The position numbers and the translations under genes were made by a program. The notes under the pieces were generated by a model. That model made no database searches and was not told where the DNA came from. It was given only the letters and a program-made list of their open reading frames with translations. A stretch of DNA of 64,000 bases, from NCBI GenBank assembly GCA_964106915.2, contig OZ066923.1; one strand, written 5' to 3'. Each line of letters begins with the position of its first letter. Positions within the stretch are counted from its first letter, which is position 1. The stretch is from Podarcis gaigeae. Taxonomy: Eukaryota. Positions 1-64,000 of this stretch are shown here, one piece after another.

Positions 1-1296
1 TGCCCGCCTCCTGTCCCCCAGAAACAGTACTTCTGTCTTGTCAGGATTCAACCTCAATCTGTTAGCCGCCATCCATCCTCCAACCGATTCTATGATTGCA
101 GCAGCCAAAAAAAGCATTGCTGCGGTAACAGGAATCACTCCTGATTATATCCACTGTCACACAGTTTGTGCACAATGTGAACGAATGCAAAATGTTACCT
201 ATTTTCATTTCCCTGCTTGTGTTCTAAGAATGCATGTTGAAACAAACAAATACACAAAAATACAGGCACATACCCTTTTTTAAATGTCAGAAGTAACATT
301 ACATTACTGTGTAGCAATACAATTTCATGTGGCTTCATCTAGGCCGTTTATGTTCCTGACTTGGAGGCCCTTATATGTTACCAGAACAGCATGGGAGCCC
401 AGAACCATGTGAGCAAAGCTAACTGTGTTTGCTATTCCCATCCGATGTTTCCCTGTACAGCATAGTACAGGTCACAGGCTTTCAAACATTATCTGCAGCT
501 CATTGGTAGAACACATGTTTCGTATGCAAAGGTTCTAGGTTAAACCCCTGGCTTCTCTGGTGAAAACTTATGTGTAAAACTCTGGAGAGCTGTTGCCAGT
601 CAGTGCAGACAATGATGAGCAAAATGATCTGACATGGTGTAAAGGAGTTTCCTATGTCCATGTGTTCCGAAGCAGTTCCCATGTTGCTGATGTAGCATAC
701 AGAGGGATGCAGAGTCAGACACAAATGGCTGAGAAATCTGAGAGCCCAGCCAGATGTGTCTGGAAGAGCACAAACCTGTCCAGTTTGGACCTGGCCATGG
801 GGAAGAAATGCAGCTGTTGGGCTTTGCAGCTGGCTGGGAATAGTTGCTATGATGTTTCTAGTTGTCAGAAGCAGCTTTCAGGACCTTGGCATGAGTAAAA
901 ATAGCAGCTGAGGTAAATCGCATACAAAGTTTTCATAGGGTAGGGGCATATTGTGACATCAGTAAGAAGTTTCTTCATCAGATACCACATAGTCAATCAA
1001 ACACTGTATGGGAGTAGATCTTGTTGTGCTAATTCAATGCTAAGCACAAACTAAACTAAATTATTAGGATGAGGATATATGGCTGTTCCCTGTGTGAAGA
1101 CAGATCCAGGCTAGAATTCATGCAGGACAAATGAATGTGTTTGCATCTATGTTGAGCAAAGGGCATGTGACAGAGCACATGTTTTGCATGCAGAAAATCT
1201 CAGGTGCAGTTCCTGGCATGTCCACTAAAAATCTCGCATAGTAGACCTGGGCAAAACAACTGCTAGACCTTTGAAAGTCACCTTCAATCAGAATTA

Positions 1297-1432
1297 AAAA
1301 AGGTAAAGGACCCCTGGACAGTTAAGTCCAGTCAAAGGCGACTATGGACTGTGGCGCTCATCTCGCATCAGGCCGAAGGAGCAGGCGTTTCCAAGTCATG
1401 TGGCCAGCATGACTAAACTGCTTCTGGCGCCA
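1297..1432 (-). mobile_element. Sauria (Squam1-type) SINE, 3' fragment, apparently nested in an older tRNA-derived SINE
   Basis: aaaggtaaaggacccctggacagttaagtccagtc... is the reverse complement of the family's (ACCTTT)n tail region. Matches the copies at 16.4, 21.0 and 45.0 kb. Confidence 0.8.
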
Positions 1433-1563
1433 CAGGGTTCCGTTGCACCACTATACAATCAGAGTGCACAGTAGTGGGCTAGGCAGACTGGTAGACTCTT
1501 GGGCTAAGCTGGTGTGTTGAACACATTGGCCCACTTGTCAGTTTTTTATGGTTTTTTTTGCAG

Positions 1564-1639
1564 GGTGAAAATGTACGATTACCAAGCCATGTGTAAAATG
1601 CCCCACCACCACCATAGTGGTGCACGCCCTCTTCTCAGT
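1564..1639 (+). CDS. CACNA2D4: CACNA2D4 (alpha2delta-4) internal coding exon: (x)[25 protein letters not shown]
   Basis: Acceptor tttttttgcag| and donor |gtaagt. The peptide matches human alpha2delta-4 [25 protein letters not shown] as I recall it. 76 nt, phase 2 to 0. Upstream exons lie outside the window. Confidence 0.95.
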
Positions 1640-4600
1640 GTAAGTATCTGTAAGCGTTTCTACATAATACATAAAACACGGAATAAAATATATTAGAGCA
1701 GCATTGGTCCAGTTCTTTAAGTCATTCTGCTCCAGGGTGAGACCATCCCATGCCTCACCATGGTTGCCAGGCCTGGGGTGCAGCAGAGAGTGGTGTGAGG
1801 GCAGAAGTGCCTTTGCTTCCCCTGCTGATTACACTGAGGGCGGAATCATGCTTATCATCCTTGTCTTTGCTACAAGCCTGATTGCTTTTCCTGTGCTCTT
1901 ATTTGAGGACTATGCAAGGACAGAAGAAGAAGCCAAGGCACGTCTTCCCTCATGTCCTCTTCTCCATGTACTCTGATTGTGGGGGCTGGACACAATTACG
2001 TCACTTATCTGATGACGCCAGTGAAGGCAGACTGGGAAGGGGATTTTAATTGTTTATTACAGGACAGGAGATTTCCTGGTTTTTCACTAATATCTTTCTG
2101 CTGGTGTCACAACAAAGATGATGATTAAAACCCTTTTGGTGGTCATTTTTTAAAACATCCAAGTCCAGAGTGCTGCTATTCTGTGAGAAGGGACACTCAA
2201 GGTTTCACAAAAGAGCTGCACACTACAGGGAAACAGTAGATTCCCAGTGCCACTTTTTGTCCTTCACCTACAGCCTATGTGCTCAGAAAAATGTGGCACT
2301 TGCATAGTGAGAATATATTTCTGATCCAGCAACCAATTAGCTGTCTCCAATTTTCCTTTCCCAAAGTAAGTAATTTCCACTCTGTTTCACACATGCATTT
2401 AGCCGGAGTCAGCAGACCAAGCAAAACAATTCCAAAATTCAATGGGGAAAGGCACAGGTAAAAATTGACCCATCATTCTGCAATCGATCCTGGGATCTGT
2501 TTCATGCTACATGTATTGACCAAATAGCAGTACATGTGTATTAATTTGGAAAAGATGGAAGATACCAGAGACAATGCATTCTAGGGATGGAAAGTTGCTG
2601 AACTTTTCCTTCCTTTTCTCCCCCCTCCCCCCATCTCAATTTATGCCTGCTGCATCTTTCACCAGTAATCAAAATGAACTCTGAATTAATCCTGCATTGG
2701 AGCACTCTGGGGCCAATTTTGGCTATATGAAATTGTTGCTATCTACTAGTTCTGTGCCAGGAAAGTTTCAGGTTGTGGCACCCTTAATTGATCAGAATAG
2801 GATTTGTTTGTTAGAGTTGGATTAACTAAGTAGTTGTATCTGGCATTACATAATTAAATTTGCATTAACTAAATAGGGAAACACTCACTAATTACAGTTG
2901 GACTGTTACTGCAAATCAAAAGGCTTTTTATCACCCATGTTAGCTCTAGTCCTTTAGGAGATTTAGCCTTGTCCTTTGAAGGAGAGATGGGTGGCTATGT
3001 GAAAATGTAGTGCTTTTCTAGCTTTGAGTAAAAACAATAAGCTCACCACAGGTCCTGAACCTGGCGCCTTGAATATGGTAGGCAGTGGTTTAGCTTGTCA
3101 CCAGCAAGTAAAACTAAGAAACCCAGTAAAGGCAAGCCTTTCTTAAACATCAAAATGTCAGAATTGATCATATGGCAAAGCCTAAAGGCTTCTTCAGACA
3201 TCTTTTTTATTGTGCATCCAGAATTATTTCTGCTTCTCATTGTATTGGGGTGGTGATATGCACGATACCATTTACAATACTGTTTGTGGTAAAAGTTTTG
3301 GGATGGACATACTTCTTCATTCCCTGTTGGTGCATGTCCCATAGTTTCCTATTGAAATTCTGTAACTTTTTAATAATACAGTACAAGTGTTCCGGGGGTG
3401 TCTCGCTTTTGCTGCACTATAGTGCAAGAGTGCTCATCCAGATAGCTGTAATGTTTGGTAATGCTGGGGAAGTATTAGAGAACAAGTAATAAAGCAGAAT
3501 GATGTGTAGATGGTCCAGTATAAACCCACCACTAATGCAGTATTACTGTGTCAATGGCATAGTACAGAATATAGCCCCCCCCCAAAAAACCCCACCCATC
3601 TGGAGGGGTCCTACTACTTATTAAAGTTTCCTGGAGAGGCTTGTGTCTGGTTAGAGCAGCAAAATGCTTGACCTTGGTTCCTGCTAAGGTTCATCTAGCC
3701 CATCCTTGCTCTTCTGATCTTGCCACCTGACAAGCACTTGGCCAAAGGGATCTTAAAATGCTGCAGAAAACCCTCCAAATTCTAAAACCAAAACATTCAA
3801 GTTGAGCTTTTACAATAAAACTATGCAAATGAGGCATACCTAATTTGGTTGAGTAACTCATCGTTTCTTTTAAAATTATGTTTTGGTACCTTTTTGTCAA
3901 AAGACAAGGATATCAGTCCAATAGCTTTCATCATTAATTCATTCATCGTTTTATGAATCTCACTCTATCATGTCTGTTTGTTTATATAACTTTAATGAGG
4001 TGCTTTAAGAAATGTTTTGAATGTTGCTTTGAGCATGTACAAAAGCATGGAAATTAACTCATAAATCATATAAATAAACAAATTGTGAGGAGAGCTGGAG
4101 ATGAGCAGACATTTAAAAAGGGGGGGGGGAGTTGGAGTGATGGTCAAGAGAAGAAACTGGAAATATAACAGCTAAAATCCCATGTCTTCTCCAGTCCAAT
4201 ATCTGGAGGGCCACAGGTTCCCTCTCCCTGCTGTTTGGAAACTAGCTCGCCTGACAGAATGAAACAAAAAAGTAATCCCTGGAAATGTCACCATTGTTGT
4301 TTATAAGAAGAAAGCACTAATGGAGAGAACAAAAAATACAGACTGAACCTTTGACCTTATTAGGTTTCTACTCAGATATAGCTTTGAGTTCATACAACAC
4401 TGTAGTTGAGAATGATATTAGAATTAAGATATACAAATATACCTCACATGTCATATTCCCACAAAAGAAAAATAATACCTTTGCTCCAAAGCAGAGTTGC
4501 CTAAATCCTTCAGATGAGACTATCCACATTTTCAGCATGATCATGAGGACTAGAAATCCCCTAATATTAAAATTGTTCTGTATTGTGTAGCACCTACCAG

Positions 4601-5015
4601 TTTATATGCTAGAGGCCTTGTTGCATTAGGCACGCCTACTAACAAGGTTTGTGTGGTGTTTTGCTTTTGCTTACAGTTTGAAGTGGAAACACAATTTATT
4701 TTCCACCGTTAGAACAAAAATGTTTTCTAAAGTTTTAGTTGCACAAATAGCTTTAGCTCTTTCTTTCTACGAGCTATTTAGGCTATTACGGTTGAAGAGA
4801 GCCAGTTAAGTAATTATGTCTTCAAAGACTCATGCAAATTCCTGATAAGCTTCCCGACCTTTCCAAAGATGAGGTTCAGAATTATTATTGGTAGTAGGCT
4901 GACTTGTATGCATATTGCTGCTTCTTAGAATCTGCCTCCTAATTTGTAGATTGGCTTCTGGAATTGTGGGCTCTGTAAAATACTCCTCTTCTTTGGCTTT
5001 CTTCTTTTTCAACAG

Positions 5016-5068
5016 CCAGTTTATGCCTTATTGGGAGCACTAAAGTGGCTGATAACTGACTTCCTCAT
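5016..5068 (+). CDS. CACNA2D4: CACNA2D4 coding exon: PVYALLGALKWLITDFL(I)
   Basis: Pyrimidine tract then aacag|, donor |gtgagt. 53 nt, phase 0 to 2, in frame with neighbours. Corresponds to human PISAFLTATRWLLQELVL. Confidence 0.9.
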
Positions 5069-5845
5069 GTGAGTACAAACATTTTGGAGTTCTGGAGGGA
5101 AATATCATTAGAAGTAGAAACTATAACTGCAAGCTTTAGTAAATTTACATCAGTGTATTAATCAACTAATGCTTGTGTTCGTTAATAGGTATGAGGAAAT
5201 TTAAATTGGTGGGGCTTGATGTTACTGGCACAAACATGTTTTAAAATTCCGGTATGTGACTATAATAGCGAATAAACAAGAAAATATTCAAAACAGTCCT
5301 GAAGCAATTGACAGTCCTAACTTTTAGAAGCAGAAGCTGGGAAAGTTGCAGTCGCTATATAGATAGTCCTGTTATTCCAAAATGTAGAATTGAGATACAT
5401 CAATGGATTTCCAGTTCCATGAAACTTAGGACACACCCGTTTCTACAGGCAGGCTACTTACATACTACATTTTATTCTAAAATCAATGGAGAATGAGTAC
5501 TTGTTTTTTCTATGTAGTCCGCACACAATATGGACCATGTATTGCATACTTCTGGCCCCTGAAAAGCACTTATTGAGAAACCAGTTTCATTCAGAAAATA
5601 AAAGTTCCTTGCATATTGATTCTGCATTACCCCACAGTGTGCCCATTTGAAAACAGATGGTGGTGTGTGCATGTATGTGTATGCACATATTTCCAATGAT
5701 GTTGTGACTGGAGGTATACCAAAATCGCAATCACTGCTTCTTCATTCATCTGGGACATATGCAGGGAGGAAAGGGCATGGAGGGTTTTCAGATGTGTACC
5801 AAGTAACCATATCTACCCTTGTGGGCAGCAGGAAATTAAATCAAT

Positions 5846-5995
5846 CTAGAATCATAGAAATGTAGGGTTGAAAGGAACCACGAGGATCATCTAGTCCAAC
5901 CCCCTACAGTGCTGGAATCTTTTGCCTAACATGGAGCCTGATCCCACAACCCTGAGATTAAGAATCTCATGCTCTACTGACTGAGCTATCCCAGG
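5846..5995 (-). mobile_element. tRNA-Lys(CTT)-derived SINE with CR1 3' tail
   Basis: The reverse complement of 5924-5995 is a degenerate tRNA-Lys(CTT) (tagctcagtcagtagagcatgagattcttaatctcagggttgtggga...). 5846-5920 is a CR1 3' end (ggactagatgatcctcg...ttctatgattcta). Confidence 0.8.
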
Positions 5996-6481
5996 TGTTG
6001 AAAGCAGCATGTTGAGCATAAGCATGAACCATTCCAGACTGAGAAAAACTGCATTTTTGTGCAGCAAATGGGTTAGTGTGTCTGCAGCCACAAACTTGTT
6101 TTAATAGTCATTCCCTCTCCCTAGGGAACTATAATTCTTTGAAAGGTTAGGGGTCATTTACAGAGTTCCCAGCAAGATAACTTCCAGAATTATTTTGGGG
6201 AGACAATACCAGTAAATCCAATACAGATTTGTGTTGTAAAAAATGGTCTTTTGTAGCAATGAGTACCAAAGCCAGTGCATCACAATGGAATAATCAGGTA
6301 AAAGGGAGATTTCGGTTCATAGGATGGAAGTGTCAGATGAGTCACATTAACAGAGACAAAATTGTGCCACTGGGCCTGTTTAATAAAACATCTGGGCCCT
6401 ATTTTAGTAAGAGAATTTCTGCATGTGAGCCTCCTTCACTTCTGGTTCAATGCTTTGTAGCACAAATACAAGAAGCACAGG

Positions 6482-6484
<3 letters not shown>

Positions 6485-6521
<37 letters not shown>

Positions 6522-6524
6522 ACA
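6485..6524. repeat. (CA)n microsatellite
   Basis: Direct read of the sequence. Confidence 0.95.
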
Positions 6525-6698
6525 CCACAGAAGATGCTACCATGTTTCTGCATCTTTTTCTTGGGTGGAGTCTGCTGCTTGTGCTGACCTTGAAAATTCC
6601 CCAGTTCGAGATAAAGACTACATGAAGAAGGAGAATGGCTTGTGCATACAAGCCATGTGATTTGCAAGCATCACACACATGGGATTAGTGCATTAGAG

Positions 6699-6834
6699 CA
6701 GTGTTTCCCAACCTTGTGCCTCCAGATGTTTTTGGCCTACAACTCCCATCATCCCTAGCTAGCAAGACCAGTGGTCAGGGATGATGGGAGTTGTAGGCCA
6801 AAAACATCTGGAGGCACAAGGTTGGGAAACACTG
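6699..6834. mobile_element. hAT-type MITE, perfect foldback, 8-bp TSD CATTAGAG
   Basis: 58-bp perfect inverted arms (CAGTGTTTCCCAACC...) around a 20-nt spacer. TSDs at 6691-6698 and 6835-6842. Confidence 0.92.
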
Positions 6835-8663
6835 CATTAGAGCTCTAAGAGGAAAAATCCTGCCATCGTATGAAGCAGAGGCATTTGTGTCATGCCTTCA
6901 TTCCTGTGGTACCCAAGAGGCTTCCAGCAGCATTATCAAGTAGGCAGTTTAATTATTTGCACCTTCCAGTTGCAAAAACATGGGGAACTAATTCGTACAA
7001 AATCGTAGCAGTACAACATATATAACAGGGCCAGTAAAGGGGTCCAGAGTTCCTGATTTCAAGTGGAAGTCCATAATATGCAACCCGGCTTATTAAGGCT
7101 GTTAAGCATGGGAAAGAAGCTGCACTGGGGAGCAGGAACTCTGATGTCATAAACAGAAGAAGGCAGGCACAGGCACTTGCTTGCCCAGCAATGGTACATT
7201 TTTCCCTGGGGAAGAGTTTTTTGTGTTAGTGAGCCTAACATTAACACTTTTATGTTCTACTACGTGGATGTAAATCAACAAAGTATCTGTGAGTATCTAC
7301 ATGGATGTAAATCAACAAGTATCAGACTTACCCTTCCCTTCTCAAATTCTAATGAACTTGAATAATTTGCTCTGTTGGAAACATAAAGGGGGGACAATCC
7401 TGTTCCTATTAGGAAAATATGTTAATGGAGTAGACCTAACTTGCCATCTCTGCCAAGGTGACACATTGTGGGAGGTGGGGTTTCAGGAAGAAAGGCAGAT
7501 TCATGAATATGTTTGATATTTTATTATTAATATATTTGTTACTAACAACCTCATACCCAGCATTGCTCGGAAGTTCTCAGAAACCCCAAAAATCGGCGTC
7601 ATTTTGTGATCAGTGGCTGACACAGTGCACCTTTGAAAGGTTTGGTTTTCCATCTTGATTCAAAATGAGGCCCAATTGCATACAAACATAGGTTAAAACC
7701 TAGCCTTTGATCATGCTTAATTTGGTTATGATATATTAAGGCGTCCAAATATATAGAGAACAGGCAGCTTTCCAATATACATTGTAGATACCATGCTCCC
7801 CCTCATGTAGAACTTGGAATGGCTGTCAGCACATTAAAAAATAAATAAACACACCCAGCAAGTGGCTATTAAAAATAAACTGAACAAAAATATAGCCATG
7901 AAATACTATTAAACAACATTTAAAGGTCAGCAGCGCAGTAGAGCTTAATAAACAAGGCTTCCGCTGCTATGTTTTGTAAGCCTATAACAATAGATAATGT
8001 TTTAAGCTGCCATGTGAATAAACAGAAAGTGGAATACAACCAAACATGCAGTGGGAAGGAGTTGCATAAATGGGAAGCCACCACCAAGAAGGCTTTACTG
8101 TGTGTTGTGCCCCCCACCTTAGAAAGTACTCAATGAAGGGACTACCAGCAGCGCCTCCTTGGTAGTGAGTGGAGATCAATGATTATACTAGGCAGAGACT
8201 GAAGTGTTAGATTCAAACACCTTTGAACTTGAGACAAGGGCCATGTTCCAAGATTCTTCATAGAGATTATCTTGCTAGGCACACTCCACAGCTGTCACTG
8301 GGCACTGAATACCAGCGTCCACCGTTGCGGAGCAGATGGCTTTCAAGGTGACCGAGTATATTTCCCTCCCAGCCACAAGGAGCACAGTATTAATGACAGC
8401 CTTGCCACAGGAATTGCTAGTAATTTATTTTAGGATTAAGGCACAATTAACCATTCTGAAAAGTAAGAAAGGAAGATTTAAAGTAACTGGCTCAGGTGTG
8501 AACTAAAAAGAAACAGTAAGGCAAGTTCTAGACTGCTCCTACAGACTAAAAGCTCAGAGTAGAGCAAATCACAGGGACTGTCTGCCTGCGTAACACCTTT
8601 GCCCTTCCAGGCTAGCGTAAAATACATCTTTCTCTCTCCCCCGCCCCCCCCCTCTTTTGACAG

Positions 8664-8719
8664 ATTCTTTCTGGAGTTCAACATATCTGGCTTCTGGCAC
8701 ACAGACAATTTGGCAGATG
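8664..8719 (+). CDS. CACNA2D4: CACNA2D4 coding exon: FFLEFNISGFWHTDNLAD(A)
   Basis: cttttgacag| ... |gtgagt. 56 nt, phase 2 to 1. Corresponds to human FLLEWSVWGSWYDRGAEA. Confidence 0.9.
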
Positions 8720-9293
8720 GTGAGTATGTGGGAATGCAGCCAGCTCACAGCACACAAATTTGCAGCCACTGGGCTTGGATGAAGGAATCACACATACGAA
8801 TGCAATTTAGCACAATCCAGAGACATTGTCACCCTGTTGGCACTGAGAATCTATTCGCCAGCTTCCATTTCACCTTTATTGAGACACCCTGGACTATACT
8901 GGCAAGGTTTAATAACACTGTCAACTGTGTCGGCTCATATATGTGGTCTGTGTTGGGGTATCCCATGAGGTGGATGGAAGACTGCTAACAACTATTTGCT
9001 GAAGCAGTGGGCCAGTTCTTTCATCTACATGCACTTTTGCTTGGAACGTGCAGGGAAGGGTGTCAGTGTTAAGACCCCTAAAAGCCTGTGGTACAGTGTC
9101 TAAAACAGCAATGTGGGTAACTTGTGGTCTGTGGATCACATGCGCTCTGAGCAAGTGTTGCTTTGTCTATGAGCTCTTAAAATTACGAAACTTTATTCCT
9201 TCCATTCCAGTCCTCCGTATCTTGGAGATAATTTTTGAAACATAACAGCAATGTAAGCTAAAAGTAGAAAAACACAGGCAGTCTTTTGTGAAA

Positions 9294-9295
<2 letters not shown>

Positions 9296-9347
<52 letters not shown>
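9296..9347. repeat. (GAAA)n microsatellite
   Basis: Direct read of the sequence. Confidence 0.95.
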
Positions 9348-9976
9348 AGGAACTTTCTAAATATAATTAATTCTTAATATGTTTCATTTAAAAATAATAA
9401 TAAATGGCAGAAATCATTTCAAAAGCACAATCTCATACAGCAAATGTTACTTATGGTACTGCCTGCTAGGGTTTGGCAACAGTAATATGCTGGTTACATA
9501 CATTATGTTGCTTACACATATTTTAACCAGATAGAATAGCTGTCTCTCTCTAGTCCAGGGTGTACTAGACTTGTACTTGTACTTGTTTCTGAAAGCATTG
9601 CCTGCTCCTAAACATTTAGGAGTGTGCAGGCCAAAGCTTTCAGTGTCAAATATTCTCGTATTTTTAAGTAAATCACATTCACTTCACATAGGCTTATGTG
9701 AAGGAAAGGAGGATATAAGACAATAAAACATATTTCTCATGAAACAGCAGTTTAGTTAACTGTAAAGGCAGATGAATTTTAAGGAGTAGTCTCACACTCA
9801 TTGTTGCTATTGTGAACAATTATTTCTTCTTTTCACCACCATGTCATTCTTCCTCTTTCTTTCTTCATTTCCCATTCTTCCTATTCATGTGTCTTCACCA
9901 TGGAATTCTACCACCATCTTGTGATCATCATCATGGATTCATCTGCATCACATGTTATGCCATGCAACCTGTATAG

Positions 9977-9997
9977 CCAAGGCTGTTTTCCATCATG
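9977..9997 (+). CDS. CACNA2D4: CACNA2D4 21-nt microexon: (A)KAVFHH(A)
   Basis: gtatag|CCAAGGCTGTTTTCCATCATG|gtaagt. Symmetric phase 1-1. Matches the human AKSVFHH that would otherwise be missing between the flanking exons. Confidence 0.88.
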
Positions 9998-11542
9998 GTA
10001 AGTAGAATCATTATAGTGCAGCAAAAAGATCTCCATTTTCTGGAAACAGGAGAACACCCAAGCAGATTTGTCCAGAAAACTGGGGGCAATTCCTTTCCCA
10101 CTTCACAGCTGTTCAGGAATTAGCTGTGACTGCCTAGTTGAAAACAGAGATATCACTACTTGTTTAATTATTGGGCTACCACTCACTTTGTGATTGGCAT
10201 ACTTCACTGCAAGTTTCTGCGCTTGCTGGTCCAGCTGTAACCTTGAATATAAAGATGTACAGCAGCTCTAGGGATGTGCCAATATGTGCAAACAACAGCA
10301 GCTTGTGCAAAGCATGTGGATTCACCCATATAAGCCTTGCTGAAATGAACTAAGGTTGCATGGCAGCAGTTCTTACTGGGAAATAGGCAATGGGTGGAGA
10401 ATTCTGTTGTACACTGCTAAAGTGAATCTTATATTGATATTTGCAAATCTTGCCCTTCAATATTAATGATATTTTACAGCAAGCTTGGTCCATTATAAAG
10501 GAAGAAATTAGTATTTGAAAAGTTGCAAGGTTTATCAGCATTCCATCTTCTATTCTACCCCCTCCCCCCCCCCCATTTCATTCTCAATACATTTACACAT
10601 TATACAAATGCATAGGCCTTCCTATGGTGCTTTTAATCTACAATCTGATCTTGCTATCTGTCATACTAGGCCAGACCAATAGGTGCTGCTTCTGGAGTTG
10701 GTGCCTGATGTCTCAAATAATGCTTGGTATCCCAAGGTCTAGAGGTAGAGTAAGAACTTCAAGGAGTTCTTTCCTCTGTTCAATTGTTCATGAGTGGTAA
10801 TTGAATCAGGCCAGGCCTAAGTGTTTGCATGATAATTAGCATGCTACCAGTAAACCCAACAATAGCGGGATGATGAAGAAAGGAGGAAGGGTGGACTAGG
10901 GAGATGCCACTCGTGCAAGAGAAAAGACATGGTGGTGGTTGCATCATGCAGGAAGGGAGGCAACCTTAGTTGAGCCCCAACCAGAGCTCCCATGTACTAT
11001 GGTTGCTCTAAAAGGATCCATAATAATCAGAGGATCCAGGTCAAATATGGAGCTCAGAAAGAAACACGAGAGGACTTTCTTGCATTCTCAGTAGGTACAA
11101 AATGCAAGTAGAGATAATTATCTAGAGGTGGGCAAGAATCTATCAGAAAGAAACTTCAGCCTGTTTGCAGAATTGCATGAGGACAGGTGGTGATCACTCA
11201 ACTGGAAATCCAGCAAAACTGTATTATTCAGACAACTGCAGATAGTCAGGTTCTGATCACTAGAGCAACTTCAATAAATAAGTTCATTCACTTTTCTCAT
11301 AATTTATTTATGTTAGAGAAGCAGATATGATTACAGGTTGGCTGAATAAGCAGCTCTAGCCCTTTATTCCCCCTCCACCATTCAGACAAAGGCTGGCTGA
11401 TAAATGGCTTGTCTATAGAAATAAGAAATATGGGAACTGCCCTTATGTCAATAAGATATAGCTAACCAAGATAAATATTAAAACTCTTTGCATCGTTTAC
11501 ACCATTTGTCATCATGATTAGCTACCAGTAAACCCAACAACA

Positions 11543-11715
11543 GGGGATGGGCCATAGCTCCGTGGTGTAGCACCTGCTTTGCATGAAGAAGACACCAAGT
11601 TCAATCCTTATTTCCCAGGTAGGGCTGAAAATAGCTTCGAGCTGAAACCCTGAGGAGCTGCTGCCAATTAGTGTAGACAATACTGAGCTAGATAGTCCAG
11701 TAACTTCCCATGTTT
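11543..11715 (+). mobile_element. tRNA-derived squamate SINE (Squam3-like); related copies at ~490-665, ~1170-1290, ~55400-55485 (-) and ~60740-60850
   Basis: A-box/B-box-like head gccatagctccgtggtgtagcacctgctttgcatg...gttcaatcc and body ctgaaaccctg.ggagctgctgcca.t.agtgtagacaatactgagctagat, shared among the copies. Confidence 0.7.
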
Positions 11716-12014
11716 CAATATGTCACCAAAGCTTCAACATGTAAGAGCTGGGGCATGTGAGGGTACTTCCCAGGTCAGCTGAGCACCAGCCTGCCCTTAG
11801 TCAAGGAGAGAAAAAACCTTCTCTATGATATCCTGGCAAGAGGTAGTATTTCCTTCCCAAATTCCAAACATCAGCAGTTGCTAAAGCTCCTGTGGAGAAG
11901 AAGTTGTTAAACTGGTTGCTTGCTCATGAGTAGCCCAGCCAGTAATCAGCCAGGATGGGCTACAGGTAGGTAAGGGTGAACGGCCCTGAGACGGTGGTAT
12001 ATGAATTCAAATAA

Positions 12015-12015
<1 letters not shown>

Positions 12016-12055
<40 letters not shown>
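12016..12055. repeat. (TAGA)n microsatellite
   Basis: Direct read of the sequence. Confidence 0.95.
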
Positions 12056-15000
12056 GGGGCTAAGAGGCTCCAATCCTCCAGACTCTTGCTGGTGGATTAT
12101 AAGCCTCGGAGGAATTGGGGAAGTAGGACAGCAGCATAGGAGTAACTGGTGGAGAGTAATATTTGGGGGTTTAGTTATTTCCCCATGAGGGCTGAAAGAC
12201 AGAGAAGGGAGCACAAGTTGCTTCCGAAGGCAGTGGACGCTGATCTATTAGGCCAATAGGGCTCTGCCCTACCAACCACAACCAGCTCCCAACTGCCTTA
12301 TTTCTTACAACCAGTCCAGGGGCTGGCCCTGCCTGCTGGTTTCTTCCTTCTAAGTGCCACTGTTGCCCTTCTATGGAGGAGGATTGGGGTTAAACTAGAA
12401 TTAGTTCTGCCTATCATCAGCTCTGGCTCCTCCTACTGTTGGCATCCATGCCTTACGGCCTGCCTATCCCAATAGACACCAGCCCCCCACTGGGGAGCAG
12501 CTGGCCTGTGCACGTGCCGTAACATCTAGCAATCTGTGAGAGAGATTTCATACAATTTTACTGTGTTTTATGTAAACCACTCAGTGGTCTTGTATATTTA
12601 ATAATATATGACTTAGGAAAGCAGAGATACAGAAACTCAAGGCCCTTTGCTATATCATAAAATGGTGCAGAGGTGCCGATCTCTGGTCACATGGACCAGA
12701 AAAAATATATATTTGGGCTGCCCTGCTGGCAGTGAAATGCCAGCAATTTAAAACCTATCTCTGTTGTTATTTTTCCAGATCAATGTGACTGCAAATCTCA
12801 AGATGGCAGTGACATTTTGCTCCCTTTTGCCGATGCTGCTCAGGTGTTAATTCATGCTCAGCTGTGGAATGAAACTGGGGGATGAGGGGGGAAGGGAATG
12901 CCCTGCCCCAAATGTAGCAGTGGCTTCACTGTGTTCTGCGCTGTTGAAGCTGACTGGATTTGTTCCCTCTCCCCAGGCTCAATTTATTGCTGTTATTGCT
13001 CTGTGTCCAAGGAACTGTTGGGGGTATGAGGAAATTCACTCCCGATACAGTTAAAGTGTGGTTTAACAGAGAGACAAAAGGGAGTTTGAACAGAATGAAT
13101 CTCTGTGGCTCCAAGAGCAAATGTTATTTGTGAATGAAACGCAATAAGAAGATGGAAAGCATGCTGTGGATCTTCCTTCCATACATGATACTAATGCAGT
13201 TCTACCTTGAGGAGAGGGAGAGTCCAAGTTTGGATATGCAAAGTGAGCTGGTTGTGGACATGTAACTGCACAGCTGTAACTCACAGTTTTGCATCCTGGA
13301 TAGGCCACATATTTTCCATGTTGGGTAATTTCTAGGTTTTAGTAAGGTTCACTGCACTAGAAGAGAAACCTAGAAAATATATTGAGTGCTAAATATGGGG
13401 TCTATCTATACAGATGCTAAATCTGGCTCCCCCAATCAGGGTTGCACTGTGGTTAAGACTCCTGTCCACCTAGATTTTGTCACATTGTAGACAAGCTGTC
13501 TAATCAGCTGCCTTTATTAGTTTCTAGGGAGTTGGTGAGTTGAGGGGTTCCAGGTTCGAATCTTATCTAGAAGACCTTAGACAAGACAACCAATTTAGGG
13601 CAGAGGGGTAATGCAAAACATCAGGGGGACATATGCAGGACTGGACAAATCCTTGCTATACAGCATGGAAACTTAATAAGACCTAGGAAAACAAATACTC
13701 ATTGCACCATCTGGCATAAATTTATTTCGGCTTTAATCCCAGTTGAGGGAGGTTGTGTTAAAATAGCCTGCTGCTTCCTTCATAGTTGAAAGATGAGAAC
13801 AGGGAATCTGCTGCATAGCTACCTTGAGGGAAACTTGGTGAACAACATTACAGGCAAAGAAAAGCAACGGGAGGAATCAGATTGCCAGTGATGGTTTCAC
13901 TGAAGCAGAGATTCAGTCACTTGCAAACCCCTCAGGAAGGACAGGTGCCATTGGGACAAAGCAATGGGAGCTCTGATACTCACTTCCCAGCAGGAAGCAA
14001 CAAGGAAAGGCGAGTCTCATTCTCTCTCCCCGCTTCACTGGTGCTTGACAGATGGGCTACACAAGTCTTCATTTTGTGTGCAATGGTGTTGCAAGCTTTG
14101 TGTCCAGATTAGAGCACTGCAATTTTCACAAAAGCTACAGTCACAGATTTGTGAAAGAGCCAGGATTGTTAGAGTGTTGGACAAGCTCAACCACCTGCTT
14201 GATTCCAATTCCAAGAGTTCACAGGTTTTACCTACCTGAGAAGGGAGTTGTGATGATAAGAGGATCCTGAGCTCCTTGAAGGGCAGGGAGATAAAAATGG
14301 ATAGATTAAAAACAAACTAGAAAAAGGTGTGTTTTTTGGATATTTGTCACTGTCTCGACTCCCAATGAGTGACACAGACTCTATACGTGTTTGTGTGACA
14401 TTTGCAGTATCTTTGCGTCTCTGAGTTGTCGTCATCGCACAAGAGAATAAATGCCAGCCCAGCTTTTCTCCCTCAGGCCAGTGTGATGCAAATGTCCAAC
14501 AGCATTTTGAGCATTTCTCTGTTTGAAGAACAGCAGCCCCACTGTTAGTTTTATCAAATGCAAACTGCTGTTATTGATGACCAACCAGTTCACCCACTCC
14601 CTGACTATCTGGCAGGTGATTATTTTTTTCTCTGTGCAAACATATCCATGCATTATCTCAGCTATCCTCAAATCTAAACATCATACATTGTCCTTCAAAA
14701 TGTCACAATGACACCTGGTGTTTCTTTAAAATAAATAAATAATGCACCTAAATGTTAAAAATGTTGACACGCAACACAATTAAGATAGTTTTGTATACTC
14801 AGTTAATAACATAAATATTTTAAACAATATTTATGCTTTCTTAAATGTTTTGGATTTCAGCTTTCCAAAAATTTCAAAAGTGATTATTATTATTTTTGTA
14901 TATATTTCAACAATTCCAAAGTCTGAAAGTCAGTAGCACAGGTGTTGTAAAGGTTTGGTGATCTGTCATGGAACAACCCCATTGAAGAAGATAACAGTGG

Positions 15001-15583
15001 TTACTCAGGCTTTGTTGCTGATGCCGAAGGGCCCCCGTAACAGTTCAAGCTTCAGGGTCCCCAAAATGTAGATCTTTCCACTGCAAGTAGTCAGTTCCTA
15101 TGTTGACTAGTGGGAGCTGGGTAGTGGACTTTCTTTCTAGTAAAGGTTCCTTCTTAGGTATTTAGCTGCAGTTACTAAAGATTGGTGCTGTACTAGCCCA
15201 GCTCAGCCCGCTGTATTTCACGCAGTCACTGTCGTTAGTAAAAAGTCTTCCTGTTTCCCCCATATGAGCCACCTAGTAATGTCTTGGCCAGCTGGTTTGA
15301 TTCTAACCATGAACTAACTGCAAGTGGTTTCCCACCTGTTTGTGTGTTTTGACTTTCTAGCAGTAAACAGCCTGTCAGACTGATAGCTACATAATCTGAC
15401 CATTGGCTGAAGGGTGGCCATATTCATGCTTCTAGGGCATCCTCATACACTGAGTCTCCCACACCACCTAGTGGCTGCCAGTAATCTTCGTTTTTGGGTC
15501 AACATCTTTCCGCTTCTTTTTTCCACACCTCATTTGTTTCCTTCACCTGATTTTCTCACTCAGCCTCTTTTTCCCCATCTCAG

Positions 15584-15701
15584 CTCACAAGCACAAGAAG
15601 CACGACATGCTACAGCCATGTGACACAGAATACCCAGTGTTTGTATATGAACCTGCCATCAAAGAGACCAATGGGATTATTGAATGCGGAGACTGTCAGA
15701 A
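15584..15701 (+). CDS. CACNA2D4: CACNA2D4 coding exon: [38 protein letters not shown](K)
   Basis: ccccatctcag| ... |gtaaga. 118 nt, phase 1 to 2. Matches human [39 protein letters not shown]. Confidence 0.96.
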
Positions 15702-16104
15702 GTAAGAAATGTGCTCTCTTTCTTCCTTTTCTCCTACCTGTGCCTCTCAATTGTCTCTGGTTAGTCTGATCTCCAAGCAAACTAACTGTCCCTTGTTATC
15801 CTTGCAATGCCTCTTATTTTCCACAATTTATTCTGAATTGCCTGCAACTATGAACTATTCCAACCTCAATTCAAGTGTCCGTTAGTAACAATAGTAGTGA
15901 CAATTGCTTAGGACCCAGGTCCCTCACAGACCACTTCCTTCTGCATGAACCTGCCAGGTACCAAGGTCTGCCTTGAACACACTCTTTGCCTAGTGCACGG
16001 GTGGAGGACCTCAGACCCAGAACCACATTTTGCCCTCCAAGTCTCTCTGTCTGGTCCTTAGAACTCTCCTCAGCCACACTCTTCACCGGAAACCAGGCCT
16101 TGTG

Positions 16105-16863
16105 AGGGTCTGGAAACCAACCTTATGAGGAATGTTTGAGGGAGCTGGGTATGTTTAGCCTGGGGAAAAGGAGACTGAGAGAAGAGATGATAGCCATCTT
16201 CAAATATCTAAAGGGATATTGGAAGTTGGAGCAAACCTGTTTGCTCTGGAGGGTAGAACCCAAACCAATGGATCAAATTACAAGAGATTCCATCTAAATA
16301 TCAGGAAGAACTTTCTGGCAGTAAGAGCTGCTTGACAGTAGAATGGACTCCTTTGGAAGGTGGTGAACTCTCCTTCCTCAGAGGTTTTTAAACAGAGGAC
16401 ACGGGTGACGCTGTGGTGTAAACCACTGAGCCTTGGGCTTGCCGATCAGAAGGTTGGTGGTTCGAATCCCCACGATGGGGTGAGCTCCCATTGTTCGGTC
16501 CCAGCTACTGCCAACCTAGCAGTTCGAAAGCACGTCAGAGTGCAAGTAGATAAATAGGAACCGCTCTGGCGGGAAGGTAAACGGTGTTTCCATGCGCTGC
16601 TCTGGTTTCCCCAGAAGCTGCTTAGTCATGCTGGCCACATGACCCGGAAAAACTATCTGCAAACAAATGTCGGCTCCCTCGGCCAGTAAAGCGAGATGAG
16701 CGCCACAACCAGCACCCAACTGGACTTAACTGTCAGGTGTCCTTTACCTTTATCTAGATGATCATCTGCCATGGATGCTTTAGCTGAGATTCCTGCATTG
16801 CAGGGGGTTGGACTAGATGACCCTTGAGGTCCCTTCCAACTCTACAATTCTGTGGTTCTGTGA
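16105..16863 (+). mobile_element. CR1 LINE 3' fragment interrupted by a Sauria SINE
   Basis: Decayed ORF2 C-terminus (ELGMFSLGKRRLR), CR1 3'UTR ggactagatgacccttgaggtcccttccaactctac and an attctgtg-type tail. Confidence 0.88.
16397..16752 (+). mobile_element. Full-length Sauria SINE nested in CR1
   Basis: tRNA-like head (ggacacgggtgacgctgtgg...ggttcgaatccc), core gcagttcgaaagcacgtcagagtgcaagtagataaatagg and cctttaccttta tail. Confidence 0.9.
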
Positions 16864-17343
16864 ATTCCCTTTAGAAAGATAGGCAAAACTGAACATGATC
16901 ATGTTTTTCTGTTTTTTTCTTTATAGGTTAGGGCATTTGCTTCAGTGTAGAACATTCCTGTTCCAAATAATTTATATCCATAAGGGCCCACAGATAAGTT
17001 AATTCTGTTCAACATCCATTTCTTTTCAAGGCAATCTTCTTTTCAAACAAAGCTCTCCATAGAGTGTTTTCCCATGTGAGATTGCCCCTCATTTAGAGAA
17101 CTTACATCACTCATTCTAAACTGCATGCAAGGGCTGAGAGGCATGTTTACCTGTAAGAACTCTACTTTGCCAACATTAAACAACTCAGTGTGCCTAAACA
17201 CTGAATACTGGCACCAGAATATCTGAGCATTTGATGCTGTTTCCAAAAAACAGATAGACTCAAGTCTGGCTATAGTGAGTTTGAGAACTGTCAGCCCTGC
17301 CTTAGGCATTATCTTTTCTCCTCTCTCATTTATACTGTCAAGC

Positions 17344-17481
17344 AGTGCTATTTTTCTAGAAAAAGAGGTGCCAGAACTCACCATGAATTCCTCCCTTGTT
17401 CTCTTATAATGGCAAGGGTACCCACTTGAGCAGTGCTGAAACTGAGTTCTGGTGAGTTCCAGCTGAAAAAAGCCCTTCTGT
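17344..17481. mobile_element. Short non-autonomous DNA transposon (hAT-like); second copy at ~19486-19606
   Basis: Both copies start CAGTGCTATTTTT(c/t)TAGAAAAAGA...GAACTCACC, end ...GTTCCA.CTG.AAAAAA.CC.(T)CTG and share internal sequence. Confidence 0.6.
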
Positions 17482-19133
17482 CAGGGCATTGGTTGCAGGT
17501 ACACCATACTAGGAGCAAATTAGATTTGAATACTTTGTCTTGTGCAAATAAGCTCAGCCTTGCTCTTAGCAACACATGTCTCTCCTGTGTAGCTACTAAT
17601 ACCAGATAGTTTCTGAAGCAATTCCTATGATGGTTGGTATAAGCATAATGGTTAAATCACATGGGAAAAATTCTTAGCTCAGCATGAACTCAGCAAGTGA
17701 TCTCCAGAAAATTGTTCTCTCTCTCTCCCTCCCCTCCTGCCCCATAACTTACATAATTATTGTAAGGAAGCTAAGGACTAATTCAGACATTAGTATTTTC
17801 ATGTAATGTTCACAGCTCTAATATCTAAAAGCTTCTTTTTGCAGCATTCCACACTAACACCATTGGGAATAATGGTCTGGGAGTTGGATATTTCATTCAC
17901 TTGGGTGGTTGAAGCAGGTAGAAAGCTTCCAGATCAGGGGTTCCTGAAATGTGGTCTGTGGACCACAAGTGGTTCTCAAGGTGTCTGTGAATTTGTGGCT
18001 GAAGATGGGAAATCATACATCCTTTGCATTTAATTTTGTGTCAATTTTTAATTGCATTGTTATCACTTCCTTTATTTTCTTAATATTGTATTTTATTGTA
18101 TTACAAATTGAATTCTGTAGAATTACACCTGCTACAGCAGGTAGAAATATCATTAAGTGGTTCCCTGAGACCCTCAGCAAATTTCAAGTGGACTGGGGGG
18201 TGGAGTTTGAGAACTACTGTTCTAGATGTTGCCACTTCTGTAGGGAGTGTTGCTGAAGGAAAAGCTTATCACTCAAATGTAACATTTGGACCAGCCCTAA
18301 GATTATGCCCATGAAGCATGTATTTATTATTATTATTATGCAGCTTTTAAATGATTCCATTAACTCAGACATGGTACCCAACTGGGTCCAGCTGGCAGGA
18401 TTCTGTTTGCAGTGATGGCCATTTGAATAAAGCCTCCACACGCCCACAGGAGATGATCTAAGAACTAAAACTCAGGTGCAAAATATTATTAAGATGGAAC
18501 TTTTCGCTTTTAGCTAAGTACACACCACTCATAGTCTCCCAGCAGAGGGCAGTAGAGGACTATTGGTTTTTCTGGCTGTAGGCATGCTTAGGATGCATTT
18601 TCCATTTTACTTGAACATGAACACTTTATGTTGTCATAAAATAATATTAACTATGAAAATGACACATATACAATAAATGAGAATTCAAGCTCGCGGTCCA
18701 AATGCTGCACCGTATTCATAGCTAGAGAAGGGAGCAGACACAGAATGTTGTAGCCTCAGTGTCATGTGAGCAGAGTCTGTCCAAGTCACTAGCTGATCCC
18801 TCAGTATTGGGCCACTTGCATGAAAGTCAGGACACATGGGACTTTATAGTCATTCTTTGAATGTGGCTCCCATGCATAGCTGTATAGGGTTTAATACATA
18901 CACTTTAATACACAGGTCAGTCCTGTACATACATTTACACTGGCTTGAACACACACTCTGAATCTGCAATCCTGCCTTGGCACACATAACTGTGGTGTAC
19001 TTAAGTCAATGTGCTTCAACACATACATAATTAGTTCTTCTGCAGGCCCTTCCATGCGTGAGCACTATGCTTATAATGCAGAGTACATTGAAGATGAACA
19101 CTCAAAAACCTACAACCTCTGAATTGTGCATGG

Positions 19134-19135
<2 letters not shown>

Positions 19136-19174
<39 letters not shown>
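19136..19174. repeat. (CA)n microsatellite
   Basis: Direct read of the sequence. Confidence 0.95.
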
Positions 19175-19176
<2 letters not shown>

Positions 19177-19688
19177 GTATGTAGATGCTACATTCCCATC
19201 CAGAGTCAAGTATCATATCAATCCATTTACACAAGAGCTGCACTACAGTATTAACACAAGGATTTGTCCTGCTTTATAACCCACACCTCAAGTTTCTCAA
19301 CCATTCTGCCTCCAATGCAATAAAATTGTATTTGTGTAATTGAAAGTGGCAGTCTTCAACTCAGTTCTGAATATTCCCTAATAGTATTCCCATTTATTAA
19401 CTAAATATATTTTCCTCTACCCCCCTCTTGCTGTTTCCTATTGCTTGAACCATGTGCTTGCTTGTGGTGGTGGGAAGGGAAGGGCAGTGCTATTTTTTTT
19501 TTTAGAAAAAGAAGAGTTGGAACTCACCTCCCTTGTTATCTCAGAATGGCAATGGCACCCACCTGAGAAGTGCCGGAACTGAGTTCCAACTGGAAAAAAA
19601 CCTCTGAGGAAGGGGCAAGGGGAGTATTCTATAACCTTCTGTTCTGACCATAGTCTCTTGGGGTGGGGGTATCTTCTCGCCCTTACAG

Positions 19689-19801
19689 GATGTTTGTGGT
19701 GCAGCAAATTACCAACAGCAATCTCCTGCTCCTGGTTGTGGATGCTGTATGTGACTGCAGCAACTTTCCACCTGTCCTACTGCAACCTAAAGAAGTGAAA
19801 T
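19689..19801 (+). CDS. CACNA2D4: CACNA2D4 coding exon: [37 protein letters not shown](Y)
   Basis: ccttacag| acceptor; ends at the U12-type donor |ATATCTTT. 113 nt, phase 2 to 1. Matches human [38 protein letters not shown]. Confidence 0.95.
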
Positions 19802-21614
19802 ATATCTTTCTGCTAGTAGACGTTGTACTGGGCTGTACAGTTCTTGTGGTTTATAGTTTTCCAACAGTGAATTGATGCAGAGGGTTTGCTTTAGTAGTTC
19901 TTTGGGGTGGGAAGAATTTGGCATACGTTCTAGTGGAAAGCATGGCAAAAGCAATGGCAAGTTAATGTGCTGCTAATTATGATTGCGTACTGTTGTTTGG
20001 TAAGTGCTATATGGATTGATTGTGTGCATTTTTCTAGATACCTCCTCAATTGCTGGAAAGGAGGTAGAAAGAAAAAGCACAGGGGTACCAGGCATAAGAT
20101 GGAAAGAGAAATCAGACTTGCTATTTAGTTTTTAAACTCTCTTTAGAACCTGAAAATAGTCTTCACTCTGAAGTATGCCCCCCCCCCCAGTTCTGTGTAG
20201 ATGAAGATGCTGTTGGTTTCATTAGCATTTGCAAAATAGAAGCCTAATTAAGGAAGGAGTCCTAGGTCAATGGTGGACCATGTGCTTTGTGTACCATAAT
20301 ACATTAATACTGTGTGAGATGGACCAATGGACTTATTTGCTGTAAGCCAGTGAACGGTACAGAAAGATGTTGTGCATTGCAGCTCCAAAATGCCAGGGTG
20401 AAACTGCTTTTTACGGGAGCTACTTCTTCCCATGTGGGCACGTGTTTTCTTTTTACAGTTGAAGGGACTCTTGTTCTGGAACAGAACCATGGCATAGATG
20501 CACAGGACACCAACAGGCTTCAGGGATATTTACATTGGGGCAGTGGTGTGTATGTTTGTGGGGGAAAGAGTGGTTATTTAAAAAACTTGCAAGGAAGAAC
20601 TTCTTTTAAAGGCATACACATGAAACTATGAAGACACATTTAATATAACAGTAAGTTTCTCCTTCAGTAGACAAATTTTAGCTCTGCAGCAACAGTGCTG
20701 GAAAAAAAATGTAGATTGTAGCCCTAATTTTGCTCAAGGTGGTTGTGACTAACTTATGTCCCATTGTTTCCAGTAGGTCTTACCCCTCGCTAACTGCTCC
20801 TGGAGTGGAGCTCGCTCATTAAGTGTGATCACTAGCCTTGAAAGCTGCTGCTTGGTTCTGCAGCCACCCATGATGGCTCCATTCCAACTAAAATCATGTT
20901 GAAATCAAGTTGGCCCAAGTTAAAATGAAGTTTCAATAGAATTTAAGCAGTGTTCAGATTAAACTATGCTCAAAAATCCTAGCTGATGTTAATTGAGCCC
21001 ACCTACTTACCAGGTGTAGGGACGTGGGTGGCACTGTGGGTTAAACCACAGAGCCCAGGACTTGCAGATCAGAAGGTCGGCGGTTCGAATCAACCACAAT
21101 GGGGTGAGCTCCCATTGTTCGGTCCCTGCTCCTCCCAACCTAGCAGTTTGAAAGCACGTCAAAGTGCAAGTAGATATATAGGTACCACTCTGGCGGGAAG
21201 GTAACCGGCGTTTCCGTGTGCTGCTCTGGTTAGTCATGCTGGCCACATGACCCGGAAGCTGTACGCTGGCTCCCTCGGCCATTAAAGCAAGATGAGCACC
21301 GCAACCCCAGAATCTGCCACAGCTGGACCTTATGGTCAAGGATACCTTTACTTACCAGGTGTAGCATAAGTATTTTGAGAAATGTCCTGCCTGTGACAGC
21401 ACCCTTTATGCTAGAATGAGTGCATGGCATTCCATGTGAGTAGAGGCCTTGCAGTAGCTTCATAATCAAGGGCACCTCTATGGGAATACATCTTATGACT
21501 TGTACAGCCTAGTTGTAAACTGGAATTCTGGGACAACACAGCTCCTCCATAAATGGGATTGTTTCTGATTTTCACCATTTCCCCAAACTGCTATTAACCT
21601 TAACAGCACTGCAC
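19802..21614 (+). other. CACNA2D4: U12-type (minor spliceosome) AT-AC intron of CACNA2D4
   Basis: The 5' end is ATATCTTTC (consensus RTATCCTTT). The branch site CCTTAAC lies at 21598-21604, 10 nt before the end of the intron, which terminates in AC (21613-21614). There is no polypyrimidine tract. Splicing T|AT rebuilds the Tyr of EVKY-NASVKC. Confidence 0.92.
21020..21348 (+). mobile_element. Full-length Sauria SINE with 16-bp TSD, inside the U12 intron
   Basis: TSD TACTTACCAGGTGTAG at 21004-21019 and 21349-21364. Typical head, core and tail. Confidence 0.92.
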
Positions 21615-21697
21615 ATAATGCGTCAGTGAAATGTGACAGGATGCGCTCCCAGAAGCTGAGGCGGCGACCAGATACCTGCCATGCATTCCATCCTGAG
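21615..21697 (+). CDS. CACNA2D4: CACNA2D4 penultimate coding exon: [27 protein letters not shown]
   Basis: Near-identical to human [29 protein letters not shown] acceptor, |gtaagg donor. 83 nt, phase 1 to 0. Confidence 0.96.
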
Positions 21698-22192
21698 GTA
21701 AGGCGGGTTGAGGAATTGTTGCATTTGACAAAGTAAGCTCTGCCCCACAGCAGCCATGATAATGTGCTGGCCTAAATAAAATAGGCTGGGTTTTGAAATG
21801 TCAGTCCATAGATTCATTTTTAACCACCACAAGGCTGCCTCACTTGTTTGCCTATGTGGAGGCCCTAAAAATAGGGCACAGTGCCCCCACCTGTCCATCA
21901 GTGTGTGTTTGATGTGATGTATGCAGCAAGCCTGTGCACACGTTATACATATAGCCAAGTGCATTGGGTTCCCTGCCATATGGTAGGCACTCATGAGCAC
22001 GCACATTCTGCACGGACACAGTTTATCCTGCCAGCCCTATGAATGGATCCATTGTTATCGGGAGGTGGATTTGGCCATCCCCACTGCAAAAAAAGTTTCA
22101 ATCATTTGGCCCAAGTTAAAATGAAGCTAGGCTTTAATTTTTGCTGCCCTCTAAATTCTACTTGCTGACCACATACTTGCTTTGTTTTTCAG

Positions 22193-22288
22193 GAAAACGC
22201 CCAGGACTGTGGAGGAGCGGCAGAGATTTCTGCCTCATTAGCCCTGCTCTTCCTTCCTCTGGGAACCACAGCTCTTCTCTTGCGGTGA
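22193..22288 (+). CDS. CACNA2D4: CACNA2D4 last coding exon: ENAQDCGGAAEISASLALLFLPLGTTALLLR* (GPI-anchor-signal-like tail)
   Basis: tttgtttttcag| acceptor and TGA at 22286-22288. A CGGA omega-site-like motif followed by a hydrophobic tail is typical of alpha2delta subunits. Confidence 0.95.
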   Translation, partial: ENAQDCGGAAEISASLALLFLPLGTTALLLR

Positions 22289-24293
22289 CAAGGCCCTTAT
22301 TTTGGACCAGAAAGGCAAATGCTCTATTTTGAGGACCATGCTACTTGGGCACTTAAGACAACTGCTGCATGCCAGAGCATGTGGACAATGCCACAGAGGC
22401 TCAGGAACCTCTTCAGCTGCATCCTCCCAAGGAACTTGCTAGCTGTGTTGTGTTTGGAATTGGGGCTTCCTTTCTTCAAGGAGCTTGCAACTGAGGGTGG
22501 GGCACCTATGGCTATGGACCAACAGGCTCACCAAGCTGTGTGATCTGAAAGCTAACCCTCCCTGCCTTAGCAGCATGGAAAAGTTTACACTGGTGGGGGA
22601 AAGGCCTGGAACAGTGGATAGCATTTGCCAAATGGATGGACAATGTATAACTTACCCTAGCTGCAAAATGGGAACAGTCAGTACTATCTGCTAAAGAGAC
22701 GCATCTCATAATCCCCTTTTAACTTAACAGACACCTGGGCAGTTCTGCAAGAGAGGCAGGAATATCACCTTCTTAAAGAACATAATGGTCATCAACAGAG
22801 ATTCATTTCTATTGTCAAGGAACTGGAGAACAATATTGGCAAGCCAGGCTTTGGCAGGGATTCCTGTATCCGGCAAGGAGTTCCTGCAACTCTGCCTACT
22901 GCAGAAATTTAAGCTCTTCTAAGGCTACACAGAGAGCTTTCATCTAAAATAGCTGATTCAGACAATGATTAGATTTATCAGCTTAATGTGAAAATAGCTC
23001 CATGTATTCTATTTCAAGAGGCATGATGCATTATGGGGAGTGGTTGCAGGTTGAGAATTTCATCTGAAAACTTGGATGGCTACTACCAACCAGTGTAGAC
23101 AGTACTGAGCTAAAAGGAATAATGTTTCTACCTATGTTTCTGTGTTATTAAGGCAAACAAACTCTAGCCTTAGAAATATTCCTTCTGTCCACACCTCTCA
23201 AGTTCCCTCAGCTTCACATCGCTGGACAAGGAGTTTAGCCATAACTCCCTTGCATAGGTTACAAAATTACATAGGTTACAAAATTAAACATGGCGAGGCT
23301 AAGTGTGCACATTAGCTTTGTTAGACACAAATGTTTAAAAGCAGACACTTTTGGGAAGTCTACAGATGCACAGGAAATATGACTGTCACCTTCCAGTTCC
23401 TACTGTATGCTGCAATATTATTTTGCCAGACATGCTGACGGCTTCATGGATGCAGCAGCTGTATAATACAATCTTTATCCGTTTTCAGGGAAGAAAGTAA
23501 CCCCTCAGAGCTGTGCTAATACAATGTGAAATTTCTCTCAACTTTTGAAAGCCATTTTGCCTTATGAACGAAACTATGGGCAAAATTTTCACCACACCAA
23601 GTTTTTGTTTCTAGATCCCAGTAGTTTATGTGCCAGGCGTGGGCTGATGGTTGGATAGCCAAGACCTGAAGACCTCAGAAATGGAGAAAGCAAGCAAAGG
23701 AAGGAAGCCATATTACACGACTGCTGGTATGTATTTCCTTGACATGACTAGCATTTCAATAAGAAAGTCCTACTTTCAAATCCCTAAGGGAGATTTGTGA
23801 CAGTACAGAAGTTGTTGAACTTTTGCTTTTGTTTTTGTAAAATGTGTTTGACATTTGGCCTCTTTTTAAAATATGACATTTTCATTATATTTTTGTTTCA
23901 TGTCTTTCTTGGTTGTTATACACAATATGCCACAAAATCCCATCACAGATCATACTGGAATTATGCTGAAATGGACCCACACTTATTTCATTCACAAGTA
24001 AATGTGCTTAGATGTAAGAGCTTCACATTGTCAAACTGACCTTAATATATGAGCACAGGGTGTGTTGAGGAAAAAGTGTAAAAAAAAACAACCCCAAACA
24101 TCAGGAAGGGTTATGGTTCTCTACTCTTGGTTCAAAAACATGGAAGAACAGCTTTCACCATTAAATGTAACACAAACCAATTTCTATATTTCCAGGCCAC
24201 ATTCCCATCCATACTTTTCTATACATCTATCCAGTTCTTATATGATCATGAATGAGACCAAAAAGACAACACCCATCAAATTGCATTGCTCTT

Positions 24294-24299
24294 TTTATT
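24294..24299 (-). terminator. ADIPOR2: Probable ADIPOR2 polyadenylation signal AATAAA
   Basis: tttatt on the + strand. On the - strand it is followed by CA dinucleotides and a GU/U-rich element (gggtgttgtctttttggtctc). Implies a 3'UTR of about 2.4 kb. Confidence 0.7.
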
Positions 24300-26688
24300 A
24301 GAAGTTAAGAATACAACAAGTAATGAGATCCCATTGCCCGGAGACCCCAATCTTCAAAGTCCAAGATGTGCTTTGTCGCCTCCAACAGTAAGCAATTTTT
24401 TAAAAAAGAAAATACTGAACAAGGCCACTAGTTAATGGGAAAAGAAAGCTGTAACTCTGAACTATACTACACTGAAAACCTGCACACACAAAGGAAGCAA
24501 GCGAACCTCCGATTGCTGAGAGTAAGGCATTCAGGTGCCAACCTGGGAAGAAGTCTCAGCAAGCACCACGGAAAAGTGCACAGCTAAGCAGTTTTTCTTA
24601 TTGGGACACAAAAAATGTCCTAAACAGAGACCAAAGGGGTAGAATAAGTGGAGGGTGTGTTTTTGTACAGGTTGTGTGCTGTAGGACCAGGTTGTGAGAA
24701 ACCCTTTCTGGGAGTGAGCATAGGATGATCTAGAAAAAATGCTTTTCAGATAGGTAGATCTGAGTCTGATATGTATTAGCACTTTCCCCATCAGGCAAGC
24801 CATCCTTCTTCCAGATGGCTACATTTACCACTGGGAAGGTTAAATCATCACTGGCCTTCCTGTTCCACTACAGGGGTTCAATTAATACTGTTCTGTTTTT
24901 TTAGTATGGGATTGAACAATCAGAAGCGTTAGGGTGCCATTCTGGCCTATCTGCATTCAGCACATCAGGATCCTACCCAGGATATACACATCTGAAGTTG
25001 CCTACAAGCACCCGTTAAGCACCTCTTGTAGGTCTAAACACTAAGGTTTTGTTTTGAGGGCGGGAGAGAGAAAAGACAGAAAGACCAACTTCCTTCTAAT
25101 AATCAAAAAAGCAGTTTAACATGTGGCAAATTCTACCATCTCCCAACACTTGTAGTTAATTATACTATGGGCCAAAGGAACTGCCCCCACTGTGAGTATT
25201 CAACAACACAAATTCTACACTGTGTCAAAACATTTCTCTCCATTTCTGACGTGCCTCACCAGCCTAGCAGGAGAAAACAGCAACTACACTTCTTGCCCAA
25301 CTGAGTATTCTGCTTAGTGATAATTTGCCCTTCTCAGAATGTACGCTACCCCACAAGCAGTTAAGCTATCTGGGGATGTTTTTAAAGAGACAACAAGCTT
25401 CTCTTGGGTACCAAGCACTCTTTTGAGGAGAGGCAAAAATGTAATATCCAAGCAGATTCTGCAAGCTGTTCTTTTTAAAGAAAGAAAAAAGCCCAGTGCG
25501 CAGCGTTGTCTTATATACCAGAAGGAAGCAAGAAGGATCGGCAGTGTTACATTGCAGCCAAGTGGAGCTTGGTGGAATTTAATACCGGGCAACCTTAGTG
25601 CTACTGTAGTTCAGCAGCACACAACATAATCTAGAACGAATTAACAGCTAGTCTAGGCTGCTTTTTCATATGTTCCTCCTCACTCCCTGCAGACCATCTT
25701 ATCCTACTGTCTCTCAACTAGAAGGCAGATGCCTGACACTAACAATTGCACTTGGATAAAAAAGGATAGCAGGCCCAACTGAATGGTGAAACACTGACAA
25801 GAGACCCCACTGCCAAAGAGGTCGAGATACATACCATATTGTGCCTTAAGCCATCAAATCCCAACACAGCAAAAGGCCAGTGGAAAGAAAGACCACCTAA
25901 AGACTATCCACAAAATGGCAGAGATCTTAGAAGGCACTCCCTGCCAAGGGAGCAGAGCTCAGCTGCACAATCTCCTGCCTTTGCCTTCTGAAGGTACAGG
26001 GGCCCAAGCATCAGCCCGATTTAAGGTTGTCCACACTTGCTTACTCTTGTGTGCAGACTGAGCCTGCTGGGTCTAGCTGTCCAGTATATCCCCAAACATT
26101 AGGAAGAATCTGTAGAACCCAGATGCTGCAGGGGTTTCACCTGGCCCTCTTGCACTTAAAAGGGTTCGTGCAAACTTGAAACAGTGTGTGGTACTTGCAT
26201 GTTGCAATCTATACAAAAAACCCTCCCCTCCCACACAATTTTAAAACATTTATATAAACTTTTCAATTAAACAGAATGTTAGAAATCTTATTTACATTTT
26301 TCCTCCCAAAAGAGCATCTAAAAATCAACTTACCTGAACAAGATACAAATCTTAATCAAGCTAGATTTTAAAAAAGAAAAAAAAAAGGCTAAGCCATCTC
26401 CCCATGACAACCCCTCTTGTTTTTCTACAAATAAATATGGCATTGAACAGAAGCTGATTAAGAAAGGGCTTTCTGTAGCTTAGTCTGTAGACCCCAGGAA
26501 TAAATTAGGGTTTAAGAACTTCCAGGTCTTCAGAATCAATTCACTCCAATGCTTGAGGTATGAATTTCTCTTCCAAGTTTTAGTTAGAATCCCTGCGAAG
26601 CTTCTACACCATCCTGGGTCAGGTGTAGACTGACTGCTCCAACGGTTCTGCTTTTTTGGTTACAATCTTGGACAAGCAGTCAATTTTA

Positions 26689-26814
26689 CTACATCTCGTC
26701 CTCTGAGCAGCCTCCGCCAACTGTGAAGCGGAACTCCTGAAGGTTTGAAACTCCATGGAAGTGCGCAAATGCACCAGCCACTACAAACACATGAAACAGC
26801 TGGTGGGAGTGGAA
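26689..26814 (-). CDS. ADIPOR2: ADIPOR2 last coding exon: FHSHQLFHVFVVAGAFAHFHGVSNLQEFRFTVGGGCSEDEM*
   Basis: ctttctcccatag| acceptor; TAG stop followed immediately by TAA. Contains the PAQR HxxxH zinc ligands (SHQLFH). This frame is absent from the ORF track. Confidence 0.96.
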   Translation of the reverse strand, partial: FHSHQLFHVFVVAGAFAHFHGVSNLQEFRFTVGGGCSEDEM

Positions 26815-27453
26815 CTATGGGAGAAAGAAAAACAGAACACCATTTCACCTTAGGTAATGGAGACTCCCATTTTCCAGAACAGTCACCAAAGGAGGGCATC
26901 ACAGGTGGTACTGGCTAGTAAGTAGAGATTGTGAAGTATCAACCAGCCAAAGAATAAGCCCTCTTGCTTCCTAGGAATCCATTGTTTGTTTCTCTGCTAT
27001 GCAAGCACCAGGAGGTGCCAATTTAAACCCACCCAGCCCCAGTCAACTTGGCATAACTGGCTAGAGGACAAGATACATGCTCACATACACATAAACAAAC
27101 AAAGACAGAGCATTAACAGCGCTGTATCAGAATGGTTGTATTTTTGCAGCTGTGCACCATTCCCTCTCTTGGGAGCCAGATATGCCAAGGCAGATAGAGT
27201 GCAAATATTTTTCATTCTTGTAATGCCTACCAAGAGAAGGTTGCAGAGTTTCACAGGGTTTTAAAGTTAGCAGTTGCACAGCAGGGCTCCATTTTAGCCC
27301 AGAACTGAGCAGTAAGAGGCATTTATAGAACTGCGTCTTTATAGAGCTCGGCCACAGACCACAGTGATCCATCACTGCAGATATGCAGTAGGGATGGCAT
27401 TAATGCCTCTCACCCTCCCTATTATGTGCCTGCCATCTATTAGCCATACTTAC

Positions 27454-27647
27454 CCAGATGTCACACTTGCCCGGGAAGAACCTCTCCGGGATGCGAGCAG
27501 CATACAGTGCAGCGCCAGTGATATACAGGCAGGCCATGAGAGCCAGCCAGCCTATCTGCCCCATTGTGGCAGCCTTGAGGAGCCCTTCCGTGATGACAAA
27601 GTGCAGGGTGGGGATGACCCCACTAAGGCCCAGAGCCAGAAACACTC
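27454..27647 (-). CDS. ADIPOR2: ADIPOR2 coding exon: VFLALGLSGVIPTLHFVITEGLLKAATMGQIGWLALMACLYITGAALYAARIPERFFPGKCDIW
   Basis: ctcctag| ... |gtaagt. 194 nt. Carries the PAQR PERxxPG motif. Confidence 0.97.
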
Positions 27648-28433
27648 CTAGGAGATAAGGGAAGTGGGACAGATTCAGCCTTGGACACAAGAGAAGCAGT
27701 GGCAGAGATGAGGGCAAACTGCCAAAGCTCAGGATCCCAAAGCAGAGCAGGAAGATTACTTGGGTGGTTGGTTTTTAGGGCCACAACCCATTTGGTCAAC
27801 TAGAGAGGAGCCCCTGATCAATCTGGGAACACATTTTTTTTAAAAATAATAATTTCTATGTACTTCTAATCATAGTGCTAAATGTCATTTTAGAAGAGGC
27901 ATTCTCTCTTCTGTTGCAACCAGGAGGCATATTCTCCTTCAATACTTTGCCTGCTGCAGCACATACTTGTGTGTGTGTGCACGCGCACGCGCGCGCACAC
28001 ACGCACACAGATAAACACACACACACCACTTAAATACTAGATAAAGAAAGTATGCTTTTCCATTCCAAAGTCATCATTTTATTCAAGTGACTTTTATTAT
28101 GCAGATCATTTAAAATTGCAATCACCCAACTATAATTTCTTTAATTAGACAAAATTCTTTTTGTTGTAGAAATATGTTAATATACCTCTAGCTTTCTAAG
28201 TACACTAGAGACTGTAGCACAAGCCTTGAAATAAAGACTCCCTGCCAGTGGGCTGTGAGTGGCAGAAAGAACTTTGGCCTTCATGTACCACTGACTGACC
28301 AAAAAAGTACAGCACTTACATCAGTCGTGGAAGAATAAACTTCAAAGGTGTTTTGTCTGCTCCAGCCCACAGATTGAACTGACAGTTCATGATAATTAAA
28401 ACCTTCAATATTTGCAAAATAGTATTCCCAGTA

Positions 28434-28635
28434 CAGTGGTACCTCAGGTTACATACTTTGGGTTACAGACTCCGCTAACCCGGAAGTAGTACCTCGGGTT
28501 AAGAACTTTACCTCAGGATGAGAACAGCAGGAGGAGGAGGCCCCATTAGCTAAAGTGGTACCTCAGGTTAAGAATGGTTTCAGGTTAAGAACGGACCTTC
28601 GGAACGAATTAAGTTCGTAATCAAAAGTACCACTG
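28434..28635. mobile_element. Tc1/mariner (Tigger/pogo-like) MITE, TA TSD
   Basis: TA|CAGTGGTACCTC ... AAGTACCACTG|TA, with internal ctcaggttaagaa repeats. Confidence 0.85.
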
Positions 28636-30017
28636 TACTAAGTTTCAATTGCTATATATTTCATCTCCTGATCCTCTGTATAAATTTACAACTTCCTGGA
28701 AGGTACAGAAATATTCTAGAACAAATTCTTCAAACTTCCAGCAGGCAAATGAGACTTTCCCCCCTGAATTCATGACTACATTCACATTCTGTGTGTGTGC
28801 ACATGCACACATGCAAGAATTTCACCTTCCCTCGGAGAAGTCCTTCCCATGCACTGCTACAGGAGTTACTGTTCCAAGTGTGCCTCCCAATTGGAAGGAG
28901 ACAAAGTCCAGAGCAGCAATTTTTGTAGAGATTCAGCAAGTAGCATCCTCTGCACTGGAGTATTAGAAAAACCTAATCATTTCCAAAAGCAGAGATGGAC
29001 AGAACAAAGTCTCCATCCTCCTGTAAAGATGGAATGGAAAGGAAGGCAGGCAGGCTGGATCGGTGGAATAAGCATCTTGGCTAGGAGTCCTTGTCTTTCT
29101 GGCCTTTTTTCCACCTGGCCGGGAAAGGCAGGGCCCTGACTCCAGCTACAAAAACTGAGGCGACTGAACAGACTGTTGGGCTGGGGCGTTGTTTAGCGTG
29201 TTTTGTTTGGAGAGGTGTGTGTTGCTGTTATTGATATAATTTTTTGCATCTTATTTTAGATCTTATGATCTATGTGGAAATGTTCAATTTGGATGTGTAC
29301 TTTTTGAAATTTTATTTATGGTTGAAAATTACTTTTGCTATGTAATTATGTATTATTTTTTTCATGTTGTAAGCTGCCTTAAGCATGGTTTAAACTACGG
29401 AAAGGTGGCATACAAATAAAATGCTGAATGTGTGTATGTCTGTAACAGCAAACAGCTTCCCTGCAGGCAGATGTTTTTCGTCCTTAGGAGATTCTTTTTC
29501 TTTCAGTTCCCTCATGATAAAATTGGGAAACTACTGCACTAGAAGATGCATTTAGGGTTTTGATTTTAAACAATATCTTATCCTAAATTATCCTCCTGCC
29601 TGACTTTCTAGCTTCCTCAGACCTAGCCAGAATTTAGAGCCATTATGAAAGATGGCATCCAGCTAAGCTGATGAGTCATTTTCACAAATTGTGTTCATTG
29701 GACAGACTTGGCATTTACAGCCAGAATCCTTAACTTATTGTCATCCAAACAAGATGTCACATAATGAGTACTACAAGTTAATCATACAAAAAAAAGGGGG
29801 GGGAGAACAGTGCAAATTAAAACACAAATGATGCAGGCACAAGGAATCTTGTGGCATCTAAATACCAACCAATTTATTATGTATCCATGAAGGGAGGCCC
29901 ATGTATAAGGTGCATGAAGCACTAACTATCCACAACTAGTGGATTCTCTGTACACATAAAGAATGAAGAGTGTAAACTTTTCGAGGCCTGTTTGGGGTCT
30001 ACATTTTGCTGTATGTA

Positions 30018-30260
30018 CAGTCATACCTCATGTTATATTTGCTTCATGTTACGTTTTCTCAGGTTGCGTCCCACAGCAACCCGGAAGTACCGGAAAGGGT
30101 TACTTCCGGGTTTCACCGCTCACGCATGCGCAGTAGCGCTAAATCGCACTTCGTGCATGCGCACAAGCGGCAAATTGCGCTGCGCACCTGCACAGATACA
30201 GCGCTTCAGGTTGCGGGCTTTTCATGTTGCGAACGGGCCTCCGGAATGGAGGTACCACTG
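30018..30260. mobile_element. Tc1/mariner (Tigger/pogo-like) MITE, TA TSD, CpG-rich
   Basis: TA|CAGTCATACCTC ... GAGGTACCACTG|TA. Confidence 0.82.
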
Positions 30261-30634
30261 TATATCTGTCTGTACACAAATATACACAAATACGCCATAA
30301 GCATGGCTAATGGAAGGCAACACATCACGGACGGTGACTTTAACTCACAAAAACTTGTGTCGCTATAAATCTGAATATGGAACATTAAAGAAGTTTTGTT
30401 GCAGACAGATATGGCTACCTCTCTGGAACCTGACATTATGCAAATATGACTGGCAGATTAGGAGTGTCAAACTTTTAATCTATGAGTGCGCGCACACTCC
30501 GTTCAAAGTTACATTTAAAAAAATAGCACCATGCATAAGTAAGTTCAGCACTTTGTTCCAATTTGGAATAAAATTTCAGACCAAATCCCTTCATGTGGAG
30601 GAAAGCATTTTAGAAGTGATCCTTTGAGTCTTAC

Positions 30635-30822
30635 CTGCCCGTACTGCTCGATACTGGGGGGTTGCAAACCTGTCCCATTGGGAAACTATAATGGCTGTGA
30701 TGCCCAGGACACAGATGACAATCAAGTAGATGAAGCAGGGCTGAGGGTTGCAATAGAAGGAGTAGTAGAGCCATGGGACAAAACTGCCCATAATGAGAAG
30801 GGCGATGCCAGAGTAGTCCAGT
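30635..30822 (-). CDS. ADIPOR2: ADIPOR2 coding exon: LDYSGIALLIMGSFVPWLYYSFYCNPQPCFIYLIVICVLGITAIIVSQWDRFATPQYRAVRA(G)
   Basis: ttgccttag| ... |gtaaga. 188 nt. Carries the LDYSGI motif. Confidence 0.97.
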
Positions 30823-31251
30823 CTAAGGCAAGGGAAGAGAGGGGGAAAGTTGTTTCAGGAAGGTCACATGAAATAGCCTGCTCACTGATTGCACAGCCTC
30901 CACAGCACCCAACAAGCCTAGCCTAGTTGCATCATTGTCCAGCTTCTGGTGCAAAACTTCTGTGGCTAATAAGGTTCCTACTGTGACCACCCCTAAACAG
31001 CAACTTCAAAATATTAGCAAAGGCAGACAAACCTTAGGAGAAGAGCTCTGATCTAAATTCTTTCATCTTGGCCTGCTAACCACAATGTCAGGAATATGGG
31101 CAGCCTATCAATCGCTGAAGTAGAGCTCTTAGGCAAATTCCAGTTTCTCAGCCTGGACCCAACAGCTAAGCATTAATACACTGACAATTTTCATAGTGCT
31201 TCACATACATTTTCTGGCTCTGAAGTCACACTGAACCACTACAATACTTAC

Positions 31252-31438
31252 TTGGAGAATAGTCTTGAGACACCTTCTGAATGGCAGTAAACTGTGTGGA
31301 AGAGCCATGAGAAGGAGAGGCAGAGAATGGCTCCCAAGAAGAACACTCCAACCACTACCTTCTCTTGTACAGGTGCTACAAAGGACATGTTTGGCCGGAA
31401 CATGTAAAAGATGCCCAGACACAGAAAGAACACACAAC
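31252..31438 (-). CDS. ADIPOR2: ADIPOR2 coding exon: CVFFLCLGIFYMFRPNMSFVAPVQEKVVVGVFFLGAILCLSFSWLFHTVYCHSEGVSRLFS(K)
   Basis: ctttgtttag| ... |gtaagt. 187 nt. Carries the SxxxH motif (SWLFH). Sequence is ADIPOR2-type rather than ADIPOR1-type. Confidence 0.97.
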
Positions 31439-32690
31439 CTAAACAAAGAAAAATAAATGTTACAAGACCGAAGTTTGTGCATGTGTAGCGGGAGAACCCC
31501 AAAAAAGCATCACAGCAAATTCAGTACACTTGAGAAATGTCATCTGTCACATTTCTGTAGATCATTCGACTTAACATTTGCAAATCATTGAGTGAGGTAC
31601 TACATATACTTTCAACAGCTTTGGGAAACCCCTGGCCACATTATGCACATCATGTTAAAATATGGTTTAGTGTGTTGTGCATGGAGTGGAACATGGTGGA
31701 ATGGGTGGCCTGATATAAAGCTGGAAACAGATTCAATTTGCTGTTTGTCTGCATTATTTCTCCCAAGTATTACGAGGCAGGGTGGTGTAGCGTACAGAAG
31801 TTGGGCTGGCACAAATATGACCAATCAATGAACCAAAGGGCTTTAGGTTTATTCCAACCTAAATGTTCTGCCAAGCAAAACAGTTGCTGACAATAATGTT
31901 TAAAGTATGCAAGCTTAGCTCTAGTTCCATCCTCCCCAATGAGCCAAACAGAATATGGTCACTGCAATGCCAACTGAAGCTAATTTGAGGCCTGTTTCAT
32001 CATTAGTCCCAAGAGCCAGGAAAGGTCCAGTAAGCACAGGCAATTAAGCTTATTTCAAGGGCAATGCTGCAGTGAGAAAGCCACACAGAAGTACAAAGCA
32101 CACAATTTTTCTGCAGCATTGCAATTCAGATGTCCCAGGTTGAAGCCTTGGACCAAGGTCCTGACTCAGAGCAGCACATGCATACCAAAGTGTTTACATT
32201 TTCTTCCTAAAAGCTATTAGTGAACAGCAGTGTTGGAGCAGAAATCTGAATTATCTTTCTGGACTACAGGAAGAGGATTCATGTAGATCTGCCAAGTCAA
32301 TCTGAGCATCCTCAAAACATCAGTGATGGGGTGAGGGGAGTACAACACAAACAGAAAAGGGGGAATTTGCACATCTGAGTAATTCAAACCAAGTTAGTTG
32401 GTGCTGAACAAAGAGAAGTTATTCTACCGAACAGGCATTTAGTAAGATTACTGAAGGGGAAAGTCACTGCAACCCAATGCAACCCTTTGTCCAGGATCCA
32501 TCTATGCAAGTATAATTCACCCCAAACTCTTGCCCAACATTTCCTGTAGAGTCCTGTCAGATGTGCTCCAGGCAATCTTGCTCTTGCTATTGGATCAGCA
32601 GTAAGTTCCAAAGTCTATTTCCTTTGCTTCTTAACTCAGTTATTAGTTATAAAAGATAAATTCCTATGACATTTACATCCAAGTCAATAC

Positions 32691-32862
32691 CTAGTAGGTG
32701 TGTCCAGATATTGCCGGTCTCTGTGTGTATTCTGAAAATGCTTTTGAAGCAAGCCCGGAAAGAGGGCATGGGTGGGCGGTGCCCATGCAACAGGTAATCG
32801 TTGTCCTTCAGCCAGTCGGGCAAGACGTCAAAGGGGATGACGCGCCATCTGCCCTCCCACAC
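32691..32862 (-). CDS. ADIPOR2: ADIPOR2 coding exon: VWEGRWRVIPFDVLPDWLKDNDYLLHGHRPPMPSFRACFKSIFRIHTETGNIWTHLL(G)
   Basis: ctccctttag| ... |gtattg. 172 nt. Carries the PAQR ExxNxxxH motif (ETGNIWTH). Confidence 0.97.
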
Positions 32863-33936
32863 CTAAAGGGAGTAAGGAGGGGTTGTGTTAGTCCTCCTGT
32901 GGCAGTTTCCCAAGGAAATGCACATTAAATTTCAAATGGAAAAAGCAGTATAGAGAATAGTTCAGCCACTGCACTCTTCCACAAAATCCACAGCACCTTT
33001 ACCACCACAAATAATTTTGAAATTAGTATGAAGTTTCAGGAAACTGAAAAAACTGCTCCCTGTAGTGTACCACATGAAGGCAAAGAAAAGCCAATCCAAA
33101 GCACCCCTCCATGAAAGTTTGGGAGTATGTTTGCCATTCTAAAATATGAATCAACCAAAGTCAAATATTCTGCGACTTCAGTGATAGGTGGAAAAAAGAA
33201 AGATGGTAACAATGGAGCTTCATTAAAGTTGGGGTTCATATATTTGTAGAAATTTTGTTAATAAATCCTGCATTTCCAAGGTCATCCTTCCAACTATGAA
33301 AAGATAGCAGCAAAACAAGGTAAAAATAATATTCTCTGTTCTGATTCTGACGTTAGAGCCAGACACCAACATAAACTATTTCCCTTTAAAATTAGCCAAG
33401 GAAAGTCAAGACCAGTAATATTTACACAGCTCACAATGAATTTGTCCAGGGTGGCATTTCAATAGAACTGGCTTTTTTCACTTGGGACGGTGGACACAAT
33501 GAGGCTGCTACACAAGGGAGACAAATGGTAATCTCCAAACAAAGATTTGCAATGGCCTGAAAGAGAGTGTGTGAAAAAAGGTGACCTTGTAAATTAAAGT
33601 TCTCTGACCCAGAAACACTAGAAGCAGAGGGCATTATTCTGCTTGGACTTCCACAGATGTTTCAAAAAAGAGGCTCAACAGTTGTACCATCATGTTTAAT
33701 CCGACATTTCAACGTGTAATCCCTATCGTGCTAAACTTTCTAATTCATCCAATTACTGGAAGCGCAAGATCCCAACACGCAGTGGCAGCATCAGCCAAGA
33801 CAAGAGAACTCCTTGACGGCCACCCACTGTGACTTGGCTCTTTGTTGCCAGAAGTGCATGCACTGCTAGCCAAAGGACCCAACAGCTGTGTGAAGCACAC
33901 CAGAGCATGATGGGCACTTGCTTTGCAGCCTCTTAC

Positions 33937-34050
33937 CTTACATACAAACTCTTCCATCCTCTCCATGGCATGGTGAGCTTGGAGAGGCAGCATCCCCATA
34001 AATCCTTCATCCTCATGAGCTGCATCATCGCTGCCAACATGATCAGAACT
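33937..34050 (-). CDS. ADIPOR2: ADIPOR2 coding exon: SSDHVGSDDAAHEDEGFMGMLPLQAHHAMERMEEFVCK
   Basis: tatgtttcag| ... |gtaaga. 114 nt, phase 0-0. Matches human EDEGFMGMSPLLQAHHAMEKMEEFVCK. Confidence 0.95.
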
Positions 34051-34299
34051 CTGAAACATAAAAGAATTGTTGAATAACAAGCAAAAACAAGTTTTGCTTT
34101 CAGTGACTTAACACAGAATTCTATCAAATATAAAGCCAGATAAGCACACAAGTGTAGAATGTTCAAAAGGAACATGTTCTCTAGCTGCATACTCCTGAAT
34201 TAGGTTCTCTAGCCAACGCTGTTGATCAAAATGCAATGGAGTTGGTGGTCCCCAATTTGTGCTATGGAAGGGAAGAGACTATTAGGTATAGCTGCCACT

Positions 34300-34888
34300 T
34301 TGTGATGCAGTAGCAAAAAAGGCTCATGCTATTCTAGGCTGCATTGACAGAAATATAATGTCCCAATCAAGGGAAATAATAGTTCCACTCTATTTTGCCT
34401 TGGTTAGACCACACCTGGAGTACTGTGTCCAGTTCTCGACAGCACAGTTTAAGAAGGATATTGACAAGCTGAAACGTGTGCAAAGGAGGGTAACCAAGAT
34501 GACAAAGGATCTGGAAACCGAGCCTGATGAGGAACAGTTGAGGGAAGTGGGTATGTTTAGCCTGGATAAGAGGAGACTGAGAGGAGATGTAACAGCCATC
34601 TTCCAAGCTTGTTGTCTCCTCTGGAGACTAGGGCCCAAACCAATAGCTTCAAGTTACAAGAAAGGAGATTCTGAATAAATATCAGGAAGAACTTTCTGAT
34701 GGTAAGAGCTGTGTCACAGTGGAAGAAACTCCCTCAGAAGGTGGTGGACTCTCCTTCATTGGAGGTTTTTAAGCAGAGGTTGGAATGTCGTCTGTCATAG
34801 ATGCATTAGTTGAGATTCCTGCATTGCTGGGGGTTAGAATAGATGACCCTCTGGGTCCCTTCTAACTCTATAATTCTATGATTCTATT
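34300..34888 (+). mobile_element. CR1 LINE 3' fragment (ORF2 C-terminus and 3'UTR), antisense in an ADIPOR2 intron
   Basis: ORF 34358-34678 (SREIIVPLYFALVRPHLEYCVQF...KRVQRRVTKM...FSLDKRRLRGD) is the CR1 ORF2 C-terminal signature. attctatgattcta tail. Confidence 0.92.
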
Positions 34889-37800
34889 ACTCCCTTTTAG
34901 AAAGATAGCCAAACTCTGAATTTGATCATGCTTTTTCCTTTCTTTCAATGTGAAATAAGATGCGGTTAACACAGCATGAATGCATTTTGCAGTTTGTTGC
35001 CCTTGCACAGATTATGTCAATCACCAACCTATTTACTAGAAAAGAACTGTTAAACAAACACAATTTGCATGCCTTTGCTTATGAGAATCCAGTTATTAGC
35101 TACAACAATGTTTTAGGAAGAATCAGTGTCTGGCAAACTCAATGTTAAACTGATTCTCTTTTTTATTGTTCTTTGCTTTCCCCCCAAACATCTTACAATT
35201 GCCTAAATGTAAGATTGCACATGAAGCTGCAGTAGACTTAACTGGGCCACTGGGCCCAGTGTTGTCTACCCCAACTATCAGGGGTTCCCTAGAGTCTCAG
35301 GCAGATGCCTTTCCCAGTCTAATAATGTGAGTCTTTAAATGGAAATGCTGGTCACTAAAAATGGAACTTTCTATAGGCAAATCATATGAGCATTGGAATT
35401 CCCTTTCCAACATTTAAGAGCCTCTTCAATGACCCAGGAAACTTAGTCAATTCTCATCTGTACCAGCCAACATTAGTAACTTTTAATTGAGGGGGCTCAC
35501 ATTGAGGCTGGCACAGAAAGAGTTCCTTTTCCAGTCATTTATGCATCTTTTGCCCGTTAATGTAGTCTTACAATACTGTAGTGCAAGATCAAAATCCTAC
35601 CTATACTGTAGAGAAGCACCATGCACTTTAAAGGTCAAAGGTAAAGCCCTATATATACTAAGGTTTTTTAAGGGAGCGAATAATTTATTTCAGATTGACT
35701 ATCATAAATGAAAACAAATCCTTAGTTATTTTCCCAATGTTATTTAATATGGATTAGACACTTAAGCACTGTTTTGCTCCGACACAGTGTTAAGAATGTT
35801 TCTTACTAAATGTTCAGAGAAAACTTTGCTAACTATGCTTTCACTATAAAAAAAATCAAGTTAATCAACATAGGAAGAGCACTACTAATCCAAAGGCTTA
35901 CGTAGCCCAGCATTCCATTCTTACACTGGACTATCATATGCTTATGAATCCTGCCAGAAGGAACTGAGTCCATTGAGAATTCAGAATCACCAATACAAAA
36001 TCCTATAATTCAAAATAATTTAATCCGAGATCATTGAAAGTACATACAAATGTTCACCAAAGGTGATCTTAGCAGGATCTGTTCTTCCACAATAAACACC
36101 TACCTGCAACACAGCCAAGCTGCTAGGTTAAAAATCAAGAGATGGGGTGGTGGAGGTAAAGAGGAAGAATAGAGAAAAGAGGCAGATCAATTCTTAGTGA
36201 GTTTACTTTCTCTCCTTCTCACCAGTTTGGCAATCTTCCCATCTGTCAATATATTGCTTTTGGTTTTAAAAGAGATCTGGGAGAAAGCAACAGTTCAAAC
36301 ATAAATGAAAAGGGTACAGTTCCTTCCCTTTGTTTCCTGCAAGAATGAACAGAGAAGCTACGTAAGTGACTCAAGCAGGTCTTAAGATGGTCACTGGAGT
36401 AGGTCACTAACCCAGCTTACAGGTTCTGTACTATTCAAAGCTGCTCACACTAAAGCAGCACACCAGCATCCATACATCATCACTTACGCATGCTAGAACT
36501 CACCTCCACGTAAGGCTTTATATTGGTTAAGAGACCCACTCAAAAGTCACTAATGACCCATCAGAATGTATTTGCAACTCTAGAATACTTGGTACACACT
36601 TATTCAAGCACACTGCTTACCGAGAAAATTCAGAATTTAACAGAAAATACAAATATACGAACTTGAGTCCATTGTGCTGCCTAAAACTGCAGCCAGTTAT
36701 TCTACAAAAGTTGTATGTGATAAACTGAATGGATTGCTGCCATCAAACAAGGAGGCATCTTCCTGGTTAAAATATGCAACGCAGTGTAGCAGAGATGAAA
36801 GGACAGGGTGTGTTTGTTTGCCCTGCCTACAATTCCTGAGCCTTTTCCACTTCCCTTCATTCTCAGCTAAGGAAGCTGTTTAGGCTTGCAATTTTACTTA
36901 AACATATATCTACCTCAAAACAGTTAAAACCCAGAAAGAGCTTTCAAAGAAAGGAGATTCCTTGTGCACTTTCAATAATGCACAAACTTTGGGTCTCACT
37001 ATACTAGATCTGACAACAAAAAGAGGACCTAAGCAAGCAAGCAAAGCAAGCAGTTTTCTATACTATATGGAAGCATGGTTCCACATACTCTGCATGAAAA
37101 CCTGCCTGAATAGCAGCTACAGCAATTCACATCATTAAAGATTCAGATGGTTCTTTTGCTCTACGCACTTGGATCTAGCTGTCAACATTTGTTAAAACAG
37201 TAACTCCCCACAAGTGTATTAAAGCCCTTTAATACAGTTTGTAGACTGCAATGAGCTTGTCTACCAAGGATGCACCCTTTTACAACGAAAGTTTAATAAC
37301 CTACCCCTAGGTTTCAAGTTCGGCCAGCAGAGTATCCCTTCCCCCACAGTTTTTCTAGTGTCTGTCTTGATCATAACATGCTCATACTTTGTGCCGGTAT
37401 ACCTAGCTCAAGCTCTTCCACCTCATTCCTCCCTTATGAGTGGAGAAACAGACCGCTGGAAGGCTGGCTTAGTGTTGGATCTGAACCAGCACTTGTGATT
37501 TGTTTCTCTTCAAAAAAACATAGTCAGGAAGCCTAGAACAAGCATTGGCCTTAGGCTGGTTTGTTTGAAAAGCATAAAGCCACACGCACTACTTTGAGCA
37601 TAATGTTAAGCCAGCTACTCCATAGTTTGTCTGGGGACATATTATCTGGGGACCTATTAATCTGGGGATATTTATAGTACAGAAACTCACATTGGTCTTT
37701 ATGGCAATACCTAACAGATACATGTTCCTTCCTTTCAGCCACAGAAAGCAATTATTAGGCAAAAACGAGAGAGGTAGGTTGTTTAAGTGTACAAATAGTA

Positions 37801-38699
37801 AAGTCAGGTCACCCATGTTCTCTTTCCCAAATACTGCATTTGCAGATAAATTATTGCAATGCGGTTCATTGGGAAGAGGGGAAGAGAAGCAAAGCGAAAC
37901 ATTTCAAGCCTACAACAGAGATTGCAGTATCTTGCAGCAATGTGACTCTGGAAGGAAGCTGTTCATCTAATTGATCACAAGGATATTTTGATTGGCTGCC
38001 AAATGGCTACATGGGCATGTTTGGTTCCAGGGACTCTGCAGCCTCATCACAATAGAGGTGAAGTGGGCAACATGTCACTCTGCAAGCAGACCATCTGGAT
38101 GCAGTTAATTGCTATTCTGAAGTCAAATGCAGAGTGTAGCCATTTTGTCTTCAGAACTGGTGTTCAAGGTCACAGTGATCTATACTGACCTTCAACTATT
38201 AAGTCTTTTAAATGCTGCAAGTTGCAGAAGATCAACTAAGTCTCACTGCTTTTTTGGAGAAATAAACTCATGGGGAAAGGTCGGTACAAGTCAGGCAAAG
38301 TTTAACAGTTAAAAGAACGCTTAGGATTTGTAGAAAAGGGTGTGGGTGTAAATGATACTCTAGTAGTTAGTGGGCATTACCATACCAATCAAGATAGCTT
38401 CCCCACACATGGCATGACTGAGGACACAACTCTACTCCCATTAGTATAAAAAAACTGCCCATGACAACAGCCATCATGGGACTAAGCACTAACATCACTC
38501 AAAAGAACACCCTGCCTTCAGGACAAAGGCATTCAGAATTCAAACAAGATGAAAAATAATGGAAAAGATAAGGCATAACAAAAAGAGTAGAGAGGGATGA
38601 AATGAGTATAAGAGTTGTTATGAGAGTCCAGAAACCCTTTGTAAGAAATGGGGAAGAGGAGAGAACTGGCATGACTGGAGTGTACACATACTCCTTATA

Positions 38700-39005
38700 A
38701 AATAAGCTAGACAGGCTCCCTGCTTGTTGTCCTTCCACCGACAGGTGAAGACTTTCTTTTTCAAAGAGGCTTTTGGAAACTGACTGCTTTTAATGAAAGG
38801 GCTGGTGCAGTGCTGTTTTTATTGTAATTATTGGTATGGTTTTAATATATTTTATATACGTATATAGTTTTAATTCTATCAAGGTTTTGTTGTTTTATCA
38901 TTATTATTTTTTCAATGTTTTTAGTGGTTCTAATTTTTATCTGTAAGCCGCCTTGAGTCCTGTCATGAAAAAGGCAGGTTATGTATAAATAAATAAAAGA
39001 ATAAA
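38700..39005 (+). mobile_element. L2-like LINE 3' end; homologous copy at ~44170-44505
   Basis: The two copies align (ttgtccttc..c.gc/acaggtgaagactttctt...aggcttttgg...ttttaatgaaag...atctgtaa.c.gccttgag...ataaataaa). Confidence 0.6.
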
Positions 39006-42000
39006 TAGCCGCTTAGTACAGGCAAAGGCAGGCACTAGACATTGAGGGGGGTAATTGTGAGACAGAATGAAGTTAGAGCCCTTATATTAGTATATCACAC
39101 ATTAACTGGTCTCCTTCAGTTATCAACGCAACTTAACAGAAGTCATGAGGGATCTGTCTCATGAAGAAAAAGGACAATGGATCTACTGATCAAAATATGA
39201 TGTCTGCAAGATACAACAAACTCGTGAGGCAACCTAAAGGCTAAAAGATTGATTGTGGCATAAGCTTTTCATTGGCAGCCATGAAACTCCACTACCCCTC
39301 TGGAATGTGTTAACAGGAATCAGAACTGTTCTCTGATCATGGGAGAGCTTATTACATATTTCAGGTTTTCTTTTCTTTTTCTTCTTAAAGCCTACAAATC
39401 ACAAGCTTTATGATAATTTGTGTCTGGGCTTAAGCAGGCATATTAAAGAGCTCCTTTGCTGCAAAGTATTTTTTCTTCCTGCGTGTTCACACATATTTCA
39501 GGTCACAGCAAATCTGTTTGCTGGTGTTCAACAGCAATGCAAGAGATGGCTGTGTATGCATCTTATCTGGGAAATGACTGTGGCATTCTGACACTGGGCA
39601 GACTGAAGAACAGCACCTGCCCAAGAAGGCTCTTCCCCACCTCTTTTGTCCATATGCTAATTCCAAAAGCAGCTGTGCATGAGAGTGACAGGCTGCCTGG
39701 CATTTGACTTGCTAAGTAAAGCAACACTTCATATGCAAAGGGGGGGGGGATATGGGGGAAGGGAGAGAAAACAGGCTTATGAAGCATGCTAAATGGAAAG
39801 AAGATACATAAGAAATTATACTGCTCCAGAAAACCCTGCTTTCACCACCAGTAATTGCCAAAATACCTTTGCTAGCTCCCCCTTCTACCTGCTGCCAGAA
39901 AATGGAAATGTGATCTATTTGCTTGATGCAGTGTAACCTCTCTTACATTGCAGGAGTAAATGAACCCAATGCCTTCTTGTCTTTCTCCTACAATCAAACT
40001 AGGATCTCAACAAGTTATGGTTTATAAAAGCAACTGATGAGCAGCAGTTGGAAGCTGGGATAGGAATGCTAGGAGCCATGTGGCTCCTGGGACCTAGGTT
40101 GTGGGCACCAACACAAAATGTCTAGCTGCCTTTTTTTCCGCTGCGGGGGGGGGGGGGGAGTTGCCAAGAGAATCAGGGGGTCTGCAGGGTAGTGCAGCAG
40201 CAAAAGACATGTCTTTTGCTACTGCATTATCCTTCCAAACACCTGATTCACCTGGCAGCAGAAAAGGTGCATTTTTTGCTGCGCTGTGCCCGGCAGACGA
40301 GCTGACTGCAGCCAGGCAGCTGGAGATGCTAAGCACCAAGTGTGGCTCCTGGACATCTCCATCCAGTCGCAAAAGATCAGTTGCCAATTTAGACTAAGCT
40401 ACACAAGCAACACCACACTACACAACTTTCTATGTTAAGTGAAAAAGTCCAGGACATTGCATAGCAAACCTGGTAAAAATAATGACAAAAGCGTATCCAC
40501 CAAATCTCCACCTGCTTGTTTTTTTAAGATGTATTATGTGAAAACTTTTAAAGATGTATTATGTGAAAATTTAATTAAAATATTTTTAAAAAAACAAAAC
40601 GCCACTGACCTCCATAGAGTAAGTTCCTGTTTACTTCTAAAATGGCTGCCTCTTCCCTCAAGAGGCCAATAAATTGGCAGAACCATGCATTGTGTCCACA
40701 CATGATTACCTTTCAGATACTGGCCTTTAAAAATTATTTTTAAAGTTCAGAGAGGAGGGAATCCTAGAAAGTAATATTTGTTGCTATGAAGGCAGCAATA
40801 GCTCATCACTCATTGAGTAAAAGAAAACACAGAGGAGAAGCAGCAACAAGAGAAAAAAATACCAAGGGCATATATGGAACTTGCCTTTGCTGTATCCAAG
40901 ACACTGAGACAATTCTAAGCGTTTACTTTCCAAAACCAGTTCACTATATTAAAACAATGCAAAAGCAGGATCTAAAAGTGGAGAAGTTGTCCTATCATAA
41001 CCAAAAAAAGGAGAACATGGCAGTTGAGAGATTGTGGGATGTAGTGTAGAGGCAGGGAAAGAAGGATTGTCTGAGCATGTTATTTACAGAAATACAAAAC
41101 CTTCATAAGGTGCAAAGATGAGTAGCTGCCATGCCTTGTCTCTTACATTTTTTATTTATTTTTTAATAAAAATGTTTATATGTCACTGTACCATAAAAAT
41201 GTATCACGGCGGTTTATAGCAATATAAAAACACAAAACTAGATAGTAAAAGCACAAAGAGCTAAAAACAAGTTAAAAGAAATAGTTGTAATAAACAAACA
41301 AACAAAGAATATAATGGCATACAGCAGGTTGACCTGCCTCTTCCACACCAGGATGCAAAAGAAAGCAACAGGTTTCCAATGCCTTTCCTTAAGGATGAAC
41401 TCTAAATCCCTTGTTCTTAAGTATTCATGTCAGTATTTTTTATTTGGTTTCTATTCTTTTCCTTCCCATTTTTACTATGCTTGAGCACAGTTTTTTCACT
41501 TTCAAAGTAGGCTTACTAATGGATTCTTTCCCAAAGGTCAAACAGCTGAATCCAAGAGTCATGGAGGCCCTGGCTGCTTGACAAATGTTCCAGCTGGGTA
41601 TCTGCCATGAAGAAGCCTTCCACTGACTGAAGAGTCAAGTGCTGCGCTTCATTATCCTCTGCACAGTACCAAATGCTTCAGAGCAAAGGACCCAAAATTT
41701 CACAGACACGCTTCTAGGCCACACACTGCAAGTGCACAGAGCACCACAGATGCAGGAACTTTTAGACAAAAACCACCATCAATCAAGAGCAGAGGGCTGT
41801 GGGAGCTAGGGGGGAAATGTGAAGAAAACAGCCTTTTGTTCCCTCTCTGTCATTGGAGGATTATAGAAAAAAGGGAGAGAGTCAAGTGCAGGTTTTCAGG
41901 GCTGTACATAAAAAGCCCATTCATCAGGTGATAAAAGTCACATGCATTTGATTGTGTCAGTTTAACAAAGTCACAGTGAGAACCATTTCTTTAGGAGATA

Positions 42001-43020
42001 TCAGTGACTGAAGAACAGCAGGGAGAACAAAGACACTCCAACCATTCAAATAGCAAAGGGCAAAGGAAGATAAATGCCATGAAGGAGGCCAGACAGTCCG
42101 GCACAGGGCAGAAAAAAGCACCAACAGCTTAAGAAAACGTGAATATTCACTAGAGCTACTTCTGCCAACCTGGTGCCCTCCATACATTTAGGACTAAATT
42201 TCCCATTAGCCCCAGCCAGCATGCTGACTGGGCAAAATGTCAAGGGGGCACTAGGTTAGCAAAGGTTTACACCCACCACAGTGAAAATAAAAATGTGTAC
42301 AATAAATAATCCAACTATCATTTGCATGCCTGAAGACAGTCAGAATTATCACCAGGCACCCCACAAGCTTTCTTTCTTGGAGAAGTACTCCAATACCACT
42401 GTGGAAAAGATGTGCTTTCCTCCGTCAGAGGGAAACAGACACAAGGTAGGGTAAAGGTGATCCAATAAGCGTCACTCAGCTTTAAAAGAGGAAGTCTTGC
42501 TGATTTCAAAACGTATTTTAAGTAAACATGCTGAGTATGACAGACTTCAGAATAAAAACTTGCCAAACTATTTCTCCATAGAAAAGGAAACTGAACACAC
42601 AAGCAGTACCAAATACAAATGCATTTCACAGTGCTTAGGCACGCAATGTGGATAACTGACATTTCCTTTTTCAAGAGTGTTTTGTTAAGTGCCTGAACAT
42701 TAACAGAAAAAATGCCAATTGTCGGAATTAACAAAAAGGTGCTGCTAAAAAAATTCTGATACAAGAGCTTTTCATCACCATGATGTGCCCTCCCCAACAG
42801 ACACTTCAAAGGAAACAGGTCTAGCATTGTCACAACACTGTTAATACTCATAACGCTTTACGGTTAAGATTTCTGTCTTGAAGCTGGATAGGCAAGATCA
42901 ATTGGGAGAATTAGAGGGCCACTTCAGACCCACCTCCCACAAGCTTGCCTTACTATCACAGACTAGCCCATTCACCTCAAGTCTCTATGGGAAGGATCAG
43001 CAGCAGCTAACATCACTGTA

Positions 43021-43377
43021 AAAGGTAAAGGTAAAGGTACCCCTGCCCGTACGGGCCAGTCTTGACAGACTCTGGGGTTGGTGCGCCCATCTCACTCAAG
43101 AGGCCGGGGGCCAGCGCTGTCCGGAGACACTTCCGGGTCACGTGGCCAGCGTGACAAAGCTGCATCTGGCGAGCCAGAGCCACACACGGAAACGCCGTTT
43201 ACCTTCCCGCTGGTAAGCGGTCCCTATTTATCTACTTGCACCCGGAGGTGCTTTCGAACTGCTAGGTTGGCAGGCGCTGGGACCGAGCAGCGGGAGCGCA
43301 CCCCGCCACAGGGATTCGAACCGCCGACCTTTCGATCGGCAAGTCCTAGGCGCTGAGGCTTTAACCCACAGCGCCAC
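43021..43377 (-). mobile_element. Young, CpG-rich Sauria SINE of a distinct subfamily
   Basis: (AAAGGT)3 tail, intact core tatttatctacttgcac...gctttcgaactgctaggttggcagg and B-box gggattcgaacc. CpGs are retained. Confidence 0.9.
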
Positions 43378-44965
43378 ATGTGCCATTTATTCTGGGTGGG
43401 GCCTGTGCTGGCACAAAGTGATTATACAGTGGCAAAGTGAAGAAAGGAAGCAGTGCAGATAAATTTTCAAGGAGGAAGGAGGAAGACAACTTAATAGCAT
43501 GGGCCAGGTATAAGGCAGCTTTTGATTTGACGTTCCTTCCTAAAATTGAAAACCTTCTGTAACACCTACACCCCTCACTTCGGCTGAGGCTGCCTTCTAA
43601 AATTGTAGATCCAGAATCTCTTACTTAATGGTGTATTTTTCATTTGATAATGAAGGGGGAGGGAGGAAAGAGAAAGAGGATTAAGAGTGCACAATCCTAT
43701 GTATTTCACTCAGTAGTAAGTTATGCTGAATTCAAGGCAGCTTACTCTCATTTGTGTGCAAGATGGGAGGCGAGGGAGGGGGAAGGAGGGTTCTGAGCAT
43801 TATTTTCACTTGAAAATCCTGTGACACTTCCAAGTATAGCAGATCTACAAGACCGAGGTTCTGAAAATGCCTGAACAGTATTTAATAATAATGGTTCTGT
43901 TCTGAGAGTGCCTGTTGGAATCATGCATAGGATTAGGCTGCAAGAATATCAAAATGAAGCATGCCTGCTTTCATTCTTTCCTTTTCTACTATTAAGTATC
44001 AGATACTTTCACTTGGGCTAATCAGTGTGGGGACGATGTATCCGAGAATGGAGGGTTGGCGAGAACTTCTAAAAGGTATCCTTTCTGTACTTAGAACAAT
44101 ATAAACAATAATAATCACTGTAACCAGGTTTTATGTAGTAATTTTAGAGCTTGGTGTTAATAAAACCAAGGTCCTTCTTGGTGGCTGCTCCCAGACTTTG
44201 GAACCCCCTACCTAGAGCAGTTAGACTGGTTCTCTCCTGGTTGTCCTTCTGCCAGCAAGTGAAGACTTTCTTGTTCCAACAGGCTTTTGGGAAATGACTA
44301 CTTTTAATGAAAGAGTTAGCACCGTGCTATTTTATCGTAATTATTTGTATAATGTTAATAGATTTATATATGTATATAGTCTTAATTCTATCAGTGTTGA
44401 ATTGTTTATTATAGATTGTTTTTTCTATGTTTTAAACAGTTCCTATTTTTATCTGTAAACTGCCTTGAGAGTCCCGTCAGGGAAAAGGGCAAAGTATAAA
44501 TAAAGTAACACAGGTGTAAATTGTGTTGCCGTACAAGCAGACCACTTCAGTGTATGGTTTTATCAGAAGATGCAGCTGGTAATCAAAACTAGCTCTGTCG
44601 CCAAGCAGTCACTCCCAGTAGTGGCCAGATGTGGCAAAAGAAAAAGAAAGAGTAGATCCCACAAACCAAAAGCTTGCCCCCTCCATTTGAAGTATCTGTT
44701 CCTTTGTGTAAGTTTGCTTTCTCTAACTACTAATTCAGTGCTTATTTCCTATGCTCTTAGCCACTTCTTTTCTGCACCTGCACAAAATTTATTAGTAAGG
44801 ATGGGTACATCCAGTCCATTCTGTGACAGGAATGCAGCCAAAACATGTCACTGATCACTATATTTAGCAGATCAATTCTGTTTAAACCAGTATTATAAAT
44901 CTACACTACTACAGTTGTGTTAGTAGTATTCATTTTAGCAAGTACAAGCTACTAAGTACTATATA

Positions 44966-45218
44966 AAAAAAGGTAAAGGGACCCCTGACCGCTAAGTCCA
45001 GTCGCAGACGACTGTGGGGTTGTGGTGCTCATCTCGCTTTACTGGCCAAGGAAGCCGGCATTTGTCCGCAGACAGCTTCTGGGTCATGTGGCCAGCATGA
45101 CTAAGCCACTTCTGGCGAACCAGAGCAGTACATGGAAATGCTGTTTACCTTCCCGCTGGAGCGGTACCTATTTATCTACTTGCACTCTGGCATGCTTTCG
45201 AACTGCTAGGTGGGCAGG
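44966..45218 (-). mobile_element. 5'-truncated Sauria SINE with 12-bp TSD
   Basis: TSD AAGTACTATATA at 44954-44965 and 45219-45230. The tRNA head is missing. Confidence 0.9.
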
Positions 45219-46459
45219 AAGTACTATATATACTCTGGCCTTAAAGACTGTAGACAAGCTTCAAAGCTCAGCAGTCTAAAGTCACCCAGATAACAGTTAC
45301 CCACAGAACAGACTGTTCATCTGCCAGTGAACTATATTCATTCTTAGAAGTTGCACAACAGGCTTTAAATGAACCCTACATCAAAGCACTGGCATTAGAC
45401 ATATTGTTAGAAACAGAAAACCTGAAGCCACTTACCTTTTTTCCTTTACAAAGTTTTTAGGCAATTCCACATACATGTAATATTTGTTTGTGCCAATGTA
45501 TTATGCCACCCAAACCTTAGCAGTGGTCCCAAACAGAACTTAAAGTCAGAGTGAACTTACAAAAGTTCTTATACTTAATTACATACAAAAATATATGTTC
45601 TCTTCTGATTTGGGGGAAGGAGGAAAAGGGGAATTTCCTGTAATGATTAGAAAGCCAATTACATTTATTAAGCACCTTATAGTCATTATGATACTGACTG
45701 CTAAACCATCAGCCTAGCAATGGATTTAAATGATACCATTAACACTCCTGCCTGGAAGTAAACAGACCTTCTAAATCACTTGGCTGAGTGTTGGAAAAAC
45801 TAGGATAGGATCATTGGACTGCTTTATGTGTGTGTTTATATATTGGTACATCAACTAGAACTGATACAAGGAAGCTAAATTGAAGGGTTATTGTTTCTTG
45901 GGTTTTCTCCCAATCACACAACTGAAGGAGGCACTGTTCTACTTGCACCCTGTGTTCATATGTGGAGGCCAAACCAAACACTCTTGGATCCAACAATCCT
46001 CTTGGATTCCTAGGTAGCAGCCTGTGACAAAGGACTTTACAGCAACTTTGGAGGTAGACTGATTGTGGCCCTCTCTCAAAACCCTTACAACTTATTATAA
46101 GCCCTGGTAATCAGTTCACCTTCTTTTGAGATTCTTGTGCAGGGTTGTCCCTGGAGACAGTTCAAGAACTTCAGTTGCTCCAGTACACAGTGGTAAGATT
46201 TGTCAAGATTCTCCAACATGAAGCATATTTGACACACACAGTAACAGAACCACTAGTTATCTTTTCATTTCTGGGATAAATTAAAGATGCTGGGGTGTAG
46301 TTGTTTTTAAAATCCCTTAATGGCCTGGGTCTTGGACACTGTGGAATTGCCTTCTCTGATAAGAACCATACCCCTATAATTGTTAACTTATCCCTAAGTT
46401 GTTCAAGGAGGTTTGATGCAACTCCCTGGCTAGATTTCTGAGTACCAATTATTATTTAC

Positions 46460-46627
46460 CTTTTCTAGCTCAGAAGATTCAGGTGGCTCCACTAGGAGGG
46501 GCCCCTGCTCACTGGATTGGTCACTATCAAGGATTTCCTGCCCAGCAGGATCGGGCATGTGTCCCTTCCTGAGCCGTAGTGCTGGCTCCAGAATGCTGCC
46601 ATTCCCGAGATCCGTTGATTCGTTCAT
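46460..46627 (-). CDS. ADIPOR2: ADIPOR2 first coding exon: MNESTDLGNGSILEPALRLRKGHMPDPAGQEILDSDQSSEQGPLLVEPPESSELEK (exon starts at 46695)
   Basis: ATG at 46625-46627. EPALRLRKGH resembles the human N-terminal EPDIRLRKGH. Acceptor tttcctttttcag| at 46696/46695, donor AAG|gtaaat. Total CDS is 1149 nt = 382 aa plus stop. Confidence 0.92.
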
Positions 46628-48317
46628 GGGACCAGGGTCTTCTCAAGAAAGGTTCTTATTTTCTCCGGCAAGAAGCGATGACAGGTTGGCTAGTCCTGAA
46701 AAAGGAAACAAAACTGTCATTGATAAACATGCCAGCTTATAATTACGTTAACATCCAACTTATAGTCACTTTTGAAGATGCTGAAAGCCAATCATAGAGA
46801 ATTCACATTTCCCTAGGACTGAAGTAAATAAGCTTAAGAGGAGCATCTATGGTGTTATGATCAGTTAAGCATGATCACAAGACCAGAGGTTATAACACAA
46901 GGTTCTGTCAACACACCAAAGCATGTGTCTTATACACCTCCTAAAGGGAGTGAAGACTACCAAAAACTAGTCAGAAATACTTGTAAATGTCATCATTTTG
47001 ATAGGAAAATCTTGTACTCAGCTGACATAAGCTTAAACAATTATCTTGAATGGTCTCCACTTCTGTATTGTATGTGCATGTCACAAATGGAAGACAAAGG
47101 TTTTGCAGAGACTTTATAGCTTGTAACTAATCTTCAAGCTTTAATTAGTAAGAAGCTTTAACAGATTAATCAGGCAGGGCAATTTTAATGATGAGTCAGG
47201 GAAGACACCTAGCCATTGTTCAAGGTTGTTCTTGTCTACAGTAAGCCTGCAATTTATATGGGGGCTATGATCTGGGGATCACACCTAAAGCCAAAATTGC
47301 CTATAGTCAAAATCCACTGGGTTCAGTAGCAAGTGGGATTGCCAAAGCCATTATTCCTGAAACCCTGCCCCCTTTCTGCCATGTCATACATAAAGCTGAA
47401 TGTGTGTACATTGCAGGGTTGCTGTCTTAACATACTGGAATAAAAAACTAAATACAGAAAAAGGCCTTTACATTGATGGACAGCTTTTGTATTTTAAGTT
47501 TTCTCTCAAGTCTTATGGCTCTGCATTAAATGTTCAACAATAGGACATTACTGTAACCAGAGCACTAATAAAAGCAGCAGCATGCACTACTTTCAAAAAG
47601 CAGAGAGCCCTTAGAGAATCATGCAATTCACCAAGATGCTTAACTATTTTATATAAAAACAACAACCATCAACCTTTCTTCTGCAGTCTCCTGGAGGAAA
47701 TTTTAATGCCTGACATACTAATACCAAGCATTCCTAGGTCTTTCTGCTTTATGGAGAGGAGCCCATCTGAGGTCACTTTCAATGTAACAATGAGAATGTG
47801 TACAGTTCCTTTTTGTCAATGGGGGAAGTAACACTTTGCTAACAAAGAGACATCAGTAATACCAAGACTCCAGCAGACAGAATGTGTGTCCCCAACAGCT
47901 GCTTTTTGTTACCTGTAAACTGTTGATAAACACAATAGCTGAGTTTTTCAAACAGCAAATTGCCTAGGCAGACAACAAACTATTAACAGACAAAGAAAAA
48001 GGTGTCCAGGGACTAGTAAAATTCCAGAGTTGTCTCCAACACAGAACTTACATACAACATGGCCTCTGATAAAATGCAATGGCAATATGGACAGCCAGTG
48101 TGCCTGGCTGTTAACCAGAAGGTTAGTGGCTCAAGCCCACCCACCAAGGGATGGCTATGGGCAGGATTTCTGCATTGTAGGGGGTTGGACTAGATTATTT
48201 TTAGGGTTCCTTCCAACTCTATAATTCGTGTTTGAGGTTTCTTTTGAGAGCCAGGAGATTATTTACAGAACAGTTCTTAGTAGTGTATAGTGTGTGTATG
48301 TTTGTCTATCTCTCTTT

Positions 48318-48331
48318 CACACACACACACA

Positions 48332-48376
<45 letters not shown>
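48318..48376. repeat. Compound (CA)n(CT)n microsatellite
   Basis: Direct read of the sequence. Confidence 0.95.
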
Positions 48377-48379
<3 letters not shown>

Positions 48380-49528
48380 CCCTGTCAACTCACACTGGCC
48401 AGGGCGGAAGGTGGTTCGAGTTTCACTATGACAGCACCAGGGCTGGTGTAGCTGAGGATCTCTTGGAGATCTGCAGAACTTTGGAATGCCTTCAGCATTC
48501 CATTTCAGGGCTTTCTTGTTAGCTATTACCTTTCTGCCAGATAATGTCAGCAGTAAATAGAGGTGCATACAATATTTAACCTTTAGCACTAGAAGCACAT
48601 TTGCACCTTTGGTCATGGAAATGCTCTTCCGTGTGCCACAGTCATTTTAAGTTATACAACCAAGGATTGAGGCAGCAGATAAGTAAGATTACATCACCCA
48701 TGTTAACTGAAATACATGGCTAGAAAAACACCAGCTCTCCTTTCCACAAATTTGTAAGATTGATAGAAGGAATGTGCATTGAAAAGTGTTACAAAAATGC
48801 TTTCCTGTTCCCTACTTTCTGTTAACAGTTATTGCCATTATTGACCATTAGGGGAAGAGAGTATAAGCATCTTAAAACTCAACTAACTAGCTATCTTAAT
48901 ACTACAGTGATGCAAGCAGAGCAACTTCAGAGTATGCAACAACAGACCTTGAACAACTGGTTCAGACATATACAGCAATTAAAGGGTGTGACTGTCCAGC
49001 AATGTAGCCATTATAGACTAGTAGCTTTTTCATGTGGAATCAGATATAGAACTGTGTTTGCTCTGCTTACAAGTGTGAGGTCATGTGCTAATTTTAGTTA
49101 TAACTTGGGTTTGCAAATTCCAAGTTGCAAAAGGTCTGCCCTTTGTACTTTTTATGCAGTAGAGTTACACAAGAGATAAGATATGTGGTTTATATAATAG
49201 ATTTCTCAGACAATTAGAATCTTGTATGGAAGAGGGCTGAATCACAAAGATAAATACACAAGTTAATATTTGTATAAGTCATGTCCACTGGTACAGGGTG
49301 AACCATATAATGTCATTCTAATATAATGTTACAGTTGAAGAAGGGCATTCTTGGAAATATATTAAGTGATGCTATCTGAACATTAATCCCATATGTACAT
49401 TCCAGATCAAGATAAGAATCAATTCGTGCACTAAAAAAATGCACTTTAGGCAGCATAAATATGGCATGGCTGTGAGCAATGACTCCAATGGAAGATTCAC
49501 AGGCATGGCCTGACAATATTCCTCATAG

Positions 49529-49981
49529 CAGTGGTTTTCAACCAGTGTGCCGTGGCACCCTGGGGTGCCTTGAATGATGGTTAGGGGAGCCGCAGCAACA
49601 CTGGTCTCTGTCCCCCTTTCCTTCCCGCCCTCCTCTGATGCCCCCTCGCATCTCTGCCTCCCAAAGGCTTGCACAACTGTTTATTGCAGTAGCCCTGGCT
49701 GTAAGCTCCACAGGAAAATGGTGCCTCTGGGAGGCACCTCTCTTTGGGGCAGTTCACAGACCAGGGACTGTGGAAGCTGCTCAGAGGTCTCCCAAGGAGA
49801 GGGGAGAGGAGAGGAGATGGAGGGAACACTCCACAAGGGAGGGTATTCAAAAAAGGGTGAGAGACTGCCAGCCCTGCAAGCAAGGGGTGACATAACTGGG
49901 CTCCTGAGCCCCACAGGGGTGCCACTGCAAGCATGTAGTTGGTTAAGGGAACAGTGGACTCAAAAAGGTTGAAAACCTCCA
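49529..49981. mobile_element. hAT-like non-autonomous DNA transposon
   Basis: Termini CAGTGGTTTTCAACC ... GGTTGAAAACC. Imperfect flanking duplication cctcatag / cctcagaa. Confidence 0.65.
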
Positions 49982-51308
49982 CCTCAGAAGTTTCAGGCTC
50001 TCTTGTTTTGTGTATATAAATGTTTGTGGTCACAGTGAAAGATAGTTCATTGTGTATCTATCAAAATATATCCCTCCTAGCCTTCTAGTACAAATATTTG
50101 CAGCAAGAGTCAATATAGGCTGTCAAAGTTATAATCATAAAAACGCAAAAGAACTATAATTTTGAATCACTCCTCTAGCCTTCAGAACTACTCTGGCTGT
50201 CTGGTATCAAATCCCAAATCCTGTCAATTTTTCTTTGCTTCCCAACCCAAACTCCTGTTTCAGTATGCCAATAGTTCTGTGCTGACACAAATACGGGGGG
50301 GGGGGGGGATGTTGTTATACTTGAACTCATGCTATCCATTGGATGATATTTAACTACATGATTGATAAATGTTGAGATTTACAATTAAGAGTGGTTGCAG
50401 TTCTGTATTACTACTCTCTGTAGCTAAACACAGAACCTATTTCATTTAAGTACCAGGGCAGACATAACACGGTCATGGCACAACATTTACCATTCGATCA
50501 AAACCTGTGGCATAAACATTTTCCATGACAAATGCACAACAGTCTATAATTAACATTGTAATAACTCTAATTTAAGCATGAAACAAATATAAAGATTTAC
50601 TCCATTCAGATATGATTATGTGAGCAGAAGTTTGAAGGAAAAGTATTTGTCAAGAGACAGTCAAAGTTAAGAATAGCACTCTGGTCACAGCCATGTTTGA
50701 ACTGTTGACAAACGTGACTATTTTCAGAATAATAGAGCCTGAAGTACCACATAAGCCAGAGTAAAGTCAACCCTTAAGAATGCAATGTTGTCTCATTTCC
50801 TTTTTTAGAGCAGCATTTTGCTACAGAGGACACACACACAAAAAGACAAGGAGGCTTTTTACATGGGTACACATTGGCCTTAATGCAAAGATTACAACTT
50901 GGCTCAATGAGTTCCAATAAATAATATTATCATAAAAAATAGAACTATGATATTGACAATTATCATTTGTACTCTAAGAAAGCTTGAGCATTTTGTGGGT
51001 AGTAAGTCCTTGGCACTTGTCTATGCTCTTCAAGTAGCTTAGGGCTCTTAAAATCCATTTGCTAGTCCATCAGACCAACTCAAAGATGCATACGTCCAAT
51101 CATGTACATTTACATGTAAAGCAGATGAGAGATTGTAACCACTAAGGGAGACAAGCAAAATGCCAGGATTTAAAAGTTTAAACTTCTATCCAGTGGCATG
51201 CAATTTATAAAGCTAGACATTCAAAGTATGGGAGATATCGTAGATACTGTATAGCCGCCCAGAGTGGCTGGGGAAACCCAGCCAGATGGGCAGGGTAGAA
51301 ATAATGAA

Positions 51309-51329
51309 GTTGTTGTTGTTGTTGTTGTT
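51309..51329. repeat. (GTT)7 microsatellite, probably a retroposon tail
   Basis: Direct read; follows atagccgcccagagtggctggggaaacccagccagatgggcagggtagaaataat. Confidence 0.85.
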
Positions 51330-53224
51330 ATAGCTCAGAAGAAACAACTGAGTAAGCCATTCCCTATTAATTTCCCTATCAGTTTTTCAAGAAATGCAAC
51401 TGAGAGCACAGCCCAATTACCATATAAATACTATTTACAAATCCCATATTACAAACCATACATAAAATCTACAGAGACACTCCTGGAATAGGCTTCAAAA
51501 GTCTGTGCAACCACAGAATGTTCAATCTGAAGTAGTTCTGACCTACTATGACTCTGCATAGAATTAATACATGTCAGAATCCAAAGCTTATTTAACTATG
51601 CAAGGCAAAGCATTTCAGACTGTTGAATAAAGAAAACTAAGGATAGTTGATCCAGCTCAGAGCACTACAGAATCATGTTTACTCCCTACTGAACATTTAA
51701 TGGCCTTGAAGGATATACAAATAAGTCAAAGGCTGTCTACATACTACATAAATGGATGTGCATTACAAGTTTTGAGGCTTAGATATTCAGTAGAAGTGTA
51801 GCTTTTGGTGTAATGAATAAGAAAAATCATGCTGGAGAAGGAGAAAATGCCACTATCCTACACCACATCACTCAAAAGGCCAAAATACCAAAATTCTCTC
51901 TGGCAATTCAAAACTTTTTAATATTTGAAGTATACAAATAAGATTTCATAAATGAATAAGATCCACAATGCTAGCAAACCTATCCTGCAGTTTGCACTAA
52001 GTGTTAGGTAAAACATTTAACAATCATACCCTATCCACATTTACTGAGAAGTAAATTATACCAATTTCAACAAAAATTATTTCATGGTAAATACAAAGGA
52101 CTACCGTTTAAGAAATTAAACCACAGACTGAATATTAAACTCCAATAAAACAAGACATAAGGGTAATATGAAACACAAGTTTTCATCTATTATATGCTAC
52201 ACACATCCTGGGCAAGTAGAACTTTCAGAGTTTCTTACCCCTGCTATCTTGACAAACAGATACAGGCAAGATGTTGTTCTTTAACCCAGTTCAGGGAAAA
52301 CTGATCTTGGCATTCACCAAGTGGAAGAGATTACCAACCCATGCATAGATCCTTCAGGAGATAAAAGCCAAAACTCCACCTACAGCAAAACTGCATTGGA
52401 TGCCAAGCCGTTTTCCCCCTACAATATATTGGACAAGTTTAATCTCAATTTGCATACGGCATGCCTATTAAATATCACAGCTCCTTTAATAGGGCTACAC
52501 TTCAAACTGAAGGTGCTGTAAGCATGTACCCAACAATTCTTTATTATATTTGTTTACTTTAATTACACCACCACAGTAATTAAAAGTGACATTGTTGTAA
52601 AACTGGTTACTTAGTTGTACAATGTGGGCTTACTTAATTCAAAAGATGCTTCTGTTGTAAACCATGAGCTTAGCCAACCAAATATATAATATCCATATCT
52701 GAAAATTACTCAGTTGAAAATCTATGGACATCTTATTTTGCTCACCCAGCTCCAAGGACACAGGTAGAACCTGACGAACAGGATTGATTGAGGAAGAAAA
52801 GATATCTATATCTGTTGCATAATGTTCAAGTATATAGTAATACTTTAGAGCAGTCAAAGCAAAACAGCAAAGAGTAGTGTGGTGGGAATATGTCCTTACC
52901 TAAATACAGAGGTTTTTGCAGTGAAGTGAGTCTCCTTTCAGAGCTGTATTTAGAAACATAGACTGTAGTCTTTGTGAATTTTAAGATGGGCTGTTCTAAG
53001 GACAATACTTCTACATCCATTTTAGAGGGATGACCCATGCATGGCCATACTACCCACATGAGGTAGGATGAGTGAGATAGTGATGGATGTAGGATTGCCC
53101 TCTAACAACTACACCACATTCCCTAAATTTCAGGGAATGCCCAGCAGCATGATCCACTTCCTTTACTTACCTAGGGTAGAAAAATAAAGTGGTTTCTTCT
53201 AACTTTTCGTATTTGTACAATATA

Positions 53225-53483
53225 CCATATTTTTCGCTCTATAAGACGCACCAGACCACAAGACGCACATAGTTTTTGGAGGAGGAAAACAAGAAAAAAA
53301 ATATTCTGAATCTCAGAAGCCAGAAGAGCAAGAGGGATTGCTATGCAGTGAAAGCAGCAATCCCTCTTGCTGTTCTGGCTTCTGGAATAGCTGCGCAGCC
53401 TGCATTCGCTCCATAAGACGCACACACATTTCCCCTTACTTTTTAGGAGGGGAAAAGTGAGTCTTATAGAGCAAAAAATACGG
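53225..53483. mobile_element. Tc1/mariner-type MITE, TA TSD
   Basis: TA|CCATATTTTTCGCTCTATAAGAC ... GTCTTATAGAGCAAAAAATACGG|TA. Confidence 0.85.
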
Positions 53484-56400
53484 TAATTCCTTGCCAGTGG
53501 TTCAGCAATGGGGAGGGGGCAGAGGAGGAGAGACCAATATTTATTTGAGGCCTACTAGTTCTGACAGAGTTCTCTGCTGTTAGCAGCACCCCTTAACTAT
53601 CATTCTGACAACAATCCCATGACAGTGAAACAAGAGTAAGTCTTCCAATGCAAAAATGCTCAAAGACCATGCATACAATTGAACTATGTGTTTCCACCTA
53701 TTGTTTATGTAGGACTGTAGGCTGGCAAAAGCAAAATCATTTTATTTTAACTTAAACATTTATTAGATCTTTAATTTCAACTCTGAAACATCCAAGTTAC
53801 CTAAAAGGTAGACATGGCAGGCTGGGCACCTTCAGAAACAAAGTGCTCAATGCAGAGAAGGGGCTAGAACTCAGACCGAACAGCCTTGGATCCATAAACA
53901 TGCAACAAGTAATAGCTGATTTGCAATTTCTTAGTGGAATACTTTATGCCAACTGGCCAGTGTGGACTACTACTTTTTAAAGCGGGTGAGGATTTATTTC
54001 CAAAGGGAAATGTAAGCACCTCTTTAAAAATGTAGGCAACACACAGGCAGAAGTCCAGTGCACTGTACACATTGGTAAGCAAGCTTTTTAAATAGTGCTC
54101 GGCAAGCTCATTTCGAGTGCTTTATGCAACTAAAGTCAACAACCCTTTCACCTAAAATTTGTCCCAAAGAGTCTTCAATACTGCTGGCAAACTGTTCTAG
54201 ACACTCTTGTGTAATAGTACTCCCTTCCCCTGGCTATGCATACACAAGTTACTGCTTAACAATGCATGAGCAGAGCAAAGGGAGTGCAGGAGAGGCAGAA
54301 AGGGAAGATGTGAAGGTGAAAAAGCTGCCCAATCAAAAGCTGTGTCCAGCTCATACCAGCATGGCACAATGTGTGTGTGTATACAGGGGAGAGGGGGGTT
54401 CCTTCTTAACTTTGAAGCCACTTTTTATGGATTTTATCTCCCACTGCTCCCAATGGGACTGAAATAATACATTAGAGTCAGGCCTCACTTACTTTTCCTG
54501 TGCTCTGGGAGCTTGCTGGGAGACCTAGAGGGCTTTGTATCTAGCAGGCCCAAGGCCTCCCCTGATCCACTCCCTGCAATGTGGTGACTTGCCAGGGAAG
54601 ATCACTTTCATCCCTCTGCATAGGTGGACTGGGAGATCTACTGCTGGTGAAGGGTGAGTAATAATAAAAATAATAATTATACAGCCCTTGGGGTGCCTGC
54701 CCTCTATGTGAACAGGGATACAGGTATTAATAAGAACCCTTATATAATAATCCTTAGCAATATTTCACTTTCTCACTAAAAATACTTAACAATATTTATT
54801 CTCTTTTCACTTCCACACCTTTTCAGGTCAGCAGAATGTAGGTCATCTGATTGACTCAACAACTCTGTCATTTGAGTCAAACTGTTGACCAAGGAACACA
54901 TGATGAAATCTCTCAGCTGTAAGTCTTAAGAGTCTGAGCAGTGAATAAACATATGTAACACATATGGTGCAATCTTATAGTCTCTGAAAGATGCCAAAGG
55001 ATGTTTCTGGATCTCCCTCTCAAAGGGTGGTAAAAGAGGTCTGCCATTGGAAAAGGAGATCAGGCCATGCAAGCATCCTAGTTGCAGTAGGATCTGCAGC
55101 AGTGCTACTCTGGTATCAAATAGGGATGGAAAGAGATGTGTTAGCTAAACTGGATAAAGAAAAGGTGCTGTGCTTGTTAAGGAGCAGCCAAAGATGAGAG
55201 AATATATTCCTTCTAAGACAAATGAAAACCTGCCAGGAAGCAGGTGACTTCTAGTTCTCTTCACCCCTAGGAGAAACTGAGAACATAAGATTAAGATCAA
55301 AGGTGGTTTGTTACCTATCAGCCGCATTAGACTCTCTGAGTATTACATGGCAGGTAAGTGAAAACACGAGACACAAAAATAATTCACATGGCTTGTGAAT
55401 ACAGGAAGCTACCTTATACAGAGTCAGACTATTGACTCACCTAGCTCAGTACTGTTCACACTGACTGGCAGTGGCTCTTCTGTGCTCCAGCCTTTATGGT
55501 AAAAAAGTTCACAATATTGCTCATATATATATTTTGGTCCCGATTTAATTACTCATCATAAACCAATTTTTTGCTGTTCCATTAATCCTGTTAAAAATTT
55601 GGCTCTCATTGATATGCTGATATGATTTCCACTAAGAACAGAATAGTCACTTATTCTTATTAACAGAGTGGTTTGTAAACAACTTAGGATAGCTTTTTAT
55701 GTTTTTACACAAGTGACAACTTCCTATGCAATCAAACTTGTGTATTGCTACTGTGGAGCTGTGCATCGCATGACAGGGGAAATAATAAGTCTACTTACTC
55801 AAAAAGTGTGAGAAGGGGGGAGACATGAGTCACTCATACTTCCTGCCACTACTTTTGTGTTAAGATGTGAAGTTACCCTTTATGCAGTTTCTGTATAAAC
55901 AAGGAATATGTTTCTTGGTAACAAAGCTATAAATAATTAGATGCCCACTTTGGGAGAATCCTAAACCTATATGTGAATGTAAGGACTGTTGAAGTCAGGG
56001 CCTTTCTATGAGACACTAGGATTTAATTCAACAAACAACAGTGATGGATACAAACCACCAAAAAGGTTAACTGTTTGTGAAAAAAGCAACCAGAACAATG
56101 TTGCAAGTCACCGCAAGGACATTATTTAACTTCTGTTTTGTCAATCCTTTGAGTGACACTGTACTTTTCAGACACACTATGTTTCATATATGAGAATACA
56201 GAGGTTTTAAATATTTTTTATTTTGTTTTGGTGAAGTTGGTTGTACACTGCTCTGAGTTTCTGAAAAAGATTGTAGCCTTGGTTTCTGGTGTGCCAAACC
56301 GTCACTGATTCTTTTTGCCACTGCAGCCGAAAAGTTACTATTCTAGAATCCGCTCAAGATTCCATAACTAGGTAGATTAACTTCTCATTTATGATACACA

Positions 56401-57459
56401 TACTTATTCATTAAGTTCAATTACACTTACTCCAAGGAGTGCAGAGGGTTTGAACATTAGTTTTGCACATTCTCAGGAAAATATTGCAGTACCAATTTTA
56501 CAAAAGGCCAGGTGTGTTAAGATTTCTGAGTAAAGCAGTATTTCCAAATATAAAATACATGCAAACAGTTGTCATTTACAAATATTTCAAATATGTGTAA
56601 GCTGTACCTTCTGCCAACAGAAACAAGTACACAATTGTTGATACCAAGCCTTGTCCATAATAGCTACATTTTAAGCCTAGCACACTCTCCACCAGAGTAA
56701 AATAGTTCTCTGGTTGTACTTGTACTTTCTCACATCAGTATTTTATCAGTTTCATTTTCTTGTCCAAGTTTACTCCTAGTGTACAGTACAAAATACCCAG
56801 ACAACTGACATTCTCAATAGAAATGTTGAGATTCACAAGTAGCCCTCTGCATGTTTGTTGAAACGGAAGTCCTCAAAACTACTTAACACTTCATTTCCTC
56901 AAATTCTGCTAACAGCTGTGAAGTAGTTTACAAAAACAGGACCAGTGCTTTTCACCTCAAGTGTTGTCACCATTTGGGAAGCAGGAGCCATCTCCTAAAG
57001 TGATGATTAACAATTAAAACTACCCAAATGTGTGTGGAAAACCAAGAGCAGGTCCATGTTTACTCAGAAGTAAGTCAGGCTGCCCAAGGGGCAGTGTGTT
57101 AAGTGTGTTTAGGATGATAACCATGGTTACTTTGGGGGGGGGGTAGGAGAGCGGGAATGGAGTTGCTTGATTTTTAAGTTCTTTCTTTTCGTCTTAAACT
57201 TCCAGAGATATCAACTAAGAGGCCACAAAACCACACACCGTAATAAAATTCGTGAGCCCTTTAAAAAGGTGCCACAAAATTTCGCTGGTTTTGCGTCTTT
57301 AGGGCGGCAGAAAAGCCTTTTTTAAAAAATGCCACTGTTTGCTTGTTAATTAATAATTCCATTACTTCAGTATACCCAAAGACTCAAACTATACAGGTGT
57401 ATTAGCTACAGGATACAACACTGAAGGGAGTTGGTCATTTATTTAAAAAGTAAAACTCT

Positions 57460-58400
57460 TGGGCATTTCGCGAGAGGCCGAAAGGCGTTCGCAGCCACTT
57501 ATCACAACAGCTCCCGGGGTGGGAGAAGAGGCGATAAGTGACTTGCCCAAGGTCAGCAGCAGCGCCCAAGAGGAGGGGCTCAAGTGCAGGAAATCGAGGT
57601 CAACCGGCAGAGAGCGCCCCGCGAGCACCACCACCCCCGCGGCCCAAGGAGGCCCTGAGCGAGGAGGTCGGAGGTCGCACCCCCCACCCCGCGGCCTAAG
57701 CCGGCCGAGGCCCCGCCGCCCGCTCCTGAGGGGGCGCCCCAGCCCCAACCCAGAGCCCCCCAGCCCGGCTTACCGGACGCGCCTTCACTCCGCTGCCCAG
57801 CTGTGCCCGGCGCTGAGGGGGGTCGGAGGGAGGGAGTCCCCACGGTGCCGCCGGCGCCTCCGGGAATCCCGCCCCCTCCGCCTTCACTCGCCACCTCTTT
57901 CAGCTCTCCCGTCGCCTCCCCTTTGCCCCGGAGCGCGTCATCATCGCAAGAGGCTCGGCGAGCCAATGGGCGGCGGAGCGTCGTAATCGGAGTACGCGCA
58001 GGCGTCAGCCACGCCGGCAGGACGTGCTCGGGGGAGGAGGGGCGGGAGGCTCAGCCCAAGGGCACCCTGGGACGTGTAGTTTTCCCGGAGGCGGGCGGCT
58101 TGAGCGCGTGACCCTGCCGAAACCGAAGGCGCCGCCTCCGCATTGGTAGGAAAGTAGGTCGCGGGCTCTTAAAGCGTCCTTTCGCGCCAGGCGTTAGTTC
58201 TGGCTCGGCGGCCGCGGCGTAAAGTGCGTAATGGGTGAGCGCTGCTTACGGAAGGAGCGGAGTCGCGCGGGGCCGTTGCTCAGGCGGCGGTTGTTTTTCA
58301 ACGGCGCGCTCGCGCGGTTTGTTGATTTCAAAGTACGAGGAAGGCGGCGAGGTTCCAAAAGGAGGAGTGGGAAGGGCCTCAGGGCAGCGACAGATGAAGG
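57460..58400. promoter_or_regulatory. ADIPOR2: CpG-island promoter of ADIPOR2
   Basis: Abrupt GC/CpG-rich segment in an AT-rich background. CCAAT at 57963-57967, ATTGG at 58142-58146, GC box near 58039-58047, CRE half-sites CGTCA at 57936-57940 and 58003-58007, ZNF143-type motif at 58062-58080. Confidence 0.9.
57774..57930 (-). other. ADIPOR2: Probable non-coding exon 1 (5'UTR) of ADIPOR2; 5' boundary approximate
   Basis: Strong donor CCG|GTAAGC at 57774/57773 inside the CpG island, followed by G-runs. The TSS cannot be fixed from sequence alone. Confidence 0.7.
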
Positions 58401-61299
58401 GGAAAGTGGCAATACTGGTCCCTATTACTGTATAATATATCCTCCTTGATAAGAAAAGTGTGTATATCACTGTACAGTATGTATATAGCTTGAGGCCAGC
58501 AATGTACATGGTTGCCAAAGCTTGTGTTTAATTTTATTACTTTCTTTCCCAAGGAAATGTTGTTTAGAGCAGCAGGAGGAGACTCCTACTTTTTCCTTGC
58601 AGTCATGACAATGCTGGGGTTTAAAGAATATAAAACGCAAAGGTAGCCCTATTGGCGGCACCCTTCCAAATCAGCTGAGCGATGCTTTGTGGGGGAGTAG
58701 CCAAAATGTCACGAAAGTATCGCAACCTTCCGAGTCCTCCAGAACTTGTCATCAGGCACACACACTTCTCTGCTTTGTGTAATAACTTTGCCCAGTGAAG
58801 AGTTCTGGAGGACTCAAAAGTTTGCCACACCGTCGTCAATATTTTTTGTTTTGTCCCAGTAAGTAGTATTGCCCAACTGTGGATGTTGCAATGATGTGAG
58901 ATTAAGGTGCAAAACTGCACATGCTGTGAGCGACCTTGAGCGTGTCAAGAGTAGATATGTGTAATGTTGCACTAGAAGATTGTAATCCTTACCAGGCAGT
59001 AATTATGCTTTCAAACAGGCAGTCCCAAGACCAAATGAGACCAATTTCCACTGATTGCCACATCCAAATTTCAGCAACCTTGCTCTTCATCCACACACTA
59101 CATATGGGGAATTACTTCACAAAAATTTAAAATATCTATATTTAGTATTGATATTGCTTGCATAAGACCTCTTGTTTCAGTATTTCAAAGCTGCTGTGGT
59201 TTTTTTGGGTGACGGAATGTGTGCTTGTGCTGTTCAATATTATGGGAGCCTATTGCACATTTTAAATACAGTATTTTCACATGCCTCTACCAAATTACTG
59301 GAGGAATATAGCTATATCACTCTTGCCCAAAACCTCAGTACAGTATATTAAGAAAAGGGGAGGGGCGCGAAGTGATGGAAATTGATATCCCTCCCCCAAC
59401 CCCTCCCCAAAAGCATAAAACTCCATTTTGCCCATTGTAAAGCTTAATAATGAAGGACTGGTAATTCTGCTTCTGTTCACTTTCACTAATTTTGTTTGTT
59501 TGTTTTTAAAGGTGTGCACATGGGTTTAAATTATTGGGGGCTCTGCCCCCCCAATAATTTAAGAAAATTATTAGTTATATTATGCTTTGTAAAATCACAA
59601 AATTATGTTGGTATTTTTTATTTTCCTTGTTTGACGATAGTTACCTTTTAAAATACATTCAGTAATGAGTTAAAACAAAGCCACTCCCGATCTAGAGAGG
59701 GGGTGGGGTTGCGGGCTCTCGACCCATCAACAATCTCACGGGGCTGGCGTCAGCCCTGCGAGAAGCGGGGATTCCCCCTAGCTCATTAATATTCACTGCC
59801 CACGGCGGCAGCCAATCGGCTGCCGCAAAGGGCGGGCCCTCACAGGTTCACTTAAGGTCGGTGCAGCCTGGGGCTCGCCCCTTTCGTTCCCCCAGCAGCA
59901 GCGGTTTGGAGGTCTTGGGCCCCCCCAATATTTTTTATAAGTCGGTATGGGCCCCCGCCCCCCCAATATTTTTTATAAGTCGGCGCCCCTGTACAAAATA
60001 CATTCCCAGACTGGAAGAAGGCAGTGAAAGATGGAGAAGGAGTAGCTATGGGGGTGGGGTGGGGAAACCAACCCCATCAAGTTCAGTCCACTAATGTGGA
60101 TGGCAAACAGCAGAATACCAACAAATACCATGACTGAAAAAAGGAAATGCATTGAAGCTAACATGCAAATTATGCACACAAAACAATCAAATCTGAATGA
60201 CCTGTTTGCAATATAAAGACCCCATCTGGAAGTATCCTAAATCTCCCTACATTGAATGGTACTTCCTAATGAGACAACATGCTTAGAATTCTACAGCCGT
60301 TGTCCTCATTCCTGCCAAGCCATGCAAACCACAAAGATTTAGTAAACATGATTCATCATACCTCGTATAGTAACATAAAATTGGATTTAAATACTGTGCT
60401 CTTTAAAACAAAAATGGTTTATTGGCATTTCAGGAATGATTATGTCCTGTTTTTATAGAAAAACAACAACAGTGAGAGAGCAGTCTTGCCTTTGTGGCCT
60501 GATTGTGAGGTTCCAATGGCAAACTGGGACTTTGAGAGGCAGCTGATACATCTGACCTCCAGCAAAGGGACTCACTTAGGTACTTATTCAGAAACTGAAG
60601 ACTTGCCTTCATGTGTGTGTGATATTTATAGGATTTAAGTCTTGAATTTATATTGTAATGTATTGGATTAAATAATGTAATAGGCCACAGCTCAGCAGTC
60701 AGCAGTGAAGCATCTGCTTTGCATACAGAATCCAAGTAGGTCTGGAAAAGACCGCACTCTGAAACTCTAGAGAGCTGCTGCCATTTGCTGTAGACACTAC
60801 TGAGCTATGTATGCAAATGGTCTGACTCAGGTAGGGCAGCTCCCTATGTTAAAATAGATCGCCCCAAAAGCCTTTCTGGTCTGTTCTGACAGTTCCAAAG
60901 TAGATGACTCTTGGTAAGCCTACAAGCAAGAAATTAATGCACTAACCATCTCCCATGATCCCCAGCAGCTAGCACTGAGAGGCATACTGCACCAGATACT
61001 GGAGATATTACAGCATCATGGCTAGTGGCTAGTGGTTGCCCTTTCCTCTATTAATTTGTCTAATCCTCTTTTAAAGTCATCCAAATTAGTGGCTATCACT
61101 ATATCTTGCAGTAGTGAATTCTATAGTCCAACCATACATTGTGTTTAAGAGTAGTTCATTTTTCCTGTTCTGTATCTCTCAACATACAGTTTCACTGATG
61201 ACACTGTGTGGGGAATCAAATAACAAAATAAATCTATGATCACACATTTTTATAGCATTATCTTAAATATATAGGATATGTGTTTAAGTTTGAACAAAT

Positions 61300-61480
61300 A
61301 CGGTGTACACAGTTTATAGCACATTGAAAGTGCATTCTTTCCCTCAAAGAATTCTGGGCACTGTAGTTTACCCCTCAGAGCTACAATTCCCTGCAACCAT
61401 TAGCAAACTACAGTGCCCATAATTTTTTGAAGGACAGAATGTGCTTTGAATGTGCTTTAAAGGTATAAGGTGTACACTTA
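61300..61480. mobile_element. Palindromic MITE-like element
   Basis: Inverted arms gcacattc...aaagaattctgggcactgtagtttt / aaactacagtgcccataattttttgaagg...gaatgtgc. Confidence 0.6.
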
Positions 61481-62025
61481 AATTATAGTGTTAGTATTGT
61501 TGTATTGCAATAAAGCTGGAGCTTCTACATCAGCAGTTTGGCAAACCAATCTTCCACATGCTCAAGATCTTTCAGCGGAAGCAGAAAATGGCCAAACAAA
61601 ACAAACAAACCAAAATTGAATAAAAATGAGCCAGAATTGACTGGGTTGCTCAAGCAAGCCAAGCAGTCAATGGGACAGCAATGCAGCTGAGTGTCACAAA
61701 AGAATGTACCACATCATCTGTAACAGTCCAAGGGTTTGGGAGAGCAAACTTCACAGGTAGTGCAGCAATCCAGAGCAGATGTTTGTGATACCAAATTGAT
61801 TTGAGAAAGCCCTGAACATAGTTCTATCCAGTATACATCATTCTCACAGCCAGGGGATGATAATAATGGCAAATGGAAGATGATTTACTAGCAAATAATT
61901 CCCTCAGCACTTTTCCAGTTTGAGCCTAGGCTATTTACTCAGAGGTACCTACCCCTGAAGCCCTATTTGTGTATTTACTGCACTTGCCTGTAAAGAAACA
62001 TGCAAGGGAGAGCATTGGGAGAGTG

Positions 62026-62277
62026 AGCATGTTGCCAAGGCCCACCCCCTATGGTGGATCACCTTTATTCCATGTAGAGCCCTCCATGAGTTTGAGGGTG
62101 AAGATTTGCAGTGGGAACTCATGGAGATCTAGAACCTATTATTATATGGGTTCTAAACATTGTGGAAGCCTCAACAAGTGCAGGAGACTTCCCCACCGCA
62201 GACCTTCACTCTCACACGCATAGTGGGTTCCACATGGAATTACTTGCCAGAGGGCTCCAGCCTTGGCAGCATGCCCC
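62026..62277. mobile_element. Degenerate foldback/MITE-like element
   Basis: Inverted pairs gcatgttgccaaggc / gccttggcagcatgc and attccatgtagagccc...gtgaagatttgcagtggg / ccccaccgcagaccttcac...gggttccacatggaat. Confidence 0.55.
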
Positions 62278-64000
62278 TAGCAATCCCAAATAAGTCTGCA
62301 TATAGTTCATATAGTGTTGTGACATTTCACAACAGTGGAATAAACAGTTTAGAAATGCCTTGCCCCCAATTCAGTATATAGAATGTGAGGTACAAATAAG
62401 CAAAGATGGTCAGCCATTGTTGTATGAGCAGCAGAGACTGGTTTGGTGCAAAAACTCAAAACTTCTTATTTAGTCATATGCAATTCTGCCTTACTGGATA
62501 TACTCCAGAGCACTATTTAAAATCTACAACTATCTATCCAACCATTTGAGAAATTACCTGTTCGTCTTAGCTATATGGCCTCCTCTGGTTTCAAGCACCT
62601 TTCCCCCTTCTTTGCAGTGCAGTAAGAAATACCAGTCCCACCTCTCTTTTAAACCCTTCAAACCTTTTCATTTACAAAGTCTTTTCTGATCGACCCACCT
62701 TGTACTACCTGTTAAAACTTTCAACACCCACCCCCATCATTGGTAGTCCTTCATCAAAGCCTTCCCCCTCACATTTCACCTTTGTCCCATCCATGTGTAC
62801 TTTTCGAGTGTAGGCCCTTTGGATACAGATTGTGTCAACACTATGTTCTTTACAGTGCCTCCTGGTCTTTTCTATCTTACTGCAATTTAGATAACATGTA
62901 ACGTGTAATACAGTGTCTAGACTTTCAGGCTGGATATGGAAAATCTCTGTTCAGATCTTGCCTGCTATCAAGCTTACAGACTGTTGTTGGGCAAGTCACT
63001 GTGTTTAGCCTAGTTATTGTCAAGGAAAATGCCAGTCCTTTTTGGAGGAAAGATGGGTATCCATAACATTTTAAAGAACAATACCATTTTTAGCAGAATA
63101 TTGGAAACTCCTTTCATTTTCTCTGAACATTTCTCACGCTTTCCATTAAGAAATACAAAAAACTGGGTTTATCAGGAGACACCTTGCTGTTTTCTTAGTG
63201 GTTAAAATGGGAATACAGTATGCTATCCCAAGGATAACAATTCTCCAGATCATTCTCCTCTCCTGTGCTCCAAAATTTCCAGGGATTTTCTTTATATCCC
63301 AGAATGAGAGACGGGGGCATAATTGTCCAGCATATCTAAATATCACTTTGTACCAAAAATCTAGAAAGAGCCTAGACCTCAGAACAAATATACAGTGCCC
63401 TAGTTCACATGTAACACTGACAGATGACATGACTGGATTCAGATGTAATGCTAAGCCAAGCATGTTTAGTTCAGGTAGAGCAGCAGGCAGGAATAAGAAA
63501 GGAGTAAAGCAGCAGAATTTTCACTGAAAGCATCAGCACACCTGTATATTCATTCTTACCCATGGTTTGGCTTAGTGTTGTGTGTGAAACAAGCCAGTAT
63601 GCAGTCATTGCACAATAAAAGGTTAGAGATATGAAGGAAGGAAACACCTTTCAGGCAGCCAAAACACTGTTTTTCTTTTTTAGAAAAAAAGGATACTGTA
63701 TTCCAAGCATCTGTAGCACACAGATTTCATGGGATTTGGGGATCGTTCCAATTACTGGTTTGTTATTAAGGGAGCTAGATCAGGCCATTATCCTCTCAGT
63801 TTTTCCATGGGTGGAAAACAGCTTTCATCACTTTGAATTATTGTACCTTTGGCTTTGGATTTTATATAAAAAGAACATAAATCTGGGTCATTTGGTGTAT
63901 TCCAAGAAATAGCTCTCTGGGATGCCAACAAATGTATGGATTAATGATTTGTTTAAAACCCTAAAATATTTTTTAAAAAAACTGAACAGTATTTTTAAAG

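What the first reader, a model, noticed from the sequence alone, without database searches (positions are those of the whole stretch)
9833..9997. Dense NOVA-type YCAY cluster directly upstream of a CACNA2D4 microexon
Seen: 17 YCAY tetramers (TCAT/CCAT/TCAC/CCAC) in the 131 nt at 9833-9963, against about 2 expected for uniform composition, plus two more inside the 21-nt exon. I noticed no comparable cluster elsewhere in the window. Established: NOVA1/2 bind clustered YCAY, and binding upstream of or within a cassette exon usually represses inclusion. Inference: a purpose-built switch that skips the microexon in NOVA-expressing neurons and keeps it in NOVA-low cells, such as photoreceptors, where alpha2delta-4 mainly acts.
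Basis: partly seen in the sequence, partly recalled or inferred. Interest (0 to 1): 0.8.

Follow-up and report, generated by a model that had tools for sequence, protein, structure and literature searches.

The report
Conserved YCAY cluster before CACNA2D4 microexon
A dense, vertebrate-conserved run of UCAY motifs sits just upstream of the known photoreceptor-specific 21-nt exon of a lizard CACNA2D4 gene; it is very probably a splicing control element, it looks like a NOVA silencer, and that idea has already been proposed for retina microexons as a class but never tested.

Summary
There are 17 YCAY in 9833-9963, the maximum in the window on either strand (next best 10, mean 2.2). Two more lie in the exon.

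The 21-nt exon is real. An RNA contig joins 9997 to 15584 exactly. It is the orthologue of the published photoreceptor-specific Cacna2d4 microexon of mouse and zebrafish.

The cluster is conserved. Eight species from gar to mammals carry 11-19 YCAY in the 200 nt upstream, all above composition-matched shuffles. Control tetramers are not enriched. A related lizard shows no listed substitution in the block, while the flanks differ by about 7%.

The cluster lies in a conserved AG-free zone of 117-192 nt and is unstructured. UCAY is specifically enriched; other branch-point-like tetramers are not.

NOVA itself could not be tested here. The net NOVA-map score points to silencing in all eight species but passes the published threshold in only two. 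In mouse, tissues other than photoreceptors skip the exon, so NOVA cannot be the only switch.

Ciampi et al. (2022, 2024) already proposed NOVA repression of retina microexons as a class.

Verdict: a real conserved regulatory element. The NOVA-silencer reading is plausible (about 0.5) and is a new example of a known kind.

The parts
8664..8719 (+). Upstream constitutive CACNA2D4 exon (..FFLEFNISGFWHTDNLAD, ends in phase 1), 5' splice site GTGAGT
9790..9974 (+). AG-exclusion zone of 185 nt before the microexon's 3' splice site. It is the longest AG-free gap in the window and implies a distant branch point
   Evidence: It is 117-192 nt in eight species; other exons of the gene have 18-64 nt
9833..9963 (+). 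YCAY (mostly UCAY) cluster of 17 motifs, the finding itself
   Evidence: No listed substitution in a related lizard. Homologous blocks in L001 and L002 by BLAST. Not structured
9825..9920 (+). CU-rich stretch with nine UCUU (PTBP-type motifs) interleaved with the YCAY motifs
   Evidence: The enrichment is significant only in the lacertid and Crotalus
9977..9997 (+). 21-nt microexon. It adds the seven residues AKAVFHH in frame between AD and HKHKK (its first two bases complete the Ala codon; its last base starts the next). It carries two YCAY forced by the Phe-His-His codons
   Evidence: Joint 9996/7 > 15583/4 in a 2847-nt RNA contig
9998..10004 (+). Strong 5' splice site GTAAGTA, identical in 7 of 8 species. 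UAG motifs lie at +6 and +17
15458..15583 (+). Second, weaker YCAY cluster (8 in -150, 11 in -200) before the downstream exon. This is an enhancer-type position in the NOVA map
15584..15702 (+). Downstream constitutive exon ([40 protein letters not shown])

Best explanation
The block is the core of an ancient intronic splicing control region in front of the photoreceptor-specific 21-nt microexon of CACNA2D4.

The microexon has a strong 5' splice site. Its 3' side is unusual: about 185 nt without any AG, so the branch point is probably far upstream. That zone is filled with single-stranded UCAY motifs interleaved with CU-rich runs.

The most likely mechanism is silencing. In neurons that express NOVA1/2, these KH-domain proteins coat the UCAY array between the branch point and the 3' splice site, hinder recognition of the 3' side, and the exon is skipped. 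In non-neural cells PTBP1 on the CU runs probably does the same job. Photoreceptors lack NOVA and have little PTBP1, so the exon is included, probably with help from SRRM3 or Musashi.

Shown here: the cluster, its position, its deep conservation, its motif specificity, and the use of the exon.

Inferred: which protein binds, and in which direction it acts.
For: - Cluster statistics.
- Conservation: YCAY counts in -150/-200 are 17/19 (window), 13/16 (Phrynosoma), 13/15 (Crotalus), 11/13 (hornbill), 8/12 (pigeon), 12/15 (pangolin), 6/11 (rodent) and 10/12 (gar). Each beats composition shuffles at p <= 0.004, while YACY, YTAY, YAAY and YGAY do not.
- Motif specificity: TCAT is the most enriched tetramer (37 against 6.2). 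About 70% of 113 motifs have U at each Y position, the most frequent form being UCAU.
- Not branch-point look-alikes: pooled UCAY is 78 against 20 expected (z = 13), while UUAY and UAAY are depleted and CTRAY is not enriched.
- Purifying selection: a related lizard shows no listed substitution in 9831-9965 against about 7% in the flanks.
- Published cluster score (Jelen 2007, my implementation): 1.34-1.68 in all eight species. The net score is negative, meaning silencing, in all eight.
- The region is unstructured (z = -0.29).
- Literature: upstream or exonic YCAY binding gives skipping. NOVA1 is absent from photoreceptors and the exon is switch-like there. The exon is not among those listed as lowered in Msi1/2 knockouts. 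Zebrafish inclusion is 0% in brain, about 83% in muscle and 68% in eye. NOVA motifs are enriched upstream of retina microexons as a class.
Against: - No CLIP, knockout or minigene data for this exon were found.
- The net NOVA-map score passes |0.6| only in hornbill and pangolin; it is -0.26 in the window.
- In mouse the exon is skipped in all tissues examined other than photoreceptors. NOVA loss alone therefore cannot explain inclusion.
- Dinucleotide-preserving shuffles nearly reproduce the count.
- The rodent cluster is weaker and lies further from the exon.
- Gar also has a downstream cluster in an enhancer-type position.
- The tissue of the one RNA run that shows inclusion is unknown.
Confidence: 0.5

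Rival explanations
1. The UCAY/CAUC array is read by a factor other than NOVA, for example another KH-domain or CAUC-binding protein such as a PCBP-type or YBX1-type factor. It may act as an enhancer that photoreceptors (and fish muscle) need for inclusion, rather than as a silencer.
For: - CATCA, TCATC and TTCAT are shared by all eight species, and mammals repeat a longer GUGACAUCAY-like unit. The recognised word may therefore be longer than YCAY.
- C-rich patches accompany the cluster.
- A 21-nt exon with a weak proximal pyrimidine tract needs activation.
- PCBP2 and SRRM3 are published photoreceptor splicing factors.
Against: - UCAY clusters are the published NOVA binding site.
- PCBP2 activated only one rod exon (BSG) in the ASCOT study.
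- The assignment of CAUC to YBX1 is from my memory only and was not tested.
- Zebrafish brain skipping fits a neuronal repressor.
Confidence: 0.2
2. The block is a core splicing signal: an extended polypyrimidine tract with a distant branch point. The constraints on it (no AG, few G, pyrimidine-rich, some adenosines) produce YCAY as a by-product, and there is no tissue-specific reader.
For: - The AG-exclusion zone of 117-192 nt is conserved in all eight species and is the longest AG-free gap in the window.
- UCAY fits the loose branch-point pattern yUnAy, and TTCAT is the top 5-mer.
- Dinucleotide-preserving shuffles give 14.7 against 17 observed.
Against: - Only the C-containing form is enriched. 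UUAY and UAAY are depleted, and the strong branch-point form CTRAY is not enriched.
- A pyrimidine tract does not need 20 CA against 5 TA.
- The exon is demonstrably tissue-regulated in mouse and fish.
- Constitutive exons of the same gene show nothing similar.
Confidence: 0.15
3. Repression is mainly by PTBP1/2 on the CU-rich runs, as for many neural and rod exons, and the YCAY motifs are secondary.
For: - Nine UCUU lie in 9825-9920.
- A long AG-free zone is typical of PTB-regulated exons (from my memory of Gooding et al. 2006).
- It would explain skipping in mouse non-neural tissues.
Against: - UCUU enrichment is significant only in the lacertid and Crotalus, not in the other species tested.
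- It does not explain skipping in brain, where PTBP1 is low.
- Zebrafish muscle includes the exon.
Confidence: 0.1
4. A chance low-complexity stretch without function.
For: The region is pyrimidine-rich and contains a short CAT run.
Against: - Motif density is conserved across roughly 400 million years in eight species.
- A related lizard shows no listed substitution in the block, against about 7% in the flanks.
- It is the maximum of the window.
Confidence: 0.02

Closest known systems
Photoreceptor-specific 21-nt microexon of mouse and zebrafish Cacna2d4 (Murphy 2016, PMC4991804; Matalkah 2022, PMC9509328)
   Same: - Same gene, same length and same position, directly before the exon that encodes NGIIEC (the mouse reverse primer encodes it).
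- The same peptide family, AK[AST]VFH[HF], from sharks to mammals.
   Different: - Those papers describe the exon and its tissue pattern. They found no phenotype when it was deleted, and they do not describe the upstream YCAY cluster.
- Tissue specificity in the lizard was not measured here.
NOVA intronic splicing silencers just upstream of a cassette exon (NISS2 type; for example Dab1 exons 7b/7c and Gphn exon 7a in Jelen 2007, PMC2014790)
   Same: A cluster of three or more close YCAY within 200 nt upstream of the alternative exon, conserved in orthologues. The predicted outcome is lower inclusion in brain.
   Different: - NOVA binding and NOVA dependence are unproven here.
- The net map score is below the published cut-off in 6 of 8 species.
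- The cluster spans about 130 nt inside a very long AG-free zone.
Proposed NOVA/RBFOX/ELAVL repression of retina-specific microexons (RetMICs) in non-photoreceptor neurons (Ciampi 2022, PMC9303857; Ciampi 2024, PMC10987577)
   Different: - The published evidence is a class-level motif enrichment, and the authors state the model as a hypothesis.
- CACNA2D4 is not named in the text I could read.
- UGC motifs, which mark SRRM3/4 targets, are not conserved near this 3' splice site.
PTBP1-repressed neural or rod exons with CU-rich upstream tracts and distant branch points
   Same: A long AG-exclusion zone and UCUU runs upstream.
   Different: UCUU enrichment is not conserved, whereas UCAY enrichment is.

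Membership tests
NOVA-dependent intronic splicing silencer (NISS2-type YCAY cluster) | At least three closely spaced YCAY; cluster score above the published cut-off (Jelen 2007 algorithm) | tested here: met
   S = 1.66 in the window and 1.34-1.68 in seven orthologues. Half-scores are 0.67-0.84 against the cut-off of 0.6. This is my own implementation of the published rules.
NOVA-dependent intronic splicing silencer (NISS2-type YCAY cluster) | Position within about 200 nt upstream of the alternative exon | tested here: met
   The cluster spans -144 to -14 relative to the 3' splice site. The binned profiles peak in -150..-1 in most species, and at -200..-100 in the rodent.
NOVA-dependent intronic splicing silencer (NISS2-type YCAY cluster) | Conservation of the cluster at the orthologous position | tested here: met
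   Eight species from gar to mammals, each with p <= 0.004 against shuffles.
NOVA-dependent intronic splicing silencer (NISS2-type YCAY cluster) | Net map score (enhancer minus silencer positions) of 0.6 or more in absolute value | tested here: inconclusive
   The score is negative in all eight species (-0.07 to -0.67). It passes 0.6 only in hornbill and pangolin and is -0.26 in the window. The region borders I used are approximate.
NOVA-dependent intronic splicing silencer (NISS2-type YCAY cluster) | NOVA binds the RNA (CLIP) and inclusion changes when NOVA is removed or added | not testable with these tools
   No paper held links NOVA to this exon. The held supplements of one NOVA2 study do not list the gene.
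NOVA-dependent intronic splicing silencer (NISS2-type YCAY cluster) | Lower inclusion in brain than in NOVA-poor tissue | not testable with these tools
   Literature only. Zebrafish inclusion is 0% in brain, about 83% in muscle and 68% in eye, whereas in mouse the exon is skipped in all other tissues examined. The tissues of the lizard runs are unknown.
Retina/photoreceptor-specific microexon (RetMIC) | Frame-preserving exon of 3-27 nt, conserved in vertebrates and actually spliced | tested here: met
   The exon is 21 nt and skipping keeps the frame. The peptide is conserved from shark to mammal. An RNA contig carries the exact joint.
Retina/photoreceptor-specific microexon (RetMIC) | Inclusion restricted to photoreceptors | not testable with these tools
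   Published for the mouse orthologue. Not measurable for this lizard.
Retina/photoreceptor-specific microexon (RetMIC) | UGC motifs close to the 3' splice site (SRRM3/4) and UAG downstream (Musashi) | tested here: inconclusive
   - UGC within -60: three in the window and the rodent, one each in hornbill, pigeon and pangolin, none in Phrynosoma, Crotalus and gar.
- UAG within +80 is present in 6 of 8 species.
PTBP-repressed exon with distant branch point | Long AG-exclusion zone upstream of the 3' splice site | tested here: met
   185 nt in the window and 117-192 nt in the orthologues.
PTBP-repressed exon with distant branch point | Conserved cluster of UCUU/CUCUCU motifs | tested here: not met
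   UCUU is enriched only in the lacertid (p = 0.004) and Crotalus (p = 0.014) among the six species tested. There is no CTCTCT.

The most novel reading that the evidence does not exclude
The array is a competition device. The UCAY words serve both as a spread-out set of weak, distant branch points for the microexon and as NOVA sites, so NOVA silences the exon by occupying the very adenosines the spliceosome would use. This arrangement would have been kept since before the split of ray-finned fish and tetrapods. A variant reading is that the true reader is an undescribed photoreceptor activator of a longer GUGACAUCAY-like word.
Probability: 0.15. Interest if true: 0.6.

Novelty: new member of a known kind. 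Interest (0 to 1): 0.4.

Why it matters
What makes some microexons photoreceptor-only rather than pan-neuronal is an open question. The leading idea is repression by NOVA, RBFOX or ELAVL in other neurons, and it rests on class-level motif statistics.

This locus offers an unusually clean single test case:
- It has one of the densest possible YCAY clusters.
- The cluster is conserved from gar to mammals.
- It sits in front of an exon that is already known to be switch-like, is not listed among the exons lowered in Msi1/2 knockout mice, and already has mouse and zebrafish assays.

The functional stakes are modest, because deleting the exon in mouse gave no visible retinal phenotype.

Tried and rejected
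- **Pfam.** A scan of the two flanking exon pieces gave nothing; they are too short.
- **Contig look-ups.** Look-ups of the Varanus fragment P0004 and of the unidentified fragment P0013 found no record. The full-length turtle and gharial genes are too long to fetch. The frog locus had no DNA. As a result no turtle, crocodilian, frog, shark, zebrafish or mouse intron was compared.
- **Tandem repeat.** Rejected.
- **Dispersed repeat.** Rejected.
- **RNA structure.** Rejected, z = -0.29.
- **SRRM3/4 UGC hallmark as the main explanation.** Weakened, because UGC near the 3' splice site is not conserved.
- **Generic branch-point look-alikes.** Rejected.
- **Sequencing runs.** No run is on record as RNA, and tissues and organisms are coded. 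All laid runs are contigs, so PSI and the skipped isoform could not be measured.
- **Earlier notes of this scan.** Nothing at this place.
- I did not build or search a joined (spliced) model; exons were searched singly by reference. I did not fetch the chimpanzee fragment P0113 or any contig I took for human.

Full report
**Observation**

The stretch 9833-9963 holds 17 overlapping YCAY: 7 TCAT, 5 CCAT, 3 TCAC and 2 CCAC. The exon 9977-9997 holds two more.

No other 131-nt window on either strand of the 64 kb exceeds 10 (mean 2.2, sd 1.6). Shuffles that keep the block's composition (T53 C40 A26 G12) give 4.0, and none of 20,000 exceeded 12.

Shuffles that keep the dinucleotides give 14.7 (p = 0.075). 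The signal is therefore that A is nearly always preceded by C within a pyrimidine-rich tract (CA 20, TA 5 in -150).

The block is not a tandem repeat, is unique in the window, and does not fold better than shuffles (z = -0.29).

**Gene and exon**

tblastn with turtle and gharial alpha2delta-4 places the last CACNA2D4 exons on the + strand. These include 8664-8719, 15584-15702 and 19687-19803. The other exons are known only approximately, near 1550-1639, 5016-5070, 21610-21697 and 22181-22288.

The window peptide is identical to a Podarcis lilfordi fragment, so the genome is probably a lacertid lizard's.

Reading across the junctions, the 21-nt unit adds seven residues, AKAVFHH. Skipping it keeps the frame. 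The same peptide, AK[AST]VFH[HF], appears in predicted alpha2delta-4 proteins from sharks, rays, turtle, gharial, birds, squamates and mammals.

A 2847-nt contig of run X1 (guessed to be RNA) carries the joint 9996/7 > 15583/4 with GT..AG ends and all 21 exon letters.

I searched exons singly by reference. I did not build the joined model.

**Identity with a known exon**

Mouse Cacna2d4 has a 21-nt photoreceptor-specific, switch-like microexon (mm10 chr6:119,345,430-450). The reverse RT-PCR primer for it encodes NGIIEC, the motif of the exon that follows here. The published findings are:
- The exon is conserved down to cartilaginous fish.
- Its deletion gave no retinal phenotype.
- It is not among the exons listed as lowered in Msi1/2 knockouts.
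- In zebrafish the authors report inclusion of 0% in brain, about 83% in muscle (100% in 3 of 4 samples) and 68% in eye.
- NOVA1 protein is absent from mouse photoreceptors.

**Conservation**

I fetched seven orthologous loci through fragmentary gene models and found the microexon in each:

| Locus | Species |
|---|---|
| L001 | Phrynosoma |
| L002 | Crotalus |
| L003 | hornbill (Buceros) |
| L004 | the rodent Scotinomys |
| L005 | alligator gar (Atractosteus) |
| L006 | pangolin (Smutsia) |
| L007 | pigeon (Patagioenas) |

YCAY counts upstream of the microexon:

| Species | -150..-1 | -200..-1 |
|---|---|---|
| Window (lacertid) | 17 | 19 |
| Phrynosoma | 13 | 16 |
| Crotalus | 13 | 15 |
| Hornbill | 11 | 13 |
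| Pigeon | 8 | 12 |
| Pangolin | 12 | 15 |
| Rodent | 6 | 11 |
| Gar | 10 | 12 |

The locus means are about 2.4-2.9 per 150 nt, except in the rodent locus, where a repeat inflates the background.

Every species beats composition shuffles (p <= 0.004). The control tetramers YACY, YTAY, YAAY and YGAY do not. TCAT is the most enriched tetramer (37 against 6.2) and TTCAT the most enriched 5-mer. About 70% of 113 motifs carry U at each Y position.

Sauropsid sequences align in blocks. Gar and mammals hardly align, yet they keep the motif density.

A related lizard (run X10) has an unspliced contig over 9756-10461 with 42 differences, 39 of which are listed. None of those listed falls in 9831-9965 apart from a 4-nt deletion in a CU run. 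The flanks differ by about 7%.

**Architecture**

The 185 nt before the 3' splice site contain no AG. This is the longest AG-free gap in the window. The same zone measures 117-192 nt in the orthologues and 18-64 nt before other exons of the gene. This implies a distant branch point.

UCAY fits the loose branch-point pattern. Pooled over the eight species, however, only UCAY is enriched (78 against 20, z = 13). UUAY and UAAY are depleted, and CTRAY is not enriched.

UCUU is enriched only in two squamates. UGC near the 3' splice site is not conserved. UAG downstream is present in six of eight species.

**NOVA map**

I implemented the published cluster score. The upstream region scores 1.34-1.68 in all eight species.

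The net score is negative, meaning silencing, in all eight. It passes 0.6 only in hornbill and pangolin. The reason is a second cluster before the next exon (15458-15583), which counts as an enhancer. My region borders are approximate.

**Comparison with what is known**

Ciampi et al. reported NOVA, RBFOX and ELAVL motifs enriched upstream of retina microexons. They proposed that these factors repress such exons in non-photoreceptor neurons, and they state this as a hypothesis. I found no paper that links NOVA to this exon.

**Verdict**

- That this is a conserved cis-acting splicing element: about 0.85.
- That it is a NOVA silencer: about 0.5.

The mouse data show that tissues other than photoreceptors also skip the exon, so a second layer is needed. 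Tissue-specific PSI in the lizard could not be measured, because the runs are contigs of unknown tissue.

Noticed in passing
window 11550-11749: Very high summed contig depth in all four laid runs (46-274), with many loose ends at 11642-11701. This looks like a dispersed, transcribed repeat (SINE-like) inside the CACNA2D4 intron.
   Followed up: no
window 15458-15583: A second YCAY-rich stretch (8 in -150, 11 in -200) lies before the exon downstream of the microexon. A similar score occurs in Phrynosoma. It sits in an enhancer-type position of the NOVA map and lowers the net silencer score.
   Followed up: partly
window 57400-58150: A G+C-rich stretch with long Pro/Arg/Gly-rich open frames. 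It is probably a CpG island or the first exon of a neighbouring gene, well past the end of CACNA2D4.
   Followed up: no
window ~6480-6560, ~19100-19160, ~48290-48430: Dinucleotide microsatellites (CA/TG and TC/GA types), seen as THTH.. and SLSL.. open frames.
   Followed up: no
L007 (pigeon) and proteins P0101-P0107, P0002: Several deposited bird gene models omit the microexon. The pigeon model P0101 appears to read through its 5' splice site (AKAVFHHSHKSTPTAHKHKK). These are probably annotation errors, not evidence of skipping.
   Followed up: partly
L004 (Scotinomys), whole locus: The locus holds a very YCAY-dense repeat (up to 47 per 150 nt; 17% of 45-nt windows score as high as the microexon's upstream region). 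This makes locus-wide background statistics useless there.
   Followed up: no
L006 (pangolin) 2650-2849; L004 4427-4626: In mammals the upstream region repeats a longer unit close to GUGACAUCAY, 4-5 times in pangolin. The mouse CRISPR guide 1 from the published exon knockout matches this unit by eye.
   Followed up: partly
turtle and gharial CACNA2D4 gene ranges: A 370-aa leucine-rich-repeat gene lies on the opposite strand inside a CACNA2D4 intron in both species. It is upstream of the part covered by this window.
   Followed up: no

Follow-up and report, generated by a model that had tools for sequence, protein, structure and literature searches.

Alpha2delta-4, which is mutated in cone dystrophy, is a calcium-channel subunit, and the locus described here raises the question of whether the splicing of a very short exon could act on its processing into alpha2 and delta. 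The window, a 64,000-nucleotide stretch of Podarcis gaigeae contig OZ066923.1 (assembly GCA_964106915.2), contains a 21-nt microexon at positions 9977–9997 (+), and the original prediction was that this exon sits at the alpha2/delta cleavage junction of alpha2delta-4 and could tune cleavage or activation.

The identification of the host gene as CACNA2D4 is borne out by the 118-nt exon downstream of the microexon, which finds its matches in alpha2delta-4 proteins from squamates, birds, turtles, and amphibians as well as one fish and one mammal, with 100% identity to Podarcis entries P0001 and P0004; distinct CACNA2D1, CACNA2D2, and CACNA2D3 loci, named by their likeness to quoted motifs and PDB chains, are also present at separate positions in the same genome. 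All of the coding exons recognized are on the plus strand. Exons of 76 nt (1564–1639) and 53 nt (5016–5068, the equivalent of the mouse forward-primer site) precede the 56-nt upstream exon (FFLEFNISGFWHTDNLAD; 8664–8719), the predicted alpha2-4 C-terminus. Beyond the microexon lies the downstream exon (15584–15701; HKHKKHD...PCDTEYP), which includes the first delta cysteine and has a mouse counterpart of 118 nt, followed by delta coding exons at 19689–19801 and 21615–21697 and by the last coding exon (22193–22288), which encodes a hydrophobic tail and runs to the stop codon. The intron at 19802–21614 (+) has AT...AC ends; it starts with atatcttt and has CCTTAAC, which resembles a branch point, close to its 3' end, and by its consensus we take it to be of the minor-spliceosome (U12) type; its split codon is the Tyr between EVK and NASVKC. 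On the minus strand, three exons at 27445–31442 match Pfam PF03006 (HlyIII) and converge on the CACNA2D4 3' end, and these presumably belong to ADIPOR2, given the synteny.

The microexon is bounded by ag/CC...TG/gtaagt (slashes mark exon borders), is in frame with phases 1-1, and adds A-KAVFHH to the alpha2/delta linker; the upstream exon ends in GAT G/gt and the downstream exon begins at ag/CT CAC. By these borders and split codons, the predicted symmetry of the exon is exact, and skipping leaves the frame intact while shortening the junction peptide from 19 to 12 letters. The accompanying claim of Ala at both joins is correct for this genome, where the split codons are GCC and GCT, but fails as a general statement, with Ser at the second junction residue in 24 of 41 microexon-bearing proteins. 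Splice signals are insufficient to single out the microexon, because six stretches of the 6,864-nt host intron qualify as candidate in-frame mini-exons under a loose rule; the microexon has the best donor score among them (10.5).

Spliced contigs and homologous proteins establish it as a real, conserved in-frame exon of CACNA2D4. In contigs of all four runs compared (three studies, two other organisms), the upstream exon and the microexon stand directly before the downstream exon; the RNA status of the runs is presumed, and the contigs nevertheless join exon to exon. The comparison covered the downstream exon and its flanks. Among the lizard-like runs, in which contigs drop rare forms, none gave a contig with the microexon skipped. 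One contig of run X1 crosses the intron into the downstream exon (window 15440–15612) and represents unspliced RNA or DNA. Among 120 listed homologous proteins, K[AS][VF]FHH[AS] stands at the microexon position in 41, the flanking exons are joined without it in 27 (some of which may be annotation misses), and the other 52, being fragments or odd gene models, match neither form; the intron-derived or missing junction sequence of these last indicates that gene-prediction programs often go wrong at the 56-nt exon and at the microexon. The motif is also present in 34 of 34 proteins chosen for a linker seven residues longer, that is, by length and not by letters. The K, F, H, and H are invariant across amphibians, a mammal, birds, and squamates, yet the microexon, at 0.90, is conserved no better than its downstream neighbours, at 0.89, in a set selected on the microexon letters. 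A figure legend in Matalkah 2022 (PMC9509328, available in part) reports the exon back to cartilaginous fish. Spliced contigs and conservation rule out a chance splice-site pair; that the exon is unannotated is ruled out as well, P0004 and 40 other protein models carrying it.

The exon also has a published history. Murphy 2016 (PMC4991804) describes, in the portion available, a 21-nt Cacna2d4 exon of mouse with flanking exons of 53 and 118 nt, included at 0.82–0.90 in wild-type retina versus 0–0.12 in photoreceptor-less Aipl1-/- retina. The photoreceptor-specific mouse microexon is at mm10 chr6:119,345,430-450, and Matalkah 2022 (PMC9509328) verified its presence in zebrafish and generated mice from which it was deleted. 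Translated mouse primers map to the window exons at 5016–5068 and 15584–15701, and, placed on the lizard layout with the 53-nt mouse exon, the published primers give products of 200 and 221 bp, which are the printed sizes. The peptides encoded by the zebrafish primers come from those same flanking exons as well; the amplicon of these primers on the lizard exons is 263 by best DNA match or 257 when the peptides are placed by hand, against a printed 271. Exon length, flanks, and primer geometry make it nearly certain that the lizard microexon is the orthologue of the published photoreceptor exon. It is thus already known: published, annotated in homologues, and called dispensable. A word check of the available main text of PMC9509328 found the microexon not related there to cleavage.

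Signals around the microexon bear on its regulation. The 3' splice region (9790–9976, +) extends for 187 nt without another AG, with a distant pyrimidine-rich stretch (71% over -200 to -60) and UGC motifs at -33, -19, and -14. UGC is the motif bound by SRRM3/4 (PMC9303857, seen in part); two lie within 30 nt, versus 0.6 expected from the host intron, numbers too few for significance. The 5' splice site is a strong gtaagt (9998–10020, +), with UAG at +6 and +17, and there are four UAG in the downstream 150 nt versus 2.4 expected. Cacna2d4 is absent from those parts of the Musashi splicing tables that were searched, and in the available text of PMC9509328 its microexon is not among the exons named as lowered in the Msi1/2 double knockout. 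The 18 supplementary files of the RetMIC paper (PMC9303857), so far as available, have Cacna2d4 in gene-expression rows only, among the matches listed. From the motifs we infer that inclusion may be driven by SRRM3/4 rather than by Musashi.

The position of the exon relative to the alpha2/delta cut was examined by comparison with the paralogues. Kadurin 2016 (PMC5092059, consulted as an incomplete text) places the cut of rat alpha2delta-1 at LEA//VEM and shows that alpha2delta-3 is no longer cleaved once its MTAKAQ is replaced; one review (PMC4042065, in the part available) places the rabbit cut one residue earlier. Alpha2delta-1 and -3 are cut by ADAM17 at sequences that are unlike each other (PMC5092059, PMC9016415, both in part). 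In this genome, CACNA2D1 to CACNA2D4 each have, ahead of the alpha2/delta junction, an exon that is always 56 nt long and keeps the same phases. CACNA2D1 here reads ...FPRFLSA/V-EMEEED, the Val codon being divided by the intron, so that the exon border coincides with the mapped cut. In CACNA2D4 the 56-nt exon closes with ...TDNLAD, and the codon divided there encodes the first Ala of the microexon.

Three registers can be drawn from these data. Anchored on the exon border and free of gaps, the first predicts NLAD//AKAVFHH; HMMER alignment to rabbit alpha2delta-1 sets LADA-K on LLEA-A, giving LADA//KAV; and alpha2delta-3 MTAKAQ aligns without gaps to NLADAK, the centre being NLA//DAK. The three are independent, and in each the homologous cut lies no more than one residue from the codon that is split at the start of the microexon. 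This agrees with the original prediction of a place at the junction and fixes that place more narrowly than the prediction did, and the alignment to alpha2delta-1/2/3 that had been proposed as a check recovers a homologous junction border with the same intron phase. Because the paralogue 56-nt exon border carries the alpha2delta-1 cut, the microexon is predicted to encode the residues with which delta-4 would begin, provided that alpha2delta-4 is processed in the same way as its paralogues. By the same loose rule, no matching microexon was found in the junction introns of CACNA2D1–3 of this genome (0 of 3 introns). Lizard alpha2delta-3 has LTTKAQ where rodents have MTAKAQ, a difference that favours K-A or A-Q over A-K as its cut.

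The same prediction took cleavage to be needed for current enhancement by alpha2delta proteins at large. This stands for alpha2delta-1 and -3, whose uncleaved forms do not enhance currents (PMC5092059, as far as available), and is confined to them; our literature search found neither a published site nor a published need of cleavage for alpha2delta-4. A band of ~130 kDa for alpha2delta-4 on a reducing gel (PMC10174292, in part) is ambiguous as to cleavage.

Structural models and linker composition bear on what the insertion could do. The AlphaFold model of the lizard orthologue P0027 has a mean pLDDT of 87.4 and an alpha2delta-1 fold, its best PDB matches being alpha2delta-1 (TM 0.74). Residues 951–972 are the only internal stretch with pLDDT below 50, and the microexon occupies 962–968; it is therefore predicted to lie in a flexible loop before the first delta cysteine. 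In alpha2delta-1 structures the cut region is likewise not resolved, according to the accessible part of PMC9016415. A PDB search with the 38-aa exon gave no match, and there was no alpha2delta-3 or -4 chain among the 14 PDB matches for the full protein. With the microexon included, the linker grows from 19 to 26 residues and its His count rises from 4 to 6, both added His and the Phe being invariant. The A-V pair of the microexon is the linker's only small-hydrophobic bond and resembles LEA~VEME of alpha2delta-1 and IEA~VKSE of Notch. ADAM proteases have no strict consensus; these two sites would fit a putative preference for a small P1 and a hydrophobic P1' residue. Since an A/S-hydrophobic pair is present in 22% of the 7-mers of these proteins, the likeness to ADAM17 sites is weak, and our literature search gave no paper on ADAM17 subsite preferences.

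We favour, at a probability of roughly 0.45, the reading that the microexon, at a position homologous to the alpha2delta-1 cut, may tune but does not gate a predicted processing of alpha2delta-4. By analogy with alpha2delta-1 and -3, the protein would be cut in the linker loop by an ADAM-type protease; the microexon would supply the new N-terminus of delta, from P1' to about P7' immediately beyond the cleaved bond; the lengthening from 19 to 26 residues would change the efficiency or the exact position of the cut; and the skipped form would still be cut. Any such effect is most likely modest.

How far this is constrained by the mouse depends on what was recorded. Exon-knockout mice show no significant ERG change over 1–12 months and normal histology (Matalkah 2022, PMC9509328, in the text available), and the A-wave, which is normal, is the only measure plotted and tabulated there. 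The cone-only alpha2delta-4 null keeps an unchanged A-wave but has about half the b-wave, 137 vs 282 uV (PMC10174292, in part), and the alpha2delta-4 null has a reduced or lost b-wave. Because loss of alpha2delta-4 itself spares the A-wave, the published knockout does not settle the role of the microexon, and it limits large effects only loosely, although a synaptic defect of any great size would probably have shown up in the ERG traces.

The absence of a reported knockout phenotype does argue against a strong switch, and this weighs on the alternative of strict gating, in which the microexon would itself carry the protease site (A/S-V/F), only the included form would be cleaved and active, and skipping would yield an inactive or inhibitory pro-form. 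The linker's only A-V bond does lie in the microexon, it does resemble the alpha2delta-1 and Notch ADAM17 sites, and uncleaved alpha2delta-1 and -3 give no current enhancement (PMC5092059). On such a scheme, though, the exon knockout should mimic the alpha2delta-4 null, with the b-wave reduced or lost, and the available report describes nothing of the kind; alpha2delta-3, moreover, is cut without such a bond. That ADAM17 cuts alpha2delta-3, which has no microexon and whose linker falls short of even the skipped alpha2delta-4 linker, also argues against a switch role. We regard this alternative as very improbable. A related proposal—that the microexon writes both the delta-4 protease site and the N-terminus, that splicing sets alpha2delta-4 maturation and thereby the ribbon-synapse Cav1.4 current, and that the A-wave-only knockout missed this—we would give a small chance.

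At the other extreme, the insertion may be a near-neutral spacer that the flexible loop tolerates, with both forms cut and working alike and the letters kept only since changes would harm the protein or splicing. A neutral exon is the alternative that the knockout authors themselves raise (PMC9509328, in part), and it suits their phenotype-free animals, the predicted disorder of the loop, and the paralogues that function with no such exon. Invariance of K, F, H, and H across amphibians, squamates, birds, and a mammal, together with the reported presence of the exon in cartilaginous fish (same source), pulls the other way, and the knockout was reported by A-waves, which the alpha2delta-4 null spares; we therefore hold the spacer to be possible but doubtful. 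An effect independent of cleavage efficiency is also conceivable, through the His/basic patch (HHAHKHKKH) at the delta N-terminus acting on metal, cleft pH, or a synaptic partner. Protons and zinc serve as feedback signals at photoreceptor synapses, and such a role would fit the rise from 4 to 6 linker His and the invariance of the two added His and the Phe. The patch is putative and lies in a loop that is unstructured in the model, the exon knockout was normal as tested (PMC9509328, in part), and we judge this role unlikely.

To the known exon the present analysis adds two points: it is placed at the very exon border where alpha2delta-1 is cut, and the published knockout was reported by the A-wave, which is insensitive to alpha2delta-4 loss. 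Neither the link nor the blind spot was found in print among the openly available papers and supplements searched. If the microexon altered cleavage, this would be a case of splicing control over the proteolytic activation of a channel subunit. The odds are modest, and the existing exon-knockout mouse line makes the cleavage hypothesis cheap to test.

Compared with known systems, the lizard microexon is like that of mouse and zebrafish Cacna2d4 in gene, in its 21-nt length, and in its place between 53/56-nt and 118-nt exons, and differs in that a photoreceptor-specific pattern is known for mouse whereas splicing of the lizard exon is seen in contigs of related organisms that carry no tissue record. 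It shares with the SRRM3/4-dependent RetMICs (PMC9303857) its shortness, its frame, and, in numbers too few for significance, UGC near the 3' splice site; among the matches listed from the available files of that study, Cacna2d4 is not seen as a listed exon. The alpha2delta-1 linker is acidic and unlike the alpha2delta-4 sequence, but the junctions of alpha2delta-1 and -3 have in common with that of alpha2delta-4 a homologous exon border, the same intron phase, and a loop before the first delta Cys that in alpha2delta-4 is predicted to be flexible.
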